A stretch of 64,000 bases of DNA from a virus (IMGVR_UViG_3300033072_000338:3383-67382), one strand, 5' to 3'. Shown: positions 1-64,000, counted from the stretch's first letter. A program made the numbers and translations. Notes: generated by a model from the letters alone, not told the origin.

Positions 1-231
1 GCCGAACGCTCCGCCCCAGCCCCAGCCAGTAGGCAGAGTGCCGGGGGTTCCGGCCACTGCCCCAACAGCCTCAGGTGTGGGGCACAGGTTCGGATTTGCG
101 CCAAGAGCCTCGTCGGGCACGTACCACAACGACCCGCCGTTGCGAGCCGATGCTTCACGTGCCCGACGCTCCAGGAGCACCGAACTCACAGCGTCGGATG
201 TCCGACGCTTCATGTGTTGTGAACGCATTGT

Positions 232-2088
232 TTAATCCTGCAGAGCTTCGATTGTCAGTGAGAACACTTCTGCGCTGGTTGGAGTGTAGGCTGCACGGGC
301 CTCAATGAAGGCGTAGATCGTGGTGCCCGATGCCAGCTTGAACGAGATGTCGGTCATCCCAGTATCAGTAGCTCCCCAGGCCCCGTCAGTCCATGCCCGA
401 TCCATCGTGATGTCCGAGCTACCGAGGTAACTAGCCACACCAGTCAGGGAGATGGTTGCTCCGTCTCCTGAGTTGATGGTCGGTGCAGTACCGAAGAAGT
501 GAACACGGAATGCGGCGTTGGCGATGTTCGTGCTCGTCTTGCTCAAGCGCACCTTGCGGATCACACCGGAGCCACCCGCAACACGAGCTGCAGTGAGAGC
601 GATCGGGGTCACCGAAGTGTTCAAGGTGTTGTTGGCAACGAGCTGACCAGTGGCGTAGGCCGTTGTATTGGCCGAACGTGTGATGCTTGCGACAGCGTTG
701 ACAGTGTTGTTACCAGCCTGAACTCGTGCACCATAGCCGACTGTACCGGGCATCCGATCCCAGCTAGCTCCGTTCCACACCATCCCAGCAGAACCGATAA
801 GTCCGCCGACACCTTGCGCATCTCCGCCCGGACTCTTGAGTCGGTCAAACGTCGTTCCGTTGTAGACGACAGGGGCGACACCTGCGAAGCCAGTTACGGC
901 TGCACCATCGGCACTCGGGCTCCGCACACGATCCCATGTAGAACCGTTGTAGACCACCGAAGCGCTTGCTATGTAGCCAGTGGATGCAGCCGCATCAGCA
1001 CCGGGGCTCTTGAGTCGATCGAACGTCGTTCCGTTGTAGACGACAGGAACAACACCAGCAAAACCGGTCACAGCAGCGCCGTCAGCGCTTGGGCTACGGG
1101 AGCGGTCGAAGTTCGTGCCGTTGAAAAGCATCGGAGCTTCGGCTGCGATACCTGTTGCAGCTTGACCGTCAGAGTTGGCAGATCGTTTGCGATCCAGGTT
1201 CCCAGCGCTATTCAGCAGTTGGTCAACACCGCCAGTCATCAGTGAGTAGCCGGTGCTGGGGACAGTCTGGTTGTCAGCGTTGTGGGCGACGATGGCAGTC
1301 AGGACCTGAGCCTTTCCGCTCGTGTCAACCCCACCGTTCATGATGGCGCCCGTGGGAGCTGTGCTTCCCGGAGTACCAACGACAGCGGAGAATTTGGAGA
1401 AGAGACCGGACAACCAGCCCCGGATACCCGATCCACCTGTGAGTTGGGTCACACCGGTGACATCGACTCCGTCTTGAGCAGCACCGACCGGCAGCGCACT
1501 GCTAGTCACAGTCACTGCAGCGGCAGTCGCGCTGGCCAGAACCAGATTCGCCATTGTCGGGGCGGAAAGAGCTGAGTTCTGAGTAACGTTACGCCATGTA
1601 GTGCTGAGATACACGGCAGGGTTTTGAGTGAGGTCGAATTCGTCAACCTGCTCGATCAGGTCTCCGATCGAATACCCGGGGCCAGATGCAATCGCCTTCC
1701 ACGTAGTAGGTGCGAACTGACGGGTGATGCCCAGTGTGATTGGGTTCCCGGTCGTCGCATCAACCAGAACGGTGCGCGAAGCAGTCCCAGCAGGGGTCGA
1801 GATGCCGGTCATCGCGCTGAAGATCGAGGACAACCATCCGCGGATGCCTGTTCCACCGGCGAGTTGATTCACACCAGTGGCGTCGGTTCCGTCCATGGCC
1901 ATACCAGCAGTCTGAGCACCAATCGTAATCAACGAGGGTTGCTCGACAACCGAGACTGAGTTCGATGCGCGACTCTGAACGATTTCGTCAGTCAGACGGT
2001 CCACAACGATTGAGCCATGCGGAGGCAGGGGGAAGTCTCCGACCACCAGGTAGTTATTAGACAGGTTAGTTACTAGATATGAGGCCAC
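232..2088 (-). CDS. Putative tail fibre/virion appendage protein with internal 29-aa repeats
   Basis: Gly/Ala/Thr/Val-rich ORF. Start moved to GTG 2088 behind AAAGGAAA. Contains tandem [FYW]NGxx[FW]DR repeats and lies next to tail-fibre-like genes. Confidence 0.55.
   Translation of the reverse strand: MASYLVTNLSNNYLVVGDFPLPPHGSIVVDRLTDEIVQSRASNSVSVVEQPSLITIGAQTAGMAMDGTDATGVNQLAGGTGIRGWLSSIFSAMTGISTPAGTASRTVLVDATTGNPITLGITRQFAPTTWKAIASGPGYSIGDLIEQVDEFDLTQNPAVYLSTTWRNVTQNSALSAPTMANLVLASATAAAVTVTSSALPVGAAQDGVDVTGVTQLTGGSGIRGWLSGLFSKFSAVVGTPGSTAPTGAIMNGGVDTSGKAQVLTAIVAHNADNQTVPSTGYSLMTGGVDQLLNSAGNLDRKRSANSDGQAATGIAAEAPMLFNGTNFDRSRSPSADGAAVTGFAGVVPVVYNGTTFDRLKSPGADAAASTGYIASASVVYNGSTWDRVRSPSADGAAVTGFAGVAPVVYNGTTFDRLKSPGGDAQGVGGLIGSAGMVWNGASWDRMPGTVGYGARVQAGNNTVNAVASITRSANTTAYATGQLVANNTLNTSVTPIALTAARVAGGSGVIRKVRLSKTSTNIANAAFRVHFFGTAPTINSGDGATISLTGVASYLGSSDITMDRAWTDGAWGATDTGMTDISFKLASGTTIYAFIEARAAYTPTSAEVFSLTIEALQD
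750..1130 (-). repeat. Intragenic tandem repeat, about 5 units of 29 aa (87 nt)
   Basis: Units FNGTNFDRSRSPSADGAAVTGFAGVVPVV / YNGTTFDRLKSPGADAAASTGYIASASVV / YNGSTWDRVRSPSADGAAVTGFAGVAPVV / YNGTTFDRLKSPGGDAQGVGGLIGSAGMV / WNGASWDR. Boundaries are approximate. Confidence 0.9.
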
Positions 2089-2141
2089 AGTGTTTCCTTT
2101 TTGGTTACGTTCTTGAGGGGGTCCCTCGACCCCCGGACGAA

Positions 2142-2546
2142 TCAATAGAGGTTGGCGTAGGCCGCGACTGCAGTGGTTCCGGCCGAGACCACCTGAGTGA
2201 CTGCGAACGGATACATGGCGTAGCCGGTCGTCACCGCGATGGTTTCGGTAGAGCCACCAGACAGGGTGACAACAACGTTACCAGCGGTCGTGCAGTTGAC
2301 GCGGAGCATGCGACCAGCAGCCACCGGGTTAGCCCCTACAGTGAGGGCCACGGAGTTCGTGATCGAAGCGTTGGAGGCGTCAGCAACAGGTGAGGTCACG
2401 GCGGTGATAGTCAGAACACCAGCGGCTTGACCTTGACTGATGTCATCGGTGAGAGTACCGACAACGACTTGACCGGTAGGGGGCAGGGAGTGACCTGCGA
2501 CGACGACGGTGCTGGAAGACTTGTTTGTGACGATATACGAAGACAT
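2142..2546 (-). CDS. Small beta-rich putative virion protein
   Basis: 134-aa Val/Thr/Ala-rich ORF with AAGGA RBS. Its N-terminus resembles that of the downstream 232-2088 protein. Confidence 0.5.
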   Translation of the reverse strand: MSSYIVTNKSSSTVVVAGHSLPPTGQVVVGTLTDDISQGQAAGVLTITAVTSPVADASNASITNSVALTVGANPVAAGRMLRVNCTTAGNVVVTLSGGSTETIAVTTGYAMYPFAVTQVVSAGTTAVAAYANLY

Positions 2547-2698
2547 GATGATTCCTTAATGGTTGACGAGAGACACTGGGAGTGCGTGAATTTCGCACAC
2601 TTTATGGAGGATTTGGCTAGGCTTGTTGCCATGAAATGCACCCAGCTCCAGGGGATTGCGCGGGGTTGGGCGGATAGGGCAGCAGATGGGTTAGCTGG

Positions 2699-4531
2699 TT
2701 ACCGGGCTGTCAATCGCAGCATCTCAAGATCGACTCCGTACACCACAGCAGAGTTGGCGCTGGGCAGAGCGTAGAACTCCAGATAGCCGGAGGCATAGGC
2801 TGATCCAGGAACAAAGTTTTGAGACGCGATCAGCGGCGACACGCGGGACGTGACCGTGGTTTCCGTGGCGGCCATCATGCGCACCAGTTGACCCGACCCC
2901 ACCTCTCTACCCAGCAGGGTCAGCGTCCCGCTGGTGTTTTGTTTGTACGCTGCCCGCAGTCGGTACATGCGTTTCGCCCCACTGGTTTCTGGCGGGATCG
3001 GGATCGCCGTGCCGATCTGAGTACCGGGAGACGTGGTGTTGCTCACGGTCTGGGAGGCGGCGAAATTGCTGAACCCCCCGATGCGCTCCATAAACGGTAC
3101 GGAACTGTCTGGGCGGGCCTGTGTGTTGATCACAAATCCCAGGTTCGAGTACCAGAGATAGTCGCTTTGATACTCGCCATCCGTCGATGTTGGTCCGTTG
3201 GCCTGACATACGTTGACCAGCATCACAAGCCGACCGAGTTTGCGCAAGCATTGCCCAGAATAAGCCGGCTCATAGGCCTGGGTATCCAGATCGCAAACCT
3301 TGAACCGGAACACATTGGTCAGATCAGTAATATCCAGCCCCCAGATTGCCCCGCGCTCAAGGGCATTGTGCCGGTAGATGATGATGACCCGGCCATCAGG
3401 CATGCAGGCAATGTCTGGGCGGGCCACGACGTTGGAGATCGGATTGACCGTTATGTTGTAGTTGTACGCCCAGTTTGTGATCGGCGTCGATGTCCATGAT
3501 CCGCTGCGGTTTGTGATGTAGTAAATCTGTGTGTTGTTGCTGCTGTCGCGCATTAGGAATGTGCAATGGAGCGCACCGCCAGCATCCACAGAAAGACCGT
3601 TGAGCTGCTGATTCAGAAGGCCTGATCCTGTGACGGCTGAACTCATCAACACATCTGAGGTCTGGGGCTGGATAGGCAACGCGTACGCGCTGCCGGAACG
3701 GTCGGTCCATGTCGCACCTCCATCAGACGATTTGGCGTAGCACACAGCCCAGTTGGCGTCAGCGGCACCGGTGTTACGCCACGTAAATGCGACGTGAATA
3801 GTCCCCCTTTTATCTACTACAAATCGAGTCGGATAAGCATTAGATGTTGGATTGACGCTGCCAGCGACTTGCCCGTTTCCGAATAGCTGGCAAGCCCGCG
3901 ACCAAGTGCCAGTAGTAGCGTTGTATTTGTTGATGTAGCCGTTACCGTTGCTGCTCACCCCATCGCGGTAGAAAAACAACAGCCCAGAGTCCGTGTCGAT
4001 GAATGTCGGGTAAGTCACGTCGGTTTCTTGTGACCCCACCATCGTTCCTGCAGCCCAGTTGCCAGCCACATTCCAGCCAGTCACACTGGAGCAGACCGCG
4101 TACCGCAGTGCTGTGTTGTGCATGTTGCCGGTGACGTGGATTTTCCCGTCGCTGGACACGCCGAGCGAAAGGAAAAAGTGACTGTCATAGCCGACAGCCC
4201 CGATGGGATTCCCACTGATCGTAGACAGATCGAACGTATCCCAGGTCCGCGCCCCCAACGTTTTTCGGCCCAGGATCGGATTTTGAGAGTCTGCCCACCA
4301 CACAGCCCACAAATAGCCTGCTGCGTACACAACGTTGTCGTGACTCATGCAGTTATAGATGTAGCTGCTACGGAGCCAGCCGGGTAATTCGGACACGACC
4401 GTGCTGGGGATCACCCCCATCCCCGCATGCTCCAGCGCATGGGCGGTCAGATTGGTCCCGGCTGCGGCTATGCTGGAGTGCTGAGCCAAGTGTTGATCCA
4501 CCGAGAACGGTGCTTGGATTACTGGTAACAT
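2699..4531 (-). CDS. BNR/Asp-box beta-propeller protein, possible tailspike or glycan-binding/depolymerase
   Basis: Asp-box motif YAKSSDGGATW and propeller-like segments (YDSHFFLSLGVSSDGKIHVTGNMH, TYPTF, FFYRDG). Tail-fibre neighbourhood. Confidence 0.6.
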   Translation of the reverse strand: MLPVIQAPFSVDQHLAQHSSIAAAGTNLTAHALEHAGMGVIPSTVVSELPGWLRSSYIYNCMSHDNVVYAAGYLWAVWWADSQNPILGRKTLGARTWDTFDLSTISGNPIGAVGYDSHFFLSLGVSSDGKIHVTGNMHNTALRYAVCSSVTGWNVAGNWAAGTMVGSQETDVTYPTFIDTDSGLLFFYRDGVSSNGNGYINKYNATTGTWSRACQLFGNGQVAGSVNPTSNAYPTRFVVDKRGTIHVAFTWRNTGAADANWAVCYAKSSDGGATWTDRSGSAYALPIQPQTSDVLMSSAVTGSGLLNQQLNGLSVDAGGALHCTFLMRDSSNNTQIYYITNRSGSWTSTPITNWAYNYNITVNPISNVVARPDIACMPDGRVIIIYRHNALERGAIWGLDITDLTNVFRFKVCDLDTQAYEPAYSGQCLRKLGRLVMLVNVCQANGPTSTDGEYQSDYLWYSNLGFVINTQARPDSSVPFMERIGGFSNFAASQTVSNTTSPGTQIGTAIPIPPETSGAKRMYRLRAAYKQNTSGTLTLLGREVGSGQLVRMMAATETTVTSRVSPLIASQNFVPGSAYASGYLEFYALPSANSAVVYGVDLEMLRLTAR

Positions 4532-4550
4532 AGATAAGTCCCGTCCTTAG

Positions 4551-5384
4551 TCAGAATAGACCACCGCTGGTGATCGAAGCCACGGCCTGAGTCTTCACGT
4601 AGAAGTTCACAGTGTCGCCAGCACCAGGGGCGACTGCGAAGGGAGCCGAGAATGAAACGACGGATTGCCCACTTCCGTTTGTTGCCACAGCAGTGATGCT
4701 ACGGCACGCGCTGTACTCGACACCCGAGGTGACCTGGAACAACTGCGAAGCTTGCGGAACTACGCCACCGTTGGTCAGCGTTATGGAGTTCAGGGTTGCG
4801 CTCGCAATCGTTGCAGTGCTAGAAACCGCAAACCCTTCGAAGTTCCACAATCCGATACGGTCTGTGTAGGCCAGGAAAGTTCCGTAGTGAGTTTGGATCA
4901 CACTGACGTTCGGGACTGCACCTGAGCTGCTAGGCAACGCATCGGGTGCCGCCTGAACAGGAATCGCCAGCACGTTCTGCTGAGCGATCGTTACCCACAT
5001 CTCATAGTTACCGCCGCCAGTTGGCAGGTAGATGTCGGCCTGGAAGTTTCCTCCCGTGTCGCTCACCGTGTCGAGCGGAAGCTTCGTCACCGGCTGGTCG
5101 AACACGCAGATAGCGAACAGCGTGTTGTTGTAGAAGAGACCGATCTCACCGAATTGGAAGGGCCCGGCAGATTCCCCAATCATCACGGTGTATCGGATGT
5201 TGTTGGGTGGAACTGCAACCGGGGGATTCGGCAATCCTGAGTAGACGAGTGACCCGTGTAGGTTCGTCTGGGAAGCAGACGGGGTGTATCCGTAGTCGCT
5301 CCCGAGTTGATATCCGGTCAGCACCACGGCGGACGTCGCCGAGTTGATGATTGTCTGACCAGCGGTTGTGAGTTGGACGAGCAT
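4551..5384 (-). CDS. Tail fibre / tail-collar fibre N-terminal-type protein
   Basis: Starts LTTAG and has GPFQFGEIGLF..NTLFAI, typical of myovirus tail-fibre N-terminal domains. Confidence 0.6.
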   Translation of the reverse strand: MLVQLTTAGQTIINSATSAVVLTGYQLGSDYGYTPSASQTNLHGSLVYSGLPNPPVAVPPNNIRYTVMIGESAGPFQFGEIGLFYNNTLFAICVFDQPVTKLPLDTVSDTGGNFQADIYLPTGGGNYEMWVTIAQQNVLAIPVQAAPDALPSSSGAVPNVSVIQTHYGTFLAYTDRIGLWNFEGFAVSSTATIASATLNSITLTNGGVVPQASQLFQVTSGVEYSACRSITAVATNGSGQSVVSFSAPFAVAPGAGDTVNFYVKTQAVASITSGGLF

Positions 5385-5393
5385 GTGAAATCC

Positions 5394-5750
5394 TTACTTC
5401 AGCTGACGCAACTTATAAATTGTCCTGGCAAATACCCCCAACACTTCATCCACGATATTCTGCAGAGGGCGACTGTCACCAACAGCCTCATCGCGGGTGC
5501 CCTCAACGAGTTCCTTGAACTTGACGATCTCAGCAAGTGGATCCGTAGTCGGGACTGGAGTGTCGAGGTACGGCAGGTCAACGACATCGTTGAATCCTTG
5601 GTAGCACTCAACGAGCTTGTCGGTCAAGTCGGTAAGCTCGGAGTAGAAATCTCCTAGTGCCATGTGCTTGGCGTAGGAATCGGTGCGCAAGTGGGCGCGG
5701 TGACCGAAGTCACGGGCTGCGAAAAGCAGTGCAGCGAATTGTTCGAACAT
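5394..5750 (-). CDS. Small four-helix ferritin/Dps-like phage protein
   Basis: Start moved to ATG 5750. Motif H..HL.T.SYAKHMALGDFY..L.DL.DKLVECYQG ... TIYKL, seen in T4-like ferritin-like proteins. Confidence 0.5.
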   Translation of the reverse strand: MFEQFAALLFAARDFGHRAHLRTDSYAKHMALGDFYSELTDLTDKLVECYQGFNDVVDLPYLDTPVPTTDPLAEIVKFKELVEGTRDEAVGDSRPLQNIVDEVLGVFARTIYKLRQLK

Positions 5751-5858
5751 ATTGAGTACCCAAATTTTATGTCGAGCACGGATCGCCAAGGACTCCCTAC
5801 CACAGGAGACTTGACGGGCAAAGTGGTAGTGTGCTCCCCATAAAATTGCAGCCCAACC

Positions 5859-5865
5859 GTAAATA
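5859..5865 (+). promoter_or_regulatory. GTAAATA promoter-like motif
   Basis: Recurrent heptamer about 30 nt upstream of the first gene of the plus-strand operon. Confidence 0.6.
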
Positions 5866-5893
5866 GAAGGGAGACTGAACACTGGAGAACCAA

Positions 5894-6493
5894 GTGCCAT
5901 ACTACTTCCGGGATCAAGCACAGATAGACAAACATCGAGCCGAAAACATCAAAGAGTTGGCCAACATCTATCGTGAGTTCGGCCAACGATTGGTGGCCAA
6001 GTTTGAACCACTACTGCATTACAGGATGGACTGCGTGACTCGCGAGCTGGTCGACAACACGGTGGCCTTAGAGCAGGAGATGCTGCGGGCATCGTGTTTG
6101 CACGCCTACGGCATCAAGGGCTCACTAGTGATGCCACGTTACGACCAGTACACTATCACGCTCGTCTTCCATGAAGAGGTGGTGGCCGTGCTCTTGCAGG
6201 ACACAGAATTGGACAAGGCAGCCGCAGACCTTGCGGACGCCAAGCGCAGACTTGTAGCCTTCAACGCGGGTCAGTATCTGGGTCGTAGCATCTTGAAGCG
6301 TGAGCTGCGCAATCTGTTGAAGCTCACCATCGACTACGACATCTGGAGCGCGCAGACTCGATACCAGTTCTACCTGACCAACGGAAGGTATGTGTGGCAT
6401 GACGAAAGCAACAGACGTGCGAAACACCGACAACGGGTTGCACGTCTCGAATACCTGCGGGCTAAGATCCTGCGGGACTCAAGGAAGAAATGA
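5894..6493 (+). CDS. Hypothetical protein
   Basis: 199-aa ORF, GTG start after GGAGAA. Stop overlaps the next start. Confidence 0.65.
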   Translation: MPYYFRDQAQIDKHRAENIKELANIYREFGQRLVAKFEPLLHYRMDCVTRELVDNTVALEQEMLRASCLHAYGIKGSLVMPRYDQYTITLVFHEEVVAVLLQDTELDKAAADLADAKRRLVAFNAGQYLGRSILKRELRNLLKLTIDYDIWSAQTRYQFYLTNGRYVWHDESNRRAKHRQRVARLEYLRAKILRDSRKK

Positions 6494-7362
6494 AGTTAAG
6501 ACCACAAGCCAGCGCCAAGAACGAACTCCTGGGGCTGTACGCAAGCATGTTCCGGGAGGGAACGATTGTCCAGCGCCGAGATCTGTCCCGGCTCTACAAT
6601 CTACGCTGCTCGGGTATTCCGTACTGCCCAACATCGACTCTACTCAGTTACGGCCGTCGCGGCAAGTTCGAAGCGATGGGGATGAGCATGCACTTCTACG
6701 TCGGGGTTGGACACAGTGTCCACAACACGATGCAGAGGTACCTGTCACAGACGGGCAAGTTCCTGGCTGACTACGAGTGCAAGGAATGTGGGAAGAAGTA
6801 CCCACTGTCGCACAAGTACGAGTGCTGTGACATGCCAACACAGTACGAGGAAATCACGATCGACGTTGGTAGGAAGGGGCAGAAGTATCTGCGTATCCAG
6901 GGCCACATCGACGCTATCTTCAAAGACAAGGATGGTCGGTACTGGATCCTCGACTTCAAGACTACTTCTTTGAAGGCGAAGGACGACAAGGCCGTGAAGC
7001 CACCCCTGAACTACAAGCGTCAGGTCCGTGCCTATGCCTACCTGCTGTGGAAGCAGTACGGAATCAAAGTGTACGGGTGTATGCTAATGTTCATACCCAG
7101 AGACAATCCGGCAGAGCCCACCATATGGGAGTACGCCATCCGCGAGACGATGGAAGAACTACGTGAGGAGCTGATGGTCGATAAGCGGCTGCACAAGCGA
7201 ACCATGCTGGCTTCAACCGTCGATGAGATGCTCGCGCTGTCAAAGGCAAAGTGCGGTGACGAGTACTGCGACAACTGCAAGAAGACACCCAAGGAACTGA
7301 AGAAGCTGTTTACCGATTTGGTAAATAAGGGCAAGTATCCTATTCTTAAAGAGGAAGTATGA
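6490..7362 (+). CDS. Cas4-like PD-(D/E)xK (RecB-family) exonuclease
   Basis: GHIDAIF...ILDFKTT motif, QVRAYAY, and N- and C-terminal Cys clusters (YCP; C..YC..C). Confidence 0.75.
   Translation: MKLRPQASAKNELLGLYASMFREGTIVQRRDLSRLYNLRCSGIPYCPTSTLLSYGRRGKFEAMGMSMHFYVGVGHSVHNTMQRYLSQTGKFLADYECKECGKKYPLSHKYECCDMPTQYEEITIDVGRKGQKYLRIQGHIDAIFKDKDGRYWILDFKTTSLKAKDDKAVKPPLNYKRQVRAYAYLLWKQYGIKVYGCMLMFIPRDNPAEPTIWEYAIRETMEELREELMVDKRLHKRTMLASTVDEMLALSKAKCGDEYCDNCKKTPKELKKLFTDLVNKGKYPILKEEV
7321..7327 (+). promoter_or_regulatory. GTAAATA promoter-like motif
   Basis: Heptamer 31 nt before ATG 7359 and its GAGG RBS. Confidence 0.5.
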
Positions 7363-7601
7363 AAGTCAAGAAGCTAGTGGTTGAAGTGACGAAGACACTT
7401 CAAGTCGAAAGATTTGAACCTGTCACTGTGACGCTTCGCGCTGAAGCGGAGCTGGAAGCCGGAGAAGAGTTCAAGGAAGTGTCCAAGGAACTGTATCGGC
7501 AGGTTTCGGGGCAGACCAAGATCTTCATCCAGAACGAGATGACCAAGCATCTTATGGAAGTCGACGGCAACCGCGAAGCTCGCAAGAAGAAGGGCATCTG
7601 A
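7359..7601 (+). CDS. Hypothetical protein
   Basis: 80-aa ORF with GAGGAAG RBS, coupled to its neighbours. Confidence 0.65.
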   Translation: MKVKKLVVEVTKTLQVERFEPVTVTLRAEAELEAGEEFKEVSKELYRQVSGQTKIFIQNEMTKHLMEVDGNREARKKKGI

Positions 7602-7602
7602 C

Positions 7603-7968
7603 ATGAGCAGCCAAGATCTCTACTTTGCGGACGAGTACCTTCGCTCGTGGTTGCAGGTAGACGAAAGCTGGGATGCACGGATTGCCAAGGCCGTCGGTAA
7701 GGAAACGATGGATCGCCTGGATCTGCGACTCTCGGAATACGACGAAGAGGAACATGGTTCGTGGCGTGACTACTCAAGCCACCTGCTCTATCCTGGTGAG
7801 GAGGAGAAGCTCACGGCACTGGTTCGTGACGGAACGCTCCAATACCAACGTGATGACGGGAGCTACTCGGTGGCTGCACCGGGCGACCTCCTGTTCTCAA
7901 CTGTCACCATGTCTGCCACCCACTTATGGGATGGCGAATGGTGGAAACCAATCTACAACGAAGACTGA
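7603..7968 (+). CDS. Hypothetical acidic protein
   Basis: 121-aa ORF that exactly fills the gap between neighbours. Confidence 0.6.
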   Translation: MSSQDLYFADEYLRSWLQVDESWDARIAKAVGKETMDRLDLRLSEYDEEEHGSWRDYSSHLLYPGEEEKLTALVRDGTLQYQRDDGSYSVAAPGDLLFSTVTMSATHLWDGEWWKPIYNED

Positions 7969-7969
7969 C

Positions 7970-9079
7970 ATGGCACTCAATTCCCGCACCAAACCTGAAA
8001 CGAATACCGAAGATGGCAGCTTTGCCACCCGATACAGACCCGGTACCCTGGACGAGATCATCGGACAAGAAGCGAATGTCACGCGTCTGCGCGGCATGCT
8101 CAAGTCCGGGATCCCACGCGCGTTCCTCTTCATAGGACCGTCGTCAGCTGGTAAGACAACGTTGGCCCGCGCCATTGCAGCTGAGATCAACGGAAAGCCT
8201 TCAGGACAGCAGACCGACCTGAAGGAAGTGGACGGCACGAACACTCGCACGATTGAGGAGCTGCGCGAACTGGTCAAGCTGTCGAAGTTCCGACCCGCGA
8301 ATCGCAAGCGTATCTTCATCATCGACGAGGCACAACAGATCGTGAGCAACGCGCAAGCGGCACCAGTGCTCCTCAAGCCCCTTGAGGACGGCAGCCCTGA
8401 TACGGTCTGGATGCTGTGCTCGATGGACCCGTCGAAGTTCACGACAGGGAATGGCAAGGCCATTGCGAATCGCTGTCAGCAGTTCGTGTTGAGCGCACCT
8501 TCACCAGAGTCTTTGACCGAGTACGCCAAGCGCATCATAAAGGGCGAGAAGATGCGCTATATGATGGAAGGTAAACTGGTCAAGCAGCTTACCGAAGGTT
8601 GCAATGGCGAATTCCGTACTCTGGCCAACCTGATCCAGAACTGCCGTGACTTCTACGAGGGGTCCAAGAAGAAGCCGGAACGCCTGTCACCCGAAGACGT
8701 CGCCTCGGTGCTGTCTACATCAACCACTAACCAAGATGCGCTGGTGCTCAAGTTTGTGACCGAGCTGATTGCAGGTCAGTACAAGAAGGTGCTGGCGGTG
8801 TTGTTGGATGTCGAAGACGGCTTCGCGTTCCTGAACCAACTCCACTACGCTGCCGCGTTTTTGGTAAATAGTCAGGCAGTGAGCCGCCACCGTAAGGTCT
8901 GGTGGACTCCACTGAACAAGCAGCTGAATTCCGCCACCAAGTCAGCGAACATCCGCATCCTGGCCGCACTCTTCGACATGGTGGTCACCACCAAGGTCGA
9001 GGCCGGCTCCTTCCAACTTCAACCAACCGACCTCCTGGCACGCAACGCCTATCGTTTCATCGTGAGCAACTGCAAATGA
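7970..9079 (+). CDS. Clamp-loader AAA+ ATPase (DnaX gamma/tau or RFC-like)
   Basis: RYRPGTLDEIIGQ, Walker A GPSSAGKTTLARAIA, Walker B IFIIDEAQQ, LLKPLED. Start moved to ATG 7970. Confidence 0.85.
   Translation: MALNSRTKPETNTEDGSFATRYRPGTLDEIIGQEANVTRLRGMLKSGIPRAFLFIGPSSAGKTTLARAIAAEINGKPSGQQTDLKEVDGTNTRTIEELRELVKLSKFRPANRKRIFIIDEAQQIVSNAQAAPVLLKPLEDGSPDTVWMLCSMDPSKFTTGNGKAIANRCQQFVLSAPSPESLTEYAKRIIKGEKMRYMMEGKLVKQLTEGCNGEFRTLANLIQNCRDFYEGSKKKPERLSPEDVASVLSTSTTNQDALVLKFVTELIAGQYKKVLAVLLDVEDGFAFLNQLHYAAAFLVNSQAVSRHRKVWWTPLNKQLNSATKSANIRILAALFDMVVTTKVEAGSFQLQPTDLLARNAYRFIVSNCK
8864..8870 (+). promoter_or_regulatory. GTAAATA motif (intragenic, weaker candidate)
   Basis: Heptamer about 205 nt upstream of the dNMP kinase start. 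Confidence 0.3.
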
Positions 9080-9798
9080 AAACCAAGACTATCTTCAGTG
9101 TGAGTGGCCCCATAGGGTCAGGCAAAGACACGATCGGCAACTACTTGATTCAGAACCATGGCTATCACCGGATGTCCTTTTCGTACGTCCTCAAGAAGGT
9201 CGTGTCCGTGCTCTTCGGGTGGGACCTCGAAATGCTTGAGGGTCTCACACCGGAGATGAGGGCCAAGCGGCTTGAAGTGGACCCGTGGTGGCAGCAAGCG
9301 CTAGGCAACAAGTTCGAGAGCGTGACCCCGCGTGACATGTTGCAGTACATCGGAACCGAAGTGTTCCGCGACCACTTCCACCGCAACATCTGGGCAACGG
9401 CTTGCATGCGGCAGATTCATGATAGCCCCCATGACAAGATCGTTCTGACCGACACACGATTCCTGAACGAACTCATGGCTGTCAACGAACTCCGTGACGT
9501 CTACAAAGTTCACTGTGTCAACGTGTTCCGCGAAATCCCGGATTGGTGGGAGTCGTTCTACCAAGGCGTAGACCAGGAGTTCAAGAGTAGCTGGGGCGAG
9601 TCTTTCACGACCATGCCCAATGTCCAGTACTCACCTACCCTGATGCAGTCGCTGGCGGATTACGGTCAGTTGTGGAGACCAGCGGGCGTCCACAAGAGCG
9701 AGATCGAGTTCTTGCTCTGGCCAGCCTACGACCGGACAATCGACAACAGCGGGAAGCTGGAATCAACCTACGCACAGATCGAACAATGCTTCAAGTAA
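9076..9798 (+). CDS. Deoxynucleoside monophosphate kinase (T4 gp1-like)
   Basis: SGPIGSGKDT P-loop, SFSYVLK, TPRDMLQYIGTEVFRD, VLTDTRFLNE, IDNSG. ATGA coupling to the upstream gene. Confidence 0.85.
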   Translation: MKTKTIFSVSGPIGSGKDTIGNYLIQNHGYHRMSFSYVLKKVVSVLFGWDLEMLEGLTPEMRAKRLEVDPWWQQALGNKFESVTPRDMLQYIGTEVFRDHFHRNIWATACMRQIHDSPHDKIVLTDTRFLNELMAVNELRDVYKVHCVNVFREIPDWWESFYQGVDQEFKSSWGESFTTMPNVQYSPTLMQSLADYGQLWRPAGVHKSEIEFLLWPAYDRTIDNSGKLESTYAQIEQCFK

Positions 9799-11864
9799 AG
9801 AAGATCGGCATAGACGGAGTCGGCCCTTACAAGTCAAGGGCCGACCTTGTGGTGCGCCCCGGCATCACAGTCATCTACGGCAAGAACAAGCTGCGAGACA
9901 ACAACGCCAACTTCGTTGGCAAGAGTTTGCTGGTACGCTCAATTGAGGAACTGATCTACGATCCCGCGATCCGCCAAGACAAGAAGGTGGGCTCGCGGTT
10001 TTTGTCGTTTGTAGGGAACAGCGGCAGGCAGGTTGAGCTCGCTTCTTCAGGCAGTTCGATCGACGTCGTGGTCAACGGCAAAAGTCGCACTCAGCGAACA
10101 AAGGCTGAGAATCGCAGGATGGTGTCTCGACTCTGGCCGTTGACAGCCGAGGACTTCAGTACCTACGTCTACCTTGATGCATTGGCATCCCACCCACTCG
10201 TCAAGGGCACCAGCACTGCACGCAAGAACTTCTTCAACTCGTTCTTCAGGCTGGACGTACTGGATGTCGAGAAGAAGATTTTCCTGAAGGCACGCCTTGA
10301 ACTTAAGAAGCTGAGAGCAGCCCGAACGGAACTCGAACGGACCTATCGGGAAATCAGTAAGGATCTGATGCCGAGTGAAAAGCTGGAGGCCGAGATTGAG
10401 CGGGCGACTACTTTGGACGCTAAAGTCCGTCGGCTTGGGAAAGCATTCGCAAAGCACCAGTCGGATGCTGCGCTGATAGCGTTCAAGAAAATCGCAGGAG
10501 ACCGCATACACAAGAAGGCACGTCCAGTCGATGTGGTTCGCAAGGAGATACGAGATGCCAAGCGAGCTGAGGAGGCCCTGGAAGAATACGCTCAGTACCG
10601 AAAGGAACTGAAGCGATTCAAGGAGGCAACTGCGGGCCTCGACATGGATACTCCACTGGAGGAGCTGAAGGCCGCGTTTGAGGCGTACCGTGAGGCTGCG
10701 TACAAGGCAAGTGACGAACCAGAAGCACCAGAAGATCCGGGTCCACGAAAGAAAGTGAACGGTGATCTGGGTGAGTTGCGGGCACGCATGCGTCAGATCG
10801 AGCACCAGCTCACCAACGCACACCAATCGAAAAATGGAATCTGCCATGCTTGCGGGCAAGCGATCAAGGTCAAGCCATCAACGCTTAGGGCCGAGCTTGA
10901 GGACTTGGAGAACAAGACGGACAAGCTGACACTTGTAGCCGCGCACAATGCAAGGGTGGATGCCTATGAAGCGGCACTTGCTGAGTACAAACGTGAACGA
11001 GCTGAGTGGATCAAAGCCAAGAAGAAAGCAAAGGCCCTGAAAGAGAAGGCTGAGCTCTACGAGAAGCGTGCGCACTTTCGCGAACCGGAGAAGGTTGAAA
11101 AGCCGCAAGGGCTCAGTGGTGTTTCACTAGCCGACCTAGAAGAAGAGCTTCATCAGGCAGTGTTCCTAGAAGAGCATGCTGATGAGATCAAGCGGATCAA
11201 GGCTGGCAACTTGGTGGAGACTGAATTCGACCACGAAGAGCTTCAACGCCTACAGGACAAGCTGGCCTCCGTAAAGACGCGCATCGCAGTTCATGAGGGG
11301 GTTGTCGAACGAGCGGAAGCGATTCGTACCCGCATGAGGGAGCTCGACAAGAAGCTTGCGCGCGAAGAAGATTTGGAAATCATTCTGCAGGGGTATGACG
11401 ACAAGGCAGTTAAAAAGATGGCTATAGAGGCCATCTCCACTCGGCTCATCGAAGTCGTCAACCGCTGTGCCCGACAGGTGTTGCCCAACTACAGGTTCGA
11501 GCTCAAGTGGGAGACTACCTCCATTGACCTGATTGCCCACCGCCCTGACGGAACCACGTCGGATGTGCGGAAGCTATCTGGTGCTGAGTCGGTCCTCTTC
11601 ACGTTGGTCATGGTGTTTGCTCTTCTCGTGTTCGTTCCTGATACCAAGCGTGTCAACACCTTGATACTCGACGAACCTACTGCCTCGTTCAGTGGAGAAA
11701 GCACCGAGTTGTTCATCAGCCTGCTGGGTCAACTGCAAACGGTGATTCCGTCGATCATCATTGTCACCCCCAAGAAGTTGAGGATACCTGACGCACGGTG
11801 TTACACCGTTGTCCAGGATGCGCGTGGTTCCCGTATTGTGAAAGGTCATTGTGATGAAGTGTGA
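9786..11864 (+). CDS. SbcC/Rad50/gp46-like ABC ATPase of a recombination nuclease
   Basis: N-terminal Walker A (GKN...NFVGKS), long coiled coil with zinc hook CHACGQ, signature LSGAE, Walker B LILDEP. Confidence 0.88.
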   Translation: MLQVKKIGIDGVGPYKSRADLVVRPGITVIYGKNKLRDNNANFVGKSLLVRSIEELIYDPAIRQDKKVGSRFLSFVGNSGRQVELASSGSSIDVVVNGKSRTQRTKAENRRMVSRLWPLTAEDFSTYVYLDALASHPLVKGTSTARKNFFNSFFRLDVLDVEKKIFLKARLELKKLRAARTELERTYREISKDLMPSEKLEAEIERATTLDAKVRRLGKAFAKHQSDAALIAFKKIAGDRIHKKARPVDVVRKEIRDAKRAEEALEEYAQYRKELKRFKEATAGLDMDTPLEELKAAFEAYREAAYKASDEPEAPEDPGPRKKVNGDLGELRARMRQIEHQLTNAHQSKNGICHACGQAIKVKPSTLRAELEDLENKTDKLTLVAAHNARVDAYEAALAEYKRERAEWIKAKKKAKALKEKAELYEKRAHFREPEKVEKPQGLSGVSLADLEEELHQAVFLEEHADEIKRIKAGNLVETEFDHEELQRLQDKLASVKTRIAVHEGVVERAEAIRTRMRELDKKLAREEDLEIILQGYDDKAVKKMAIEAISTRLIEVVNRCARQVLPNYRFELKWETTSIDLIAHRPDGTTSDVRKLSGAESVLFTLVMVFALLVFVPDTKRVNTLILDEPTASFSGESTELFISLLGQLQTVIPSIIIVTPKKLRIPDARCYTVVQDARGSRIVKGHCDEV

Positions 11865-12504
11865 AGCCTACGGAACGAGCCGGTTCTCACTGGCCGAGAT
11901 CAGCGATGCGCTCAGGTACTGGAACGTTGAACACGTCTTGCGCCTCAAGGCATCCTGTGCCGCAGAAATCAAGGTTCCAGGGAAGGGACAGAACTACCAG
12001 AGAGTTGTTTTGACTGACGACTTGACAAGGGTTCAGGCGAATGCGGTTAATTTTATTAGCGCAAGCATCGCAGAGCTCAGTCTCACGAATGCTGAAAGAC
12101 TGCAGGCTCTGAGCATAGAGGAATCTGTCTGGGAGGCGTTGCATCGAGGGAGCATAGTCGAATTCCAGTATCGAGAACTGACTGCACTTGAGTACGTGGA
12201 CATGATTGCCAAGCCTTCAAAGCTGAACGCAATCCAGACTGAGCTCCTTAGAGTGCAACCCTACTCGCTGCGGAAGGAAGCGAACGCTGCCATAATCGCC
12301 TACTTCCGAGGAGGTAGCCTGAAGGCGCTGCAGCGCGTCATGAACAAGTCCTCGAAGCTGTCGAAGCTAGCGACTTACGTCAAGTCGAACATCGAGTTGC
12401 GGAACGCAGTCATGCGTCTCAAGACAGAAAGCGTTGATCAAGTCAGCGCCGACACTGGCATCCCTAGCTTCGAACTGCGCTACATAACCAAGGTCAAAGC
12501 ATGA
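11851..12504 (+). CDS. Hypothetical protein (possible C-terminal HTH)
   Basis: 217-aa coupled ORF ending in SVDQVSADTGIPSFELRYI. Confidence 0.55.
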   Translation: MMKCEAYGTSRFSLAEISDALRYWNVEHVLRLKASCAAEIKVPGKGQNYQRVVLTDDLTRVQANAVNFISASIAELSLTNAERLQALSIEESVWEALHRGSIVEFQYRELTALEYVDMIAKPSKLNAIQTELLRVQPYSLRKEANAAIIAYFRGGSLKALQRVMNKSSKLSKLATYVKSNIELRNAVMRLKTESVDQVSADTGIPSFELRYITKVKA

Positions 12505-12857
12505 TCATCACTGCCATCCTACTGGACAAAACCATACAGATGCCGATCGCCACAGGTTTACTTGTGTACGACGGCGAGAAGTTCGTCGACCCGTTGAAAG
12601 CCAAAACTGTCATGCTGGTTCAGACGACTGGTGTTCCAGTGGTTGGCAACTCGTATGAGATCCATGGGAGCTCGCCCATTCCGGCGGGCCTTACCATCTA
12701 CAACCGATACGTATGCACGGTGACATCAGTCGCTGATGGCAGCGTCACATCGGAATTTCAACCAGTAACCTCGGTCGACCCCACAGGCGGGGTCTGTGTC
12801 TGCGGTATAACCTGCAACCTGACTGAGGTGCAGGCCGTTCGGGTCACAGTTCAATAA
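12501..12857 (+). CDS. Hypothetical beta-rich protein
   Basis: 118-aa ORF with ATGA overlap. Confidence 0.6.
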   Translation: MIITAILLDKTIQMPIATGLLVYDGEKFVDPLKAKTVMLVQTTGVPVVGNSYEIHGSSPIPAGLTIYNRYVCTVTSVADGSVTSEFQPVTSVDPTGGVCVCGITCNLTEVQAVRVTVQ

Positions 12858-12868
12858 GGAGTAATCAC

Positions 12869-13651
12869 ATGTCAACAAAGTACGGCTTGCCACTGACTTC
12901 CCCTAGCAAGCAAAACATCCTGCTCGCTATGAAGGATGATGGGGTGGTCATCGGATGGTACCCGATCGCTACCACAACGTTCAACGGCTCTGAGACCACG
13001 TTCGCGCTATCTGACGTGACCGTGCCAATCAAGTCGGTGACCGTCGACACCGGAGTCGGCAACAACAAGTTCCAGTTCATGGCGGCTGTGTTCTCGGTCA
13101 AAACGCGCTGGGACACACAGCCGTGGGCTTCCGTGAATCTGCTGCAACCGGGCCAAGGCTACTATCGTTGGTGGAGTCTGCCGACGGAGGGTGCACGCCT
13201 CAATCACGGCGGGGGCATCGTTATGAACGCCCTGAAATTCCAAAACATGGTTCAACCTGGAGCCTCGGCACCGGCCGCACCTGGAGCACCATCCGTGACA
13301 ACACCGATCGCAGTTACATGGGGCGCATCCATCGCCTACGAAATGATCAACGGCGGATGTGCGTTCTTCGACATCCCGTGGGTCACTCTGTTCACACAGA
13401 ACTCCAACGCTGTACCGATCCGTATCACTACGACCTCGGTGCCTGCAGCAATCGGGGGCCATACGCCGTTCGCCGCGTCAACACTGGGCCAGCCGGTCGC
13501 TACACCCAACGGCCCCGTCTACGACACGCTCCGAATCATTCGCCTGATCGAGCCTGACCTGTTGACGCCTGGTCTCTACGTGTTCACCTTCACCATCACA
13601 ACGGAGGCCAACACGACGGCCTTGGTGACCCTGAACCTGACGATTGCCTAA
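12869..13651 (+). CDS. Hypothetical Thr/Pro/Val-rich protein
   Basis: 260-aa ORF with TAAGGAG RBS, followed by a terminator. Confidence 0.65.
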   Translation: MSTKYGLPLTSPSKQNILLAMKDDGVVIGWYPIATTTFNGSETTFALSDVTVPIKSVTVDTGVGNNKFQFMAAVFSVKTRWDTQPWASVNLLQPGQGYYRWWSLPTEGARLNHGGGIVMNALKFQNMVQPGASAPAAPGAPSVTTPIAVTWGASIAYEMINGGCAFFDIPWVTLFTQNSNAVPIRITTTSVPAAIGGHTPFAASTLGQPVATPNGPVYDTLRIIRLIEPDLLTPGLYVFTFTITTEANTTALVTLNLTIA

Positions 13652-13660
13652 GCGGCCACA

Positions 13661-13710
13661 CGCTCACTCCCACCGGCATACGGTAAATAAGGGGTGAGCG
13701 TTTTTCTTTT
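13661..13710 (+). terminator. Intrinsic terminator with GTAAATA inside its loop
   Basis: Stem CGCTCACTCC/GGGGTGAGCG followed by TTTTTCTTTT. Confidence 0.7.
13683..13689 (+). promoter_or_regulatory. GTAAATA promoter-like motif
   Basis: ATACGGTAAATAAGGGG, about 40 nt before ATG 13731. Confidence 0.6.
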
Positions 13711-13730
13711 CACCCACATCAGGTCTCAGT

Positions 13731-14777
13731 ATGAAAGCTATCATAAAAGTCTCCGCACTGGCCCATGCCCTCGACATAACCCAGAAGCTCGCAGCACCAG
13801 GGGAGGACGGGGTGGTCGCCATCTCATACGATGGAACCAAGAAGCTGACCATACGGTCAGCGTCAGATACCAGCCAATCGGTTGTGCGTGTCCAGTTCGA
13901 TTCCATTGAAGGTGAGGCTGTCGAGTTCGGCATTGTCCTGGCTTCACTGCGGGATGCTACCAAGGGTCACACGACTATCTCCATGACCGTTGCCAACGCG
14001 GTCGTGACACTGAAGGCAAAGGGGAGCGTGATCACCCTTCCTACTGTTGACACCCCGGATATCGAGGGCGTCTCAAAGGCTGAAGAAGAGCAGGAATGGG
14101 AGCTCAGCGCCGAAACGGCGGCTACTCTTCTTGGGGCGGTCAAGGCCGTGGCTTTGAAGCCGACTACGATGTTGACTTCCTGGATACCCATCGGTATCCG
14201 ACTGCGCAAGAATTCAGGGTTCGTGTGCAGCTACGACGACAACCGCGTGAGCTGGGGAACTATCAAGGAAGGTGGGGACTTCGAGTGTGTTGCGCCAACG
14301 GACACTATGGTCGCTGTGCTAGATGCGCTGAAGGGCCATTCGCTGCGAGTCGCAACTTCTAAGGGCCGCCTCGCGGTCACGACAAAGACAGCGCAGGTCA
14401 TCATCAACACACCGGTGGACGACACACTCTCGAGCCTCGATGAGGTGATTGAGAAGTCCCGTGAGATGGCAAAGCAGAAAGGTCAGATTGGGGCACTGGA
14501 CCGAGGCACACTGCAACGGTTCTTCGACAACGCCCGTGCCATCACGGGTAAGGATCGAGCTGAGATCGTCTCGAACGGGAAGACCCTCAGCATTCAAAGC
14601 ACCATTGGTGCAGTCACTCATGATATGCCAGCACCCGAGTTCAAGGTCGACTTCGAGTTCTTCGCTGAAGCGGTCGGCAAGGTTCAGGGGTCTTCAGTTA
14701 ATCTGAACGTCGTAGGGTCGGACTTCTTGTCCATCGGATCCAGCGTCGGTGCAATCGTGATAGGGCAGAACCAATGA
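13731..14777 (+). CDS. Putative DNA sliding clamp (DnaN beta-like)
   Basis: 348 aa with the repeated beta/alpha pattern of beta-clamps (LTIRSASD, VCSYDDNRV). Same operon as the clamp loader and DnaB. Confidence 0.6.
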   Translation: MKAIIKVSALAHALDITQKLAAPGEDGVVAISYDGTKKLTIRSASDTSQSVVRVQFDSIEGEAVEFGIVLASLRDATKGHTTISMTVANAVVTLKAKGSVITLPTVDTPDIEGVSKAEEEQEWELSAETAATLLGAVKAVALKPTTMLTSWIPIGIRLRKNSGFVCSYDDNRVSWGTIKEGGDFECVAPTDTMVAVLDALKGHSLRVATSKGRLAVTTKTAQVIINTPVDDTLSSLDEVIEKSREMAKQKGQIGALDRGTLQRFFDNARAITGKDRAEIVSNGKTLSIQSTIGAVTHDMPAPEFKVDFEFFAEAVGKVQGSSVNLNVVGSDFLSIGSSVGAIVIGQNQ

Positions 14778-15163
14778 ACGCCCCGAAGGTCATGAAAGCC
14801 AGGATCCCGTTCAGCCGTGGGTTGTTCTACGAGTTAAACCGGGGTCATGCTGTGCTGAACAGGGACTGTCCCGCAGGCGACTACTACCTAGGGACAGAGC
14901 TACAGATGAACAACATACTGCAGATGTATGAGCTCATGCGTGGTGACGACCGTGTGGGCTTTTGGTTCTACTCGGGGTTCAGCACAAAGAATCAGGGTGG
15001 GGTGCTGATGGCCTACCAAGAGTCGAAGCGTGGGAAAGCAACTTCAAGCTCAGTCCTGCTGCGGCACCCGGAGGTCATAGTCTTCGACGTGACTGGGTGC
15101 GGCGTCATAGTGGTAAGTCCAGACGTTAATCAGCAGCTAACCGAGATCTTACAGGGGCAGTGA
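14774..15163 (+). CDS. Hypothetical protein
   Basis: 129-aa coupled ORF. Confidence 0.6.
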   Translation: MNAPKVMKARIPFSRGLFYELNRGHAVLNRDCPAGDYYLGTELQMNNILQMYELMRGDDRVGFWFYSGFSTKNQGGVLMAYQESKRGKATSSSVLLRHPEVIVFDVTGCGVIVVSPDVNQQLTEILQGQ

Positions 15164-15684
15164 TGTCAAGTCTTATCAAAGAAATACGGGCAGATGCCAA
15201 CTACGTGAAGTTCAAGAAGGTCTACACATCTGCAGTGAGCCACCTTGACATCGACAAGTCAATCATGGAGGCGCTGAGCCTGCACACTGGGCGGACAAGT
15301 CGTATGCTGGTGGGCAACGACAGGTACAGCGCGAAGAAGTTGATCGACGCTTCCTACGACGACCTCCGGGCAAGAGCCCGACTGGTCGAGATCCGCGTGA
15401 CCCACGACAAGCGATTGAGCTTCATAGTCGAGGCGACCGGCAACATCGCCAAGTACATCAGGACCGAGTACGCGGACGACCTGCGCGAGTTCGGCACCGT
15501 AGCTGACCGCAATGCTTTCGTGGACCGGGTGCTGCGTGTACCGCGTGAAACGATCGAGGAAATATCCCAACTGATTTCTATGCTCGACACGCTCATCAAG
15601 GACATAGACCAGGCGAACTTCCAGCTCAAGGGTGTTATCGAATGCCTGAAGCTGCTGACCGAAAAGAAAGGTGCCACCTTGTGA
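15160..15684 (+). CDS. Hypothetical helical protein (position analogous to UvsY)
   Basis: 174-aa alpha-helical ORF directly upstream of the SF2 helicase. Function inferred from position only. Confidence 0.5.
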   Translation: MMSSLIKEIRADANYVKFKKVYTSAVSHLDIDKSIMEALSLHTGRTSRMLVGNDRYSAKKLIDASYDDLRARARLVEIRVTHDKRLSFIVEATGNIAKYIRTEYADDLREFGTVADRNAFVDRVLRVPRETIEEISQLISMLDTLIKDIDQANFQLKGVIECLKLLTEKKGATL

Positions 15685-17186
15685 AAGTCATACGTCGAGA
15701 AGCGCTCTACATACCTATCAAGGACATAACCCCGAAACAGCAGGAAGCCATAAAGGACAAGCTGACGTTCCACTTCTTCGGTAAGGAGAAGCTCTGTGAA
15801 GAGTGCGACTTCTTTGCAGAACGGGTGTCCGATGTCTGCGAGCGCTGCGCCAACTACAAGGGGAGCTACAAGCTAGCACGCAGCATCAAGATCAACGAAC
15901 GCCGCTTCATGAAGATCCCAGTAGGGAGTGGCTTCCAAGTGTTGCGTGACCTGAACCTTTCGATCACGAAACTGATCGACAAGTCCCCTGATCGGCCGCT
16001 GAAACGAAAGATCAAGTTCACTGGCGAGTTCCGAGAAGGTCAGCGTGAATGCATCGACGCTATGCATCGCATGCGCCGTGGGGTACTCGAAGCACCGCCC
16101 CGCAGCGGCAAGACAGTGATGGGAACGGCTTTTGTCTGTGAGCTTGGTCAGAAGACATTGATCTTGGCATCGCAGCGCGACTGGCTCATGGGGTTCAAGG
16201 AAACCTTCATCGGGTCGAAGACCCAAGCTGCGCTGACCAACCTGGACCCGACCCGCATCAAGCTGTGCAAGACACTGCAAGACTTCAAGGACCACGACAT
16301 CTGCCTAGCAACGATCCAGACCTTCTACTCTGAAGGTGGTGAGAAGATCCTTGCGAAGATCCGAAGCATGTTCGGGGCTATTCTAATCGACGAGGTCCAT
16401 ACATCCGCTGCCGACAAATACGCGGGCATACTGGCCAAGCTCAACTCAGCATGCGCCATCGGCTTCTCAGGCACACCTGACCGCAAAGACGGCAAGTACA
16501 CGCTGGTCGACAACATCCTCGGGAAGGTCTTCCACGAGATGAAGGTGGAGCGTGAACGCCCTACAATCAAGCTGACGAAGACCCGATACTCCAAGGTCTA
16601 CAAGGGCCAAGTCCTGTGGACCAGAATGGTGTCTGCTCTTGAGAATGACAAGAAGCGCATCGACGACATTGCGAAACAGGCGTTGCGGGACGTTGCCGAA
16701 GGGCACATGATCCTCATCCCGATGGCGCAGGTGAAGCCTGTTAAGACTCTGATCAGGCGCATCAATGAGCTAGCTGGAAAGAAGCTGGCCTACGAGTTTA
16801 GCGGTGGTCTTAAGAAGGCAGACCGAGATCGCTATATCGAAGCTGCCCGGAACTACAAGATCAAGGTGTTGGTCGGGACACAGAAGGTGCTGAGTGTCGG
16901 CATCAACATTCCACGAGCCTCCATGCTGTATGAGTGCGTACTGAGCAGCAACATGCCTAATGCTCAGCAGCGGTTCGCGCGGGTCCTTACGCCAATGAAG
17001 AACAAGCCGAAGCCATGCATACGCTACTTCCTCGATGACGTCGGCGTAAGGAAGTCCTGCATGCGTGCAGAGTGGTTCCAGGCCATGGCCCCAGTGTTCA
17101 ACCCGATCATATCCGACCAAACGAAGCGAATGCTCATGCAATACTTCTCTTCGTCTTCTTCCAATGTGCAAAAGTTTGACCTATGA
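15681..17186 (+). CDS. SF2 DNA helicase (UvsW/ResIII-like)
   Basis: APPRSGKT, LIDEVH, GFSGTPDRKDG, VGINIP, QRFARVL. GTG start at 15681. Confidence 0.88.
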   Translation: MKVIRREALYIPIKDITPKQQEAIKDKLTFHFFGKEKLCEECDFFAERVSDVCERCANYKGSYKLARSIKINERRFMKIPVGSGFQVLRDLNLSITKLIDKSPDRPLKRKIKFTGEFREGQRECIDAMHRMRRGVLEAPPRSGKTVMGTAFVCELGQKTLILASQRDWLMGFKETFIGSKTQAALTNLDPTRIKLCKTLQDFKDHDICLATIQTFYSEGGEKILAKIRSMFGAILIDEVHTSAADKYAGILAKLNSACAIGFSGTPDRKDGKYTLVDNILGKVFHEMKVERERPTIKLTKTRYSKVYKGQVLWTRMVSALENDKKRIDDIAKQALRDVAEGHMILIPMAQVKPVKTLIRRINELAGKKLAYEFSGGLKKADRDRYIEAARNYKIKVLVGTQKVLSVGINIPRASMLYECVLSSNMPNAQQRFARVLTPMKNKPKPCIRYFLDDVGVRKSCMRAEWFQAMAPVFNPIISDQTKRMLMQYFSSSSSNVQKFDL

Positions 17187-17752
17187 CGCTTAAGAAAGCA
17201 CCAAGGATTGTGGTCACAGATAAGGGATTGGTGGCTTCTATGCCACCAAACCTGAGGCCCATTAGGTGGGAACCCAAGGCGTTCGTTCTTGAGAACCCCA
17301 AGCTGAAGTCGCGAATAATCGAGGAGACGGTCATAGAGGAGGGCAGGCAGGCGTTCGAAGAAAATCCGCGCCAGCCCCTCACCTACGTTGTCGCGGGTAA
17401 TCCAGACGACGCGGAGGCCCTCTACTACGCCTTCTACCTCATGGAGGTTCACAAGCGGGCTGTGAGGTTTGCGAACCCGTTGTGTGTGCCTGTTCTTGGG
17501 AACTTCGACCCGGTGCTGAAACCCGGAGGCAGCACCCCGACCATGCTAGTCATGCACAACCTGTCTCCCCTGTCGTCGAACCTTAAATATGAAAAGGTGC
17601 GGGACACCCTAGCCCAATTCCCACGCATCCCAACGGTGCTGGTGGTGGCTGGTGAAGACCCGATTAGTTTCGCAGCCAGAATTCATGTGCCGTGCCATGC
17701 GCTAGCATACTTCACGGCCAAAACGTTCACAGCAGTTCAAGAGGTGATTTAA
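17183..17752 (+). CDS. Hypothetical protein (possible degenerate helicase-loader-like)
   Basis: 189-aa coupled ORF directly upstream of DnaB, with no intact Walker A. Confidence 0.5.
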   Translation: MTLKKAPRIVVTDKGLVASMPPNLRPIRWEPKAFVLENPKLKSRIIEETVIEEGRQAFEENPRQPLTYVVAGNPDDAEALYYAFYLMEVHKRAVRFANPLCVPVLGNFDPVLKPGGSTPTMLVMHNLSPLSSNLKYEKVRDTLAQFPRIPTVLVVAGEDPISFAARIHVPCHALAYFTAKTFTAVQEVI

Positions 17753-17754
17753 GG

Positions 17755-19107
17755 ATGTCCGTTAAGATAGTTTCGCCGAAAACGGAGTTGCAGGTTCTCC
17801 GTGGGATGGTGCACAAGAACAAGAAGATCGCGGGCATGCTGCTGGCAGGATGCAACGAGACCTACTTCGAGTCTGACCAATCCAAGAAAATCTACAGGTT
17901 CATCAAGTCCTACATGGCGGAGACCGGTGAGGTACCGACGTTTAGGAACATCATCGAAGACCCCGCTATTGATCGGAGTGCACGGGTGCACTTCAGGGAC
18001 AGTGTAGCGTCCATCACATCGGTGGACGAGGCCAAGTCAACGCTGAAGATCCTGAATCGCTACCGTCAGCTACGCGGTATTTACGAGCTTGGTGTCGAAA
18101 TCCAACGCCGCCTTGACGACGGCCGGGTGGTCATGGATGAGATGCTTGAGGACTTCTCGACTCGGCTCACTGAGATCCGCACCACACAGGCAGCGAAAAG
18201 CGCGTTCACCCATTTGGGCAAGAACAACTCAAGCACTGCCGCAGTCAAGGAACTGCTCTACAACGACGAAACAGACGACGTGATACCAACTGGTATCCGC
18301 GAGTACGACGAGGAAAGCGGCGGGTTCCTACGGGGGAGCCTCGTGACTATTGGTGCATCGTCCGGTGGTGGTAAGTCGCTTCTAGGAGCCACACAGCTAG
18401 CCATCAACATGGCAGAACGTGGCTACAAGGTCACGCTGGTGCCACTGGAAATGACCGAGCAGGAAATGCTGGCCCGTATCATTGCCAACTTGGCGGGCCT
18501 GGATTCGACGCTCATCATTCAGCACAAGCTGGCTACTGGGGAACGAGACAAGGCGTTCGAGGTCTACGAACGCTGGGTGCGCAAGGTCAAGAAGCGTGGT
18601 GGTCGCCTTTCGATCTTCAAGCCTGATGGTGAAGTGTCGATCGAAGACGTGTTCACAGCGCTCCATACAGTGGACACCGACGTCATCATTGTCGACTACA
18701 TCAGCCTTCTTGCTGGTACTGATGGTGACGACAGCTGGCAACAGCTTGGTTCAATCGCCCGCAAGGGTAAGGTCCACGCCGGTTCCACACGAAGAGTCGT
18801 AGTCATGCTCTGTCAGGTGAACGAAGACGGCAAGATACGGTATGCACGAGCCATATCGGAACACAGCAACGCGTCGTGGATCTGGGTCACACCACAGGAG
18901 GAGCGAGAGAAGCCTATTGGCCGCATCAAGATCGAGCAGCCGAAAGCGCGTAACAGCCGATCCTTCCCGTTCGAGGTTGGATTCGAGTGGGCGCACATGC
19001 GGGTTGTTTCAGTTGATGCACTCCCACCTGAGGTCGGCGATGTTGGGACCCCAGACAAGAAGGGTGCTTCAAAGAAGCCCCTGAAGAACTATGCAACAGA
19101 TCTTTGA
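17755..19107 (+). CDS. dnaB: DnaB-like replicative helicase
   Basis: IPTG, GASSGGGKS Walker A, LEMTEQEM, VIIVDYISLL, PKARN. No intein. Confidence 0.85.
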   Translation: MSVKIVSPKTELQVLRGMVHKNKKIAGMLLAGCNETYFESDQSKKIYRFIKSYMAETGEVPTFRNIIEDPAIDRSARVHFRDSVASITSVDEAKSTLKILNRYRQLRGIYELGVEIQRRLDDGRVVMDEMLEDFSTRLTEIRTTQAAKSAFTHLGKNNSSTAAVKELLYNDETDDVIPTGIREYDEESGGFLRGSLVTIGASSGGGKSLLGATQLAINMAERGYKVTLVPLEMTEQEMLARIIANLAGLDSTLIIQHKLATGERDKAFEVYERWVRKVKKRGGRLSIFKPDGEVSIEDVFTALHTVDTDVIIVDYISLLAGTDGDDSWQQLGSIARKGKVHAGSTRRVVVMLCQVNEDGKIRYARAISEHSNASWIWVTPQEEREKPIGRIKIEQPKARNSRSFPFEVGFEWAHMRVVSVDALPPEVGDVGTPDKKGASKKPLKNYATDL

Positions 19108-19119
19108 CAGGAAATCAGT

Positions 19120-19527
19120 ATGAACAGACACTTCCAGTTCTTATCCCTGGTGTGCGGACACGGTGTGTCTGTCATCCTTGTCAACAACCGACGTTGCTAC
19201 GAGAAGGCCATGCGTGCTGCGGGTGGAGAGGCACACCCAGAATTTGCTAGGGAAGGGGTGGACAAGCCTGCTGCGAGTACCCACAGCTTCACCGGTGAAT
19301 ATGGTCATCTGTGCTCGGTTGTGTGGCTGAACCCCGAGCGCCCACACAACAGGGTAGTGGACATAGTCACCGATCTAGGGCACGAAGCCACTCATGTCTG
19401 GCAGGCGTTCGAGCGGCGAATGGGTAACCTGGGGTCGGATGAGGTCGAGGCTTACTGCATCGACACCATTACGGAGGAACTTCTGATACAGTGGAACCCA
19501 CGACTTATGAAAAGCAAGTCGCAATGA
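19120..19527 (+). CDS. Small zincin-like protein (HExxH)
   Basis: LGHEATHV ... DEVEAY motif. Confidence 0.55.
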   Translation: MNRHFQFLSLVCGHGVSVILVNNRRCYEKAMRAAGGEAHPEFAREGVDKPAASTHSFTGEYGHLCSVVWLNPERPHNRVVDIVTDLGHEATHVWQAFERRMGNLGSDEVEAYCIDTITEELLIQWNPRLMKSKSQ

Positions 19528-19563
19528 AAAAGGACGTACCAATTTCGGTACGTCCTTTTCTTT
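19527..19563. terminator. Bidirectional intrinsic terminator between convergent operons
   Basis: AAAAAGGACGTACC-AATTTC-GGTACGTCCTTTTCTTT. Confidence 0.9.
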
Positions 19564-19574
19564 TGTGAAGAGTG

Positions 19575-20363
19575 TCAAGCCTTCTTGCTCTTCAGGGGGT
19601 TCGGCTTCTCCTCACCCTCACGGAGCTTCTTCAGATCGTCAGAGTCGATCTTGCCGTTGTGGTTGACATCGAGCTGTTCCTGCTTGGGAGTCAGCTGTTC
19701 TTCGGTAGCCAACAGGCGGGCCTTCGCTTCAATCTTCATATCCTTCTCCGTGCCCTTCTGGGCCTTTGCATCCTTACCACTCGACTCTACTTCGATGATA
19801 GACTGGGATGCGCGACTTGTGATGTGTGAACGTGCGTGGCCCTCAAGGGCACCCAAGATATTCCCGACAATAGCCTTGCCGTAATCCTGAGCCTGATCCT
19901 TGTTGCCACGAAGCGACATGATGGCACCCATAGCCAGGGCAAAGCCAACACGAGCGAAACTCTTAGCGAGCTTTCCACCAGGCATAAAGTCGATGGCCGT
20001 GTTGACCACAGTGTTTGCGACTGTGGTCAACGCCTCTTTATGCTCCGGCGTCAGTTCTTCCTTTTTGACTATGGCCCCAAGCGCGGACTTCGCGTTGCGA
20101 ATCGTGTCAAGCTTCTTACTGAACCTAGAAGTCAATGCTTCCTTCGCATGGTGCAAGATGGCGTGTGCCTTCTTTGCCTCGGCTGGGTGCATCTTCTCCT
20201 GAGGCTCAGTTGTGGGCTTTTCTTCAGGGGCAGTCTTTACTTGGTCAGCGTACTTTGACCCCGGATGCTCCTCCAGATACTGCCTCTGGTGCTCCGGGGA
20301 CATAGCGTGAAACCAATCGGAAGAAAGCAGGCGATACGCTGCTTTCACTTTCATGGTCGTCAC
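19575..20363 (-). CDS. Putative internal head protein with leader motif and C-terminal EF-hand-like loop
   Basis: N-terminus MKVKAAYRLLSS. Internal MKIEAKARLLAT at 19739 and LDVNHNGKIDSDDL loop. Confidence 0.6.
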   Translation of the reverse strand: MTTMKVKAAYRLLSSDWFHAMSPEHQRQYLEEHPGSKYADQVKTAPEEKPTTEPQEKMHPAEAKKAHAILHHAKEALTSRFSKKLDTIRNAKSALGAIVKKEELTPEHKEALTTVANTVVNTAIDFMPGGKLAKSFARVGFALAMGAIMSLRGNKDQAQDYGKAIVGNILGALEGHARSHITSRASQSIIEVESSGKDAKAQKGTEKDMKIEAKARLLATEEQLTPKQEQLDVNHNGKIDSDDLKKLREGEEKPNPLKSKKA

Positions 20364-20689
20364 CCCGCAATCACGAGGATGTATTCATCGGAATCGTTGG
20401 GGGACACGCCGAATGAGATGTCAAGGTTTTTACCAAGAGCCAGCAGCGTTCCACCGATAGCAGTCAGCAGCTTACCGCTGATAGCGGGCTCGTAAGAACC
20501 CGCGAACTTGGTGTCCGCCTTGATGTGAACTTCGCAGCCGCTGCCGTCGTAACCGTCGGTGAGCAGATCAATGATTTTCACGCGTGTACCCAGTTTCTTG
20601 ACCAGATTCACGATGTTCGGATTCTTGATCTCGTGAAGATCATCCTGCCAGTTGGCGGTGACCAGTCGTTGTTTTGCTTCGATTTTCAT
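20360..20689 (-). CDS. Hypothetical protein with MKIEAKQRLVTA leader
   Basis: 109-aa ORF with GAGG RBS, coupled to the downstream gene. Confidence 0.7.
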   Translation of the reverse strand: MKIEAKQRLVTANWQDDLHEIKNPNIVNLVKKLGTRVKIIDLLTDGYDGSGCEVHIKADTKFAGSYEPAISGKLLTAIGGTLLALGKNLDISFGVSPNDSDEYILVIAG

Positions 20690-20781
20690 TGCGTCCTCAC
20701 GAAAGGGCCATGGCCAGCAAGAGCCATGACAGGAAGAATGGGTTGTAGTAGGCTAGGAGCATATGTTGATCCCCCAATACG

Positions 20782-20788
20782 GTAAATA
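20782..20788 (+). promoter_or_regulatory. GTAAATA promoter-like motif
   Basis: ATACGGTAAATACGGGG, 27 nt before ATG 20816 and its TAGGAG RBS. Confidence 0.6.
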
Positions 20789-20815
20789 CGGGGTTTGTTA
20801 TCCTTAGGAGTTCTA

Positions 20816-21619
20816 ATGTACGAAACAGCAGAGTCTCGCTACAACAGAAGAAGTTACTGTCAACCTAGGACTAGGTCTAATAGAGTTGGTTACGTGTACG
20901 CCACGTATCTAAGGCACCCGGAGACCGACGAAACGCTCGTGTATGTTGGCAAGCATGTGGCTACCGAATTCGATGTTACCTACCGAGGCTCAGGGCTAAG
21001 ACTGCGGAGGTTCCTAGCGAAGTATCCGGAAGCGCTGCGACGCACCCGAAGGCTTATGTGGTGCTATAGCCAGGATGAACTGGACTTTGCAGAGATGTCC
21101 CTTATAGAAGCAGCCCGGTCAATCCCGAAGTATCAATGTTTAAACATTGCACTTGGAGGTAACGGAGGCCCCATGCCAAAATCAGCTCTCCGCAAGATCA
21201 GCAAGGCAAACAGGGGTATCCCTAAGACAGCGATACACAACGCCAGGAACTCGGCTGCTCAGAGGGGAGTACCGAAGCCTAACGCGGCCAAGCCGCGATC
21301 TATGGCAGGGAGGCGCGCTCTCACAATAGCAAACAGAGATCCTGACAAAAGAGCTCGAGCTTCGGCCACTCTAAGAGCAATACCCCGAACTACGTGCAAG
21401 CACTGTGGGCGGGCATTTGATCCAGGCAACTACGCACAGTACCACGGAGATAACTGCTCGGCAAATCCTGACGTTACACCAGAGTCGTTGGCCTCTAGAG
21501 TGAGGAGCAAAGGTAGGCAAGGGCCTTGGCCAAAGAAACCGTGCAAACACTGCGGACGTCTCGTAGCAGTAAACGCCATACGCAGCCACGAATCTGCGTG
21601 TCGGCAAAAGAATAGGTAG
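20816..21619 (+). mobile_element. Free-standing GIY-YIG homing endonuclease (NUMOD3-like repeats, C-terminal zinc fingers)
   Basis: YVYATYL...VYVGKH, YRGSG, LNIALGG, basic repeats, CKHCG..HGDNC. Inserted opposite to the flanking operon. Confidence 0.8.
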
Positions 21620-21686
21620 GAAAAAAGCCCGCAGGCATCCGTTTGGCGTCGGATGTTTTATCCTGCGGAAAATCCCACACCAAACC

Positions 21687-22451
21687 TTACATGACCGTGC
21701 CTTGGTTCACGTACTCGATGAGCTTGTCGATGTACTCACCAGACCACGAGTACAGCTTCTTCCAGTACTCGATCTCATTCTTCTTTTCTTCGGGGGTCAG
21801 CGAAGCGCGCACTTCCTTGTCGACAGCCGCACTGAGCTTCACCGCGTTCATCGAAACGACGTTGTCGTAATCCACGACCATTGGGGTGTAGCGGCTGTAG
21901 GACATGACCTTGACCTGACGGTCGTTGCCTTGCATCGCAAAGCCGTAGTCCATGGAGCCGTCCTCAGCCACGAAAGCCACCAGTTCATTCTTGGCAGCGT
22001 GGGCGATGGTCAGGTGGCGGAGGCCGGGTAGGTCGGACCGGCGCTGAACAGTGGCAGCGACCAGAGCGGACAGATCTTCTTGGTCGTGACGAGCCAGATA
22101 CTTGCCGGTGCTGCCGCTCTTGACTTCCCACAGGGACTTGTCGTCGTTGTCCATGTAGATGTTGGAAGCCATGAGGCGATACTTGGCGCTCAGCTTGTCG
22201 CGGGTGGGCATGGCAACCACGGCGCGATTCGCGCGCAGGAAACCGACAGCCAAGCCGGGCTTCACTTGCTTGAACGAATGACGGATCGGGGTAGCTGCAT
22301 TCTGCAGTTTTGCGCACAGCTTGTCAGTCAGTTGCTCAGCAGTCATGTTGCCAGTGAAAGACACCAGGACCTTTGCCAGCGAGTCGGACTTCAGTTGATA
22401 GTCGACCAAGTTGACGGTGTTGGCGTTGATGCGTTCGATTTCGATCTTCAT
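21687..22451 (-). CDS. Putative virion structural protein
   Basis: 254-aa ORF with strong codon bias and AAGGA RBS, in the morphogenesis block. Confidence 0.6.
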   Translation of the reverse strand: MKIEIERINANTVNLVDYQLKSDSLAKVLVSFTGNMTAEQLTDKLCAKLQNAATPIRHSFKQVKPGLAVGFLRANRAVVAMPTRDKLSAKYRLMASNIYMDNDDKSLWEVKSGSTGKYLARHDQEDLSALVAATVQRRSDLPGLRHLTIAHAAKNELVAFVAEDGSMDYGFAMQGNDRQVKVMSYSRYTPMVVDYDNVVSMNAVKLSAAVDKEVRASLTPEEKKNEIEYWKKLYSWSGEYIDKLIEYVNQGTVM

Positions 22452-22521
22452 AGTTTATCCTTGAGTATGAGAACCTTGTAGGTAGTGGAATTGCGGTTTC
22501 CCGCCAGCGGCAGACGCTCGC

Positions 22522-23595
22522 TTAATCTGGTGCTATCAGTCGAGTGGGATCCACGAACTTGGTATCAACCAATTCCGCGTACTCGTGTTTGTCCTCATGG
22601 GCCTTGCGGTCGAACCAGTCCTGATTCTTCCCGTGCCTACGCCCTGATCTGTCTACAATCAAATTGTTAGACTTCAAAGCCTTCGGCACCTGATCCATGT
22701 TGACATGCTCACCGAGCTTCCGTGCACCCTTGAAGAACAGTGCCAGGAGCAGGTTGTAGCCGTCGTTGCTAATCCAGCTGAACATCTCATGGACCTTGGA
22801 GAACCCGTAATCCGTGAGTGAGATACCAGTCAACCCGAACACCAGACACGCAAGTGCATGCAGGGCTGCAGGGGAAGTGAACATCTCCACCAGATCGAAG
22901 TTACCAGAGATGCAGGCAATGACTGCATCTATGAGGTCCAGATCCTTGCCCGGGTTGCCGACCGTCCCAGAATTCAGGTACATCCAGATGAGGAAGCCCG
23001 CCAGGGCGATGCCGCTTATGTGGGCAATGGCCTTGTGCTTCTTCAGAAGTTCCTCGACCTTGTGAACCCGCTCTTTCACGTCCATCTTCTTGATGGCTGG
23101 GATTGAGCCGAACACAGTGACAACGTCCTCCATGAAGGCTTGAAGCGCGTTGCTAGGCACTTTCGATGCGGCGCTGATAGCCTGAAGAAGCTTCTTCAAA
23201 CTAAACCCAACGCCCTTCAAAAGCGCGAACACACTCTTCTCCTTGAAGGCTTTTATAACTGCGTCGATAGCACCAGACCCAGCATCCTTCAGATGACCTG
23301 CAATTTCCTTGAGGTCCTTCATGAGGGACTTGAGGGGGCCTATGCCGCTGAGTCCAAACAAAGCATTGATCTCTTCACCACCCCGGAAAGAGGCTTCTAT
23401 GGCGCTGCAGTAGGCTTCGTACGAGACGTCAGATGCTGCTGAGCAAAGCAGACGCTGCTTTGCTAGCAGGCGCTGACTAGAAAGCTCTTGGGCATCTTTA
23501 TCGTCCGGGTCGCATATGGCTGTGTGTACCTCGTCGAAATACCGGTCGCTCTTGTCGGTGGATAGCAGTTCGTGGCGCTCTTTAATAGTCGTCAT
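22522..23595 (-). CDS. Hypothetical protein with hydrophobic C-terminal helices
   Basis: 357-aa ORF. Internal LAKQRLLCS motif and hydrophobic segments (IAHISGIALAGFLIWMYL). Confidence 0.6.
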   Translation of the reverse strand: MTTIKERHELLSTDKSDRYFDEVHTAICDPDDKDAQELSSQRLLAKQRLLCSAASDVSYEAYCSAIEASFRGGEEINALFGLSGIGPLKSLMKDLKEIAGHLKDAGSGAIDAVIKAFKEKSVFALLKGVGFSLKKLLQAISAASKVPSNALQAFMEDVVTVFGSIPAIKKMDVKERVHKVEELLKKHKAIAHISGIALAGFLIWMYLNSGTVGNPGKDLDLIDAVIACISGNFDLVEMFTSPAALHALACLVFGLTGISLTDYGFSKVHEMFSWISNDGYNLLLALFFKGARKLGEHVNMDQVPKALKSNNLIVDRSGRRHGKNQDWFDRKAHEDKHEYAELVDTKFVDPTRLIAPD

Positions 23596-23608
23596 CTCAG
23601 AGTCCTTG

Positions 23609-23624
23609 AGGGGCCGAAGCCCCT
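23609..23624 (-). other. cUUCGg tetraloop hairpin (intercistronic RNA stabiliser)
   Basis: Minus strand AGGGGC-TTCG-GCCCCT just after the tail tube stop, with no U-tract. Confidence 0.6.
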
Positions 23625-23629
23625 AGTGC

Positions 23630-24148
23630 TTACCAGCCAGAGCTGTCGGAAAGGTAGTCGAAGCTGAACGTGACCTGGAAGTCAACGACAGAAGACTGGC
23701 TACCGTCGAGCTGGACGTTGGTGATGTCCTGGGGCCATGCGCCAGCGATGATGATCGTCTGACCGATGTTGCCAGCGTTGTCGTAGAGATCCAGCTCCAA
23801 GTTCACCTTGTACTGGCTGCTGTTCGTGCCGGTGTTGCCTTTCCAGTCACGAGTGTAACGACGCCAGTTGCGGAAGTCCAGGTAGGTCTGGTAGTCAATC
23901 GTCTCCATGAACGTGCAGCTGAACGTATGCTGGTAGGTCGCCCGCCCAGCTTCGTTCTTCCGCACACCGTGGAGAGAAATGTCCACTGGGTCAATGCTGA
24001 ATCCCGGGATCTCCGAGGTCTTGCATTTGATTGACAACTGTTTGGAGTTGGAACTGCTCCCGGGGATAGCCGGAAGGAAGAGGTCAAAGTTCCACCCTTG
24101 CGCTGCATCCGCAAGCTGCAGAACGTCTGACATGGAAGTTCGTGCCAT
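23630..24148 (-). CDS. Tail tube protein (T4 gp19-like)
   Basis: WNFDL..P, IKCKTSEIPG, F.CTFMET, LYDNAG, GAWP..I..VQLD, FQVTFSFDY. Downstream of the sheath. Confidence 0.85.
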   Translation of the reverse strand: MARTSMSDVLQLADAAQGWNFDLFLPAIPGSSSNSKQLSIKCKTSEIPGFSIDPVDISLHGVRKNEAGRATYQHTFSCTFMETIDYQTYLDFRNWRRYTRDWKGNTGTNSSQYKVNLELDLYDNAGNIGQTIIIAGAWPQDITNVQLDGSQSSVVDFQVTFSFDYLSDSSGW

Positions 24149-24158
24149 GATGAGTCCT

Positions 24159-24395
24159 TTATTTGATGAGCTGCGCCACGTCAACCCCGACTTCGTCCCT
24201 CAGTATCTTAGCCAGGGCCTCTCGTTGTTGACGATCGAACCCCATAGCCTTGGCCTTGAGGTTGTGTTGTGCGGTGAGGAGTTTTTCCGCCAGGGCCATC
24301 ACAGGTTTGAAATTGCGATGGCCCCGTACTTCTTCCTCGATCATGTCCGCGTCACTACGGGCTGTGAGCCGCGCCTTGGCTTCGAGGTTAGGCAT
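24159..24395 (-). CDS. Small protein with LEAKARLTA leader
   Basis: ATG 24395 overlaps the sheath stop. Reads MPNLEAKARLTARSDAD. Confidence 0.55.
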   Translation of the reverse strand: MPNLEAKARLTARSDADMIEEEVRGHRNFKPVMALAEKLLTAQHNLKAKAMGFDRQQREALAKILRDEVGVDVAQLIK

Positions 24396-26325
24396 TAGCG
24401 GACTGCCCCGCGATCTGCGACAGCACCTCGGTGAACGACACACCCTGCTTGGAAATCGCAACCTGCAGTTGGATCTCGTGGATGGGAATGACCGGGACCA
24501 AGATGACGGTCACAACCAGGATGCCCGCGTTGGCCGCAGCCGGCGGATTGTTGGACTTATCGCACACAACTTGATACGAATTCAACGCACTGGCATTGAC
24601 CAGCGTGTCGAGGTAGGCACCGCAGCTATTGACGATGGAACGACGCACCGAGTCTGTGTTCTGCTCTTGCAGCGAGTACAGAAGGTACTTGTACAGAGCA
24701 GTCTTGAGCGTGCAGGTGATGCGACGGACGCTCAGCCAGCTGAGTGCGCTGTATTCCCCACTCAAGGTCTGCTGTTCCCACAGCGCAACACCTTGACCCA
24801 CGAAGGTTCGGAAGTAGTTGACCTGTGCGTTGAACAGCGTGGTAGCCTGACCGTCGTCGTACTCGTACCGCTGCTTGAGGACGTTCACGATACCACGATT
24901 CAGACCCGCGATGGAGTACGCCGGGTTAGCCTGTGCATCGGTAAGCGCACAGAGCGAGGCGACCATGCCACTGGGAGGAACGTAAGTCTGTTGACCGTTC
25001 ACCAGATCTGTGATCAACAGGTCAGGGCAGAAGAGCGCGGAGTACGTGCTGTGGAGGTTGAGAGTCAGGTTCCGGTAGTCAGCTGCCGCCTGATACTTCT
25101 GGCTCGTAGACGGGGTGTCGAGCAGCGACACGCAGTCACCACGATTCTTCACCAGGGTGTCAATGTTCTGACCATAAGTCGCATCTGCGATGCCGCCGTT
25201 GATGACGATGTTGATCGGATAGAGCTGGCTGTTCTTGAACACCTGCATCGCCGAAACAATCTGACCAGAGGTCACGGCCGCACCAGAGCTGCCACCAGTG
25301 AAAGCTGATTTTGCAACAGACGAGATGGCCGGAACCGAAGGCAGCGAAGCGGTGTTGTTGATCACCTGAATGTAGCTAGAGAACGGGTTGATCCGATTTT
25401 CCAACTCAGTCTGTGTCCCCGAGCTATCGGTGTTGCTCGTCAGTGTGCAGTCCCAGCTCTCGAGATAGGTACTGTTCGGCTGCGAGTTGTCCCAGACGTA
25501 AACCGTGAACACTCCGGTGGTGTAGGCGTTGGCTCCGTTGGTGATGGGCTGGATTGCCACATCGGGGGTCAGGCTTCCGGTGTCCACGAATCTGTAGGTG
25601 GTTGCACCGACAGTGTCCAGAAGACCGAAGCTCGATCCAGTTGTCCGTCCATACACACGGTAGCCGACCGCACCGGGGACCGGATTCCAGGTCAGAGAAA
25701 CCGAGTTGGTAGTGCCCGACGAGATGGTGATCGTTGCGGGAACCGAAGCCAGACTCTCGCCATTCAGCGCCATCGCACTCACCATGTAGGTGTAGGTGGA
25801 AGTACCGAGGCTGCCGCCTGTGATGCTTGAGGTAGCAGCAAGTCCGGTAGGCTGGGTGACACCAGTCGTTGCGATGGACAGCGAATACGTGTCAACATAG
25901 CTGCCCGGGCCTTGCAGTCCGTAGAACAAGGCGACGGCCTTCTGGGTCCCAGTCACGAAGGACGACGGGTCCACAGTGGTCGGGTCCGAGAATTGCACGT
26001 TCATGAAGGCAGGAACACCAGCAGAATCCGTGTACAGGAGGAGACCCGCGTAGGTGGCACCTGTACCCACGATGCGCAGAGACCAAAGCTGGCTGCCGTT
26101 AGTGAAGTAGTTCTTGCCCGACTGCACAGTCATCGAGACGGTCGGGTCGGAATCACCGTATTCGTTCACGAAGTCGGTTGAATTCGTGAAGAGCAGCGGG
26201 ATCGTGCGTCCCTTCTTGGAGATGATTGGTAGGGCGGCTACCGTACCTCCAGCACTGGCGATCACTTGACTCAGGTTGATCTCCGTAGTGCGGACGTCCG
26301 ATGCCCGTTTGACGATCTGGACCAT
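24388..26325 (-). CDS. Contractile tail sheath protein
   Basis: FVNEYG, LLDTP, YSALFCPDL, YVPPSG, IAGLNRG, QVNY, LSVRR, YQVVCDKSNN, IHEIQL motifs. Confidence 0.92.
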   Translation of the reverse strand: MVQIVKRASDVRTTEINLSQVIASAGGTVAALPIISKKGRTIPLLFTNSTDFVNEYGDSDPTVSMTVQSGKNYFTNGSQLWSLRIVGTGATYAGLLLYTDSAGVPAFMNVQFSDPTTVDPSSFVTGTQKAVALFYGLQGPGSYVDTYSLSIATTGVTQPTGLAATSSITGGSLGTSTYTYMVSAMALNGESLASVPATITISSGTTNSVSLTWNPVPGAVGYRVYGRTTGSSFGLLDTVGATTYRFVDTGSLTPDVAIQPITNGANAYTTGVFTVYVWDNSQPNSTYLESWDCTLTSNTDSSGTQTELENRINPFSSYIQVINNTASLPSVPAISSVAKSAFTGGSSGAAVTSGQIVSAMQVFKNSQLYPINIVINGGIADATYGQNIDTLVKNRGDCVSLLDTPSTSQKYQAAADYRNLTLNLHSTYSALFCPDLLITDLVNGQQTYVPPSGMVASLCALTDAQANPAYSIAGLNRGIVNVLKQRYEYDDGQATTLFNAQVNYFRTFVGQGVALWEQQTLSGEYSALSWLSVRRITCTLKTALYKYLLYSLQEQNTDSVRRSIVNSCGAYLDTLVNASALNSYQVVCDKSNNPPAAANAGILVVTVILVPVIPIHEIQLQVAISKQGVSFTEVLSQIAGQSANA

Positions 26326-26525
26326 TATGCAGACTCCTTCGAATCAATGAGAACCTTGGGATTCTTCGAAGCCCAGTTGGTGTTGACCTCAAACCCCGGA
26401 GGCAGTTCAACCTTCCGCTTCGGCATGACCGTGATGTGGTCCGTTTCCAACACAGTGCCATCCGCCGCCAACTTGACGAGCTTGATGGATACCGCGTGGT
26501 TGTTCATGTTTATGACGGTGCTCAT
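26325..26525 (-). CDS. Small hypothetical protein
   Basis: 66-aa ORF. Stop overlaps the sheath start; GAGG RBS. Confidence 0.6.
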   Translation of the reverse strand: MSTVINMNNHAVSIKLVKLAADGTVLETDHITVMPKRKVELPPGFEVNTNWASKNPKVLIDSKESA

Positions 26526-26552
26526 GGTACCTCTTGAAGTGTTTCAGTCCGG

Positions 26553-27197
26553 TCATTCTGCGAATGGCTTGAACTGCTGGTTATTGATCACGCCCGGCGT
26601 TGTGGTCTGAGAACCGACGACCACCTGTTGAATTCGACCCCTAGTCCCTGTCATTGGCTCGGATACGTACCCGTGGATTGTGACGTTCATCACAACCTGA
26701 TATACGGCCTCAAGATCCGCGGGATTCTCACGCGCAGGTGTGTTCAGCGTGTTGTCGATTGTGTAGGTGATGGGGAACGTAGCCATCCCGTAGTCGATCT
26801 TGAAAGACAGCGAGCCGTTGCGTCTAGCGAACATGGCACGGCGTATGAAACCGTCAACCGAGTCGGGTCCTACACCTGAGTGCTTGTTGGTAACGAAGGT
26901 CACCTCGACCACGAAGTTCGCTGGTAACAACCGAACCATCTCGTACTGGTTCTTGCTGTACTGGACTGCTAGGCCCTCACGAACTAGGCGATGGGTGACG
27001 TATGAATCTGGGTTGTCGCTGACTGACTGCTGTCTTATGAATATGTAGGGGTAGCGAGGGGTCTTATTGCCTATGGCAATCTTCAGGTTCTGAATTGCGT
27101 CCGGTGACGTAACGAACATGGCCGGTGCTCGGAACTGCTCGGTCATCTTCTCGGCGAAGCCCTCCCGAACGAAGGTATCAACTGGTTGAATTTCCAC
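26553..27197 (-). CDS. Putative tail terminator/completion protein
   Basis: Located between capsid and sheath. PYIFI, P.NFVVEVTF, MNVTIHGYV beta pattern. Confidence 0.5.
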   Translation of the reverse strand: MEIQPVDTFVREGFAEKMTEQFRAPAMFVTSPDAIQNLKIAIGNKTPRYPYIFIRQQSVSDNPDSYVTHRLVREGLAVQYSKNQYEMVRLLPANFVVEVTFVTNKHSGVGPDSVDGFIRRAMFARRNGSLSFKIDYGMATFPITYTIDNTLNTPARENPADLEAVYQVVMNVTIHGYVSEPMTGTRGRIQQVVVGSQTTTPGVINNQQFKPFAE

Positions 27198-27222
27198 TTA
27201 GCTCTCCGAAGACCTACTGGCC

Positions 27223-27255
27223 AAAATAAAAGGGGAGGGAAACCTCCCTCCCCTT
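27223..27255 (-). terminator. Intrinsic terminator after the capsid cluster
   Basis: Minus strand AAGGGGAGGGA-GGTT-TCCCTCCCCTT followed by TTATTTT. Confidence 0.85.
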
Positions 27256-27263
27256 CCGGTGCA

Positions 27264-27653
27264 TCACTTCTTCAGGTCCTTACGAACCATGCGGCTCAGC
27301 ACGGCGGCCATGGTCTTGGCGGGGACTTCAGGCGCGGGTTCTTCGACGTCCACCTCAACTTCGGGTTCGACAACTTCGTCGTCGATCTCGTCGAGGGGGT
27401 CGCCGTCCTCAGCGTCAGCCTCGCAAACCTCGCCGTCCGGGCATTCCTCAGAAGCCTGCAGGCGCTTGGCAGCGCTTGCCTGCACCATGGCAGCGTGGGC
27501 GGTCTTGTTGGAGTGCTCCAGGATCTTGATGGCAGCGTGAACGTCAGACTGTTCGGCAGCCTTGGCCAGCAGACGAGCAGCCAGAACGGGCTTGCCGTTG
27601 ACCAGACTGTCGAGAGCCAGCACCGTGTAATCGAGAGTGCGGTTGTATTGCAT
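27264..27653 (-). CDS. Acidic head-associated protein
   Basis: 129 aa with an acidic C-terminal half and an RLQASEE motif. Highly expressed-type codon bias. Confidence 0.6.
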   Translation of the reverse strand: MQYNRTLDYTVLALDSLVNGKPVLAARLLAKAAEQSDVHAAIKILEHSNKTAHAAMVQASAAKRLQASEECPDGEVCEADAEDGDPLDEIDDEVVEPEVEVDVEEPAPEVPAKTMAAVLSRMVRKDLKK

Positions 27654-27698
27654 GTAGTTTTCCTTTCATTCCTGGGGGCCGAAACCCCCAGAAAGTCG

Positions 27699-28769
27699 TC
27701 AGACCCTGATGCCCTTGGCGATCGAGCGGCTGTTGGCAACCGACACGGCCAGCGATTCGTGAACCACGAAGCCACGGCCCGGGATCTTCTCTTGGCTGAT
27801 GTCGGTCGGAACCGATTGCAGGCCACCGCGATCCGAGTAGGCACCGTGGTTCAGAGCGTCGGCGATCACGTAGAACTCGCCTTGGCCCAGAACCTTGTGT
27901 TCCGGGTGACGGTAAGCGTCGGACGTGATGGTCATGCCGTACAGCGTGCCCAGTTCACCGGTCAGCAGCAGCTCGTGGCGAGCCACGGGGTCGATGGCGG
28001 TGAAGAAGTCGCTGTTGCCGATGATGTCTTGCCACAGATCGGAAGCGGCCAGCAGGTGAGCGCCCTTCAGGCCCCAGCGGGTCACGTTGGTGGCGACGGT
28101 CATCAGGCTGTAGGGGGTCAACTGGCCCGACACGATGGTCAGGTTGTTGTCGACGCCGACCACGGATTGCACTTGGTTGTACCACAGCTTGTCTTCGGCG
28201 ACCATGGTAGCTTCCACGGCCTCGATGTACTTCTCTTGCAGCACGTCGCCGCTCGACTGGTTCAGCTCGACTTGTGGGATGAACGGACGGGCGACCACTT
28301 GCATTTCAGGCGGGGTCAGCCACTTGTCGCGGGTGATCTGCGACTCAACCTTGGTGGGGCTGGTGCTCCACACGGCGGTCACGTTCTTGGTGCGAACCGG
28401 GAAGCGGGGGATCGAACCTTGTTGCACGTCGATCTTGGCCAGGTACTTGCGCATGAAACCTTGACGGTTCGCGGTGATGTACAGAGCGTCGCTGATCTTC
28501 TCGGCCAGGAGGCGGTGAGCTTCCTTGTCGTTGAAGGCGGCTTGCAGCAGCTCACGCGACTCTTCGCCGGTCAGTTGCAGCATGTTGCCTTGCGAAGCGG
28601 CTTGCAGGAAACGAGATTGCTGGTTCAGCAGGTCACGCTTGTCGGAAGCGTTCAGTTCGGTGCCACCGTACTGGGCGACGAGCTTGTCGCCGCCGCCGAT
28701 GGGACGCAGGTCAGCCATCGAGCTGATCACCGGTTGCTTGGAAGCGCGGATTTGGACTTTGTTACGCAT
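27699..28769 (-). CDS. Major capsid protein
   Basis: 356 aa, extreme C-ending codon bias, AGGAG RBS. Follows protease, scaffold and decoration genes and precedes a strong terminator and tail genes. Confidence 0.75.
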   Translation of the reverse strand: MRNKVQIRASKQPVISSMADLRPIGGGDKLVAQYGGTELNASDKRDLLNQQSRFLQAASQGNMLQLTGEESRELLQAAFNDKEAHRLLAEKISDALYITANRQGFMRKYLAKIDVQQGSIPRFPVRTKNVTAVWSTSPTKVESQITRDKWLTPPEMQVVARPFIPQVELNQSSGDVLQEKYIEAVEATMVAEDKLWYNQVQSVVGVDNNLTIVSGQLTPYSLMTVATNVTRWGLKGAHLLAASDLWQDIIGNSDFFTAIDPVARHELLLTGELGTLYGMTITSDAYRHPEHKVLGQGEFYVIADALNHGAYSDRGGLQSVPTDISQEKIPGRGFVVHESLAVSVANSRSIAKGIRV

Positions 28770-28802
28770 GTTGAATTTCTCCTTGTTCAGCGGACGGTGT
28801 TA

Positions 28803-29474
28803 TCAGACTGCGCTGAACTCGATACCGAGGTAAGGCACGTCGATGCCGGGGATGGCGATGATGGCGGCCGGGATGGCGACACCAGTGCCGGTCTGGTCGG
28901 TCACTTGGCCGTTGGCAGCCAGCTTGATCGAGGTAGCAGCCATCCAGTTCACCGACGAATCGAATTGGTCGGTGTAGATGACGCCGCGCTTGACCAGACC
29001 GGTCTGGCCGACGTAGGAACCGATGTAGCCGCCGGGCTGCACGTCACCTTGCAGAGCACGCGCCTGCACCACAGTCAGAGCGTACTTGTAGGTCACGTTC
29101 ACGACGTCGCCAGCGGTCAGGCCGGAGATGGTGTTGTTCACCACGGTCGGGGTAGCGACTGCGGTAGCGGTGGTCACGTCGTACACGAACACTTGGCCAG
29201 ACACAGGGGTCTGAGCCAGGGTCACGATGCCGGAACCAGGAACGGTGAAGGTTTCGACCTTGGTAGCGTAGGCAGCTTGCAGAGGAGCAGCCGAAGTACC
29301 TTGCACAGCGAAGCCGGCGAACACGAGGCCAGCGGTCACGGCACCAGGGGCAACGCCACTGTATTGAGCGCCACCGGCACGAACCAGGGCTTGACCTTCA
29401 GCAGTGATGGAAGCGCCGGGAGCAACCAGAGCTTCGCTGCTGTCAACGAATTTGGAGAAAGGAAAATAAATCAC
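28803..29474 (-). CDS. Putative head decoration/stabilising protein
   Basis: GTG 29474 behind AAGGAG. Small-residue beta-rich protein directly upstream of the capsid gene. Confidence 0.55.
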   Translation of the reverse strand: MIYFPFSKFVDSSEALVAPGASITAEGQALVRAGGAQYSGVAPGAVTAGLVFAGFAVQGTSAAPLQAAYATKVETFTVPGSGIVTLAQTPVSGQVFVYDVTTATAVATPTVVNNTISGLTAGDVVNVTYKYALTVVQARALQGDVQPGGYIGSYVGQTGLVKRGVIYTDQFDSSVNWMAATSIKLAANGQVTDQTGTGVAIPAAIIAIPGIDVPYLGIEFSAV

Positions 29475-29522
29475 AATGGACTCCTTAGAGGAAGATGGGA
29501 GCAAGGGCTCACCTAAGCCAGT

Positions 29523-30407
29523 TCACTTATGTTTGCAGTTGTCGCCGTGCCAACGTACGAGGTTGGTCGGTGAACATTCAAGACCACAGTGCGAGCAGGC
29601 TACGCGCTTCCACAACTTCGTTGCTTCGCTACGCGCCTTACGCGATGCACGGCCTTCGACTGTGTTGGGATCAAGCCGAGCTTTATGCGCGCGACTCATC
29701 CGTTCCTTAGTCTCAGCCGAACGTGGGCCTTTAACTGTTCCTAGCTGAGCCTTGGCGATATTCTCACGATGTGAAGCGCTGAGCTTGCGTCCGGTTAGGG
29801 CCGTGCTCAATGCAACACAGTGCGAATCCGACAAAGATCTGCCCGTCAACGCTGCGCTCTTACGTTTTCGGAGGCTTGCACCGCGTTCAGTATCTAGCCC
29901 GTTAGCCTCCCGCACAGAGGCGCTTATCTTCTCACGCTGATCGAATGTCTTAGAAACACCCTTCATTGCGGAGGACACAGCAGCCTTCTGTTCTGCAGAC
30001 GGGATATACCCGGTACAGATGTGTCGGTTAACAAGTAATCTACAGAACTCGTCGCTACCCAGTATTTCGAACAGCTGACGCAGTATACGCCCCTCAAACT
30101 CACGCGCATCAGCACGTGCTACAACACAGACCGTCTCGAAGTTCTCGAACCCGATTCGATGCACCTTAGGGGAAGATGTCCTGTAGGTATCACCAAACAT
30201 GGTTGGGTTTGCGCCCTTTGCCCAGCGGGCACCGAGATAGAGCTTGCCCGACTTCCTATGCCGTATGACATAAAAATACGGACTGTCGGTTTTGGTCGAG
30301 ACTGCGCGAGTGCCGCCCTTAAGATTGAACGACTTTATGCCGTTTAGTCTGGTGGGCGTCACTGAGAGGCTAGCGCGCTCCCTTGAGCGTGTGACGTTGA
30401 GGAACAT
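29523..30407 (-). mobile_element. Free-standing GIY-YIG homing endonuclease (NUMOD3 repeats)
   Basis: YFYVI...LYLGAR, Y.TSS, NUMOD3-like repeats (SASHRENIAKA; SAETKERMSRA), CSHCG..HGDNC. Start uncertain. Confidence 0.78.
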
Positions 30408-30522
30408 GGTTCTCCTGTATGAGAAGCATTGGTGGGCGTTGTGTGATACAGCACACGCGGGTTAATTACTCCCACGCCCCGAAACTACAAACAAAAGTGA
30501 ACGGACCTAGGTGACTCCGTGT

Positions 30523-31989
30523 TTAGACGAGAGGACGCTGGCCGGTCAGGATTGACATTGCGCCAGCAGAGGCCTTGACAGTGGTGCCCACATTGCGGTG
30601 AGCAGGACGCAGAAGAGCAGCTTGCAGCGAAGCGGGAACCGGCTCAGGAGCTTCTTCCACTTCGATGTCAAGGTCTTCACCTTCATCGTCCATCGGGGCT
30701 TCGAACTCGGAGTCCTCGGTGAGGTCGAGGGCTTCGGCGAACTGATTGCGGTGCTCTTCAGGCATCGCGGCCAGCTTCTTGGCCAGAGTGACGATAGCGC
30801 GAGCATAGCTCACACCGTGTTGGGCGAAAGCTGCACGCACCAGATTGCTACCGCCACGGACGCCGAGGCGCTGCAGTTCTGTTTCGAGCGAGGCTTTCAG
30901 TTCGTTCGGGGTGTCCTTGAAGAAGCGGCGGTTGATGCCGACAGCAGCGATGGCCAGGGCTTGGTCCATTGCCTTGTCTTGCTTGGCAGCGCTTTCCAGC
31001 TTCGTCTTCAGGGCGGCATCGACGCGAGCGTTGATGACCTTCGCTTGAACTTTCGACGAAGTGATCTTGACCTTGGCCAGAACGAAGCCACTTTGCACCA
31101 GACCCTTGCGGAGACCGCGAGTTTCCATGGTGTGAGCGACGACGTCTTGGAACTGATCGGTCAGATACACGTCCGACATGCCAGCCTTGCGAGCTGCCAT
31201 CGGAGTCATCGAAGCGATGATGCGATTGCCCTTGACGACGTGCACGACGTTGGCGAAGGTAGCGAAGGCGCAGCCTTCAGCATCATCGTCCATACCGTCC
31301 ACATCAGCGAGTGCAACAGCTTCCGTGTCCGGAGCCGGCTCGTCGAACGGCAGCGGTGCTTCGTCGACGGTCACTTCAGGTTCTTCGTCTGCAGCGACTT
31401 CGTGCTCTTCTCCTTCGGGGAAACCTTCCATGTCGGCCAGGTCCTCGAATTCAGCGTCGGCGTCAACTTCGTCCTCGACGAACTCTTCACCTTCGAACTC
31501 TTCGCCGCTGTGCACTTCGGTGGGCTCATCGTCGTCGCCGAACTCGTCGACTTCTTCGAAATCAGCTTCCACGGTGTCACCCGGGGTGATGTTGCCCTTG
31601 GGGGCATCTTCATCTTCCACTGAGGCGTTGTGGATAACTGGCATGCCAGCTTCCTGCTCCAGGTAACCCTTCGAGGGATCTTCCTCGTTGGGGATCTCGG
31701 CGATCTTGCCGCCGGTGGGCAGCTCTTCGTCCTTCAGCATTGATTGTGCTGAGACTTTCTTAACCGCCACTTTCGCAGCAGCCGCCTTCACGGGCTTCTT
31801 GTCGCCCTCGAAGTGAATGTCGCCCGAGGTGTGGGTGCTCACGCGGTCTTCGGTATCCTCAGGATACTTCAACAGCATGTCACCGGCCTGGGAGTTCTTC
31901 ACCCCGAATTCGGCATCTTCAACTTTGACCTTCTCTTGCCCTTGAGCAAAGTGAGTCGAAGTGGAAGACTGAACTCGTTGTTTCGTCAT
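30523..31989 (-). CDS. Putative prohead scaffold/core protein
   Basis: Very acidic central region and helical C-terminus. Lies between protease and capsid genes; ATG 31989 behind TAGGAG. Confidence 0.65.
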   Translation of the reverse strand: MTKQRVQSSTSTHFAQGQEKVKVEDAEFGVKNSQAGDMLLKYPEDTEDRVSTHTSGDIHFEGDKKPVKAAAAKVAVKKVSAQSMLKDEELPTGGKIAEIPNEEDPSKGYLEQEAGMPVIHNASVEDEDAPKGNITPGDTVEADFEEVDEFGDDDEPTEVHSGEEFEGEEFVEDEVDADAEFEDLADMEGFPEGEEHEVAADEEPEVTVDEAPLPFDEPAPDTEAVALADVDGMDDDAEGCAFATFANVVHVVKGNRIIASMTPMAARKAGMSDVYLTDQFQDVVAHTMETRGLRKGLVQSGFVLAKVKITSSKVQAKVINARVDAALKTKLESAAKQDKAMDQALAIAAVGINRRFFKDTPNELKASLETELQRLGVRGGSNLVRAAFAQHGVSYARAIVTLAKKLAAMPEEHRNQFAEALDLTEDSEFEAPMDDEGEDLDIEVEEAPEPVPASLQAALLRPAHRNVGTTVKASAGAMSILTGQRPLV

Positions 31990-32010
31990 GGACACTCCTA
32001 AATGATTTTT

Positions 32011-32055
32011 GGACAGCTTGTATCAGTCCACCGGTCAGACTGAAACTAGCTGTCC
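32011..32055 (-). other. Extended hairpin directly upstream of the scaffold RBS
   Basis: GGACAGCT...TCAGTC / GACTGA...AGCTGTCC inverted repeat. Confidence 0.55.
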
Positions 32056-32119
32056 CGGTTGGATATGCGGTGTAAAACACAGCACGAAATAAAATTAGGG
32101 GGTGTAAGAAAGTATGGGC

Positions 32120-32153
32120 AAAAGAAAAGCATCCCATTCATTTGGGATGCTTT
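32120..32153 (-). terminator. Intrinsic terminator
   Basis: AAAGCATCCCA/TGGGATGCTTT stem with a minus-strand U-rich tail (TTTTCTTTT). Confidence 0.75.
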
Positions 32154-32163
32154 GTTGTGCTCT

Positions 32164-32304
32164 TCAGCTGAGCAGTTCTGCAATGATTGCGTTGAGTTCC
32201 GTCGTTTGATTCATGCAGTCAACGAGAGCGTCATGTGCTCCGTCAATCAATTCCAAGTCTTTGTCAAACTTGTATCTTGCCTCGTGACGAGCACCAATCA
32301 CCAT
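32164..32304 (-). CDS. Small 46-aa ORF not in the supplied track
   Basis: Translated by hand as MVIGARHEARYKFDKDLELIDGAHDALVDCMNQTTELNAIIAELLS. Starts 1 nt after the protease stop and ends before the terminator. Confidence 0.5.
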   Translation of the reverse strand: MVIGARHEARYKFDKDLELIDGAHDALVDCMNQTTELNAIIAELLS

Positions 32305-32305
32305 G

Positions 32306-33103
32306 TCAGTCACCACCCCAGTTGAGCTGAAGATCAGACAGCGCTGGTGCCCAAGCAGGATCCCGTACGATGCTGAACTCGATGGGGCTCAGATCGTGTG
32401 CGTTCAAGAACGCGATGTGTTCTTCACCCCGGAACGTCACCGGATTCCAGTTGACTGCTTCAGTGCTTGTGATGTGCGAACAGTTCGTGAACCGATTCTT
32501 GGTAGCAGGTGCGCCACACACGCTACACGAGAAGAAGTCAGCAGTGCAACCCATGGACCCAGTGTTGATCTTTCCTTCCAACACTTCCTGCGCGATCTTG
32601 GGATCTTTGGTCTTGTCGATTGCCAACAGACCAAACACTTTCCAGTGCTTGTCGTCACCGAAACCCTTGATGCAGCGCAGAGCTGTGTCAATCACAACAC
32701 CGATGGCCTTAGTGCAGTCTTCGTTGTCGTGCTCGATGTGGATCGGTGTACCAACCCAACTCCGGTAAACCTGTCGGTTCATAGGAGGCGGCTGGAACTT
32801 CACCAACTCAGCCAGCGGGAATGAGATGCCGTTCCGATTAGGGATATCGGTAGGCATCAAGATCATCGGCTTCAGGATGTAGTCGTTGGGATCAGGGCTG
32901 ATGTGATATGTCTTCGCAGCGAACGGAAGCCAACTCTGCCAATCGAGCTTGGACAGAATGTCAGGCGAATCAGAGACGGTTGTTGCCGGTGAGTCGACTG
33001 ACATTTTGGTGTTGACGAACGCGTTATCCGCGACGACAGGGGTCGCACCAGCTTCACTGGACGGGCCGGTGCCTGATTCCAGATAAGCGGATGGGTATTT
33101 CAT
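32306..33103 (-). CDS. Putative prohead (capsid maturation) protease
   Basis: PNRNG..F, SWVGTPIHIEH, SMGC, CSVCG..C.HI, EFSIVRDPAW. Upstream of scaffold and capsid genes. Confidence 0.65.
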   Translation of the reverse strand: MKYPSAYLESGTGPSSEAGATPVVADNAFVNTKMSVDSPATTVSDSPDILSKLDWQSWLPFAAKTYHISPDPNDYILKPMILMPTDIPNRNGISFPLAELVKFQPPPMNRQVYRSWVGTPIHIEHDNEDCTKAIGVVIDTALRCIKGFGDDKHWKVFGLLAIDKTKDPKIAQEVLEGKINTGSMGCTADFFSCSVCGAPATKNRFTNCSHITSTEAVNWNPVTFRGEEHIAFLNAHDLSPIEFSIVRDPAWAPALSDLQLNWGGD

Positions 33104-33486
33104 TAGACACCTGCAAGATAGAGAACACCACCAGTCGTGAAGTTGACTCGTATAACGGTTGCCATGGTAGCAACGTTCACAATGCCAGAACTCGCGGTGA
33201 TGTTCTGTGATCCGGTCCAGATGTTGTTCTGGGCCGGGCTCAAGGCCAGATCGACGTCAGCCAGGGTGTAGTCGATAGCGACGGCTGTCGTACCGATGGC
33301 CTGCACCCAGACACCCTTGAAAAGTTGATCGAACTTCGGGTACAGTGCAGTGATTGGAACCAAGCGCGTTTGTCCGGTTTCACCGGTGAGGGTCACGTGA
33401 CCGAACGGAGCATGGGTGTGGACAATGCCGGAGCCTGTCCCCATGTTCGTTCCGTACGCGCCTCCGTAGTTACCGAGGCGTGCCAT
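33103..33486 (-). CDS. Putative virion protein
   Basis: 127-aa beta-rich coupled ORF in the head cluster. Confidence 0.55.
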   Translation of the reverse strand: MARLGNYGGAYGTNMGTGSGIVHTHAPFGHVTLTGETGQTRLVPITALYPKFDQLFKGVWVQAIGTTAVAIDYTLADVDLALSPAQNNIWTGSQNITASSGIVNVATMATVIRVNFTTGGVLYLAGV

Positions 33487-33488
33487 GA

Positions 33489-34049
33489 TCAAGCGGCCTT
33501 GTCAGCTTCAGTGGTTTCAGCCACGGGTGCTTCGGTCACGGGTGCTTGTGCTTCTTCAGCAGCCGGAGCAGCTTCAGTAGCAGGAGACTGCTCAGAAGCT
33601 GACGACAGAGCGTCGCTTGCAGCCTTTTCAGCTTCAGCCTTCTCAGCCACTTCTTGCTGAACCTGGGCCAGGACTCGTGCGGCAGTCAGAGCAGCTTCAG
33701 CAGCTTTGGCATTGGCAGCGTCGATGTTTGCCTGTGTCGTGGCAGTATCGGCCGCGTCATGGTCTTCAGGAATCGCCACCTGCGGAACTGTAGTGGATTC
33801 CGTCTTGGATTCCGTCGTGGTCGTTTCAACCTTGCCGATGATGACAGGCTCTGTCTTCGAGCCGGGAGCGACACCGTCGAAGTGCTCCTTGACGTAATCT
33901 TCAAATCGGTGGAATTCTTCACCGATCAGAACTCCGTTGAAGTACAGGTAGTCACGGACTTCCTGCAGTTCGTCGTACGCCAGATCAGCGGTTTCACGCA
34001 CCTTGTAACCTGCAGCGGCAGCCGCTTTCTTGAGGGATTCGAAGCTCAT
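33489..34049 (-). CDS. Ala/Glu/Thr-rich hypothetical protein
   Basis: ATG 34049 behind AGGAG. Low-complexity C-terminal half. Confidence 0.6.
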   Translation of the reverse strand: MSFESLKKAAAAAGYKVRETADLAYDELQEVRDYLYFNGVLIGEEFHRFEDYVKEHFDGVAPGSKTEPVIIGKVETTTTESKTESTTVPQVAIPEDHDAADTATTQANIDAANAKAAEAALTAARVLAQVQQEVAEKAEAEKAASDALSSASEQSPATEAAPAAEEAQAPVTEAPVAETTEADKAA

Positions 34050-34083
34050 GGATTCTCCTTGTGGGGGCAAGGCCCCCGATTGA

Positions 34084-37000
34084 TTAAGCACGACGACGTG
34101 CGGGTTTCACTGCAACTTTGCGGTTGTTGCCGCGTGGCTTCACAGCGGGTTCGCGACTCTTCGGACGCGGCGGAACAGCTTGTGGTCGCTTGTTCCGGGC
34201 GGGCCGTTCAGCCACTTCCTCATCATCAGCGCTCGGCTCTACAGCCATTGGGCGCTTCTTGCGGACAGTCGGATCGACGACCGGCAAGTCCTTCTCACGA
34301 AGATCCTTGTAGACAACGTTCTCATCGTCCGTACGTGGAGTGATCTTCTTGACTGAACGCGCATGCTGATTCAGCTCGGCAATGTTACCGATCTTGATGC
34401 CAGCAGCACGGATCTCCTCAAGGATCTTGTGAACCCCAGCAATGCTACCAACGAACTTGGACAGCATCGGAGATGCAAGCAGCCACTTCGTACCCGGAAC
34501 CTTGTACTTCGCTTGGATAGCCGCACGAGATCCAGGGTGTCCACCACCTGCAGGCATGCACAGATAGGCGACACCGTAGTTGGGAGCAACCTCGGCACCT
34601 TGCTTCTCTGAGCGAGCCTCGGCTTGACGCAGATTGAACGCGTTGTGCATACCACCGTCGGTGATGAGCGCAAACAGATTCAGCAGCTTCTTGTCCGAGT
34701 TGGCTTTCCATTCAACGCGCATGTAGTTCCGGAACGCGGCCGCGTTCATGGCACGAGCGTAGTCGCGGTGAGTACGCAAACCACCGCTTGCAAACTCCTG
34801 AGCCAGAATCTGGAAAGTATCGTTGTCCACCTTGGTTCCGATCTCGAAACCGTCGGCAGCCCACTTCTCAGCCTGAGCGATCAGTTGCTTGAATGTGCGG
34901 ATCTGCGTGTAGTAGTACGCCGGGTTAGCAGCGAAGCCAATCGCTTCCAATGCCTTGGCAGCTTTCGGGTTAGATTCCGGATCGAAACCAACTTGCATGA
35001 AGCCGTTGACCAGATTCAGCTGCAGGTTTACGACCAGCGGCTTCTCAGTCTTCTTGGCATCACGCTCGGCCTTGCGCTTGGCTTGACGTTCTGCCTCCTC
35101 ACGCGCCTCACGTTCCCGAATCATCTTCTTTGTCTCGCGCGTAACCTTGGAGGCGGCAGCAGGGACAGTGATGGTTCCGGTAACCTCGAGACCAGCGGCT
35201 TCGGCCAGCTTGTTCCGCATGTCGATACCGTTGGTTTCGGTACGAGTCACGATGAACGATGCCGTAACGTTGACGCCGATAGTCGTGCCATCGTCACACA
35301 TAACCCGGACACGGCGCAGAGTGGGTGAACCCGAAGCGCCTATGATGTAACCATCACCCTGTTCTGTGTGGCAACGCAAGCCCATGATGGCTTCCAGCTG
35401 CGGATTCCCAGTCGAAACATCTTCCTCTTCACCTGTCGTCTCATCGTCTTCCCCTTCTGGGGCCAAGTCCATGCCAAGGAAGTTGTCGACACGAACCATG
35501 CCAAGTTCAGACGCCTTGTAGAGTTCAGTACCCTGCGCGTAGGGGACACGCGACAGAAGACCACACCCTGGAGGAGTCGGGGCCTGCGGGATCTGAGTGA
35601 ACTTGAGCCCGCCTTCCGACAGGATCCGTCGCTTCTCGGACTCGTTCTCGTCCTGAATCACCTGGTTCAGGTGAGCCATAGACATAGCGTGCGCCTTCAA
35701 GTTGGTATTGAAGTCGTTCTGCGTCCGAATCACGTCGAGGGTAAGTGGCAGGATTGGTATGTCCTCGATGGCTTGGTACGCCGGATCAGTCGTGTTCTCG
35801 AACTTCGCCACCGCAACGATCTTGGCACGCAGACGCGCAGCCTTGGTCACGTCGATCGTGTGGTTCATCACAATCGTGTCGAACTGCAGCTCAGGTCGCT
35901 TGTCGCCACCGGGGCCGAAGTACGGACGTGCGATACGGGAGTCGCCCTGCTCTTGCTCACCTGGGGTCCAGACGTTGTCCAAGCGCACCAGCACGTTCGC
36001 AACCTGAAGGTTCAAACCAACTTCCAGGCTCTGCCGAATACCAACCATCCAGCGGATCTTCGGATCCGTCTTGAACTTGTTGACCAACTCGGTCTTGTTG
36101 GCAGCGGTGTACAGAAGGCCACACGCCTGCAATTCCGGGGGCATCTGATCAAAGACTGCAGAAGCAGACTCTGAATAGTTCACGAAGATCAGCGTCTTCG
36201 GATAGCTCGGATCCAGAACGTGATAGTTCGAGTGCATGCGCTCGATCAGTTTCAGGATCTTTGGAGACTTCTGGTCTTCACCAGTGAGAGGTGGCACATG
36301 CTCACCCTGCGTGTTGATGAAACCATTGCGGGCATACGGGTGGAACATCGGATTGGTGACAAACCGCTCGATGTCCGCGAGGTACGGCTGCAGGCTTGGG
36401 CCCGGATCGCCTTCATCGTCCAGCAGATCCTCATCGGTTTCCCCGTCCGTCTGCGCCTGGTCTTCTTCCATGTCGCTGAACTGGTCTTCTTCCTCCTTGG
36501 AAGCCTTCTTGCCCTGCATCTTGTCAAGCAGCAGCTTGGCACCCTTGTTGGTCTCCGCGTGCTTCTTGATCGACTGAACCATGTCGTCAAAGATGGCCTC
36601 GTAAACGGCCTGCTGAGCAGGCGTGAAGTTGACCGGGATGAAGCGGTCAATACGGCGAGGAAGAGCGCATGCCCATTCCTTGCGCTTGGCCTGACACCAC
36701 ACGACGTTCTGCTTGAGGTTGTGCATCACGTCAGACAGGCTGTTCTGTCCAGTAGTGCGCCACTTCATGACGCGACCACCGCGGATCTCTTCCCCGTACT
36801 TGCTGTTGAAGTCTTCGCGCGAACCGAGGATCGTGGGATCCAACACAGCGACTTGACCGGGCAGGTCAGAGGGGCTGTCGGGGTTCAATGTGCCCGAAGC
36901 AATTCGCTTCTTGGGGATGTCAGTCACCAAGCTCATGACCGCCTTGTAGCGGCTAGAGTTCGCATTCTTGATCAAGTGGACTTCGTCGATCAGCACGTAT

Positions 37001-39051
37001 TTGGGCTTGAATCGACGCAGCATCTCAACGACAGGATAAACGGTCGTTGATGTAGTGCCATACACGGTCTTCTTGGGGCGGTATTTCACCACGTTGAAGT
37101 CGACCACGAACACGCTGTTGACAGGAGCCGCACGCAGAATCTCTTCGTAGCGTGGCAGGCCGGTCACACGGATGTTGTACGACGTGACAGGAATGCAGTT
37201 GAGCTTGCCATCCGTAAACTCAACAATCTCCGACACGTAGTTCGCGACCAGGAACGACGGGCACATGAGGATGAACGGCCCTTGGCTTCCACGCGAGATC
37301 TCTTGCAGCACGTCAGTGATTGCCATCGGCGATTTACCGCCACCGGCTGGCACTGCGAGGACAGCTGAATCCGGGCTCTCACGCAGCATATTGCGAATGC
37401 GAGCCTGGTGAGGCAACAGGCCACCTTCGGGGCTGTTCATCTTGGCTGCAACCATCGGCATCGGGGGCGGTGTCCAGTTTGGATCCGCACCTTGTTCAGC
37501 GTAGACCTTGGTTGCATTGTTTGCGGCAACCGTCGTCTCGCTCAGTTTCGTAGCATAGTTAGCCACTAGTGACAGATAGCCAAGGAAGTCGATAACCGTC
37601 CGCACCGAGTACTTCGTGTACAGAGCCTCGATGTTCTCCAGGCAAGCGGTATGCAGGGCACCAATGAAGATACCAAACGGACGGAAACGCGGATCCTCCG
37701 ATTCCGGAGACAGATCCATGTACCGGAGACGGATACCTTCGATCTTTGTTTGACCGAAGATGATGCGTGCATACTGGTCGACCGCCATATCGTTCTTGCC
37801 GGGACCGAAGTAACGGTCCAAGATCTGGCGCTCTTCTTCGTTGTGCGTGAAACGAGTTACCGACGCAGAGATGTTGCACAGTTCGGCCCAGGACTTCAAG
37901 CTCTTGACCCAGTCCTCGGAAACTTCGCGGCGCAGGATGTTCATCGCCATCGAGGGCGTGCAGCGGCGGAAGTGCTCGAGAGGCAGTGTCTCAGGGCGAC
38001 CTGCGGTGTTCGAGAAGGTGAACTTGTAGTTCACCCAATCCGTCAAGATTGGGATGTTCGCGGGCAGAGCAGTCCGCAACATACCCTCAGCACCGTGGAT
38101 GAGCTGAAAGCTACCATCTTCACGGACGCCACAAGCGTTGAACTTCTGTTCGTACTTGCTGGTGTTGTCGCACTGAGCAGGCAGCCAAATAGGGTCACCA
38201 GACATGTTGATGGTGATGCCGTAGTCATCAACACGTTCGTCGCTCTTGTCGTGGGTGGGCAGCGTTGCGCTGATACGGGACAGCGGGAACGAAGTCTTGC
38301 CGTATCGACGGTTGTCGTACTCGGCCTGAACCCACATGGAGAACAGCGGGTACAGATCCACGGGGCGGATTTCGAGCCAAGCGGTGTTGACCAGGAACTC
38401 GCAAACGTCCTTCGGGATCTTGAATACTATGAAGAAGGTGATGCCCGAAACTTCGGATTCAATCTCCACGTGTTGAACACACTGGCGGAAAAGTTCTTCA
38501 GCTTTGGGGCTGATACCGCGTGCATTCTGGAGGCAGAATCCCAGCTCGTACTTGTGCGGACCGCGCTCGTTGGACAGAACCTTGAGGGTTTCGAAAGCCT
38601 CGGTAGGAATCGTCGACACGGAACCACCAAGGGCCCCGAAAGCTGTGGAGAGCGAGTACGGGTTGTTGAAGTGCAGGATCGGCAGCTTCAACTCGAAGTA
38701 CGAATCTTCACCAGCCGACACCTTCGTCAGCTTCGTGTAGAACGGCAGAGCCATGTTGGCTCGCTGGGTGTACCACTCAGTGAGAGTCTTCTTGCTGGCG
38801 CGCTTTGCAGCCCGCTCTTCTTGGGTAACTGCGCGCTTCGGTCGCTCCAGCGGGAGACCAGCGGTGTCCATGATGGCACCAAGAACCAGCTTGGTCAGGG
38901 TCTTTGCTTCGCTTCCGGGATAGATGCCGTTGAAGACACCCAGGAAACCTGTTCGCTGCTTTTCTTTCGGTAGGCTGAACTCATGATCAGCCACCAAGTT
39001 TGTAGCGCTCCGCTGTTCGAGGAACGCTTCAAGACGGGTTGATGTGTCCAT
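34084..39051 (-). CDS. Large SNF2-type SF2 helicase/ATPase
   Basis: VPAGGGKS, LIDEVH, ASGT, LIFVNY, LEVGLNLQ, QGDSRIAR. Long N- and C-terminal extensions (1655 aa). Confidence 0.8.
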   Translation of the reverse strand: MDTSTRLEAFLEQRSATNLVADHEFSLPKEKQRTGFLGVFNGIYPGSEAKTLTKLVLGAIMDTAGLPLERPKRAVTQEERAAKRASKKTLTEWYTQRANMALPFYTKLTKVSAGEDSYFELKLPILHFNNPYSLSTAFGALGGSVSTIPTEAFETLKVLSNERGPHKYELGFCLQNARGISPKAEELFRQCVQHVEIESEVSGITFFIVFKIPKDVCEFLVNTAWLEIRPVDLYPLFSMWVQAEYDNRRYGKTSFPLSRISATLPTHDKSDERVDDYGITINMSGDPIWLPAQCDNTSKYEQKFNACGVREDGSFQLIHGAEGMLRTALPANIPILTDWVNYKFTFSNTAGRPETLPLEHFRRCTPSMAMNILRREVSEDWVKSLKSWAELCNISASVTRFTHNEEERQILDRYFGPGKNDMAVDQYARIIFGQTKIEGIRLRYMDLSPESEDPRFRPFGIFIGALHTACLENIEALYTKYSVRTVIDFLGYLSLVANYATKLSETTVAANNATKVYAEQGADPNWTPPPMPMVAAKMNSPEGGLLPHQARIRNMLRESPDSAVLAVPAGGGKSPMAITDVLQEISRGSQGPFILMCPSFLVANYVSEIVEFTDGKLNCIPVTSYNIRVTGLPRYEEILRAAPVNSVFVVDFNVVKYRPKKTVYGTTSTTVYPVVEMLRRFKPKYVLIDEVHLIKNANSSRYKAVMSLVTDIPKKRIASGTLNPDSPSDLPGQVAVLDPTILGSREDFNSKYGEEIRGGRVMKWRTTGQNSLSDVMHNLKQNVVWCQAKRKEWACALPRRIDRFIPVNFTPAQQAVYEAIFDDMVQSIKKHAETNKGAKLLLDKMQGKKASKEEEDQFSDMEEDQAQTDGETDEDLLDDEGDPGPSLQPYLADIERFVTNPMFHPYARNGFINTQGEHVPPLTGEDQKSPKILKLIERMHSNYHVLDPSYPKTLIFVNYSESASAVFDQMPPELQACGLLYTAANKTELVNKFKTDPKIRWMVGIRQSLEVGLNLQVANVLVRLDNVWTPGEQEQGDSRIARPYFGPGGDKRPELQFDTIVMNHTIDVTKAARLRAKIVAVAKFENTTDPAYQAIEDIPILPLTLDVIRTQNDFNTNLKAHAMSMAHLNQVIQDENESEKRRILSEGGLKFTQIPQAPTPPGCGLLSRVPYAQGTELYKASELGMVRVDNFLGMDLAPEGEDDETTGEEEDVSTGNPQLEAIMGLRCHTEQGDGYIIGASGSPTLRRVRVMCDDGTTIGVNVTASFIVTRTETNGIDMRNKLAEAAGLEVTGTITVPAAASKVTRETKKMIREREAREEAERQAKRKAERDAKKTEKPLVVNLQLNLVNGFMQVGFDPESNPKAAKALEAIGFAANPAYYYTQIRTFKQLIAQAEKWAADGFEIGTKVDNDTFQILAQEFASGGLRTHRDYARAMNAAAFRNYMRVEWKANSDKKLLNLFALITDGGMHNAFNLRQAEARSEKQGAEVAPNYGVAYLCMPAGGGHPGSRAAIQAKYKVPGTKWLLASPMLSKFVGSIAGVHKILEEIRAAGIKIGNIAELNQHARSVKKITPRTDDENVVYKDLREKDLPVVDPTVRKKRPMAVEPSADDEEVAERPARNKRPQAVPPRPKSREPAVKPRGNNRKVAVKPARRRA

Positions 39052-39367
39052 ATTGCTTTGCGTAGTTTTGTCGATCGGTTAGAAATTGCTGGAATCGGTT
39101 GTACTCTTCCAGCTCGGCCTGTGACGCACACCCTTCCTTGGCTAGGCGATAGAGTTCACGCATCTTCTGCAAGCTCTCCACTGAGAGCTTGACATCGACG
39201 TAACGGTTGAAGTCACGACGTGCAAGGCGGAACTTGACCGTGTCCGGCTTGCATTTCAGCTGATTGCACAGGTAGCGTGTGATGATCACGTTGACTAGGC
39301 TCTTGAATGAAGAAGAGGTGCTAGCCGAACCTGAAGTACCCGCCACCGTGAAATCCACGGTAATCAC
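39029..39367 (-). CDS. Hypothetical protein
   Basis: 112-aa coupled ORF. Confidence 0.55.
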   Translation of the reverse strand: MITVDFTVAGTSGSASTSSSFKSLVNVIITRYLCNQLKCKPDTVKFRLARRDFNRYVDVKLSVESLQKMRELYRLAKEGCASQAELEEYNRFQQFLTDRQNYAKQYGHINPS

Positions 39368-39615
39368 TTCTTAGCCTTCCCAGACGAGACCTCGGTTGGG
39401 TAATCCAAGGTCTGCAGATCGTCCATGAGAAGGTGCTTCTCCTCAGGGGTTTCGACACCACCGTCGTCGTGTGTGAGCTTCTGAACAACAGGCTCTTCCT
39501 TCGAAGGATCCCCGTCAATCATCGTGTCGAAGGAAGTCCCGTTGTCTTCGATCAGTTCGTCGACAGGATCGTCCTCAGTAGCCCGCAGGCGTGTCTTGGC
39601 AAGAATGAGTGTCAT
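39364..39615 (-). CDS. Small acidic protein with LAKTRLRAT leader
   Basis: 83 aa, AAGGA RBS. Reads MTLILAKTRLRATEDD. Confidence 0.6.
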   Translation of the reverse strand: MTLILAKTRLRATEDDPVDELIEDNGTSFDTMIDGDPSKEEPVVQKLTHDDGGVETPEEKHLLMDDLQTLDYPTEVSSGKAKK

Positions 39616-39618
39616 GCT

Positions 39619-39891
39619 TCATTTCCTTTTCGGATGCCCTGGGTGCCGCCGATCGTGGCAGTTCTCACACAGGCTTATGAGATTGGATTTGGTCGTAGTT
39701 CCACCCCTGCTCAGTGCGATGATATGATGCACTTCAGTGGCTTTGGCACCGCATATGCACCGACCCTTGTCACGCAGCATGACTTCCTTACGGATGTCCC
39801 ACCATTTGACTTGGTTGTTCGAGTAACCATCACGTTGGATTCGGGCGGTGCCAGAGGCAGAACGACGTACGAAGGGTCGCCGGCTTTTCAT
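39619..39891 (-). CDS. Small HNH endonuclease
   Basis: CICG...EVHHII..SRGG....NLISLCENCH...H. Confidence 0.88.
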   Translation of the reverse strand: MKSRRPFVRRSASGTARIQRDGYSNNQVKWWDIRKEVMLRDKGRCICGAKATEVHHIIALSRGGTTTKSNLISLCENCHDRRHPGHPKRK

Positions 39892-39907
39892 TTAAGGGCC
39901 TCAATGC

Positions 39908-39938
39908 AAAATGGGGAACCGCACATACGATTCCCCAT
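39908..39938 (-). terminator. Intrinsic terminator
   Basis: ATGGGGAA/TTCCCCAT stem followed by TTT on the minus strand. Confidence 0.6.
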
Positions 39939-39975
39939 AAAATTGCGTCCCCCCTTTGAGAACAGTTGTGAGACT

Positions 39976-40272
39976 CTACTCAGCCGACGTTGGGCGTGCT
40001 TCGAAGTAGAACTTGAGCACCGCTGCCTGCAGGGCCATGTAAGGTGCGTTGATGACACCAAGAACCGCCGCTATGTCCATGCTAGACTTGGAGGCGTTGG
40101 CTTCCGCAAACGACATCGACCACTTGACGATGAAGTAGGTCATGAACATGGTGGCAATCGCGATGATGTGCTTGTCAACATCACGGTAGTCGAACCAATC
40201 CCAGAACCTGCTCATCCAGTTGTCGTGCTTCGGACGCAGAGGTGATCGAATAGGGGTGCTCTCTTCAGACAT
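39976..40272 (-). CDS. Small two-TM membrane protein (holin-like)
   Basis: Two hydrophobic segments (IIAIATMFMTYFIVKW; IAAVLGVINAPYMAL); AAGGAG RBS. Confidence 0.45.
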   Translation of the reverse strand: MSEESTPIRSPLRPKHDNWMSRFWDWFDYRDVDKHIIAIATMFMTYFIVKWSMSFAEANASKSSMDIAAVLGVINAPYMALQAAVLKFYFEARPTSAE

Positions 40273-40289
40273 AGAAGCTCCTTGCTTAG

Positions 40290-40321
40290 TTGGGGGCCAC
40301 ACATACAAATGTGGCCCCCAA
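40290..40321 (-). other. 12-bp hairpin after nrdB
   Basis: TTGGGGGCCACA/TGTGGCCCCCAA perfect inverted repeat, without a clear U-tract. Confidence 0.6.
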
Positions 40322-40330
40322 CTATGGAAC

Positions 40331-41314
40331 TCAGTAGGTCCACTCGCCGGTCAAACCAGCCTTGGAGTAGGCGGTGATCGTACGCTCGAAGAAGTTCCCA
40401 ACGACCGCAGTGCCAACAATTTGCTCAACCCACGGACATGGATTTTCCGCGATGTTGTACTGAGGCTTGAGGCCGAGCTTGACCATGCGGTAGTCACCAA
40501 GGTATCGGATGTACTTCTTGACATCCTCCTGGCTGACGTGCGGATTCTTACCGACACTGTAGGTAAGATCGATCGTCGCATCTTCAACCTCGATCAGTCG
40601 TGTGTACGTCTGATACAGCTTGGCCTTGAACTCGTCGGTCACGACCTCCGGGTTCTGCTGCAGGTAGTCGTGGAACAGCGCTGTGTTTCCGCGAACGTGC
40701 AACGTCTCATCGGCGATGGACCAGATGTTGACGTCCACGGTCCCCGGGATTTCGCCACCGAGGCGGAAGGCCAAGAGCTGCACGAATGCCGCGAAGAGGT
40801 TGATACCTTCGATCAGGCACTGCTTACCAAGGTAGAAGGCAACCCCGGAAGGTGTACTGGTGTCGCACTCCTCGATGATGAAGTCATGTTTTGCAACCAG
40901 GGCCTCGTATTGCAGAAACTCGGTTGCAAATGCTTCAGTGTCGTATCCCAGCGTTGTGTTCAGATGACGATAGCCCAGAGTGTGGGTCGTCTCACGGGAC
41001 GCGAAGGACAGAAGCATGAACCGTGCGTCGGCCTGCTTGAAGACAGGCAGCAGACGGTCTACGTAAGCACAGCACACGTCTGCATCCGATTGAGTGAACA
41101 ACCGCAGGATCATCTTGATGTGGGCTTTAGCCTCATCGGTAATCTTGCCAGTCTTCCACTGCTCAACATCGACACGCATGTCGATCTCATCCACATTCCA
41201 GTGAGCACGCTCGTGCTCTTTCCAGATCGAGTGGTACTCCATGTTCTTGGGGATGAAGATCTCACCGGCGGCGGTGAGTTCGGTGGAGTTGATAGTGCGG
41301 GTAATCTCAGTCAT
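40331..41314 (-). CDS. nrdB: Class Ia ribonucleotide reductase beta subunit
   Basis: HW..DEIDM..D..QW, LFTQSD, RETTH..GY, IEGINLFAAF, WSIADETLH, NFFE. Confidence 0.95.
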   Translation of the reverse strand: MTEITRTINSTELTAAGEIFIPKNMEYHSIWKEHERAHWNVDEIDMRVDVEQWKTGKITDEAKAHIKMILRLFTQSDADVCCAYVDRLLPVFKQADARFMLLSFASRETTHTLGYRHLNTTLGYDTEAFATEFLQYEALVAKHDFIIEECDTSTPSGVAFYLGKQCLIEGINLFAAFVQLLAFRLGGEIPGTVDVNIWSIADETLHVRGNTALFHDYLQQNPEVVTDEFKAKLYQTYTRLIEVEDATIDLTYSVGKNPHVSQEDVKKYIRYLGDYRMVKLGLKPQYNIAENPCPWVEQIVGTAVVGNFFERTITAYSKAGLTGEWTY

Positions 41315-41322
41315 GTCGTTCC

Positions 41323-43191
41323 TTATCCTTGGCAAGACACACAGTCGACGCCATCCTTCCAGTCGGCAAGGGATGCGCGTTTCAAGTCTTTCACAGAATC
41401 AACTGTGACCTCCCGTTCGGTGCGGTAGTAGTACACAGTCTTAACGTTCTCAGCACGCAGCCACTTCAGGTGGACCGAGTTGACGTAAGACCGGTCGGAA
41501 CCGAAAGGGAAGAAGAGGTTGAGGCTTTGTGCCTGGCAAATGTGCACACCACGGATGTTGGCCTGTTCGATGGTCCAGTGTTGGTCAACCTCCATCGCAG
41601 TGCGGAACACCAGCTTGGTATGTTCGTCCAAGAAGTCCAGGTGTTGCACTGATCCGTTATGCTTGAGGATGGAATCCCACACTGACTTGACGTTCTTGCC
41701 GATTGCCTCCAGACGCTTTTCGAGCTCCGGATTGCGGAAGAAGCCGATACCAGCTCGCGTGTCTTTCACGAAGCAGTTTGCATACCACGGCTCCATGGCC
41801 GGGCTCTTGTTCGCGATGTCCGCCGAATTCGCATTCGGGGCGAGTGCTAGCAGATGGCTGTTGCGACGACCAGTGCCAACCATGTCGGGGGCCTCACCGC
41901 GCTCGGCGCCGAGCTCCAACGATGCAGCCTCCGCACGCTCCTTGATGAGCTTGAAGATCGTATGTGAATACGAGGATGCGCTGTTAAAACCACCCGACTC
42001 GTACGGGATGTCTTCCTGTTGCAGGAACGAGTGCCAACCGAAAGCACCAAGACCCAAGGCACGTTCGCGCTCAGCCGAGAACTTGGCCTTTGCCATGGAC
42101 TCAGGTGCATTGTCGATGAACCATTGGATGATGTTGTCCAGGAAGCGGATCAGATCCTCGACGATACGGCTGTTCTTCCACTCGTGGAATGCCGCCAGAT
42201 TGAGTGACGACAAGCAGCACACGAAAGTGCGCAGCGCATCCGTAGCCAGGGTGATCTCGGTGCACAGGTTGGAACCGTTGCACTTGAGGCCGAGTCGGCG
42301 CTGTGTTTCAGGGAGCAGGCGGTTGATCAGATCGATCTTGGTCATGAAGGGCTCGCCTGTCAGAGCGCGGGTCTCCAGCATCTCTTCCCAGAGGGAGCGG
42401 GCATTCACCGTCTCGTAGACCTTGTGGCTGTGCGGGCACTGAAGCTCGAACTCGGGATTGGGATCATCGCCCAACACCTTAGCAATGAACTCGTCGGTCA
42501 AGTTGACTGCGGAGTGGAACTGAGTCCGGTTGTCCGAACGACGCTTGCTGTCGCCACCTGGAACACGGAACAGGATGTGCTCTTTGACATCCGGGTGCTT
42601 GACTGGCAAGTAAGCTGCGATGGCCCCCTTGCGCGTACCCTTCTGCTTGAAGTATCCAATCGCCGAATCCAGCACCTTCTCGAATGGGATCGGACCTGGA
42701 GCCTTGCGCGTCGTAGCACGCAAGCTCATGTGCGCCCCTGTACCACCCCCTGACACGGACAGGTCTGCGAGTTCCTTGAGGATGTCGCGCTGGCCTGTGA
42801 TAGTGTCGGGTACCTCGAATGCGAAGCAGCTGATGGGCTGACCTTGCGGCTTTGCCATCGGGATGAACGTACTGTGGTGCCAGTAGTGTGCACCATCCTT
42901 GGTGGGGTCATCGTACCAATGTCCGGGCGTAGCATTGGAGAGCACCGGCGACGCGTAGAAGAACCAGTTCTTGTACACGTAGTCGTAGATGCGTTGCGCC
43001 AAGGCATAATCGCCGTAACAGAAGTTGATGGCCGGGCGAGCGAGGGCTTGCGGGATTGACTCGCCTTCGCGCACATAGTCACCTTCGTGCAGGAGGGACT
43101 TCGAGAGGTCAGAGAGCCACGCCGGGTTCTTGCGGTGGATCTGAATTCCTAGGTAGTTGTAGCGGTGACCCGTTTCTTCGGATGATGTCAT
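41323..43191 (-). CDS. nrdA: Class Ia ribonucleotide reductase alpha subunit (no ATP-cone)
   Basis: ASPVLSN, PISCF, SNLCTEI, CCLSSLNL, LGLGAFG, APNANS, QAQSLNL, YYYR, C-terminal CVSCQG. Confidence 0.95.
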   Translation of the reverse strand: MTSSEETGHRYNYLGIQIHRKNPAWLSDLSKSLLHEGDYVREGESIPQALARPAINFCYGDYALAQRIYDYVYKNWFFYASPVLSNATPGHWYDDPTKDGAHYWHHSTFIPMAKPQGQPISCFAFEVPDTITGQRDILKELADLSVSGGGTGAHMSLRATTRKAPGPIPFEKVLDSAIGYFKQKGTRKGAIAAYLPVKHPDVKEHILFRVPGGDSKRRSDNRTQFHSAVNLTDEFIAKVLGDDPNPEFELQCPHSHKVYETVNARSLWEEMLETRALTGEPFMTKIDLINRLLPETQRRLGLKCNGSNLCTEITLATDALRTFVCCLSSLNLAAFHEWKNSRIVEDLIRFLDNIIQWFIDNAPESMAKAKFSAERERALGLGAFGWHSFLQQEDIPYESGGFNSASSYSHTIFKLIKERAEAASLELGAERGEAPDMVGTGRRNSHLLALAPNANSADIANKSPAMEPWYANCFVKDTRAGIGFFRNPELEKRLEAIGKNVKSVWDSILKHNGSVQHLDFLDEHTKLVFRTAMEVDQHWTIEQANIRGVHICQAQSLNLFFPFGSDRSYVNSVHLKWLRAENVKTVYYYRTEREVTVDSVKDLKRASLADWKDGVDCVSCQG

Positions 43192-43243
43192 ATCGGAGAT
43201 GGATTCCTCGATGTGGGGTGTTGCGTGAGAGGGTTCGAACATA

Positions 43244-43250
43244 TATTTAC
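43244..43250 (-). promoter_or_regulatory. GTAAATA promoter-like motif
   Basis: Minus-strand heptamer about 50 nt upstream of the nrdA ATG. Confidence 0.55.
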
Positions 43251-43298
43251 AGTACCTGTGGGTAGGACTTACAGTTAAAGGGTGACCACGCAAGGGTA

Positions 43299-44780
43299 TC
43301 AGAGACCGCCGATACCCCAGACCACGCCTGAGTTGAAAATCGAAACCGGGGTGATGGCTATGGCAACACTACCCATAGATCCGCCCTGAGAGAGGTTGAA
43401 GTTGCCGTTACCGGCTGGCCCACTGCCATCACCTTGAGTGATACCCTTGATGACCAAGTTCTGCTTGACCAGCTTGAGCTCCGAATCCAGTTGAGTCTGG
43501 ATCTGCTGGGCCATGCTCTGCAGGTACTGAGTCTTATCAACATCCAGACTGATGGCCGCACCACTGAAGTTGAACGCCTTCTCACCCTCCATCAGGTACT
43601 GGGCGTCCAGGGCGGACTTCTCAGCCAAGAGCAGCCACATCTCACGCACGACCCCCATAGCCCGTGTCATCGTGAACGAAGTGAACACACCGTATGCACC
43701 GTTGAATGCATCCGCCCCACGACGCAACCACTTCAGGATCTCCGTGTCCGGGAATTGGCTGTCCGGTGTAGCGTACAAAGTTTGTCGAGCCTTGTTGATC
43801 TTGCTCTTAACATCCTCCACAGCGTTCATTATGGAAGGGTTCACGATCCACAGACTTGCCGTTTCACGGAAGGTCTGATTGGGGCTGTTCCAAAACTTCC
43901 AGATCACCTTGTACGGAGTCAGAGTCACCGGCAAGGCGCTTGTATCTATGGCTGCACTTACGTAGTAACCATTCGCAATCCGCTCCGGGTTACCGAGAGT
44001 GACTGACGCCAGCATGTTCGAGTCGTCGTACAGTTCGAGAACGTAGTTGCTGTAGATCTGTTCAGTGACCAAGCTCATGAGGGCCTTGTCGCCTTGCATC
44101 TCCACAGAATCTGTGGTGCCGACTTGAACGTCGGGCATACCCAGGATGTTCAAGTTCTCGAAGTTGTAGGCTGCACCAGTACCGACCCGAAGCGTGTACC
44201 GAAGCTGGTACGGCGAATCGAGCGCTGGTGGGATAGACTCGGGCACACTGACGACTGCATGTGCAGTCACAACGTTGGCGAATCCGGTGGACTTGATCGT
44301 GTAGTCGTACGCATTGCCCGAAGCGTAGACAGTGCCGTCCGGACCCAGGACATCCCACAGGACGTACCCACCTGACGGATCGAATGAAGGGTCGAGTGTG
44401 AACACTGCAGTTGCCAGCGCAGACTTCCCAGCCCCGAGGCCCCCGATCAGGGCTTGATACGAAGACGGATCCTCGTTCAGGTAAGGGTTTGGGTTGTACG
44501 CAGTTGGGTTGCAGTTGACAACCAATGTAACGACCAGGACTCGCTGGTTCGTGGTGACGGTCAGCGGCGTGCCGTAACACACGTTCTCCTGACCGCCCGT
44601 CGCCGAGAACTCGATGGGGTTGGCGTTCGTGTTGAGGAGGCTGATGTTCAGGTTGCTACCGACTGGAGTGGTAGCCCCCAGAACAATGCTCTCGATGATC
44701 TCTGAGGTGTTCAGATCCAACGTCAGCGAGTTGGTGATCGTCTCGGAGCCATTCTTGGCGTAGACGTAAGTTTGCATCAT
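43299..44780 (-). CDS. Putative neck/head-completion protein with Ig-like N-terminal part
   Basis: 493 aa. Beta-rich N-terminus and helical C-terminal domain (FPDTEILKWLRRG..AFN) of head-tail adaptor type. Confidence 0.45.
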   Translation of the reverse strand: MMQTYVYAKNGSETITNSLTLDLNTSEIIESIVLGATTPVGSNLNISLLNTNANPIEFSATGGQENVCYGTPLTVTTNQRVLVVTLVVNCNPTAYNPNPYLNEDPSSYQALIGGLGAGKSALATAVFTLDPSFDPSGGYVLWDVLGPDGTVYASGNAYDYTIKSTGFANVVTAHAVVSVPESIPPALDSPYQLRYTLRVGTGAAYNFENLNILGMPDVQVGTTDSVEMQGDKALMSLVTEQIYSNYVLELYDDSNMLASVTLGNPERIANGYYVSAAIDTSALPVTLTPYKVIWKFWNSPNQTFRETASLWIVNPSIMNAVEDVKSKINKARQTLYATPDSQFPDTEILKWLRRGADAFNGAYGVFTSFTMTRAMGVVREMWLLLAEKSALDAQYLMEGEKAFNFSGAAISLDVDKTQYLQSMAQQIQTQLDSELKLVKQNLVIKGITQGDGSGPAGNGNFNLSQGGSMGSVAIAITPVSIFNSGVVWGIGGL

Positions 44781-45772
44781 GACCTCACGTAGAAGTTGGC
44801 TGGGTCCGGCGTGCTCTTCCAGGAAAGCGTGTTGAGGGAACCGTGCTTGCCTCGGAAAGTGAACTGGCGACCCCTGATCACACCTTCCAGCGCCCGGCCC
44901 TTGGTCACGAAGTAGACTTCGCAGTGTGCCATGTCCTTCTTAGAAGGGTGAGGCAGCTTCTCAATACGCCGGATCTCCGCTGCTGGAGTGAGCGGACCAT
45001 ACAGAGCGAAGTTCTTCTCTTCCTCAGCACCGCGCTGATCCGATGTCTGGTAGACGGTTTCGTCTGTAGGGTCGTAGCGCCTTGGGTCGAGTCCAACTCG
45101 CCGCATCCAGGCTTGCCAGTTGGGCCCGTGACCTCCCTCGCTTGGGTCGTTCACGTGATCCAGGCATGCGACAGCCTGATGGCACATCTCGTGCAGCAAG
45201 ATCTCGTTGAAGAACGGCATCGGGGAGTTGAAGAGGAAGTCGGCAAGCCAAAGCGTTCCAGCAGGCCCATTCAGGCGCGTGTAGTAGACACCTCGGGCCC
45301 TGTTCAAACCTTTCGGGTTTCCAGGCGGCTTGTCTGACACCAACAGGGTCGGGATCGGAAGCCGGTTCTGGAACTTCTCTTGGTTGAAGTAGTGCCACAT
45401 CTCAGTAACGAACGGGAGCCGAAGGCGCTTGCTGGTCTGGGCCTTCTTGTACCCGAACTCAAGCTCCTTCTTGGTTTCGTGCACACTGAGGTGTGACTGC
45501 GGAACGGCTGGGGCTGAATCCGGGTTGAGGTCAATAACCCGGACCATTCGGTTGTCCTGGCTAACCCCAATCTTGCAGACCTTCTGGATGGTGAAGATCG
45601 CTACCTTGCCAGACGAGGTGATCGAAGGTGAGCCGAGGGCCTTCACCATCTTAGGCAAGTCTGCTGAGGAGTATCCGTACGTGTAGACGTGCTTCTCTTC
45701 ATCATGGGATTTCAGGCGCAAACCCGTGATCCCGTACTTTTCAAGAAGTGCCGGTATTTCGGTTGGGGTCAT
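44777..45772 (-). CDS. SprT-like zinc metalloprotease
   Basis: FN.EKF...LP, ILLHEMCHQAV, GHGPNWQAWM. Confidence 0.82.
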   Translation of the reverse strand: MTPTEIPALLEKYGITGLRLKSHDEEKHVYTYGYSSADLPKMVKALGSPSITSSGKVAIFTIQKVCKIGVSQDNRMVRVIDLNPDSAPAVPQSHLSVHETKKELEFGYKKAQTSKRLRLPFVTEMWHYFNQEKFQNRLPIPTLLVSDKPPGNPKGLNRARGVYYTRLNGPAGTLWLADFLFNSPMPFFNEILLHEMCHQAVACLDHVNDPSEGGHGPNWQAWMRRVGLDPRRYDPTDETVYQTSDQRGAEEEKNFALYGPLTPAAEIRRIEKLPHPSKKDMAHCEVYFVTKGRALEGVIRGRQFTFRGKHGSLNTLSWKSTPDPANFYVRS

Positions 45773-46194
45773 ACGGAAACCCCCTGACGACCGGCCCACT
45801 CACGCATTGAGTTAGCGAGGCCCGGATGCAGCGGCTCAGGGGGTTCTTCCGACCACACGAAGTCGGTGTGTTCCGGGTTCAAGACAGGCTCAAACTCTTC
45901 GGGCACCAAGCAGAAGTGATTGTGGAAGATGAACTGACCACCATCCTGTGCATCACGGTTCATGTGAAGCAACTCACCTTCGGGACGATAACCAATCTCT
46001 TCCTCACACTCACGGCGAACTGCCTCTTCAACAGTCTCGTGTTCTTCGACACCACCGCCGGGGCAGCACCAAGTTCCAGCATGGTCACCCGTGTCTGATC
46101 GCTTGATGAACAGGAACCGTTGGGTATCAGGGCAGAAAAGAAGGGCGCCTGCACCGTAACCGGTCTCGCGCCCTGCTCGTATAAGTTGGGTCAT
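45769..46194 (-). CDS. Nudix hydrolase
   Basis: Nudix box PGGGVEEHETVEEAVRRECEEEIG. Confidence 0.92.
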   Translation of the reverse strand: MTQLIRAGRETGYGAGALLFCPDTQRFLFIKRSDTGDHAGTWCCPGGGVEEHETVEEAVRRECEEEIGYRPEGELLHMNRDAQDGGQFIFHNHFCLVPEEFEPVLNPEHTDFVWSEEPPEPLHPGLANSMREWAGRQGVSV

Positions 46195-46195
46195 T

Positions 46196-46708
46196 TCAAT
46201 CTCCTAGAACTGGGTCTGCGAACACTACCTGCTTACCCCGAAGCATGATGTTGTCTTGGTGTAGATCCAGCTTGCTATAGTGATCCAAGAACCAGGTCAC
46301 CATACGTGATAGATCGGGGTCCTTGCTATTAGCCTCGTGCGCCAGTTTCGTCCAATCATCTTGGGAGAACCAAGCGATGTATTTGTCGACGGGGGTTAGC
46401 CCATACTCGTCAGCCAGATGACTGCGCAACCAATCGAGTTGGCGCTGAACCATAGGCATCAGCTTTTCAATCTCGTACTGGTATGTCCTCGTGGCCTCGT
46501 CCAGCACAGTTATCTTGTGAATCTTCGGCAGGTAAGGATTGCCGGGATTCAGCTTAGCGAACTGTGCCCAAAGTTGGTAGGAGCGATCACCCTTCGAGAT
46601 CTTGATGACCGTGCTCCCGTTGTCATAGACCACGGAGTTGAGGCCGTACCCGATAACGGGCAGGTCCAGCTTGTGGTCTATCAGTCGTGTGTTGGCTTCG
46701 ATCTTCAT
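46196..46708 (-). CDS. Minimal protein-kinase-like enzyme with MKIEA leader
   Basis: IGYGLNSVVY, VIKI, YLPKI, IEKL, LDLHQDNIM, VFADP. Confidence 0.78.
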   Translation of the reverse strand: MKIEANTRLIDHKLDLPVIGYGLNSVVYDNGSTVIKISKGDRSYQLWAQFAKLNPGNPYLPKIHKITVLDEATRTYQYEIEKLMPMVQRQLDWLRSHLADEYGLTPVDKYIAWFSQDDWTKLAHEANSKDPDLSRMVTWFLDHYSKLDLHQDNIMLRGKQVVFADPVLGD

Positions 46709-47217
46709 GCTACAGGATCCACAAAGACAGGCTGATGGCCCCGCAGCATCACGTTCTTACGAGACACGTCCAACAGCCACTTGCAGTTACCGAGGTAGTG
46801 TGCCACCGCTGCCAGATGCTTGTCCTTGCAGCGCTGAGCAAACAGACGCCACTTATTACGGTCGTAGACGTCGAATGGGAAGAAGAAGTCGCGGACACCC
46901 TCCCAGCCCATGGCTTGCATGGGCTCCAGCTTCTCCATGAAGACGGCGAAGCCTGCGGTAGAGTTGTCGAGCACAAGGTCGTGGAGGCCGTACAGCTTAG
47001 GAACCCAAGGATTCTTCGGCTGCTCCTTAACGAACCCCCACCAGTCCCAGTTAGCGTTGTCCTTGTTCACAACCTTGACCACCACGTTCGGTAGTGTTGG
47101 ATGCTGATAGACCTTACCGAACGAACCCTCGCCTAACTTCTGGATCTTGAGCTGCTGCTCCAGACGATCGGTGTATTCCTTGTACGTTTCGGCAAGCAAT
47201 TTAGCCATTGATGACAT
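46705..47217 (-). CDS. Minimal protein-kinase-like enzyme (tandem paralog)
   Basis: LGEGSFGKVY, VVKV, WVPKL, MEKL, LDVSRKNVM, VFVDP. Confidence 0.8.
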   Translation of the reverse strand: MSSMAKLLAETYKEYTDRLEQQLKIQKLGEGSFGKVYQHPTLPNVVVKVVNKDNANWDWWGFVKEQPKNPWVPKLYGLHDLVLDNSTAGFAVFMEKLEPMQAMGWEGVRDFFFPFDVYDRNKWRLFAQRCKDKHLAAVAHYLGNCKWLLDVSRKNVMLRGHQPVFVDPVA

Positions 47218-48391
47218 TCACCAGCTTGCGGATCTGCCCGTTCGACAGCTTGTACTTCGTAGACAGCCAGTCAAGGTCTACGGGGCCAATGCCGCCGGAG
47301 TGGTCGAGGCCCTGGAATGTGAAGAGAACCTTGTTGCCTTCGATCTTCATGCGAACCCGGGCGTTCCGCTTGACACGCAGCATGGCTTTGACTTCGAGGA
47401 ACAGCTGATTGGCGAGGGCCTCAACTTGTTTCTCGTTCACGCCCTTCAGGACAAATACCAGGGTGTCGCCCGCAGCGGTGACTGACTGCAGATGTTCTTG
47501 CACGGTGAAGAGCTCAGGCGACAAGCCACCCTTGGGAATCTTCAGCTGAAGTTCAGCAGGTAGGTTACCGATCTGGGCACTGAAACCCTCCATGGACAGC
47601 TGCGAGGCCACTGCCTTGGCTGCACCACTAAGGCTTTCCACAACGTCGCCACCTTCGAGCAGAGTTGGGGCCATGAACTCGTGGTCCACGAACACTTCGA
47701 TGTCACCACCGACTGTCCACTTGAGGGCGATGTACAGAGACGGGGCAACCTTGCCGTCGTCATTGACAGCGTTCTTGAGGATGATGTATCCAGCGAACAC
47801 CAGATTACCCTCATGGTCCAGCGCGGCGTAGGCCATTGTCCGGATGCCGTCACACTCAACGTGCTTGTTGGATTGAAGCTCTTCAGCGACAGTGAGAACG
47901 AAGTCCTTGAACTCCTTAGGTGCATGCCCCTCTGCCACCTGATTCAGGGCGTGGAACAGCTTGCGGAGTTGGGCCTCCACATCCTGCTTCAGCTTGCGGA
48001 TGCTGCCGAGGGTCGCGTCAAGGGCCGAACCCTTAACTCCCTTGAAGTTCAGCTTCACCTCGTTCTCGAGGTTCACCAGATACTTGTACTGCTCAGACAG
48101 CTTCTCCGCCGCCTTGTAGTTCTTCTGAAGGACTTGAGCGTTGGGCACCTTCACCATGGGGAAATCCAGGTTGAGCGTGCGCTTCTTGCCACCCTTGCCC
48201 GTAAATTGCCGCAGGTCGGAGAAGTCCAGTTCATCGCCGTTGGCTTTCAGCGGAGTCTTGACCAGCTTGCCAAGCTGCTTGATGTTATGGTCAATCAGCT
48301 GCTCCTCGTCACGGAGTTGGTTGGAGAAATCTGTCAGGTAGCGGCGTACTTCCTGCAGGCTCTTGAAACGCGAAGTATTGGAGGGTTGCAT
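47201..48391 (-). CDS. Hypothetical protein
   Basis: 396-aa coupled ORF with phage-like codon use. Confidence 0.65.
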   Translation of the reverse strand: MQPSNTSRFKSLQEVRRYLTDFSNQLRDEEQLIDHNIKQLGKLVKTPLKANGDELDFSDLRQFTGKGGKKRTLNLDFPMVKVPNAQVLQKNYKAAEKLSEQYKYLVNLENEVKLNFKGVKGSALDATLGSIRKLKQDVEAQLRKLFHALNQVAEGHAPKEFKDFVLTVAEELQSNKHVECDGIRTMAYAALDHEGNLVFAGYIILKNAVNDDGKVAPSLYIALKWTVGGDIEVFVDHEFMAPTLLEGGDVVESLSGAAKAVASQLSMEGFSAQIGNLPAELQLKIPKGGLSPELFTVQEHLQSVTAAGDTLVFVLKGVNEKQVEALANQLFLEVKAMLRVKRNARVRMKIEGNKVLFTFQGLDHSGGIGPVDLDWLSTKYKLSNGQIRKLVNVING

Positions 48392-48401
48392 AGTCAGAAC
48401 T

Positions 48402-49646
48402 TTAGAAAGAGAAGCCCTCGTCGTTGGCGAAGCCTGACAAGGTTTGAGATTTCGATGGGGATGGGATATTGACCGGTTTCTGAGAAGTTACCGGGCGGCG
48501 GAAGCTCAAGATGTTCCAGAGCTCTTGAGGTTGGGCAACACGGACCTGTGCTTCGTGCCCAAGCATGTTGCGATTACGTGTGTTCCATGGGTTGACCTGA
48601 CCAACGACCAGCACCTTGCCGAGCTGAGATTCCAAGATGATATCTTGCCGTTGCAGGATCGGCACATCGGGGCTCATGATGATCTGGAAAGGTTCCTGTG
48701 GCTCCAACAGAGAGATGTCCTGGGTGTTGGAAACCTTCGGTATCTCGAAGTACACAGGTTCTTTGGACAGAGCGAACTGCATCTCGAAGTGAGTGATAGC
48801 AGTTGTGCACGTCAAGGTTAGCGTATGTGGCCGCCCGTCGCAGAAAGCGCGAATGCTACCGTGGGTCACGTTCGTGCCGTCGATAGCTATCGTGGCTGGA
48901 ACTGGGTTGCTCTGGAGCATAACCCGGAATGCGTCGACCGAGACCACGCCTCGCGGCAGCACGACAGTTGTGGTATGCGTACCCGGAGATAGCTCAAACG
49001 AATGCGGATCCAGGAATGATGAGGTCACGAAGTCTGCTGGCACCAACACAATCCGCGAACCACGGAACATCGAGTACCCACCGATGTACGTAGATCCGAA
49101 GCATATTGGGCAGCTGACATCGGTCATGCCGAGGTGAGAGAGGTCGAAATCACCAAAGATGTCGTCCAGGTCTGGACTGAACTGCCCATTGTCACCAACT
49201 GCGGGCTCATCCAAGAAGAGGTCAGTGGAGTTGTTGTCATCAGGTCCGACCTTGTTGTTGGCTGTATTCCATACACCCGACTCACGACCACGAGCGGGCG
49301 TGACTTCAGACTCGTGGAACGGGTCGAACTCCATGTCATCGTCGTTGTTGGTGTGATACCCAGAGACCCCAAAGTTGTTTGAACCTGAGATGATCCGGTT
49401 GATGGCACCCGGCGACGCTTTCCCGTCTGGGGACAGCTTCAGAGCTTGACTGTTCTTCTGGACACACGAGCAGGGGCGTCCCTGCTGCAACCGGTTCAGC
49501 AGAACAGCCTGGATGCCCTGAACGCGGAAGGCCGACATCATCTTCTGTTGGGCAATCGGTGCGATATGCTCCGTCATAAGACGCGCCACGTCTGCGTTCC
49601 GGGCGTTGTTGGCAGTCAAGTTAGACCGCCGGTTGACGAATGGCAT
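48402..49646 (-). CDS. Putative virion (head-closure-like) protein
   Basis: 414 aa with CSC and CPICFG..YIGGY motifs and a beta-rich C-terminus. Confidence 0.45.
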   Translation of the reverse strand: MPFVNRRSNLTANNARNADVARLMTEHIAPIAQQKMMSAFRVQGIQAVLLNRLQQGRPCSCVQKNSQALKLSPDGKASPGAINRIISGSNNFGVSGYHTNNDDDMEFDPFHESEVTPARGRESGVWNTANNKVGPDDNNSTDLFLDEPAVGDNGQFSPDLDDIFGDFDLSHLGMTDVSCPICFGSTYIGGYSMFRGSRIVLVPADFVTSSFLDPHSFELSPGTHTTTVVLPRGVVSVDAFRVMLQSNPVPATIAIDGTNVTHGSIRAFCDGRPHTLTLTCTTAITHFEMQFALSKEPVYFEIPKVSNTQDISLLEPQEPFQIIMSPDVPILQRQDIILESQLGKVLVVGQVNPWNTRNRNMLGHEAQVRVAQPQELWNILSFRRPVTSQKPVNIPSPSKSQTLSGFANDEGFSF

Positions 49647-49647
49647 G

Positions 49648-50229
49648 TTACCTCCGTATTCGATAGAAGCTGGATTCAGCAGCGTCTATGCTGTCTGCGC
49701 TTCCGTGTGAAAGGAGCTTGGCCAGGGGCACAGCCTTACCATTGTCTCCTAGAACTAGCGGGTACGCATAACCCTGATATTCACGCCAGCCTATGATATT
49801 GACGACCTGGTCCTTACCATTGACTGGCACCATCAGGACACCGTGATGCTTCTGGCACAGCTTCTTCCATGTGTGACTTGATCCTTTCGACAGATCAGCA
49901 CTGCTATGCAGGATGCCGTGGACTTTCAAGGCCGCTTCGTACATAGCAAGGCCGATGCCCTGTCCAACGTACTCGGGCCTTACTCCACTGGACATGGTGA
50001 CGAGCAGACCGTTGACCTTTTGAATGTCGATGGCCCCCACCCACTCTTCGCCCTTGAATGCATATATGTGGTTGTCGAGCAGGTCGTGGCAGATGTCGTA
50101 TCCACGGTAGTTGAAGACTGGCTTGGTGTCTTTCTTCTCAACCGTGTCGAACATCGCCGCTTCACCACCCGTCTTGGCCATGTCGTTAGGCACCCATGAC
50201 AAGATGCGCTGAGCTGCTTCGAGTTTCAT
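49648..50229 (-). CDS. GNAT-like acetyltransferase with MKLEAAQRILS leader
   Basis: Acetyl-CoA motif A VRPEYVGQGIGLAMYEAAL, LHSSADLS...TWKKL. Confidence 0.72.
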   Translation of the reverse strand: MKLEAAQRILSWVPNDMAKTGGEAAMFDTVEKKDTKPVFNYRGYDICHDLLDNHIYAFKGEEWVGAIDIQKVNGLLVTMSSGVRPEYVGQGIGLAMYEAALKVHGILHSSADLSKGSSHTWKKLCQKHHGVLMVPVNGKDQVVNIIGWREYQGYAYPLVLGDNGKAVPLAKLLSHGSADSIDAAESSFYRIRR

Positions 50230-50435
50230 AACATGTCCAGCTCGTGGGCGTTCTGACTCAACACCGCATCAATGGCTTCCAATACCCCTAGCTTGCGATA
50301 GTAGCTAGGGGCCACAGTCGGGTTGTGCTTCTGGGATTCCATCGCAGTCACTGCCGCATGAAGTTCCGCCCGTTTCGCAGTCAATGCTGCCTTTGTGATT
50401 TTGGCTACCAGTCGTTGTTTAGCTTCGATCTTCAT
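50226..50435 (-). CDS. Small helical protein with MKIEAKQRLVA leader
   Basis: ATG 50435 overlaps the upstream stop; 69 aa. Confidence 0.65.
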   Translation of the reverse strand: MKIEAKQRLVAKITKAALTAKRAELHAAVTAMESQKHNPTVAPSYYRKLGVLEAIDAVLSQNAHELDML

Positions 50436-51199
50436 TTCTTCATCCAGGTGAGGCTCAACAGCTTGGCCCATACGTCGGCCTCCGTGTCACCCTTACAGAG
50501 GATGTCCCCGTTTCCAAGATAGTAGGAGCCGAAGACTGCACCGTTGGGGGCGGTCCGTATGCACAGAGCACGCTTACCAGCACACGATATGACTGTCTGC
50601 ACTAACGACCCATGCTCTCCACTTGTCTCAGTACGCATGAACTCAGCGGTGCCAGCCGTGCCGTCCGGGAAAGTCAGGTTCAGGCGCTTCTTGGTGGTCT
50701 TCACCTGAGTCTTGCTCGGCTTCCCACTCTGAGCTTTGCGAACCAGCTCAGTTAAGGATCCACCCCTACTGGTTCTTACCATCCCCATGCCGGGCTTGTA
50801 CTTCGCACAGTGGTCAGCAAACGCGGTTGCTTCGTCAGGTGAAAGTGTGTATCCGTACCAGTGGTCGTTGTCCGTGTTCTCAGAAGTGGTTTCGACAAGA
50901 TGGCCGTCCTTGAGTCCCCACGTATGTTGGTGCCACCCTTGGTAGTTGTGTGCATAGCCAATGACGATATGATCGACATGACCCTCGGTGAACAGCTTGC
51001 AGGTGTTCCAGTGGCAGCAGCCGTCTTTCATGCGCACGAACTTACCGAGCTTCGTGTAATCTTTGCCATGCGCCAGGATCTTGTCCTTGTCTGGATCGTC
51101 AATGTACTGATGACGCGCCATTACGCCGCCAGGAGCGATGTGATCCAGCTTCGTATCAAGACCGCTAGCAAGGAGGCGTCGCTTGGCTTCGATCTTCAT
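50432..51199 (-). CDS. Hypothetical two-domain protein with MKIEAKRRLLAS leader
   Basis: 255 aa. CHWN...IGY....GW.QHTWGL motif (Cys/His, possibly catalytic); GGAGG RBS. Confidence 0.65.
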   Translation of the reverse strand: MKIEAKRRLLASGLDTKLDHIAPGGVMARHQYIDDPDKDKILAHGKDYTKLGKFVRMKDGCCHWNTCKLFTEGHVDHIVIGYAHNYQGWHQHTWGLKDGHLVETTSENTDNDHWYGYTLSPDEATAFADHCAKYKPGMGMVRTSRGGSLTELVRKAQSGKPSKTQVKTTKKRLNLTFPDGTAGTAEFMRTETSGEHGSLVQTVISCAGKRALCIRTAPNGAVFGSYYLGNGDILCKGDTEADVWAKLLSLTWMKK

Positions 51200-51588
51200 T
51201 CTTCCTCCGGAAATACTTTGGTGGATCGGACACAGGTGTACTCGTCAGGGATCTCCACTCCATCTGGATACGCAGTGTTCCAGCCGCGTGCTGAATAGGG
51301 GCCGACTTCAGCCAGGTGGCCGTCGCCGTATTCGCCAAGGGCTTTAGCCATTGAGATGGCGTCCTTGTCGTTCGGCAGACCGTCGATGTGGATCTGACCT
51401 GCACCGTCTCCGTCAAAGAACGCACCGACCAAGGCGGAGTGGCCGACCTGTCCGTTGTACTGAACGACGTGCAGGAAGTTGATGAGCGTTTGTAACGTCT
51501 CGGGGTCACGGCAGTAGATGTCGAGAGTGAGGTCAGGCTTGGACGGCTTCCTCCAGGCCTCCAGACGTTGCTTGGCTTCGAGTTTCAT
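51196..51588 (-). CDS. Hypothetical protein with MKLEAKQRLEA leader
   Basis: 130-aa coupled ORF. Confidence 0.65.
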   Translation of the reverse strand: MKLEAKQRLEAWRKPSKPDLTLDIYCRDPETLQTLINFLHVVQYNGQVGHSALVGAFFDGDGAGQIHIDGLPNDKDAISMAKALGEYGDGHLAEVGPYSARGWNTAYPDGVEIPDEYTCVRSTKVFPEEE

Positions 51589-52100
51589 TTTGCGATTATG
51601 TAGTAAGCATCCGCTATCTTTGTGACTGGAACGACTTTGTCTTTGTAGCGCACTGTAGCGACCTTCGCTCCCTGAACATCAACCCATCCTTCGATGTTCA
51701 ACAGCTGAGAGCCCCCAAGCTGAGGGATCTTGACTTTACCTAGGTGCTTGATGCACAGCTTGTGCCACGCCTTCAAGGCCCCGACACTCATGGTCGTAGA
51801 CGATAGTAGGGAGCCGTGGTAATCGAGGGCAGCTTCGTACAGAGCAGATCCCAAGCCCTGACCAACGTGTTCTTGCAGGACGACGTTTGTGGAGACTCGG
51901 GCGCTGCTACCAATAGGCAAAAGAACCAGTACACCAGCGACCTTGTTGTCTGGGTCGATCGCGCATACAGCGAACTGATCTACGTACAGGTCAAACTGTT
52001 TGAACTCACCGAGATGTTCACGTGGAGCCTTGCTCGCTTGCTGAGCGGCAAGCGCCCTCTTGAGCGAGGGACTTGCTGTAGTGTACCGATTGATCTTCAT
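51585..52100 (-). CDS. GNAT-like acetyltransferase (paralog of 49648-50229)
   Basis: VLQEHVGQGLGSALYEAAL, LLSSTTMS...AWHKL, NIEGW. Confidence 0.7.
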   Translation of the reverse strand: MKINRYTTASPSLKRALAAQQASKAPREHLGEFKQFDLYVDQFAVCAIDPDNKVAGVLVLLPIGSSARVSTNVVLQEHVGQGLGSALYEAALDYHGSLLSSTTMSVGALKAWHKLCIKHLGKVKIPQLGGSQLLNIEGWVDVQGAKVATVRYKDKVVPVTKIADAYYIIAK

Positions 52101-53389
52101 AAGTTCAAGGAGCGCAGGGTGCGCTTAGGGTGTCGCCACCAGTCATTGGGTAGAGTCACTTGTTCTCCTGTCTTTGGGTTGAGCACGACACACCAAAGAA
52201 CCTTGATACCCACCTTGGCGGCTGTTCTGGCTTTCTGTGCGTTGCGCTTCAGTATCTTGTCATTCGTGCAGCCTAGAGTGTAGTCACTCTTGACTTCGAT
52301 GAATCCTTTGTCTTTGATCCACAGATCTGGGATCCACCCGAGAATCTTCGCCAACTCATCAGGGTACGCACCATCGTATTGAGTTGCGACGTTACGGGGG
52401 CCGAAGCGTTTGACCACCTTCCGTATAACGACATCTTCCCAGCCCTGATACCGGAAGACGCGCCTGTTTAGGGTCAACTCTTTGATCTGGTATCCGGTTA
52501 TTGCTTGGGCCCGATGCACACTCGGATCCTTTGAATGGTGATCTACTCCGTACTTCTTTAGGCAGGTGGCTTTACGTTTGTCCTGAACCTCAGGAGTACA
52601 CGTACCCGACAAGCCTCCGTACTTAACCAAATTAGTGTGGCGCGCCTTCTCAGTAGCGCCGTCTACCAACGCGACATTGTCAACCCCGTATCGTCGTAAA
52701 TTCGTACGCTTCATCTTCTCTATGACATCGCTGCACTGCGCTGGATTGGCCACACCGTAACGTTCTAAACATGTGGCTTTCATGCGAGCTATTACAAGTG
52801 GGGAGTTCGCGGGAGCATTACCACCGTAGCGCTCTCTATTGGTTGCCTCAGCTTTAGCCCGCACCAGGGGATCTTTCATTGGGCTGCCACCATAACGCGC
52901 TTTGTGGATGCGTCGTATGTGCCTCTTCACGGACTCAACCTGCCCGACATTGGCAACCCCGTAGCGTGCTAAATTCGTTGCGGTCGCCTTCGAAACCGCA
53001 TCAGCTCGGTTGATCGCAAGCCATTCTTTATACCGGTCCCGCTTGCAAAGCACACAACACGAAGTGGTAACCAAGAACCGACCACAGAGTGCGCATGGCT
53101 CACCGTACTCGTAGGCGTTTAAGACACACTGCGGATTCATCACAGCGTTACCACAGGTTGCCCACAGGACTGCCCGGAAAACACTAGGCTTGGTTGTCCT
53201 CAGGGTGCTCAGCAGATCGTTGGCCCAGTACCGGCTAGACCTATCCGCAGTTGCGAGCATCGCATCAACAACTGCTCTCCTGGACTTCGTCAGCGTGCAT
53301 GCAACCCCAGCATAAGCTGCGATACGAGCGGTGCGGGTTTCCACCGAGTCGGCCTTCTCAAAGATATCTTGGTAATACGACACTGTCAT
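52097..53389 (-). mobile_element. Putative homing endonuclease: Cys cluster, T.L.RYGV.N repeats and PD-(D/E)xK domain
   Basis: CALCG..C..C, about 6 [RK]YG repeats, C-terminal WIPDLWI...IEVKSDYT. Confidence 0.65.
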
Positions 53390-53419
53390 AACGGTGATTC
53401 CTGTAACTGATTCACCGTC

Positions 53420-53426
53420 TATTTAC
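53420..53426 (-). promoter_or_regulatory. GTAAATA promoter-like motif
   Basis: Minus-strand heptamer 30 nt upstream of ATG 53389. Confidence 0.6.
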
Positions 53427-53428
53427 CG

Positions 53429-55063
53429 TTACAAATCGTCGCCTGCCTTGAGGAGTTTCTCCAGGATGGTTGGTGGGCGGTAGCCCCAGCGATCGAAGAG
53501 ATCCACCTGAAGCCCACAGTCAATATAGTTTAAGCTCGCAGTTGTGCCGGTCACCGATTCGGTGTCGGTTCCAACCCCACGCTTGTGATTCAGGAGCTTG
53601 CCGACTTGCTCCGTCATGTCCTTGTAGCGAGCAAGCGCTTCTTTCTCCGTCGATGGTGGGCGCTTGGTGGCATCCTTCTCGCAGAGCTGACCGAACAACG
53701 TGGTGCCCCGGCAAGTGCGGAGCTTGTGGACGCTCACGCCCTGAGGTGCACCGAACGTGTGGAATGCAGCATTGATGTCTGAAGGAGTGACTCGAACAAA
53801 CTTGCCCTCACGCGGTTCTGCAGTGAACAGGAACGAACTCGGGGTCTTGTCAGCACGGAGTTGCTTGAGGGCCTCGACAACGGCGGCTGAGGCAGCGTTG
53901 GTTGAGCTCTTGATGATGTGCTTGGTGGGGATCGAGTCCTTGCCAAGATACGCCAAGTTCACACCCTGCTGGGTCTCACTCGAATTCTTGACCAGGAGGG
54001 TCCCGACACCACGACCCGGTTCACTACCGACACGTGCAGCGAACGAGTAGAGTATCTCGAGAACAACCGCTGCGACGCTCTCTTTCTTCGTGATGTCGAA
54101 GTGCAGAACGTGCTGCAGCCACTTCTTGCGGATGCCGTCAATGTTCTTCATCAAGTCGGCAACCTTCTCGTACTTGTGCAGGGCTTGACCACGCTTGAAG
54201 TTCGCAGTGTACCCGTAAGCGACACCACCATCCTTCTTCACAGCCTTGAACGTCCACTGTGCTTCGGGGTCTTCACCATCGTTCATGATGACGTGCGTGT
54301 AGGTAGAGAGATTCGGCACGCCAGTGATCAGTTCGCCTTCAGAAGTGAACCAACGGCCTTGGTCATCAATCTGACCAGTGAAGCCGGGCACCATCGAGTG
54401 TGTGAACCCGTTCTTGATGGCGAAGTCGTACGCGCTTTCGTACGGAACCAACTTCTTGCCCGACTCACGCACGAACTGAGTGAGGAGCGCCTTGAACTCT
54501 GTGTTGTGGGCTTTCCGCAGTTCCTTGTACTTGTCGAACAGTTTGGGGTTCGTTTCCTTGGCGAGTTGCGCTTCTTCGAGAGTCAGGTGCTTCCCGTTGC
54601 GACCCACCAACGATTTGACGGTGCGCGCCAATGCCTCATGGTCTGACTTCTCGACGGGCGGAAGAAAGCGAGCTGCCAGCTTGGGGCCCATGAGTGAAGC
54701 GTTCTTGCGAATGAACGCGAGTGCCGACTCGGAGTCAGTGGACAGGTACGAGCGGAGTGCCTTCAACATGGCGATCTCACCAGACGAGTACTCGCGGTTG
54801 TTGCGGAAGACAGGGATGGCTTCCTTCAACTCAGTACCCAACTCGTAGAGAGCTTGCATCTTGTCACCGCCGGAGACGCAGGTCTTGATGGCGTCTTGCA
54901 ATCCGGGCAGATCCTTCCACTCCAGCCTTGTGGTTGCCAGAGGTTTGAGGTCAGCACTCATCGGCTTCTTGGGGTTCTCTATGTAGTCGAGCACCAGCGC
55001 ACCGAGGACTTGCAGAAGAGTCGCTAGCTGACTCGCCACCAGCTTGTGAATTTGAAGTGTCAT
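53429..55063 (-). CDS. Type IB DNA topoisomerase-like enzyme
   Basis: Catalytic pentad candidates in order: AARVG (R), YLGKD (K), HKLRT (R), LLNH (H), LNYID (Y). Start moved to ATG 55063. Confidence 0.72.
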   Translation of the reverse strand: MTLQIHKLVASQLATLLQVLGALVLDYIENPKKPMSADLKPLATTRLEWKDLPGLQDAIKTCVSGGDKMQALYELGTELKEAIPVFRNNREYSSGEIAMLKALRSYLSTDSESALAFIRKNASLMGPKLAARFLPPVEKSDHEALARTVKSLVGRNGKHLTLEEAQLAKETNPKLFDKYKELRKAHNTEFKALLTQFVRESGKKLVPYESAYDFAIKNGFTHSMVPGFTGQIDDQGRWFTSEGELITGVPNLSTYTHVIMNDGEDPEAQWTFKAVKKDGGVAYGYTANFKRGQALHKYEKVADLMKNIDGIRKKWLQHVLHFDITKKESVAAVVLEILYSFAARVGSEPGRGVGTLLVKNSSETQQGVNLAYLGKDSIPTKHIIKSSTNAASAAVVEALKQLRADKTPSSFLFTAEPREGKFVRVTPSDINAAFHTFGAPQGVSVHKLRTCRGTTLFGQLCEKDATKRPPSTEKEALARYKDMTEQVGKLLNHKRGVGTDTESVTGTTASLNYIDCGLQVDLFDRWGYRPPTILEKLLKAGDDL

Positions 55064-55104
55064 GGGAATTCCGTGTATTCGGCTGTGCCGATTGTCAGTC
55101 GAGC

Positions 55105-55138
55105 AAAGAAAAGGGAGCCTCCGAACAGGAAGCTCCCC
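55105..55138 (-). terminator. Intrinsic terminator ending the nucleotide-modification operon
   Basis: GGGAGC/GCTCCC stem followed by TTTTCTTT on the minus strand. Confidence 0.75.
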
Positions 55139-55169
55139 ATAAAATTGCACTGACGAATGCACGGAAAGG

Positions 55170-55568
55170 TCACGCAGGACGCGTCAATTCGCGCAGATCA
55201 GGCCTGTCAGTCCCCTGTGCGATTGCAGCCCGCGCAGCTTCGAGTGGAGTCAGGACGCTACCGTTAATGTAGTCGCAGACCGGAGAAATGGTACGGCTTT
55301 TGAACATGAACTTGACGTGCACGTCAACTCCGTGTGCAGAGCCCATGGAAATGAGGGCAGAAGTATCCAGGGCTTTGTGGTCAATACCGAACTTGACCCG
55401 AACATCGGTGGGCAGATCTAGCTTGATCTGTACATCGAAATTGTAGAACACCCTACCAGCGGACATGAGGCTATCCAGCAAGCTACGGGCAAGCTCCGCA
55501 GCTAACGGATCGGTGGCCTCGCGGAAGGCCCGCATCTCGGCGTCTGCTTCCGTAATGGTCTTGAACAT
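55170..55568 (-). CDS. Hypothetical protein (paralog A)
   Basis: ATG 55568 behind GGAG. Similar to the upstream ORF. Confidence 0.6.
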   Translation of the reverse strand: MFKTITEADAEMRAFREATDPLAAELARSLLDSLMSAGRVFYNFDVQIKLDLPTDVRVKFGIDHKALDTSALISMGSAHGVDVHVKFMFKSRTISPVCDYINGSVLTPLEAARAAIAQGTDRPDLRELTRPA

Positions 55569-55570
55569 AG

Positions 55571-55987
55571 TCACTCCGATCGCTTCAGACGGTTCAGTGA
55601 CGGAACGTGCGTGTCTTGGACACATGCTTGCTGTAGGATCTCCAGCTGCGTCAGGTCATTTGAACGCGTAGTGCGTGCGTCGATCAGATACATCCGATCG
55701 TACAGGTACTTGACCCGACTCTTACCTTCCTTCGTCTCGGAAGTGCCATCGTCGCTTACACGAAGCACGACCTCCAGCCTCTTGTTCAGACCATAGCGTT
55801 CCATGAGCTCATCGGGCACGGGAACGTGCAAGTTGACCACGAAATCGTAGAACTCCAGGTCGCCCATGGCCTTAACACCGGCCATGAACTGTGCAGAGGC
55901 GGCTTTCACAAAGGGAAGCAACTCATTCTGGAACGCAGTGTTCTCAGCCTGTGCTGCATCCAACGTTTTCAATGCTTGAGATGTCAT
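55571..55987 (-). CDS. Hypothetical protein (paralog B)
   Basis: ATG 55987 overlaps the HD gene stop. Confidence 0.6.
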   Translation of the reverse strand: MTSQALKTLDAAQAENTAFQNELLPFVKAASAQFMAGVKAMGDLEFYDFVVNLHVPVPDELMERYGLNKRLEVVLRVSDDGTSETKEGKSRVKYLYDRMYLIDARTTRSNDLTQLEILQQACVQDTHVPSLNRLKRSE

Positions 55988-56562
55988 GTCATACCCCACT
56001 GTGTTTCAAGGTCGTACACACCGTTGGAGACTTCGGAGTAAACAGCGGTGTATTCTCGGTGGAACGGCTGCTGAAGCAGAAGCGTCATGTCAATGTAGCG
56101 TGAGAAGTTCCGAGCGGGTTGAGCAGCCAGCCGGTTGCCCATTCGCATCTCGTGATAGCACGAAATGAGCCCCGCAAGATTGTCAAACAGCTTGAAGACC
56201 TTACGTTCGCTTTCCACGAGATGCGGTTCCACGACACCACAGCTACTGAAGGCGTCGATCTCCAGTTGCTTCAAGACCGCGTTCACATCCACACCTGATT
56301 CGGACATTGCACGCTTGACCGGCGACGGGATGTCGCCAGTGGCGAACTCCGCGGCATCGTGCAGAGCAGCATAACGGTAGATCTGAGCAGGCGCGTCGGG
56401 CCAGATCACCGCGATCAAGGCGCACACCAGACCATGATGTGCAGCAACCGTCTCAGTATTGATGGTCGGGACAGTGTGGAAACGCTTTGTCCACATACTG
56501 TCGAGAATGAAGCGGGCCTTGTTGGGGAGCCTGCCGCTAACAGACGTTTCGGTGCCTTGCAT
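55984..56562 (-). CDS. HD-domain 5'-deoxynucleotidase-like hydrolase (YfbR-like)
   Basis: RFHT...ETVAAH, AALHDAAEFATGDIPSPVK, KLFD. Confidence 0.82.
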   Translation of the reverse strand: MQGTETSVSGRLPNKARFILDSMWTKRFHTVPTINTETVAAHHGLVCALIAVIWPDAPAQIYRYAALHDAAEFATGDIPSPVKRAMSESGVDVNAVLKQLEIDAFSSCGVVEPHLVESERKVFKLFDNLAGLISCYHEMRMGNRLAAQPARNFSRYIDMTLLLQQPFHREYTAVYSEVSNGVYDLETQWGMT

Positions 56563-56565
56563 AAT

Positions 56566-57636
56566 TCACTTCACGAAGGTAGGGCGGCGAGCCAGCCAGT
56601 CAATGGCAGCAAGACGCCAGGGAGATTTGGCGAACGCGGATTCAGGTTGGTCGTCTACGACCCCCATCAACCACTCACGGGCCTTGTTGGGGCCGAATCG
56701 CTTGTAGCGCTTGAAGCCGTCGCTCATGCCACTGACGATGTTCACGAAGTCGTAGACGCCACCGTCACAGTCAGCGAAGTACGAGTAGTGCTCGTCGTCC
56801 ATGAAGTCGATCAGCAGCTGCTCGAAGATGCCGGTGTTGGTGTAGTCATCGTTCTCGCTGAGCTGTGCCAGATTCAAGTTGTCCACCGGATAGTCGAACG
56901 GCTCCTCGATTAGGGACAGGGGGTTAGCCCAACAACGCTTGGACACTGGGTTCAGCTCAGTGTAGAGATGCATGTTGTTGGAAGTCTGGTAGTAGGTACC
57001 GACAGGCATGAACGTCATCCCAGCCATGTACTCGTGGAGCACGCTCATGTGAACGAGGTTGGCCCCACACGCACCCAAGACCGAATCGTTACTGCGGTTC
57101 ACCACGGTCATGTTCAGCGCGCCGTTCACGACATCAAACATGATCGCGAAGTTGCAGCACTGGTCTTTACCGCCGTTGATGCCGTAGATCAAGTCCTTGG
57201 CGTCGTGCATGATGAGAACGGCTCGGCGCGTGGTCGGGTTTGCCTTCAGCTCCTTGATCAGTACTTCGATCTGGTCGAACCCAAAGTGCTTGCGCCAGCG
57301 ATATCCGTATGCGCCGTTCAGTGTCACCCCGTCGTCGCTGTAGTTCGCCATGTTGGGAGCCAGCTTCGCGACCGTCGCCACGTCGTTGCGGCCAGCCAGC
57401 ATCCAAACAGCTTCGATCAGGTGCAGGAACGGATTGGCGTCGCGCACTGCCGACGACGACACACGCTTCAGGTTCTCCCACACGATGGTGAACGGAGTCG
57501 GAGAGCGGACCACCGGGCCGTTGCGGCTCGGGCTTTCGACACCGCAGTGCTTCAGGTGGTTGAGGAGCAAGGCCAAAGCCGCGTCGGGTTGGTCAGCCTT
57601 GACATGGAAGGGGGATGTGAGTGTGGGTTTGTTCAT
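56566..57636 (-). CDS. Thymidylate-synthase-family enzyme, probable dUMP hydroxymethylase
   Basis: SRNG, GAYGYRW, PTTRRAV, catalytic Cys in QCCNF, RSNDSVLGACGANLVHMSVLHEY (Asn at the specificity position), NNMHLY. Confidence 0.8.
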   Translation of the reverse strand: MNKPTLTSPFHVKADQPDAALALLLNHLKHCGVESPSRNGPVVRSPTPFTIVWENLKRVSSSAVRDANPFLHLIEAVWMLAGRNDVATVAKLAPNMANYSDDGVTLNGAYGYRWRKHFGFDQIEVLIKELKANPTTRRAVLIMHDAKDLIYGINGGKDQCCNFAIMFDVVNGALNMTVVNRSNDSVLGACGANLVHMSVLHEYMAGMTFMPVGTYYQTSNNMHLYTELNPVSKRCWANPLSLIEEPFDYPVDNLNLAQLSENDDYTNTGIFEQLLIDFMDDEHYSYFADCDGGVYDFVNIVSGMSDGFKRYKRFGPNKAREWLMGVVDDQPESAFAKSPWRLAAIDWLARRPTFVK

Positions 57637-58124
57637 TGGATGCTCCGGCTGATGATTTGCTCAGCTACGTCGTTGATGTCTTTGAGCTCGTAGTGCAGGG
57701 TTGCACCGAGAGGTGTGGCATCGAACATGCTTTGCGTGTCCGAGAACCTACACTGGAACCCGTGTTCACGGGTCACTGTGTAGAGGTCGTAGATCGTACC
57801 CGATGCACCGACATTGAAGGCAGCACGGGCCTCAACGGTTGGCATCACGAAGTCCACGACGGGTAGCAGACCGTTACGTGCGGCCAGGTACATGACTGAA
57901 CCGATGCGGCGGGCATTCTCGATACGTGAAGTCGAATCGAAGCCGAGATCGCTGTTGAGCGATGCCCGTACCGTGTCGGCGTTCACGTGGAATGTTGGGA
58001 TGCCCTTGTGTTTCAGGATCATCACGATTCGGTTGGCAAGCGTTGTCTTACCAGAACCTGGGAGACCACGAAGAACGATAGCGTGCCCTTTCGGGTGCTG
58101 GGGAATCTGAACTGCTTGGATCAT
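57633..58124 (-). CDS. cysC: Adenylylsulfate (APS) kinase-like P-loop kinase, short phage form
   Basis: GLPGSGKTTLA, NADTVR..LNSDLGF...SRIENARRIG, VVDFVMP...R, RFSDT..F. Confidence 0.75.
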   Translation of the reverse strand: MIQAVQIPQHPKGHAIVLRGLPGSGKTTLANRIVMILKHKGIPTFHVNADTVRASLNSDLGFDSTSRIENARRIGSVMYLAARNGLLPVVDFVMPTVEARAAFNVGASGTIYDLYTVTREHGFQCRFSDTQSMFDATPLGATLHYELKDINDVAEQIISRSIQ

Positions 58125-59029
58125 GGTGTGTAACCTGTCTGTTGTAGTGACTTGCTGTATTTACGGTTGAGCTCAGCGAATGGGGTCTTCAGGTCGAGCT
58201 CAACAACCTTTGGCAAGCGCGTCATCTTGTGGAGTTCCATGAACTCAGCCAGGAACTTCTCAGTGCGCTTCACGTTGGGCCTGGTGAAGGTCTTCCTGAG
58301 CGTGAAGCCGCCTCCGTGGTTGCCAGTGTATTCCAGGTCGTGGATATAGCCGGGGAACTGCTTGGCCATGACCATCGCCGAGTAGACGATGAGCTCAGGC
58401 GTCCGGTATTTGTTGGTGCCGGAATGGCGCAGCTTCTGGTTGTCACGCATCGAATAGGCGACCCTAGCATTCGTCACGACTTCACCCCCAGACAGGATGC
58501 ACTGTAGAGGCATTGAGATGTCCGTGAAGAAGAACGCGTGGTACGTGAGCTTCGGTCGCTTAGCCTTTTCGGCAAAGCCAGCAAAGCAGAATGGAACGGC
58601 TCCGTGCTCCAGCTCACCAGTCTCGAGAATGCGCTTGGAGGCCATGAATGTGTTGGTGGCACCGGCGACCAGGGCAGAACCGAGATTATCGAATATGGAC
58701 TCCACCCCCCTGGTGAACCGTGTGGGCATCGACTTTGCAGGCACGTACTTGCTCTGCTTCGCGGACCAGGTGGAAAGCCCAAGGTCATCGTCGAGAACAA
58801 GGTAAGGTTCGTCCACGTTCTCATACAGATATCTGCGCTTCTTTGGGATGCAGTCGATATGGGTCGGCCAGCATTCGATAGTGGCCCCTGCGTATTGAGC
58901 ACTGCTCTTGTAGAGCTTGTACTGATCCTTCGGTACCCACACCTCCACGGAAGACTTCAGATTGTCGGGCAACGACTCGAAGGTGGGGGCGTAGTCTTGT
59001 CGGTCGCGACTTGTGATGATGAGTTTCAT
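58121..59029 (-). CDS. GT-A fold glycosyltransferase (phage DNA glycosyltransferase-like)
   Basis: IITSRDR start, VWVP..QY..Y, IPKKRRYL, YLVLDDDL (DxD), later D...LQ.I..G. ATGA-coupled. Confidence 0.7.
   Translation of the reverse strand: MKLIITSRDRQDYAPTFESLPDNLKSSVEVWVPKDQYKLYKSSAQYAGATIECWPTHIDCIPKKRRYLYENVDEPYLVLDDDLGLSTWSAKQSKYVPAKSMPTRFTRGVESIFDNLGSALVAGATNTFMASKRILETGELEHGAVPFCFAGFAEKAKRPKLTYHAFFFTDISMPLQCILSGGEVVTNARVAYSMRDNQKLRHSGTNKYRTPELIVYSAMVMAKQFPGYIHDLEYTGNHGGGFTLRKTFTRPNVKRTEKFLAEFMELHKMTRLPKVVELDLKTPFAELNRKYSKSLQQTGYTP
58158..58164 (-). promoter_or_regulatory. GTAAATA promoter-like motif
   Basis: Minus-strand heptamer 33 nt upstream of ATG 58124, inside the upstream gene. 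Confidence 0.55.
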
Positions 59030-59781
59030 ATGTGGGTTGGTTGGTTGACGGCCAGCCACTCGCGGTCGCTGTATGGGGCCGTGTTGATGTCTACAAGAGC
59101 TGCGAAGCCGGGATCCTTCAGGGCCTTGACTCGATACGAGTAGAAGTCCAGGCACTTCTGCAGATCAGCCCGTGTGTCGTGCATCGAATACCCGAAGACT
59201 TTGAAGTCCTTGTAGTACAGACGGTTGACCAGCCGAATCTGGTCTTCAGTAAGTGGTCGGTGTGGAGGGGACGGGCGCGAGTTGACGGTCAAGTCAATAT
59301 CGAGCCCAAGGGTCTTGTTTATGGTGGCAACATCGTGGTCGAGGCTTTCGTAGTGCCCGATCAGGTTTGCTCCGGCACCCGTGTTCGCGAAGAAGAGATG
59401 CTGGGGGCAGAAGTGAATGAATCGCCAGTCATAGAAGATGTTGCCCTCGGTCAGCAGGTGCTCGATCGGAATGCCGGCGAACTCCTGCCCATGTCGCCGA
59501 TTGAACTCGATGAGGGCCGAGGCGAATCTAGTGTAGGGGCTACGAACGAACCCGAAGGACGTGAACTCCGACGGGTCGATCTGCACCTTCTCGAACAGGT
59601 AGGGGAGTTGGCTAGCAGTCGGGTGAGCTAAGTCGATGACTCGGTGTTCGGGCGTGAAGAAGACTTGGTGCCAGAACTGGACACTCACGTCATGGTACTT
59701 CTCGAGCTGGTTGCGAATGGTCGTTCCTGACACCTTCGGGTTATGGATGAAGATGAACTTCTTGGCTTTTGAGATAATCAT
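59026..59781 (-). CDS. PAPS-dependent sulfotransferase (Sulfotransfer_2-like)
   Basis: 5'-PSB FIFIHNPKVSGTTI, 3'-PB FGFVRSPYTRFASA, HFCPQH, IGHYESL..D, YYKDFKVFGY. Confidence 0.88.
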   Translation of the reverse strand: MIISKAKKFIFIHNPKVSGTTIRNQLEKYHDVSVQFWHQVFFTPEHRVIDLAHPTASQLPYLFEKVQIDPSEFTSFGFVRSPYTRFASALIEFNRRHGQEFAGIPIEHLLTEGNIFYDWRFIHFCPQHLFFANTGAGANLIGHYESLDHDVATINKTLGLDIDLTVNSRPSPPHRPLTEDQIRLVNRLYYKDFKVFGYSMHDTRADLQKCLDFYSYRVKALKDPGFAALVDINTAPYSDREWLAVNQPTHI

Positions 59782-60850
59782 TTGCGTCCTTGAGTGCCAT
59801 TGCTACGACCTGATCCATGTCGTAGTATCGGTAGCTGCCGAGGCGACCACCGAAGATGATGTTGGGGAATTCGCGTGCTGCCTTGACCCTGTACAGTTCG
59901 TAGATAGACTGGTTGGCAGGATCATTCACAGGATAGTAGGGATGATCCCCCACCATCCAATCCTTCGGGAACTCCAGCGTCTGGGTCGTCATGTCTCGCA
60001 TGACTCGCGTTGCCTTGTAGAACTGCTGATGCTCGATAGTACGAGTATGTCCACCAGGATTCAAGTTGTTGACAACCGATGTGTCTTGCGTCCGACGGTA
60101 CACGTCCTGGAAGCGCAAACCACGGTAAGCCAGAGGCCCGAACTTGTACCCCAACAACTTGTCGATTTCACCGCTGTAGAAAGTGGTGACCTCGTCACAA
60201 TCTTCAATCACGAATGGTGTACGAAGATGCAGATGGATCTTGGGGTTGTCAAGCATCTGACCCACCATTCTGGTGTACCCCTTGTCAGGCATCCACTGGA
60301 ACTTCGCGTTGCGGAAGTACGTTTCGTCACCATCCAGACGGACTGGCAGGCGCTCGATGATTGAGGCTGGTAGTTCGGAGCACGGCCGACCCCATTGCTT
60401 CTCGGTGTAGTTCTTGACGTACACGGCATAGAGCTCCGGTCCGATGTTAGACAGGCACCACTCCTCAACGTTCTTAGGGTTGGGGTTCTTAGGCAGTGAA
60501 TCCACATATGCCTTGGCCTCTTCGGCCGTCTTAACCCCGAGGACCGCGCTGAAGGCGCGTAGGTTGAACGGGAGTGGAAAACGTTTCCCTGCCAAATCCC
60601 CTACGACTCGGTGTTCGTAGGGGATCGGATTGGTGAATCGACACAGGAACGTGTCCACCTTCTCACTGTTGGTATGGAAGATGTGCGCGCCGTGATAGCA
60701 GATAGGAACACCGTCAATCACGCGATCCGCGATGTTGCCCGCGATACGGCCACTAGCCTCCAGCAACAAGACCCCGATCCCGGCATCCGCCAGGACCCGA
60801 GCAACAGTGGCACCGTACAGCCCGGCACCCACGACACGAACAACTTTCAT
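59741..60850 (-). CDS. glf: UDP-galactopyranose mutase
   Basis: VVGAGLYG Rossmann motif, HGAHIFHT, YTEKQWG, YRGLRF, TRTIEH, PYYPVND, GRLGSYRYYDMDQ. Confidence 0.93.
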   Translation of the reverse strand: MKVVRVVGAGLYGATVARVLADAGIGVLLLEASGRIAGNIADRVIDGVPICYHGAHIFHTNSEKVDTFLCRFTNPIPYEHRVVGDLAGKRFPLPFNLRAFSAVLGVKTAEEAKAYVDSLPKNPNPKNVEEWCLSNIGPELYAVYVKNYTEKQWGRPCSELPASIIERLPVRLDGDETYFRNAKFQWMPDKGYTRMVGQMLDNPKIHLHLRTPFVIEDCDEVTTFYSGEIDKLLGYKFGPLAYRGLRFQDVYRRTQDTSVVNNLNPGGHTRTIEHQQFYKATRVMRDMTTQTLEFPKDWMVGDHPYYPVNDPANQSIYELYRVKAAREFPNIIFGGRLGSYRYYDMDQVVAMALKDANDYLKSQEVHLHP

Positions 60851-60859
60851 ACTCGTCCT

Positions 60860-62212
60860 TCACTTCTTCTTGACCTTCTTAGGGTAACCGTCAGGTCCAA
60901 ACCTATTTATGGCTGCCTTGATTGTTGGCGTCGGCTTCCCTTCGAGCTTGAGGTCGCGAGCCGCCTCGATAGCAGGGGTAGTTTCTCCCATCTCCAGCTT
61001 CTTGTAGATGCCACAAGGCTTCTGCTCAGCCAGCTTCAGGAAGTCGAGGCTACACTTGCGATAGTCGAAATACGGGAAGACGTGCTTGCGGCCGTAGTCG
61101 ATGATGGCCATGGCATCATCCTCGTGCATATTCGCCACCTCGTCGATCAGCTCGGCCAGTTCCCTCGGGGTAGCCTTGTGCGAGATCTCGATGTGAGTCT
61201 TGCCCGGCTTGAAGATCTGGCGCGGGGTGTTCGTGTCCCGCATGTTCATATCCACACAGATCGGCACGACCCCGTTGTTGTAGCCCTCGATGATTGAGCG
61301 GTTGAAGTGGTTGCCCAGATTGTTGAACGTGTCGGAGAACGACATGTCCACCATGACCCGGGAGTTCTGGTAGATCTTGAAGAGACGTGATGGAACAAGC
61401 AGTCCCTTATACGCAAAACGACCGCTCTCTTCGGCGGCCTTCCACAACCCCTGGTACTCCTTGGGGCACTTTTCCTTGCTCTGCATGTAGCGTCGCTCGA
61501 TCCCGTCACCGGCCATGATGACCTTGCTCCTCTTTAGCAGAGGCGCAGCTTTCACGACCCAGTCCTGGTGCTTCCAAGCCTTCCACATATGGGCGGCGAC
61601 GCCGACCTTACGTCGTTCCTTCCATGTTGGAAGGTTGTCCCAATCCAGCACCGGATGCGGTGCACCGATGAACGATCGCAAGCCCGGATACCACTTCAGG
61701 CCGTTGTAGCCAGCGGGGTTCGTACACGACACGCCCTTGATGTACTTGGCGATGTCGATGATGTGGGGATACATATTGCGGAAGTGGGCATCGTGGACCA
61801 CAATGATCTGCGGTGTCTTGATGCGATAGATCTTCTTCCAGTAGCCTTCGGGATCCGGGGGGTTTGGGCCCGGGATCTCGTGGAAGATCACATCGTACTT
61901 GGAAGCCATGGACTTCCAACGCTCGATCCCCTCATCGGTTGTATAGCCGATGACCGGGATGTTGTACCAGCCCATCGCGGTGTTGGCAAGGATCTGTTTG
62001 CCTTTGTACTTGCCGAAGTTCGAGTCGTAGGTGCCCTCAGGGCCACCGTCGAGCAACGTCTTTTTCAAGCCAAACGCGATCTTGGAAGGCCGCAGGCAGA
62101 CGATGCCGACCTGATGACCGGCCTCCTTGAGACCTCGGCATTTCAGCTCCAGGTCGGCGGTGATACCGCCGAAGTCCAGGATGTCAAAGATTGTGAAGAG
62201 TATGCGGGCCAT
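60860..62212 (-). CDS. GT-B fold glycosyltransferase
   Basis: DFGGI...L..AGHQV N-terminal motif, VVHD, AGDG, F....IEG...G.VPI C-terminal motif. Confidence 0.72.
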   Translation of the reverse strand: MARILFTIFDILDFGGITADLELKCRGLKEAGHQVGIVCLRPSKIAFGLKKTLLDGGPEGTYDSNFGKYKGKQILANTAMGWYNIPVIGYTTDEGIERWKSMASKYDVIFHEIPGPNPPDPEGYWKKIYRIKTPQIIVVHDAHFRNMYPHIIDIAKYIKGVSCTNPAGYNGLKWYPGLRSFIGAPHPVLDWDNLPTWKERRKVGVAAHMWKAWKHQDWVVKAAPLLKRSKVIMAGDGIERRYMQSKEKCPKEYQGLWKAAEESGRFAYKGLLVPSRLFKIYQNSRVMVDMSFSDTFNNLGNHFNRSIIEGYNNGVVPICVDMNMRDTNTPRQIFKPGKTHIEISHKATPRELAELIDEVANMHEDDAMAIIDYGRKHVFPYFDYRKCSLDFLKLAEQKPCGIYKKLEMGETTPAIEAARDLKLEGKPTPTIKAAINRFGPDGYPKKVKKK

Positions 62213-62240
62213 TAGTAGAGCTCCTGGTTATGGTTGGGGT

Positions 62241-63215
62241 TCATGCGCCGAGCCCTGGCTTGTACGTGTTCTTCATGCGATCCCGGCGCCCGAGGGCCAT
62301 CCAGGCATGCTTCGAAAGCTCGCAGAGACTGTTGGACGCATTGGGGGCGGTCAGGGGGACGATGTGCGTCCTCATGTCCTTGACGTCGTCAGACCACCAG
62401 CGATGGGCGCTCAGCTCGTGGTTCAGGTCGTCACGGTAGCGAGTCAGGGCCTTGTCCATCTCCTCACCAGGGTTCAATTCGTAATCCTCGGTGATGAGGC
62501 GAATCCCCTTTTGGGTCCCTGGGCCTGGAGACCAGACTTCATTGAGATCAGCAGCACTGCGCAGGAACTTCGTGTAGGAAAGGTCGCACGCAGCTTGGTT
62601 AGCCATGAAGGCCCCAATGCCGTGGACCTGGCGGTAGGCGTCCATCATGCCACGGTACGATCCGCCATGCATGGCTTCTGCTAGAATCTTGCGCTTCGAC
62701 CATGCCTCTGGGATCAAGAAGTTTGCGATATAGTCGCCCTTGGTGCCGTCGATCTTCGGGAAGTCTTTCGGAAAGACGGTATTCACGATGTAGGCGCCGG
62801 TCACCAGTTGGCGCTTCTTGTCGTTCTTGATTTCCTTGAAAACTTTCCAGGCTGTGGCCTGTTGAGAAGAAGTACTGAAGTCAACGCCAGCAGACGTTAG
62901 GGCGTTCAACGTAGAAGGGAGGTTGATGACACGGCCGATCAAGGCGACAATCGCCAAGTTGGGGTTCGCTACCTGGGGGCGCACCCAATCACGCATGATG
63001 TCCACGGTCACACGGTCAAGCTCACGGTAGATATTGCAGAACCGATATGCCCGCAGGATCGGGTCGTTGGTCCAGGGGGCAGGCTCACCGGCAGCTTTTA
63101 GGATGTAGACACGATGGCGCTCAGCACAGAACCGGGCGGCTGCTTTGACGCGTGCCGAGTATCGGGTATTTTCCCAGTTGCAGCACAGATTCTCGAACAA
63201 GGGGATGGCAGTCAT
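62241..63215 (-). CDS. 5-hmdU DNA kinase / aGPT-Pplase helical-family protein
   Basis: ERH.VY..K.AGEPAPWTNDPILRAYRFCNIYRELDR, IGAFMA.Q.ACDL, GPGT.KG, N.LCE..K. Confidence 0.75.
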   Translation of the reverse strand: MTAIPLFENLCCNWENTRYSARVKAAARFCAERHRVYILKAAGEPAPWTNDPILRAYRFCNIYRELDRVTVDIMRDWVRPQVANPNLAIVALIGRVINLPSTLNALTSAGVDFSTSSQQATAWKVFKEIKNDKKRQLVTGAYIVNTVFPKDFPKIDGTKGDYIANFLIPEAWSKRKILAEAMHGGSYRGMMDAYRQVHGIGAFMANQAACDLSYTKFLRSAADLNEVWSPGPGTQKGIRLITEDYELNPGEEMDKALTRYRDDLNHELSAHRWWSDDVKDMRTHIVPLTAPNASNSLCELSKHAWMALGRRDRMKNTYKPGLGA

Positions 63216-63610
63216 AGGGATTCGTGTTTGAAGGTTGTTGGGTTGTAGACCACGTCGAGGACGGTGATCTCCAGGGTGGCGTCGTGGTTGAGAAGGCCAG
63301 TGATCTCGAACCTGTGCTCGTCCAGGAAGGCCCGGTGTGGTGGGTGGTATGAAGAGAAGATCCGGGTGTCACCGGGGATCGACGAACGATACGCAATGCT
63401 GGCGGATCGAAAGCCGAAAACACACGTATCGTTGAACCTCAGGTCGTGTTCGAGCAGAAGGTACGGGTCTCTCTGATACAGGGCCAGCCGTTGGCTTGGC
63501 AGCAGACGAGAAGGCCTGAACTCGTAAGACGTCCTGTGGAGCGTGTACTCCTTGGGTGCGTCACCATTCGCCAGTTGTTCCTCAAGGACTTGGTAGGGAT
63601 GGCGTGTCAT
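63212..63610 (-). CDS. Hypothetical protein
   Basis: 132-aa ORF with GAGGA RBS, ATGA-coupled to the hmdU kinase-like gene. Confidence 0.55.
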   Translation of the reverse strand: MTRHPYQVLEEQLANGDAPKEYTLHRTSYEFRPSRLLPSQRLALYQRDPYLLLEHDLRFNDTCVFGFRSASIAYRSSIPGDTRIFSSYHPPHRAFLDEHRFEITGLLNHDATLEITVLDVVYNPTTFKHESL

Positions 63611-63986
63611 TGGGTCCTCTAAAATTGATGCTCGCTCTATTTACGCTTTGGGCACGGTCCACGAAGTCTCTCAGCATACGTACCTCATCAGCAGTTGGGT
63701 TGAAGTTGGTACGCAGGTGAGTGCAGGCATCATTAGCCTGGGCGATGACCTTGTGGTTGGCCAGAGTACGTGGGATGTCATGATGTCGGCGCTCGGCGTA
63801 GATGAGAGTGAAGTTACCGTTGTCGATTACATTCACATAGCCCATCCCCTGATAGTCCATGAGCAGCCCGGACACCTCTTCCTCTGTTAACGGCCCAGAC
63901 ACAAAGGTAGTGTAGAGGCGGTCGGGCACCCTCACATGAACTGCTCTGCGGCTGACCTCGATACCTCTTTGGTCACCCGCTTCCAC
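63582..63986 (-). CDS. Hypothetical protein (start uncertain, near window edge)
   Basis: 134-aa ORF overlapping the downstream gene. Confidence 0.5.
   Translation of the reverse strand: MEAGDQRGIEVSRRAVHVRVPDRLYTTFVSGPLTEEEVSGLLMDYQGMGYVNVIDNGNFTLIYAERRHHDIPRTLANHKVIAQANDACTHLRTNFNPTADEVRMLRDFVDRAQSVNRASINFRGPNDTPSLPSP
63638..63644 (-). promoter_or_regulatory. GTAAATA promoter-like motif
   Basis: Minus-strand heptamer 27 nt upstream of ATG 63610. Confidence 0.55.
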
Positions 63987-64000
63987 AGCCGGTGCAGTTC

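Follow-up and report, generated by a model that had tools for sequence, protein, structure and literature searches.

A phiRSL1-related jumbo-phage operon that may direct the formation of sulfated, glycosylated hydroxymethyluracil in DNA

An operon carried by an uncultured giant phage, kin of Ralstonia phage phiRSL1, has a gene content that tips the balance modestly towards a pathway by which a phiRSL1-like jumbo phage would hypermodify thymidine, placing sulfated, glycosylated 5-hydroxymethyluracil (hmU) in its DNA. The 64,000-nucleotide stretch analysed in this work (the window) is a fragment of this phage's genome from a contig of only 28% completeness; the window and the contig end together at 64000, and the operon is truncated there just upstream. 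Its eight main genes lie on the minus strand, as do all features described below, and are translationally coupled, with neighbours sharing a 4-nt overlap (ATGA) or separated by a gap of at most 28 nt. The original prediction of eight genes, their order and their labels was borne out, with all ORFs located at the coordinates given here and the labels backed by family searches, save for a correction to the first gene. The single operon of overlapping or near-abutting genes was likewise confirmed, and ends at a strong intrinsic-terminator-like hairpin (55112..55138) with an 11-bp stem, seven GC pairs and a T-rich tail. Beyond the eight genes the operon holds two small ORFs downstream, of 142 aa (55571..55999) and 151 aa (55170..55625, the last before the terminator), neither matching a Pfam or PHROG family. 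Two more lie upstream: a 132-aa ORF (63212..63610) with no Pfam or PHROG family, whose stop shares 4 nt with the start of the following gene, and a 5'-open ORF (63582..63998) with no Pfam family, truncated by the contig end after 138 aa.

The pathway would begin before replication. The thymidylate synthase (TS) homolog (356 aa, 56566..57636; family match 3.5e-19; phrog_5131, 4e-87) is 42% identical to PaMx11 gp51 and 40% identical to phiRSL1 ORF230. Its active site keeps the catalytic Cys146 together with Asp169 and Asn177 and carries an Asp at the L143 position, the same signature as in PaMx11 gp51 and the enzyme of the M6-like phage PAC9. Judged by the active-site criteria for dUMP hydroxymethylases in PMC13326640, the protein has the features of the dUMP hydroxymethylase of kinase/AADT-type thymidine hypermodification. 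The adjoining gene encodes a YfbR-like HD-domain 5'-deoxynucleotidase (192 aa, 55984..56562; PF12917, 2e-9) with the H..HD..D motif, probably a dTMP/dNMP pool editor, and the same TS–HD pairing occurs in PaMx11 and PAC9. The active-site signature and the homology to phages proven to use hmdU suggest that the TS homolog would convert dUMP to 5-hydroxymethyl-dUMP while the HD nucleotidase trims competing dNMPs, so that hmU would take the place of T in DNA, in part or completely. Synthesis of hmdUMP by a TS-family enzyme with Asn specificity, as initially proposed, is backed by both the active-site signature and conserved co-occurrence.

After replication, the hydroxymethyl group in DNA would be glycosylated by a basic GT-A-like enzyme (302 aa, 58121..59029; phrog_842, 1.5e-6). 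The start of its gene is most likely the ATG at 59029, which overlaps the sulfotransferase stop, over a GTG at 59155. The window protein itself has no Pfam match; four of its six orthologs match the TET-associated glycosyltransferase (TAGT) family PF20691 (best 2e-10), and the TAGT ORF237 of phiRSL1 shares 28% identity with it. Residues R10 and D80-D81-D82 are invariant and form the R...DDD motif also present in validated phage DNA GT-A enzymes and JGT. The AF2 model has a pLDDT of 70.6 and gave weak Foldseek matches to GT-A folds. By orthology the protein most likely belongs to the TAGT family of DNA glycosyltransferases, and it is this membership, with the R...DDD motif, that points to its predicted role. 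Its pI of 9.3 agrees with a wider pattern: across all orthologs HMUDK_hel (the product of the first gene), GT-B and the TAGT-like enzyme range from 9.1 to 9.7, as expected of DNA-binding enzymes, with Glf and the TS homolog neutral or acidic.

The second glycosyltransferase, of GT-B type (450 aa, 60860..62212), falls under the Pfam cut-off for Glyco_trans_1_4 (2e-4; 22 bits against 27) and has a pI of 9.4. Orthologs 51–65% identical are encoded in four metagenomic loci (L006, L009, L011 and L013), and homologs were absent from 50,697 phage records. Its ESM Atlas look-alikes fall in viral Glycos_transf_1 and T4 AGT clusters, a language-model resemblance to be read as a lead only, and the T4 AGT HMM (PF11440) gave no match to it on the contig at E<=1. 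In type-A clusters GT-B is always accompanied by Glf (369 aa, 59741..60850; PF03275, 2e-52; NAD_binding_8, 9e-13), which scores 178 bits against a Pfam GLF cut-off of 26.3 and, at 270.5 bits, just short of the TIGR00031 equivalog cut-off of 303.75. Glf is a member of the UDP-galactopyranose mutase family by these matches, its exact NDP-sugar being uncertain. Given the strict co-occurrence of the pair, Glf would make a furanose from a UDP-pyranose, probably UDP-Gal, and the basic GT-B would add it, making GT-B a candidate furanosyltransferase acting on a DNA-linked sugar or on hmU. Furanose sugars on phage bases are no novelty: arabinofuranosyl-5-hydroxycytosine has been shown in RB69/DLP3, and for Rhizobium phage RL38J1 a route to Galf has been proposed (PMC13326640).

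The final step would be sulfation of the glycan. The sulfotransferase (251 aa, 59026..59781), of the carbohydrate-type family Sulfotransfer_2, matches PF03567 with 44.6 bits against a cut-off of 22 (2.6e-11), and its PHROG match is a Gal-3-O-sulfotransferase (phrog_3347, 1e-21). Both PAPS-binding motifs, FIHNPKxxGT (5'-PSB) and FGFVRxPYxRxxS (3'-PB), are invariant in 13 homologs. The enzyme is 37.6% identical to phiRSL1 ORF232, phiRSL1 being the sole record with a homologous sulfotransferase among the 50,697 searched, and its orthologs are not basic (pI 6.2–8.6). The accompanying P-loop kinase (163 aa, 57633..58124) matches the APS kinase family PF01583 with 71.5 bits against a cut-off of 21.1 (1e-19) and has no match to PF18748, the P-loop 5-hmdU DNA kinase family; with TIGR00455 it scores 68.1 bits, under the equivalog cut-off of 138.7. 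Alignment to solved APS kinases (6b8v, 2pey and 4bzp) indicated that the P-loop, Arg, LGF, Arg and EN motifs are retained, and alignment with E. coli CysC that all phage homologs lack the lid motif (GEI..FTGID) and have NAD in place of DGD. One relative (G003, the genome of locus L010, with two sulfotransferases) encodes CysD (1e-105) and a CysN without a kinase domain (7e-77), which leaves the APS-kinase-like protein as its only candidate for making PAPS and supports assignment of the small kinase as a true APS kinase. The window protein is probably a trimmed kinase that supplies PAPS: the 163-aa enzyme would convert APS to PAPS, and the sulfotransferase would then sulfate the glycan, as suggested by the PAPS-binding motifs, the co-occurrence of kinase and sulfotransferase, and the CysD and CysN of this relative.

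A core set consisting of HMUDK_hel, the TS homolog, the APS-kinase-like enzyme, the sulfotransferase and a TAGT-like glycosyltransferase is present in the window, in phiRSL1 (ORF230-238) and in L006/7, L009, L010, L011, L012 and L013, with gene order shuffled. It is joined either by GT-B and Glf or by extra TAGTs and NDP-sugar pyrophosphorylases; in type-B clusters TAGT genes surround that of the sulfotransferase, and nothing else there relates to an acceptor. Because the set recurs in different orders in cultured phiRSL1 and six further distinct loci from uncultured jumbo phages, it is no chance grouping. Sequence signatures and co-occurrence back four parts of the original prediction, namely the synthesis of hmdUMP, one or more glycosyltransferases of DNA type, a mutase for a UDP-pyranose, and a carbohydrate-type sulfotransferase that depends on PAPS and is paired with an APS-kinase-like enzyme of its own. 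The implied uniqueness of the system did not survive, the same core having been present in phiRSL1, sequenced years ago; neither did the novelty of the furanose, nor the proposed kinase start of the pathway.

This start had been assigned to the first main gene (324 aa, 62241..63215), labelled as 5-hmdU DNA kinase-like. Its product, HMUDK_hel, consists only of a helical HhH-glycosylase-like domain without a P-loop (PF18723, formerly aGPT-Pplase clade 1; 124 bits against a cut-off of 25, 8e-36), and the label was rejected. No match to PF18748 was found in the window, its contig, phiRSL1 or two near-complete relatives (G001, 97%, and G002, 99%), with PAC9 (1e-19) and PaMx11 (9e-5) recovered as positive controls; nor was PF18724, the amino acid:DNA transferase (aGPT-Pplase clade 2), found in the window, phiRSL1, G001, G002 or G003, with PaMx11 (3e-29) as positive control. 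As the contig is 28% complete, absence of the PF18748 kinase from the source phage rests on its relatives. HMUDK_hel has an HhH DNA-glycosylase-like fold, a pI of 9.2 and an invariant Cys298-Glu299..Lys302, is 37% identical to phiRSL1 ORF231, and shares all its invariant motifs with PaMx11 gp50 and PAC9 ORF86. The best VIA match of its AF2 model (pLDDT 78.6) was PaMx11 gp46/PUGT (Z 11.1, 227 aa, rmsd 4.3), tied with HhH glycosylases. The modelled fold suggests a structural relative of the 5-PmdU transferase, and because the conserved Cys-Glu pair is kept, HMUDK_hel probably acts on a C5-substituted uracil in DNA. To our knowledge a PF18723 protein is common to all thymidine-hypermodifying phages and has a known function in none.

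These features of HMUDK_hel give weight to an alternative that we nonetheless regard as unlikely, in which sulfate is a transient leaving group. The sulfotransferase would O-sulfate the hydroxymethyl group of hmU in DNA, as phosphate is used in M6, ViI and PaMx11; the Cys of HMUDK_hel would attack C6 and expel the sulfate, a nucleophile or reductant would replace it, and the glycosyltransferases would act at other sites or on the product. It is established chemistry that benzylic or allylic alcohols become reactive electrophiles as their sulfate esters, and HMUDK_hel is present wherever the sulfotransferase and kinase pair occurs. The absence of PF18748 and PF18724 from phiRSL1 and the 97–99% complete relatives, with the positive controls working, is consistent with such a route, as is the fold shared with the 5-PmdU glycinyltransferase gp46; the invariant C-terminal LCE..K lies much as does ILCKWK of gp46, a likeness of motif and position only, and in clade 2 the Cys and a nearby Glu are both catalytic (PMC8989533). 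However, the sulfotransferases lack the basic pI of the cluster's DNA-acting proteins, and no nucleophile-supplying enzyme of PLP, rSAM or amino-acid type was seen. Moreover, PF03567 enzymes of known substrate sulfate carbohydrates, and the sulfotransferase of G001 travels with Glf and without HMUDK_hel. In its specific form, with 5-sulfooxymethyl-dU made by the sulfotransferase and displaced by Cys-dependent HMUDK_hel in phiRSL1-like phages, sulfate in place of phosphate as the activating group is slightly less likely still; if true, it would reveal a new reaction at the DNA level and assign PF18723 a function.

The gene content of G001 bears equally on the nature of the acceptor. This genome keeps the sulfotransferase (42% identical) and Glf at a syntenic site and has no match to the TS homolog, APS kinase, HMUDK_hel or TAGT, so the sulfotransferase and Glf can exist without the hmU route; G005 similarly has a sulfotransferase homolog and no match to the TS homolog, APS kinase or HMUDK_hel. 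Such genomes, together with the neutral pI of the sulfotransferase and the lack of an HMM link between GT-B and known DNA glycosyltransferases, would fit a reading in which Glf, GT-B and the sulfotransferase act off DNA, for example on a virion protein or host surface glycan, and share an early/middle operon with a simpler hmU module, with or without monoglycosylation. We consider this quite improbable, given that the window genes are interleaved and translationally coupled with those for HMUDK_hel, the TAGT-like enzyme, the kinase and the TS homolog, that the set stays contiguous despite extensive shuffling in seven loci and phiRSL1, that GT-B (pI 9.4–9.7) matches the DNA enzymes in basicity, and that nothing else related to an acceptor accompanies the type-B sulfotransferase and its TAGT neighbours.

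It is very improbable that the APS-kinase-like protein is instead a partner of HMUDK_hel (an APS-kinase-fold protein recruited as an hmU-DNA kinase) or phosphorylates hmdUMP, with the sulfotransferase drawing on host PAPS: HMUDK_hel is beside or fused to a small P-loop kinase in every known thymidine-hypermodifying phage, this protein is the only P-loop kinase of the cluster and its gene directly follows that of HMUDK_hel in L011, it is sub-equivalog and lid-less and carries NAD and RFADT motifs specific to its family, the sulfotransferases of G001 and G005 occur in its absence, and Salvo-like phages have related kinases without a sulfotransferase, but it descends clearly from APS kinases (1e-19) with no PF18748 match, and keeps the APS-binding Arg, Phe and Arg of the solved enzymes, and APS kinase activity is just what the APS made by CysD and CysN in G003 would call for.

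Sulfated, glycosylated hmU as the product of the operon has to be weighed against several points: the gene content of G001, a GT-A without its own Pfam match, a GT-B under the Pfam cut-off, a kinase under its equivalog cut-off that is lid-less with NAD for DGD, sulfotransferases that are not basic, the lack of any role for HMUDK_hel in this scheme, and the incompleteness of the contig (28%), truncated just upstream of the operon. We know of no nucleic acid that carries a sulfate ester. If the favoured reading is true, a sulfated, furanose-containing glycan on many or all T residues would constitute a DNA hypermodification of a new class, one that adds negative charge, unlike the cationic amino-modified thymidines, and probably affects restriction, CRISPR and other nuclease defences, packaging of DNA in the jumbo capsid, and genome sequencing and amplification. 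Since the same core is present in cultured phiRSL1, the prediction is open to direct test. The cluster also frames the question of what a PF18723 protein does without a 5-hmdU DNA kinase, and its enzymes could be turned to labelling hmU in DNA site-specifically with sugars or sulfate.

The closest known counterpart is ORF228-238 of phiRSL1 (AB366653.2), a co-directional cluster with a homologous dUMP hydroxymethylase (40%), HMUDK_hel (37%), sulfotransferase (38%) and APS-kinase-like enzyme (32%) as well as TAGTs. It differs in having three TAGTs and two NDP-sugar pyrophosphorylases without Glf or GT-B, a kinase with an extra C-terminal domain of ~80 aa, and a HAD phosphatase where the window has the HD nucleotidase; no report on phiRSL1 DNA chemistry was found in the literature searched. 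Thymidine hypermodification in M6, ViI, PaMx11 and phiW-14 uses a 5-HMUDK and an amino acid:DNA transferase (PMC5889632, PMC8989533). The window shares with these phages a dUMP hydroxymethylase of the same subfamily, an adjoining HD nucleotidase and the PF18723 helical protein, but has glycosyltransferases, Glf and the sulfation pair instead of a PF18748 kinase, a PF18724 transferase and a PLP, rSAM or FAD tailoring enzyme. Among glycosylated hydroxypyrimidines, T4 DNA contains glucosyl-hmC, and base J of kinetoplastids is glucosyl-hmU. TAGT glycans sit on 5hmC (bioRxiv 10.1101/2023.12.21.572611). In common with these systems and those of RB69/DLP3 and RL38J1, the window has a TS-family enzyme for a hydroxylated pyrimidine, predicted DNA glycosyltransferases of GT-A (R...DDD) and GT-B type, and a phage NDP-sugar mutase for a furanose; its predicted acceptor is pre-replication hmU rather than 5hmC or 5hoC, and none of them has been described with a sulfotransferase or APS kinase. 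For that pair the parallel lies in bacteria, where NodQ/NodH, and CysC with carbohydrate sulfotransferases, likewise have a PAPS-forming kinase encoded beside the PAPS user, with CysD and CysN added in one phage relative (G003). The window kinase differs in being trimmed to 163 aa, lid-less and under the equivalog cut-off, and the acceptor of the sulfate would be a glycan on DNA.

The window covers the final 64 kb of an IMG/VR viral contig 67.4 kb long and ends where the contig ends. With a CheckV completeness of only 28%, the contig represents part of a jumbo-phage genome, and the relatedness of this phage to Ralstonia phage RSL1 (phiRSL1) agrees with sequence comparisons. On the minus strand, a run of ORFs joined by 4-nt overlaps or separated by gaps of at most 28 nt (55170–63998) is closed by a terminator-like hairpin with an 11-bp stem and a T-tail (55138–55112, minus strand). 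The eight gene labels of the original prediction were borne out by family searches, with two corrections. The gene labelled hmdU-DNA-kinase-like does encode a helical domain, but its 324-aa product (62241–63215, minus strand; referred to here as hel) matches only PF18723, ‘5-hmdU DNA kinase, helical domain’, and has no P-loop, so the kinase part of the label was dropped. The GT-A-like gene is present, with its start moved to the ATG at 59029 as the most likely position, in an ATGA overlap with the sulfotransferase stop.

Downstream of the operon, on the same strand, lies a gene for a 577-aa protein (53429–55162) whose catalytic core is that of a eukaryotic-type topoisomerase IB (PF01028, 1.4e-21) and is preceded by an N-terminal extension of ~300 aa; its likely ATG is at 55063, just past the operon terminator. 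An ortholog with 62% identity occupies the same place in L006, a related uncultured-phage locus, and a phage-specific topoisomerase I is listed for phiRSL1-group phages (Iyer et al. 2021). It is followed by a gene for a 430-aa DUF7487 protein (52097–53389, minus strand; 1e-33).

The original prediction of sulfated, furanose-glycosylated hmU stood as an observation of genes, and its interpretation was supported in part. The most likely product, favoured by a modest preponderance, would be DNA in which hmU carries a sulfated glycan; in this phage the glycan would contain a furanose, and the sulfate would come from PAPS that the phage itself makes.

The first step of such a pathway would fall to the TS homolog (56566–57636, minus strand), which is 42% identical to PaMx11 gp51 over its full length and 40% identical to phiRSL1 ORF230. 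The diagnostic positions for this family are the catalytic Cys, N177, which denotes dUMP, an acidic residue at L143, which denotes hydroxymethyl rather than methyl transfer, and D169N, which denotes 5-hydroxylation (Lee et al. 2026, PMC13326640). At these positions the TS homolog has, in turn, the Cys, an Asn, an Asp located three residues ahead of that Cys, and a further Asp, and by the same published criteria it is therefore read as a dUMP hydroxymethylase. Alternative assignments as a 5-hydroxy-dCMP synthase or dCMP hydroxymethylase were ruled out by the retained Asp169 and Asn177. The enzyme shares the motifs KDxxCN, NRSND and GAN with its counterparts in PaMx11 and M6-like phages, the modifications of which derive from hmdU (PMC8989533), and the HD gene directly follows the TS gene in the same arrangement as in those phages.

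The sulfotransferase belongs to PF03567 and its PAPS-binding motifs, PKxxGT and RxPxxRxxS, are invariant. The 302-aa GT-A-like glycosyltransferase has no direct Pfam match; a TAGT match was found in four of six orthologs, and the protein can be aligned with the phiRSL1 TAGT ORF237. R10 and D80–82 are invariant and correspond to the R...DDD motif found both in the base-J glucosyltransferase and in validated phage GT-A enzymes that act on DNA. Its AF2 model (pLDDT 70.6) gave weak matches to GT-A structures. The 450-aa GT-B is poorly typed, with a Pfam score below cut-off, no match for its alignment (A3) in a sequence-profile search of the PDB and no match to the AGT HMM on the contig; in the ESM Atlas it resembles viral GT-B and AGT clusters, a resemblance only. 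The pI of hel, the GT-B and the TAGT-like enzyme is 9.1–9.7 throughout, whereas Glf and the TS homolog are not basic.

The family of hel, PF18723, is the former aGPT-Pplase clade 1, an equivalence evident from how GenBank records of M6-like phages annotate this gene. An alignment of hel (A4) found no match in a sequence-profile search of the PDB. The AF2 model (pLDDT 78.6) has an HhH-glycosylase-like fold, and its nominal top structural match is the PaMx11 5-PmdU glycinyltransferase gp46 (Z 11.1, 227 residues, rmsd 4.3), tied with DUF2419 and Ogg/EndoIII enzymes; a Z of this size is not decisive for helical proteins, although the match list is coherent. Cys298-Glu299..Lys302 is invariant, including in PaMx11 gp50 and PAC9 ORF86, and resembles the C-terminal ILCKWK of gp46 in motif and position. 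In clade 2, a Cys and a nearby Glu are catalytic (PMC8989533). The invariant Cys-Glu..Lys common to phiRSL1-like, M6-like and PaMx11 phages suggests that PF18723 may be an enzyme in its own right. A rival explanation, in which the sulfate would be a leaving group used by hel, is considered unlikely beside the retention of sulfate on the finished glycan.

Evidence that the genes act as a set came from related loci. A single sulfotransferase sequence recovered none, and a sulfotransferase alignment (A1) recovered 11 IMG/VR loci. Five genes, encoding hel, the TS hydroxymethylase, the APS-kinase-like enzyme, the sulfotransferase and the TAGT-like glycosyltransferase, are common to the window, phiRSL1 and seven of the 11 loci (L006, its near-identical twin L007, and L009–L013), in extensively shuffled order; in phiRSL1, ORF231 encodes hel and ORF232 the sulfotransferase. 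That the content stays constant while the order varies is a good indication that the gene set would serve one function. The accessory genes come in two versions: Glf and GT-B in the window, L006/L007, L009, L011 and L013, and two or three further TAGTs with NDP-sugar pyrophosphorylases in phiRSL1, L010 and L012. L006 is the closest relative of the window cluster, and the contig stops before the region equivalent to its upstream part. In that locus, the gene for an R2K-clade ATP-grasp protein (1643–2467; 9e-12) lies upstream of hel, and the TS and HD genes flank one for a DnaJ-domain protein (13780–14418; 1e-18).

Counter to a single DNA-directed function, the 230-kb, 97% complete relative genome G001 carries Glf and a sulfotransferase (42% identical) alone at the syntenic site (L008, 8698–10894), adjoining homologs of phiRSL1 ORF229 and ORF228. 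The whole G001 genome gave no match to TS, APS-kinase, hel or TAGT, and Pfam and PHROG scans of the neighbouring genes gave nothing relevant; another relative, G005, has just a distant homolog of the sulfotransferase. Either the G001 pair is the remnant of a cluster, or both enzymes can serve another acceptor. That the sugar and sulfate enzymes act on a non-DNA target is regarded as quite improbable, set against the five-gene set shared by the other loci.

The glycan-sulfate reading of hmU also depends on PAPS. The 163-aa kinase is of clear APS-kinase descent (1e-19), and aligned to solved APS kinases its P-loop, Arg, LGF and Arg-x-x-Asn motifs are intact. It scores under the NCBIfam equivalog cut-off, and it belongs to a distinct phage clade of APS-kinase-like proteins with NAD instead of DGD, an RFADT motif and no lid. 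Because hel is normally paired with a small P-loop kinase, the protein could be the hel partner. As a 5-hmdU DNA kinase it was demoted to a minor rival: BLASTP against PaMx11 gp49 and PAC9 ORF87 aligned the P-loop only, and there was no PF18748 match. The relative G003 encodes CysD (1e-105) and CysN (7e-77) at L027 (G003:160689–164378; ORFs 1357–2442 and 30–1565, both minus strand), the CysD match being above a subfamily cut-off and the adjoining CysN lacking a kinase domain, ~10 kb from its modification cluster, L010, which has two sulfotransferases. The G003 phage would thus make APS and therefore need an APS kinase to feed both, for which the cluster kinase is the sole candidate. This shifts the weight of evidence towards a true PAPS-forming role for the cluster kinase, and a non-APS role appears very unlikely.

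Four phage APS-kinase-like proteins share an extra C-terminal domain of ~80 aa (YIRYNT.SDG...WR.I...) that has no family match and is not in the window's version: phiRSL1 ORF238 (L001, 2675–3370) and those of L009 (8186–8875), L010 (3675–4442) and L013 (8153–8872). APS-kinase-like ‘kinase’ genes also occur in small siphophages, namely Xylella phage Salvo (gp32; L025, 5989–6735) and the related Sano, Suzuki and Bhz60; these kinases show ~37% identity across the N-terminal 120 residues, and their genes adjoin a topoisomerase gene, with no sulfotransferase nearby.

The front end of the system is held in common with M6-type pathways, but the 5-hmdU DNA kinase (PF18748) and amino acid:DNA transferase (PF18724) families had no match in phiRSL1, G001, the 99% complete relative G002 or the window, in searches whose positive controls worked; by its gene content, the system is therefore predicted not to be of M6 type. 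A Tet_JBP search of G001, G002, G005 and phiRSL1 also gave no match, its control being equally silent and the result hence uninformative. No paper tying sulfation or a sulfotransferase to phage DNA hypermodification was found in the literature searched. A phage base bearing a furanose has already been described (PMC13326640), and the same cluster has been present for years in the phiRSL1 record. The system would combine a known kind of hydroxymethylpyrimidine hypermodification with a predicted step that is chemically new.
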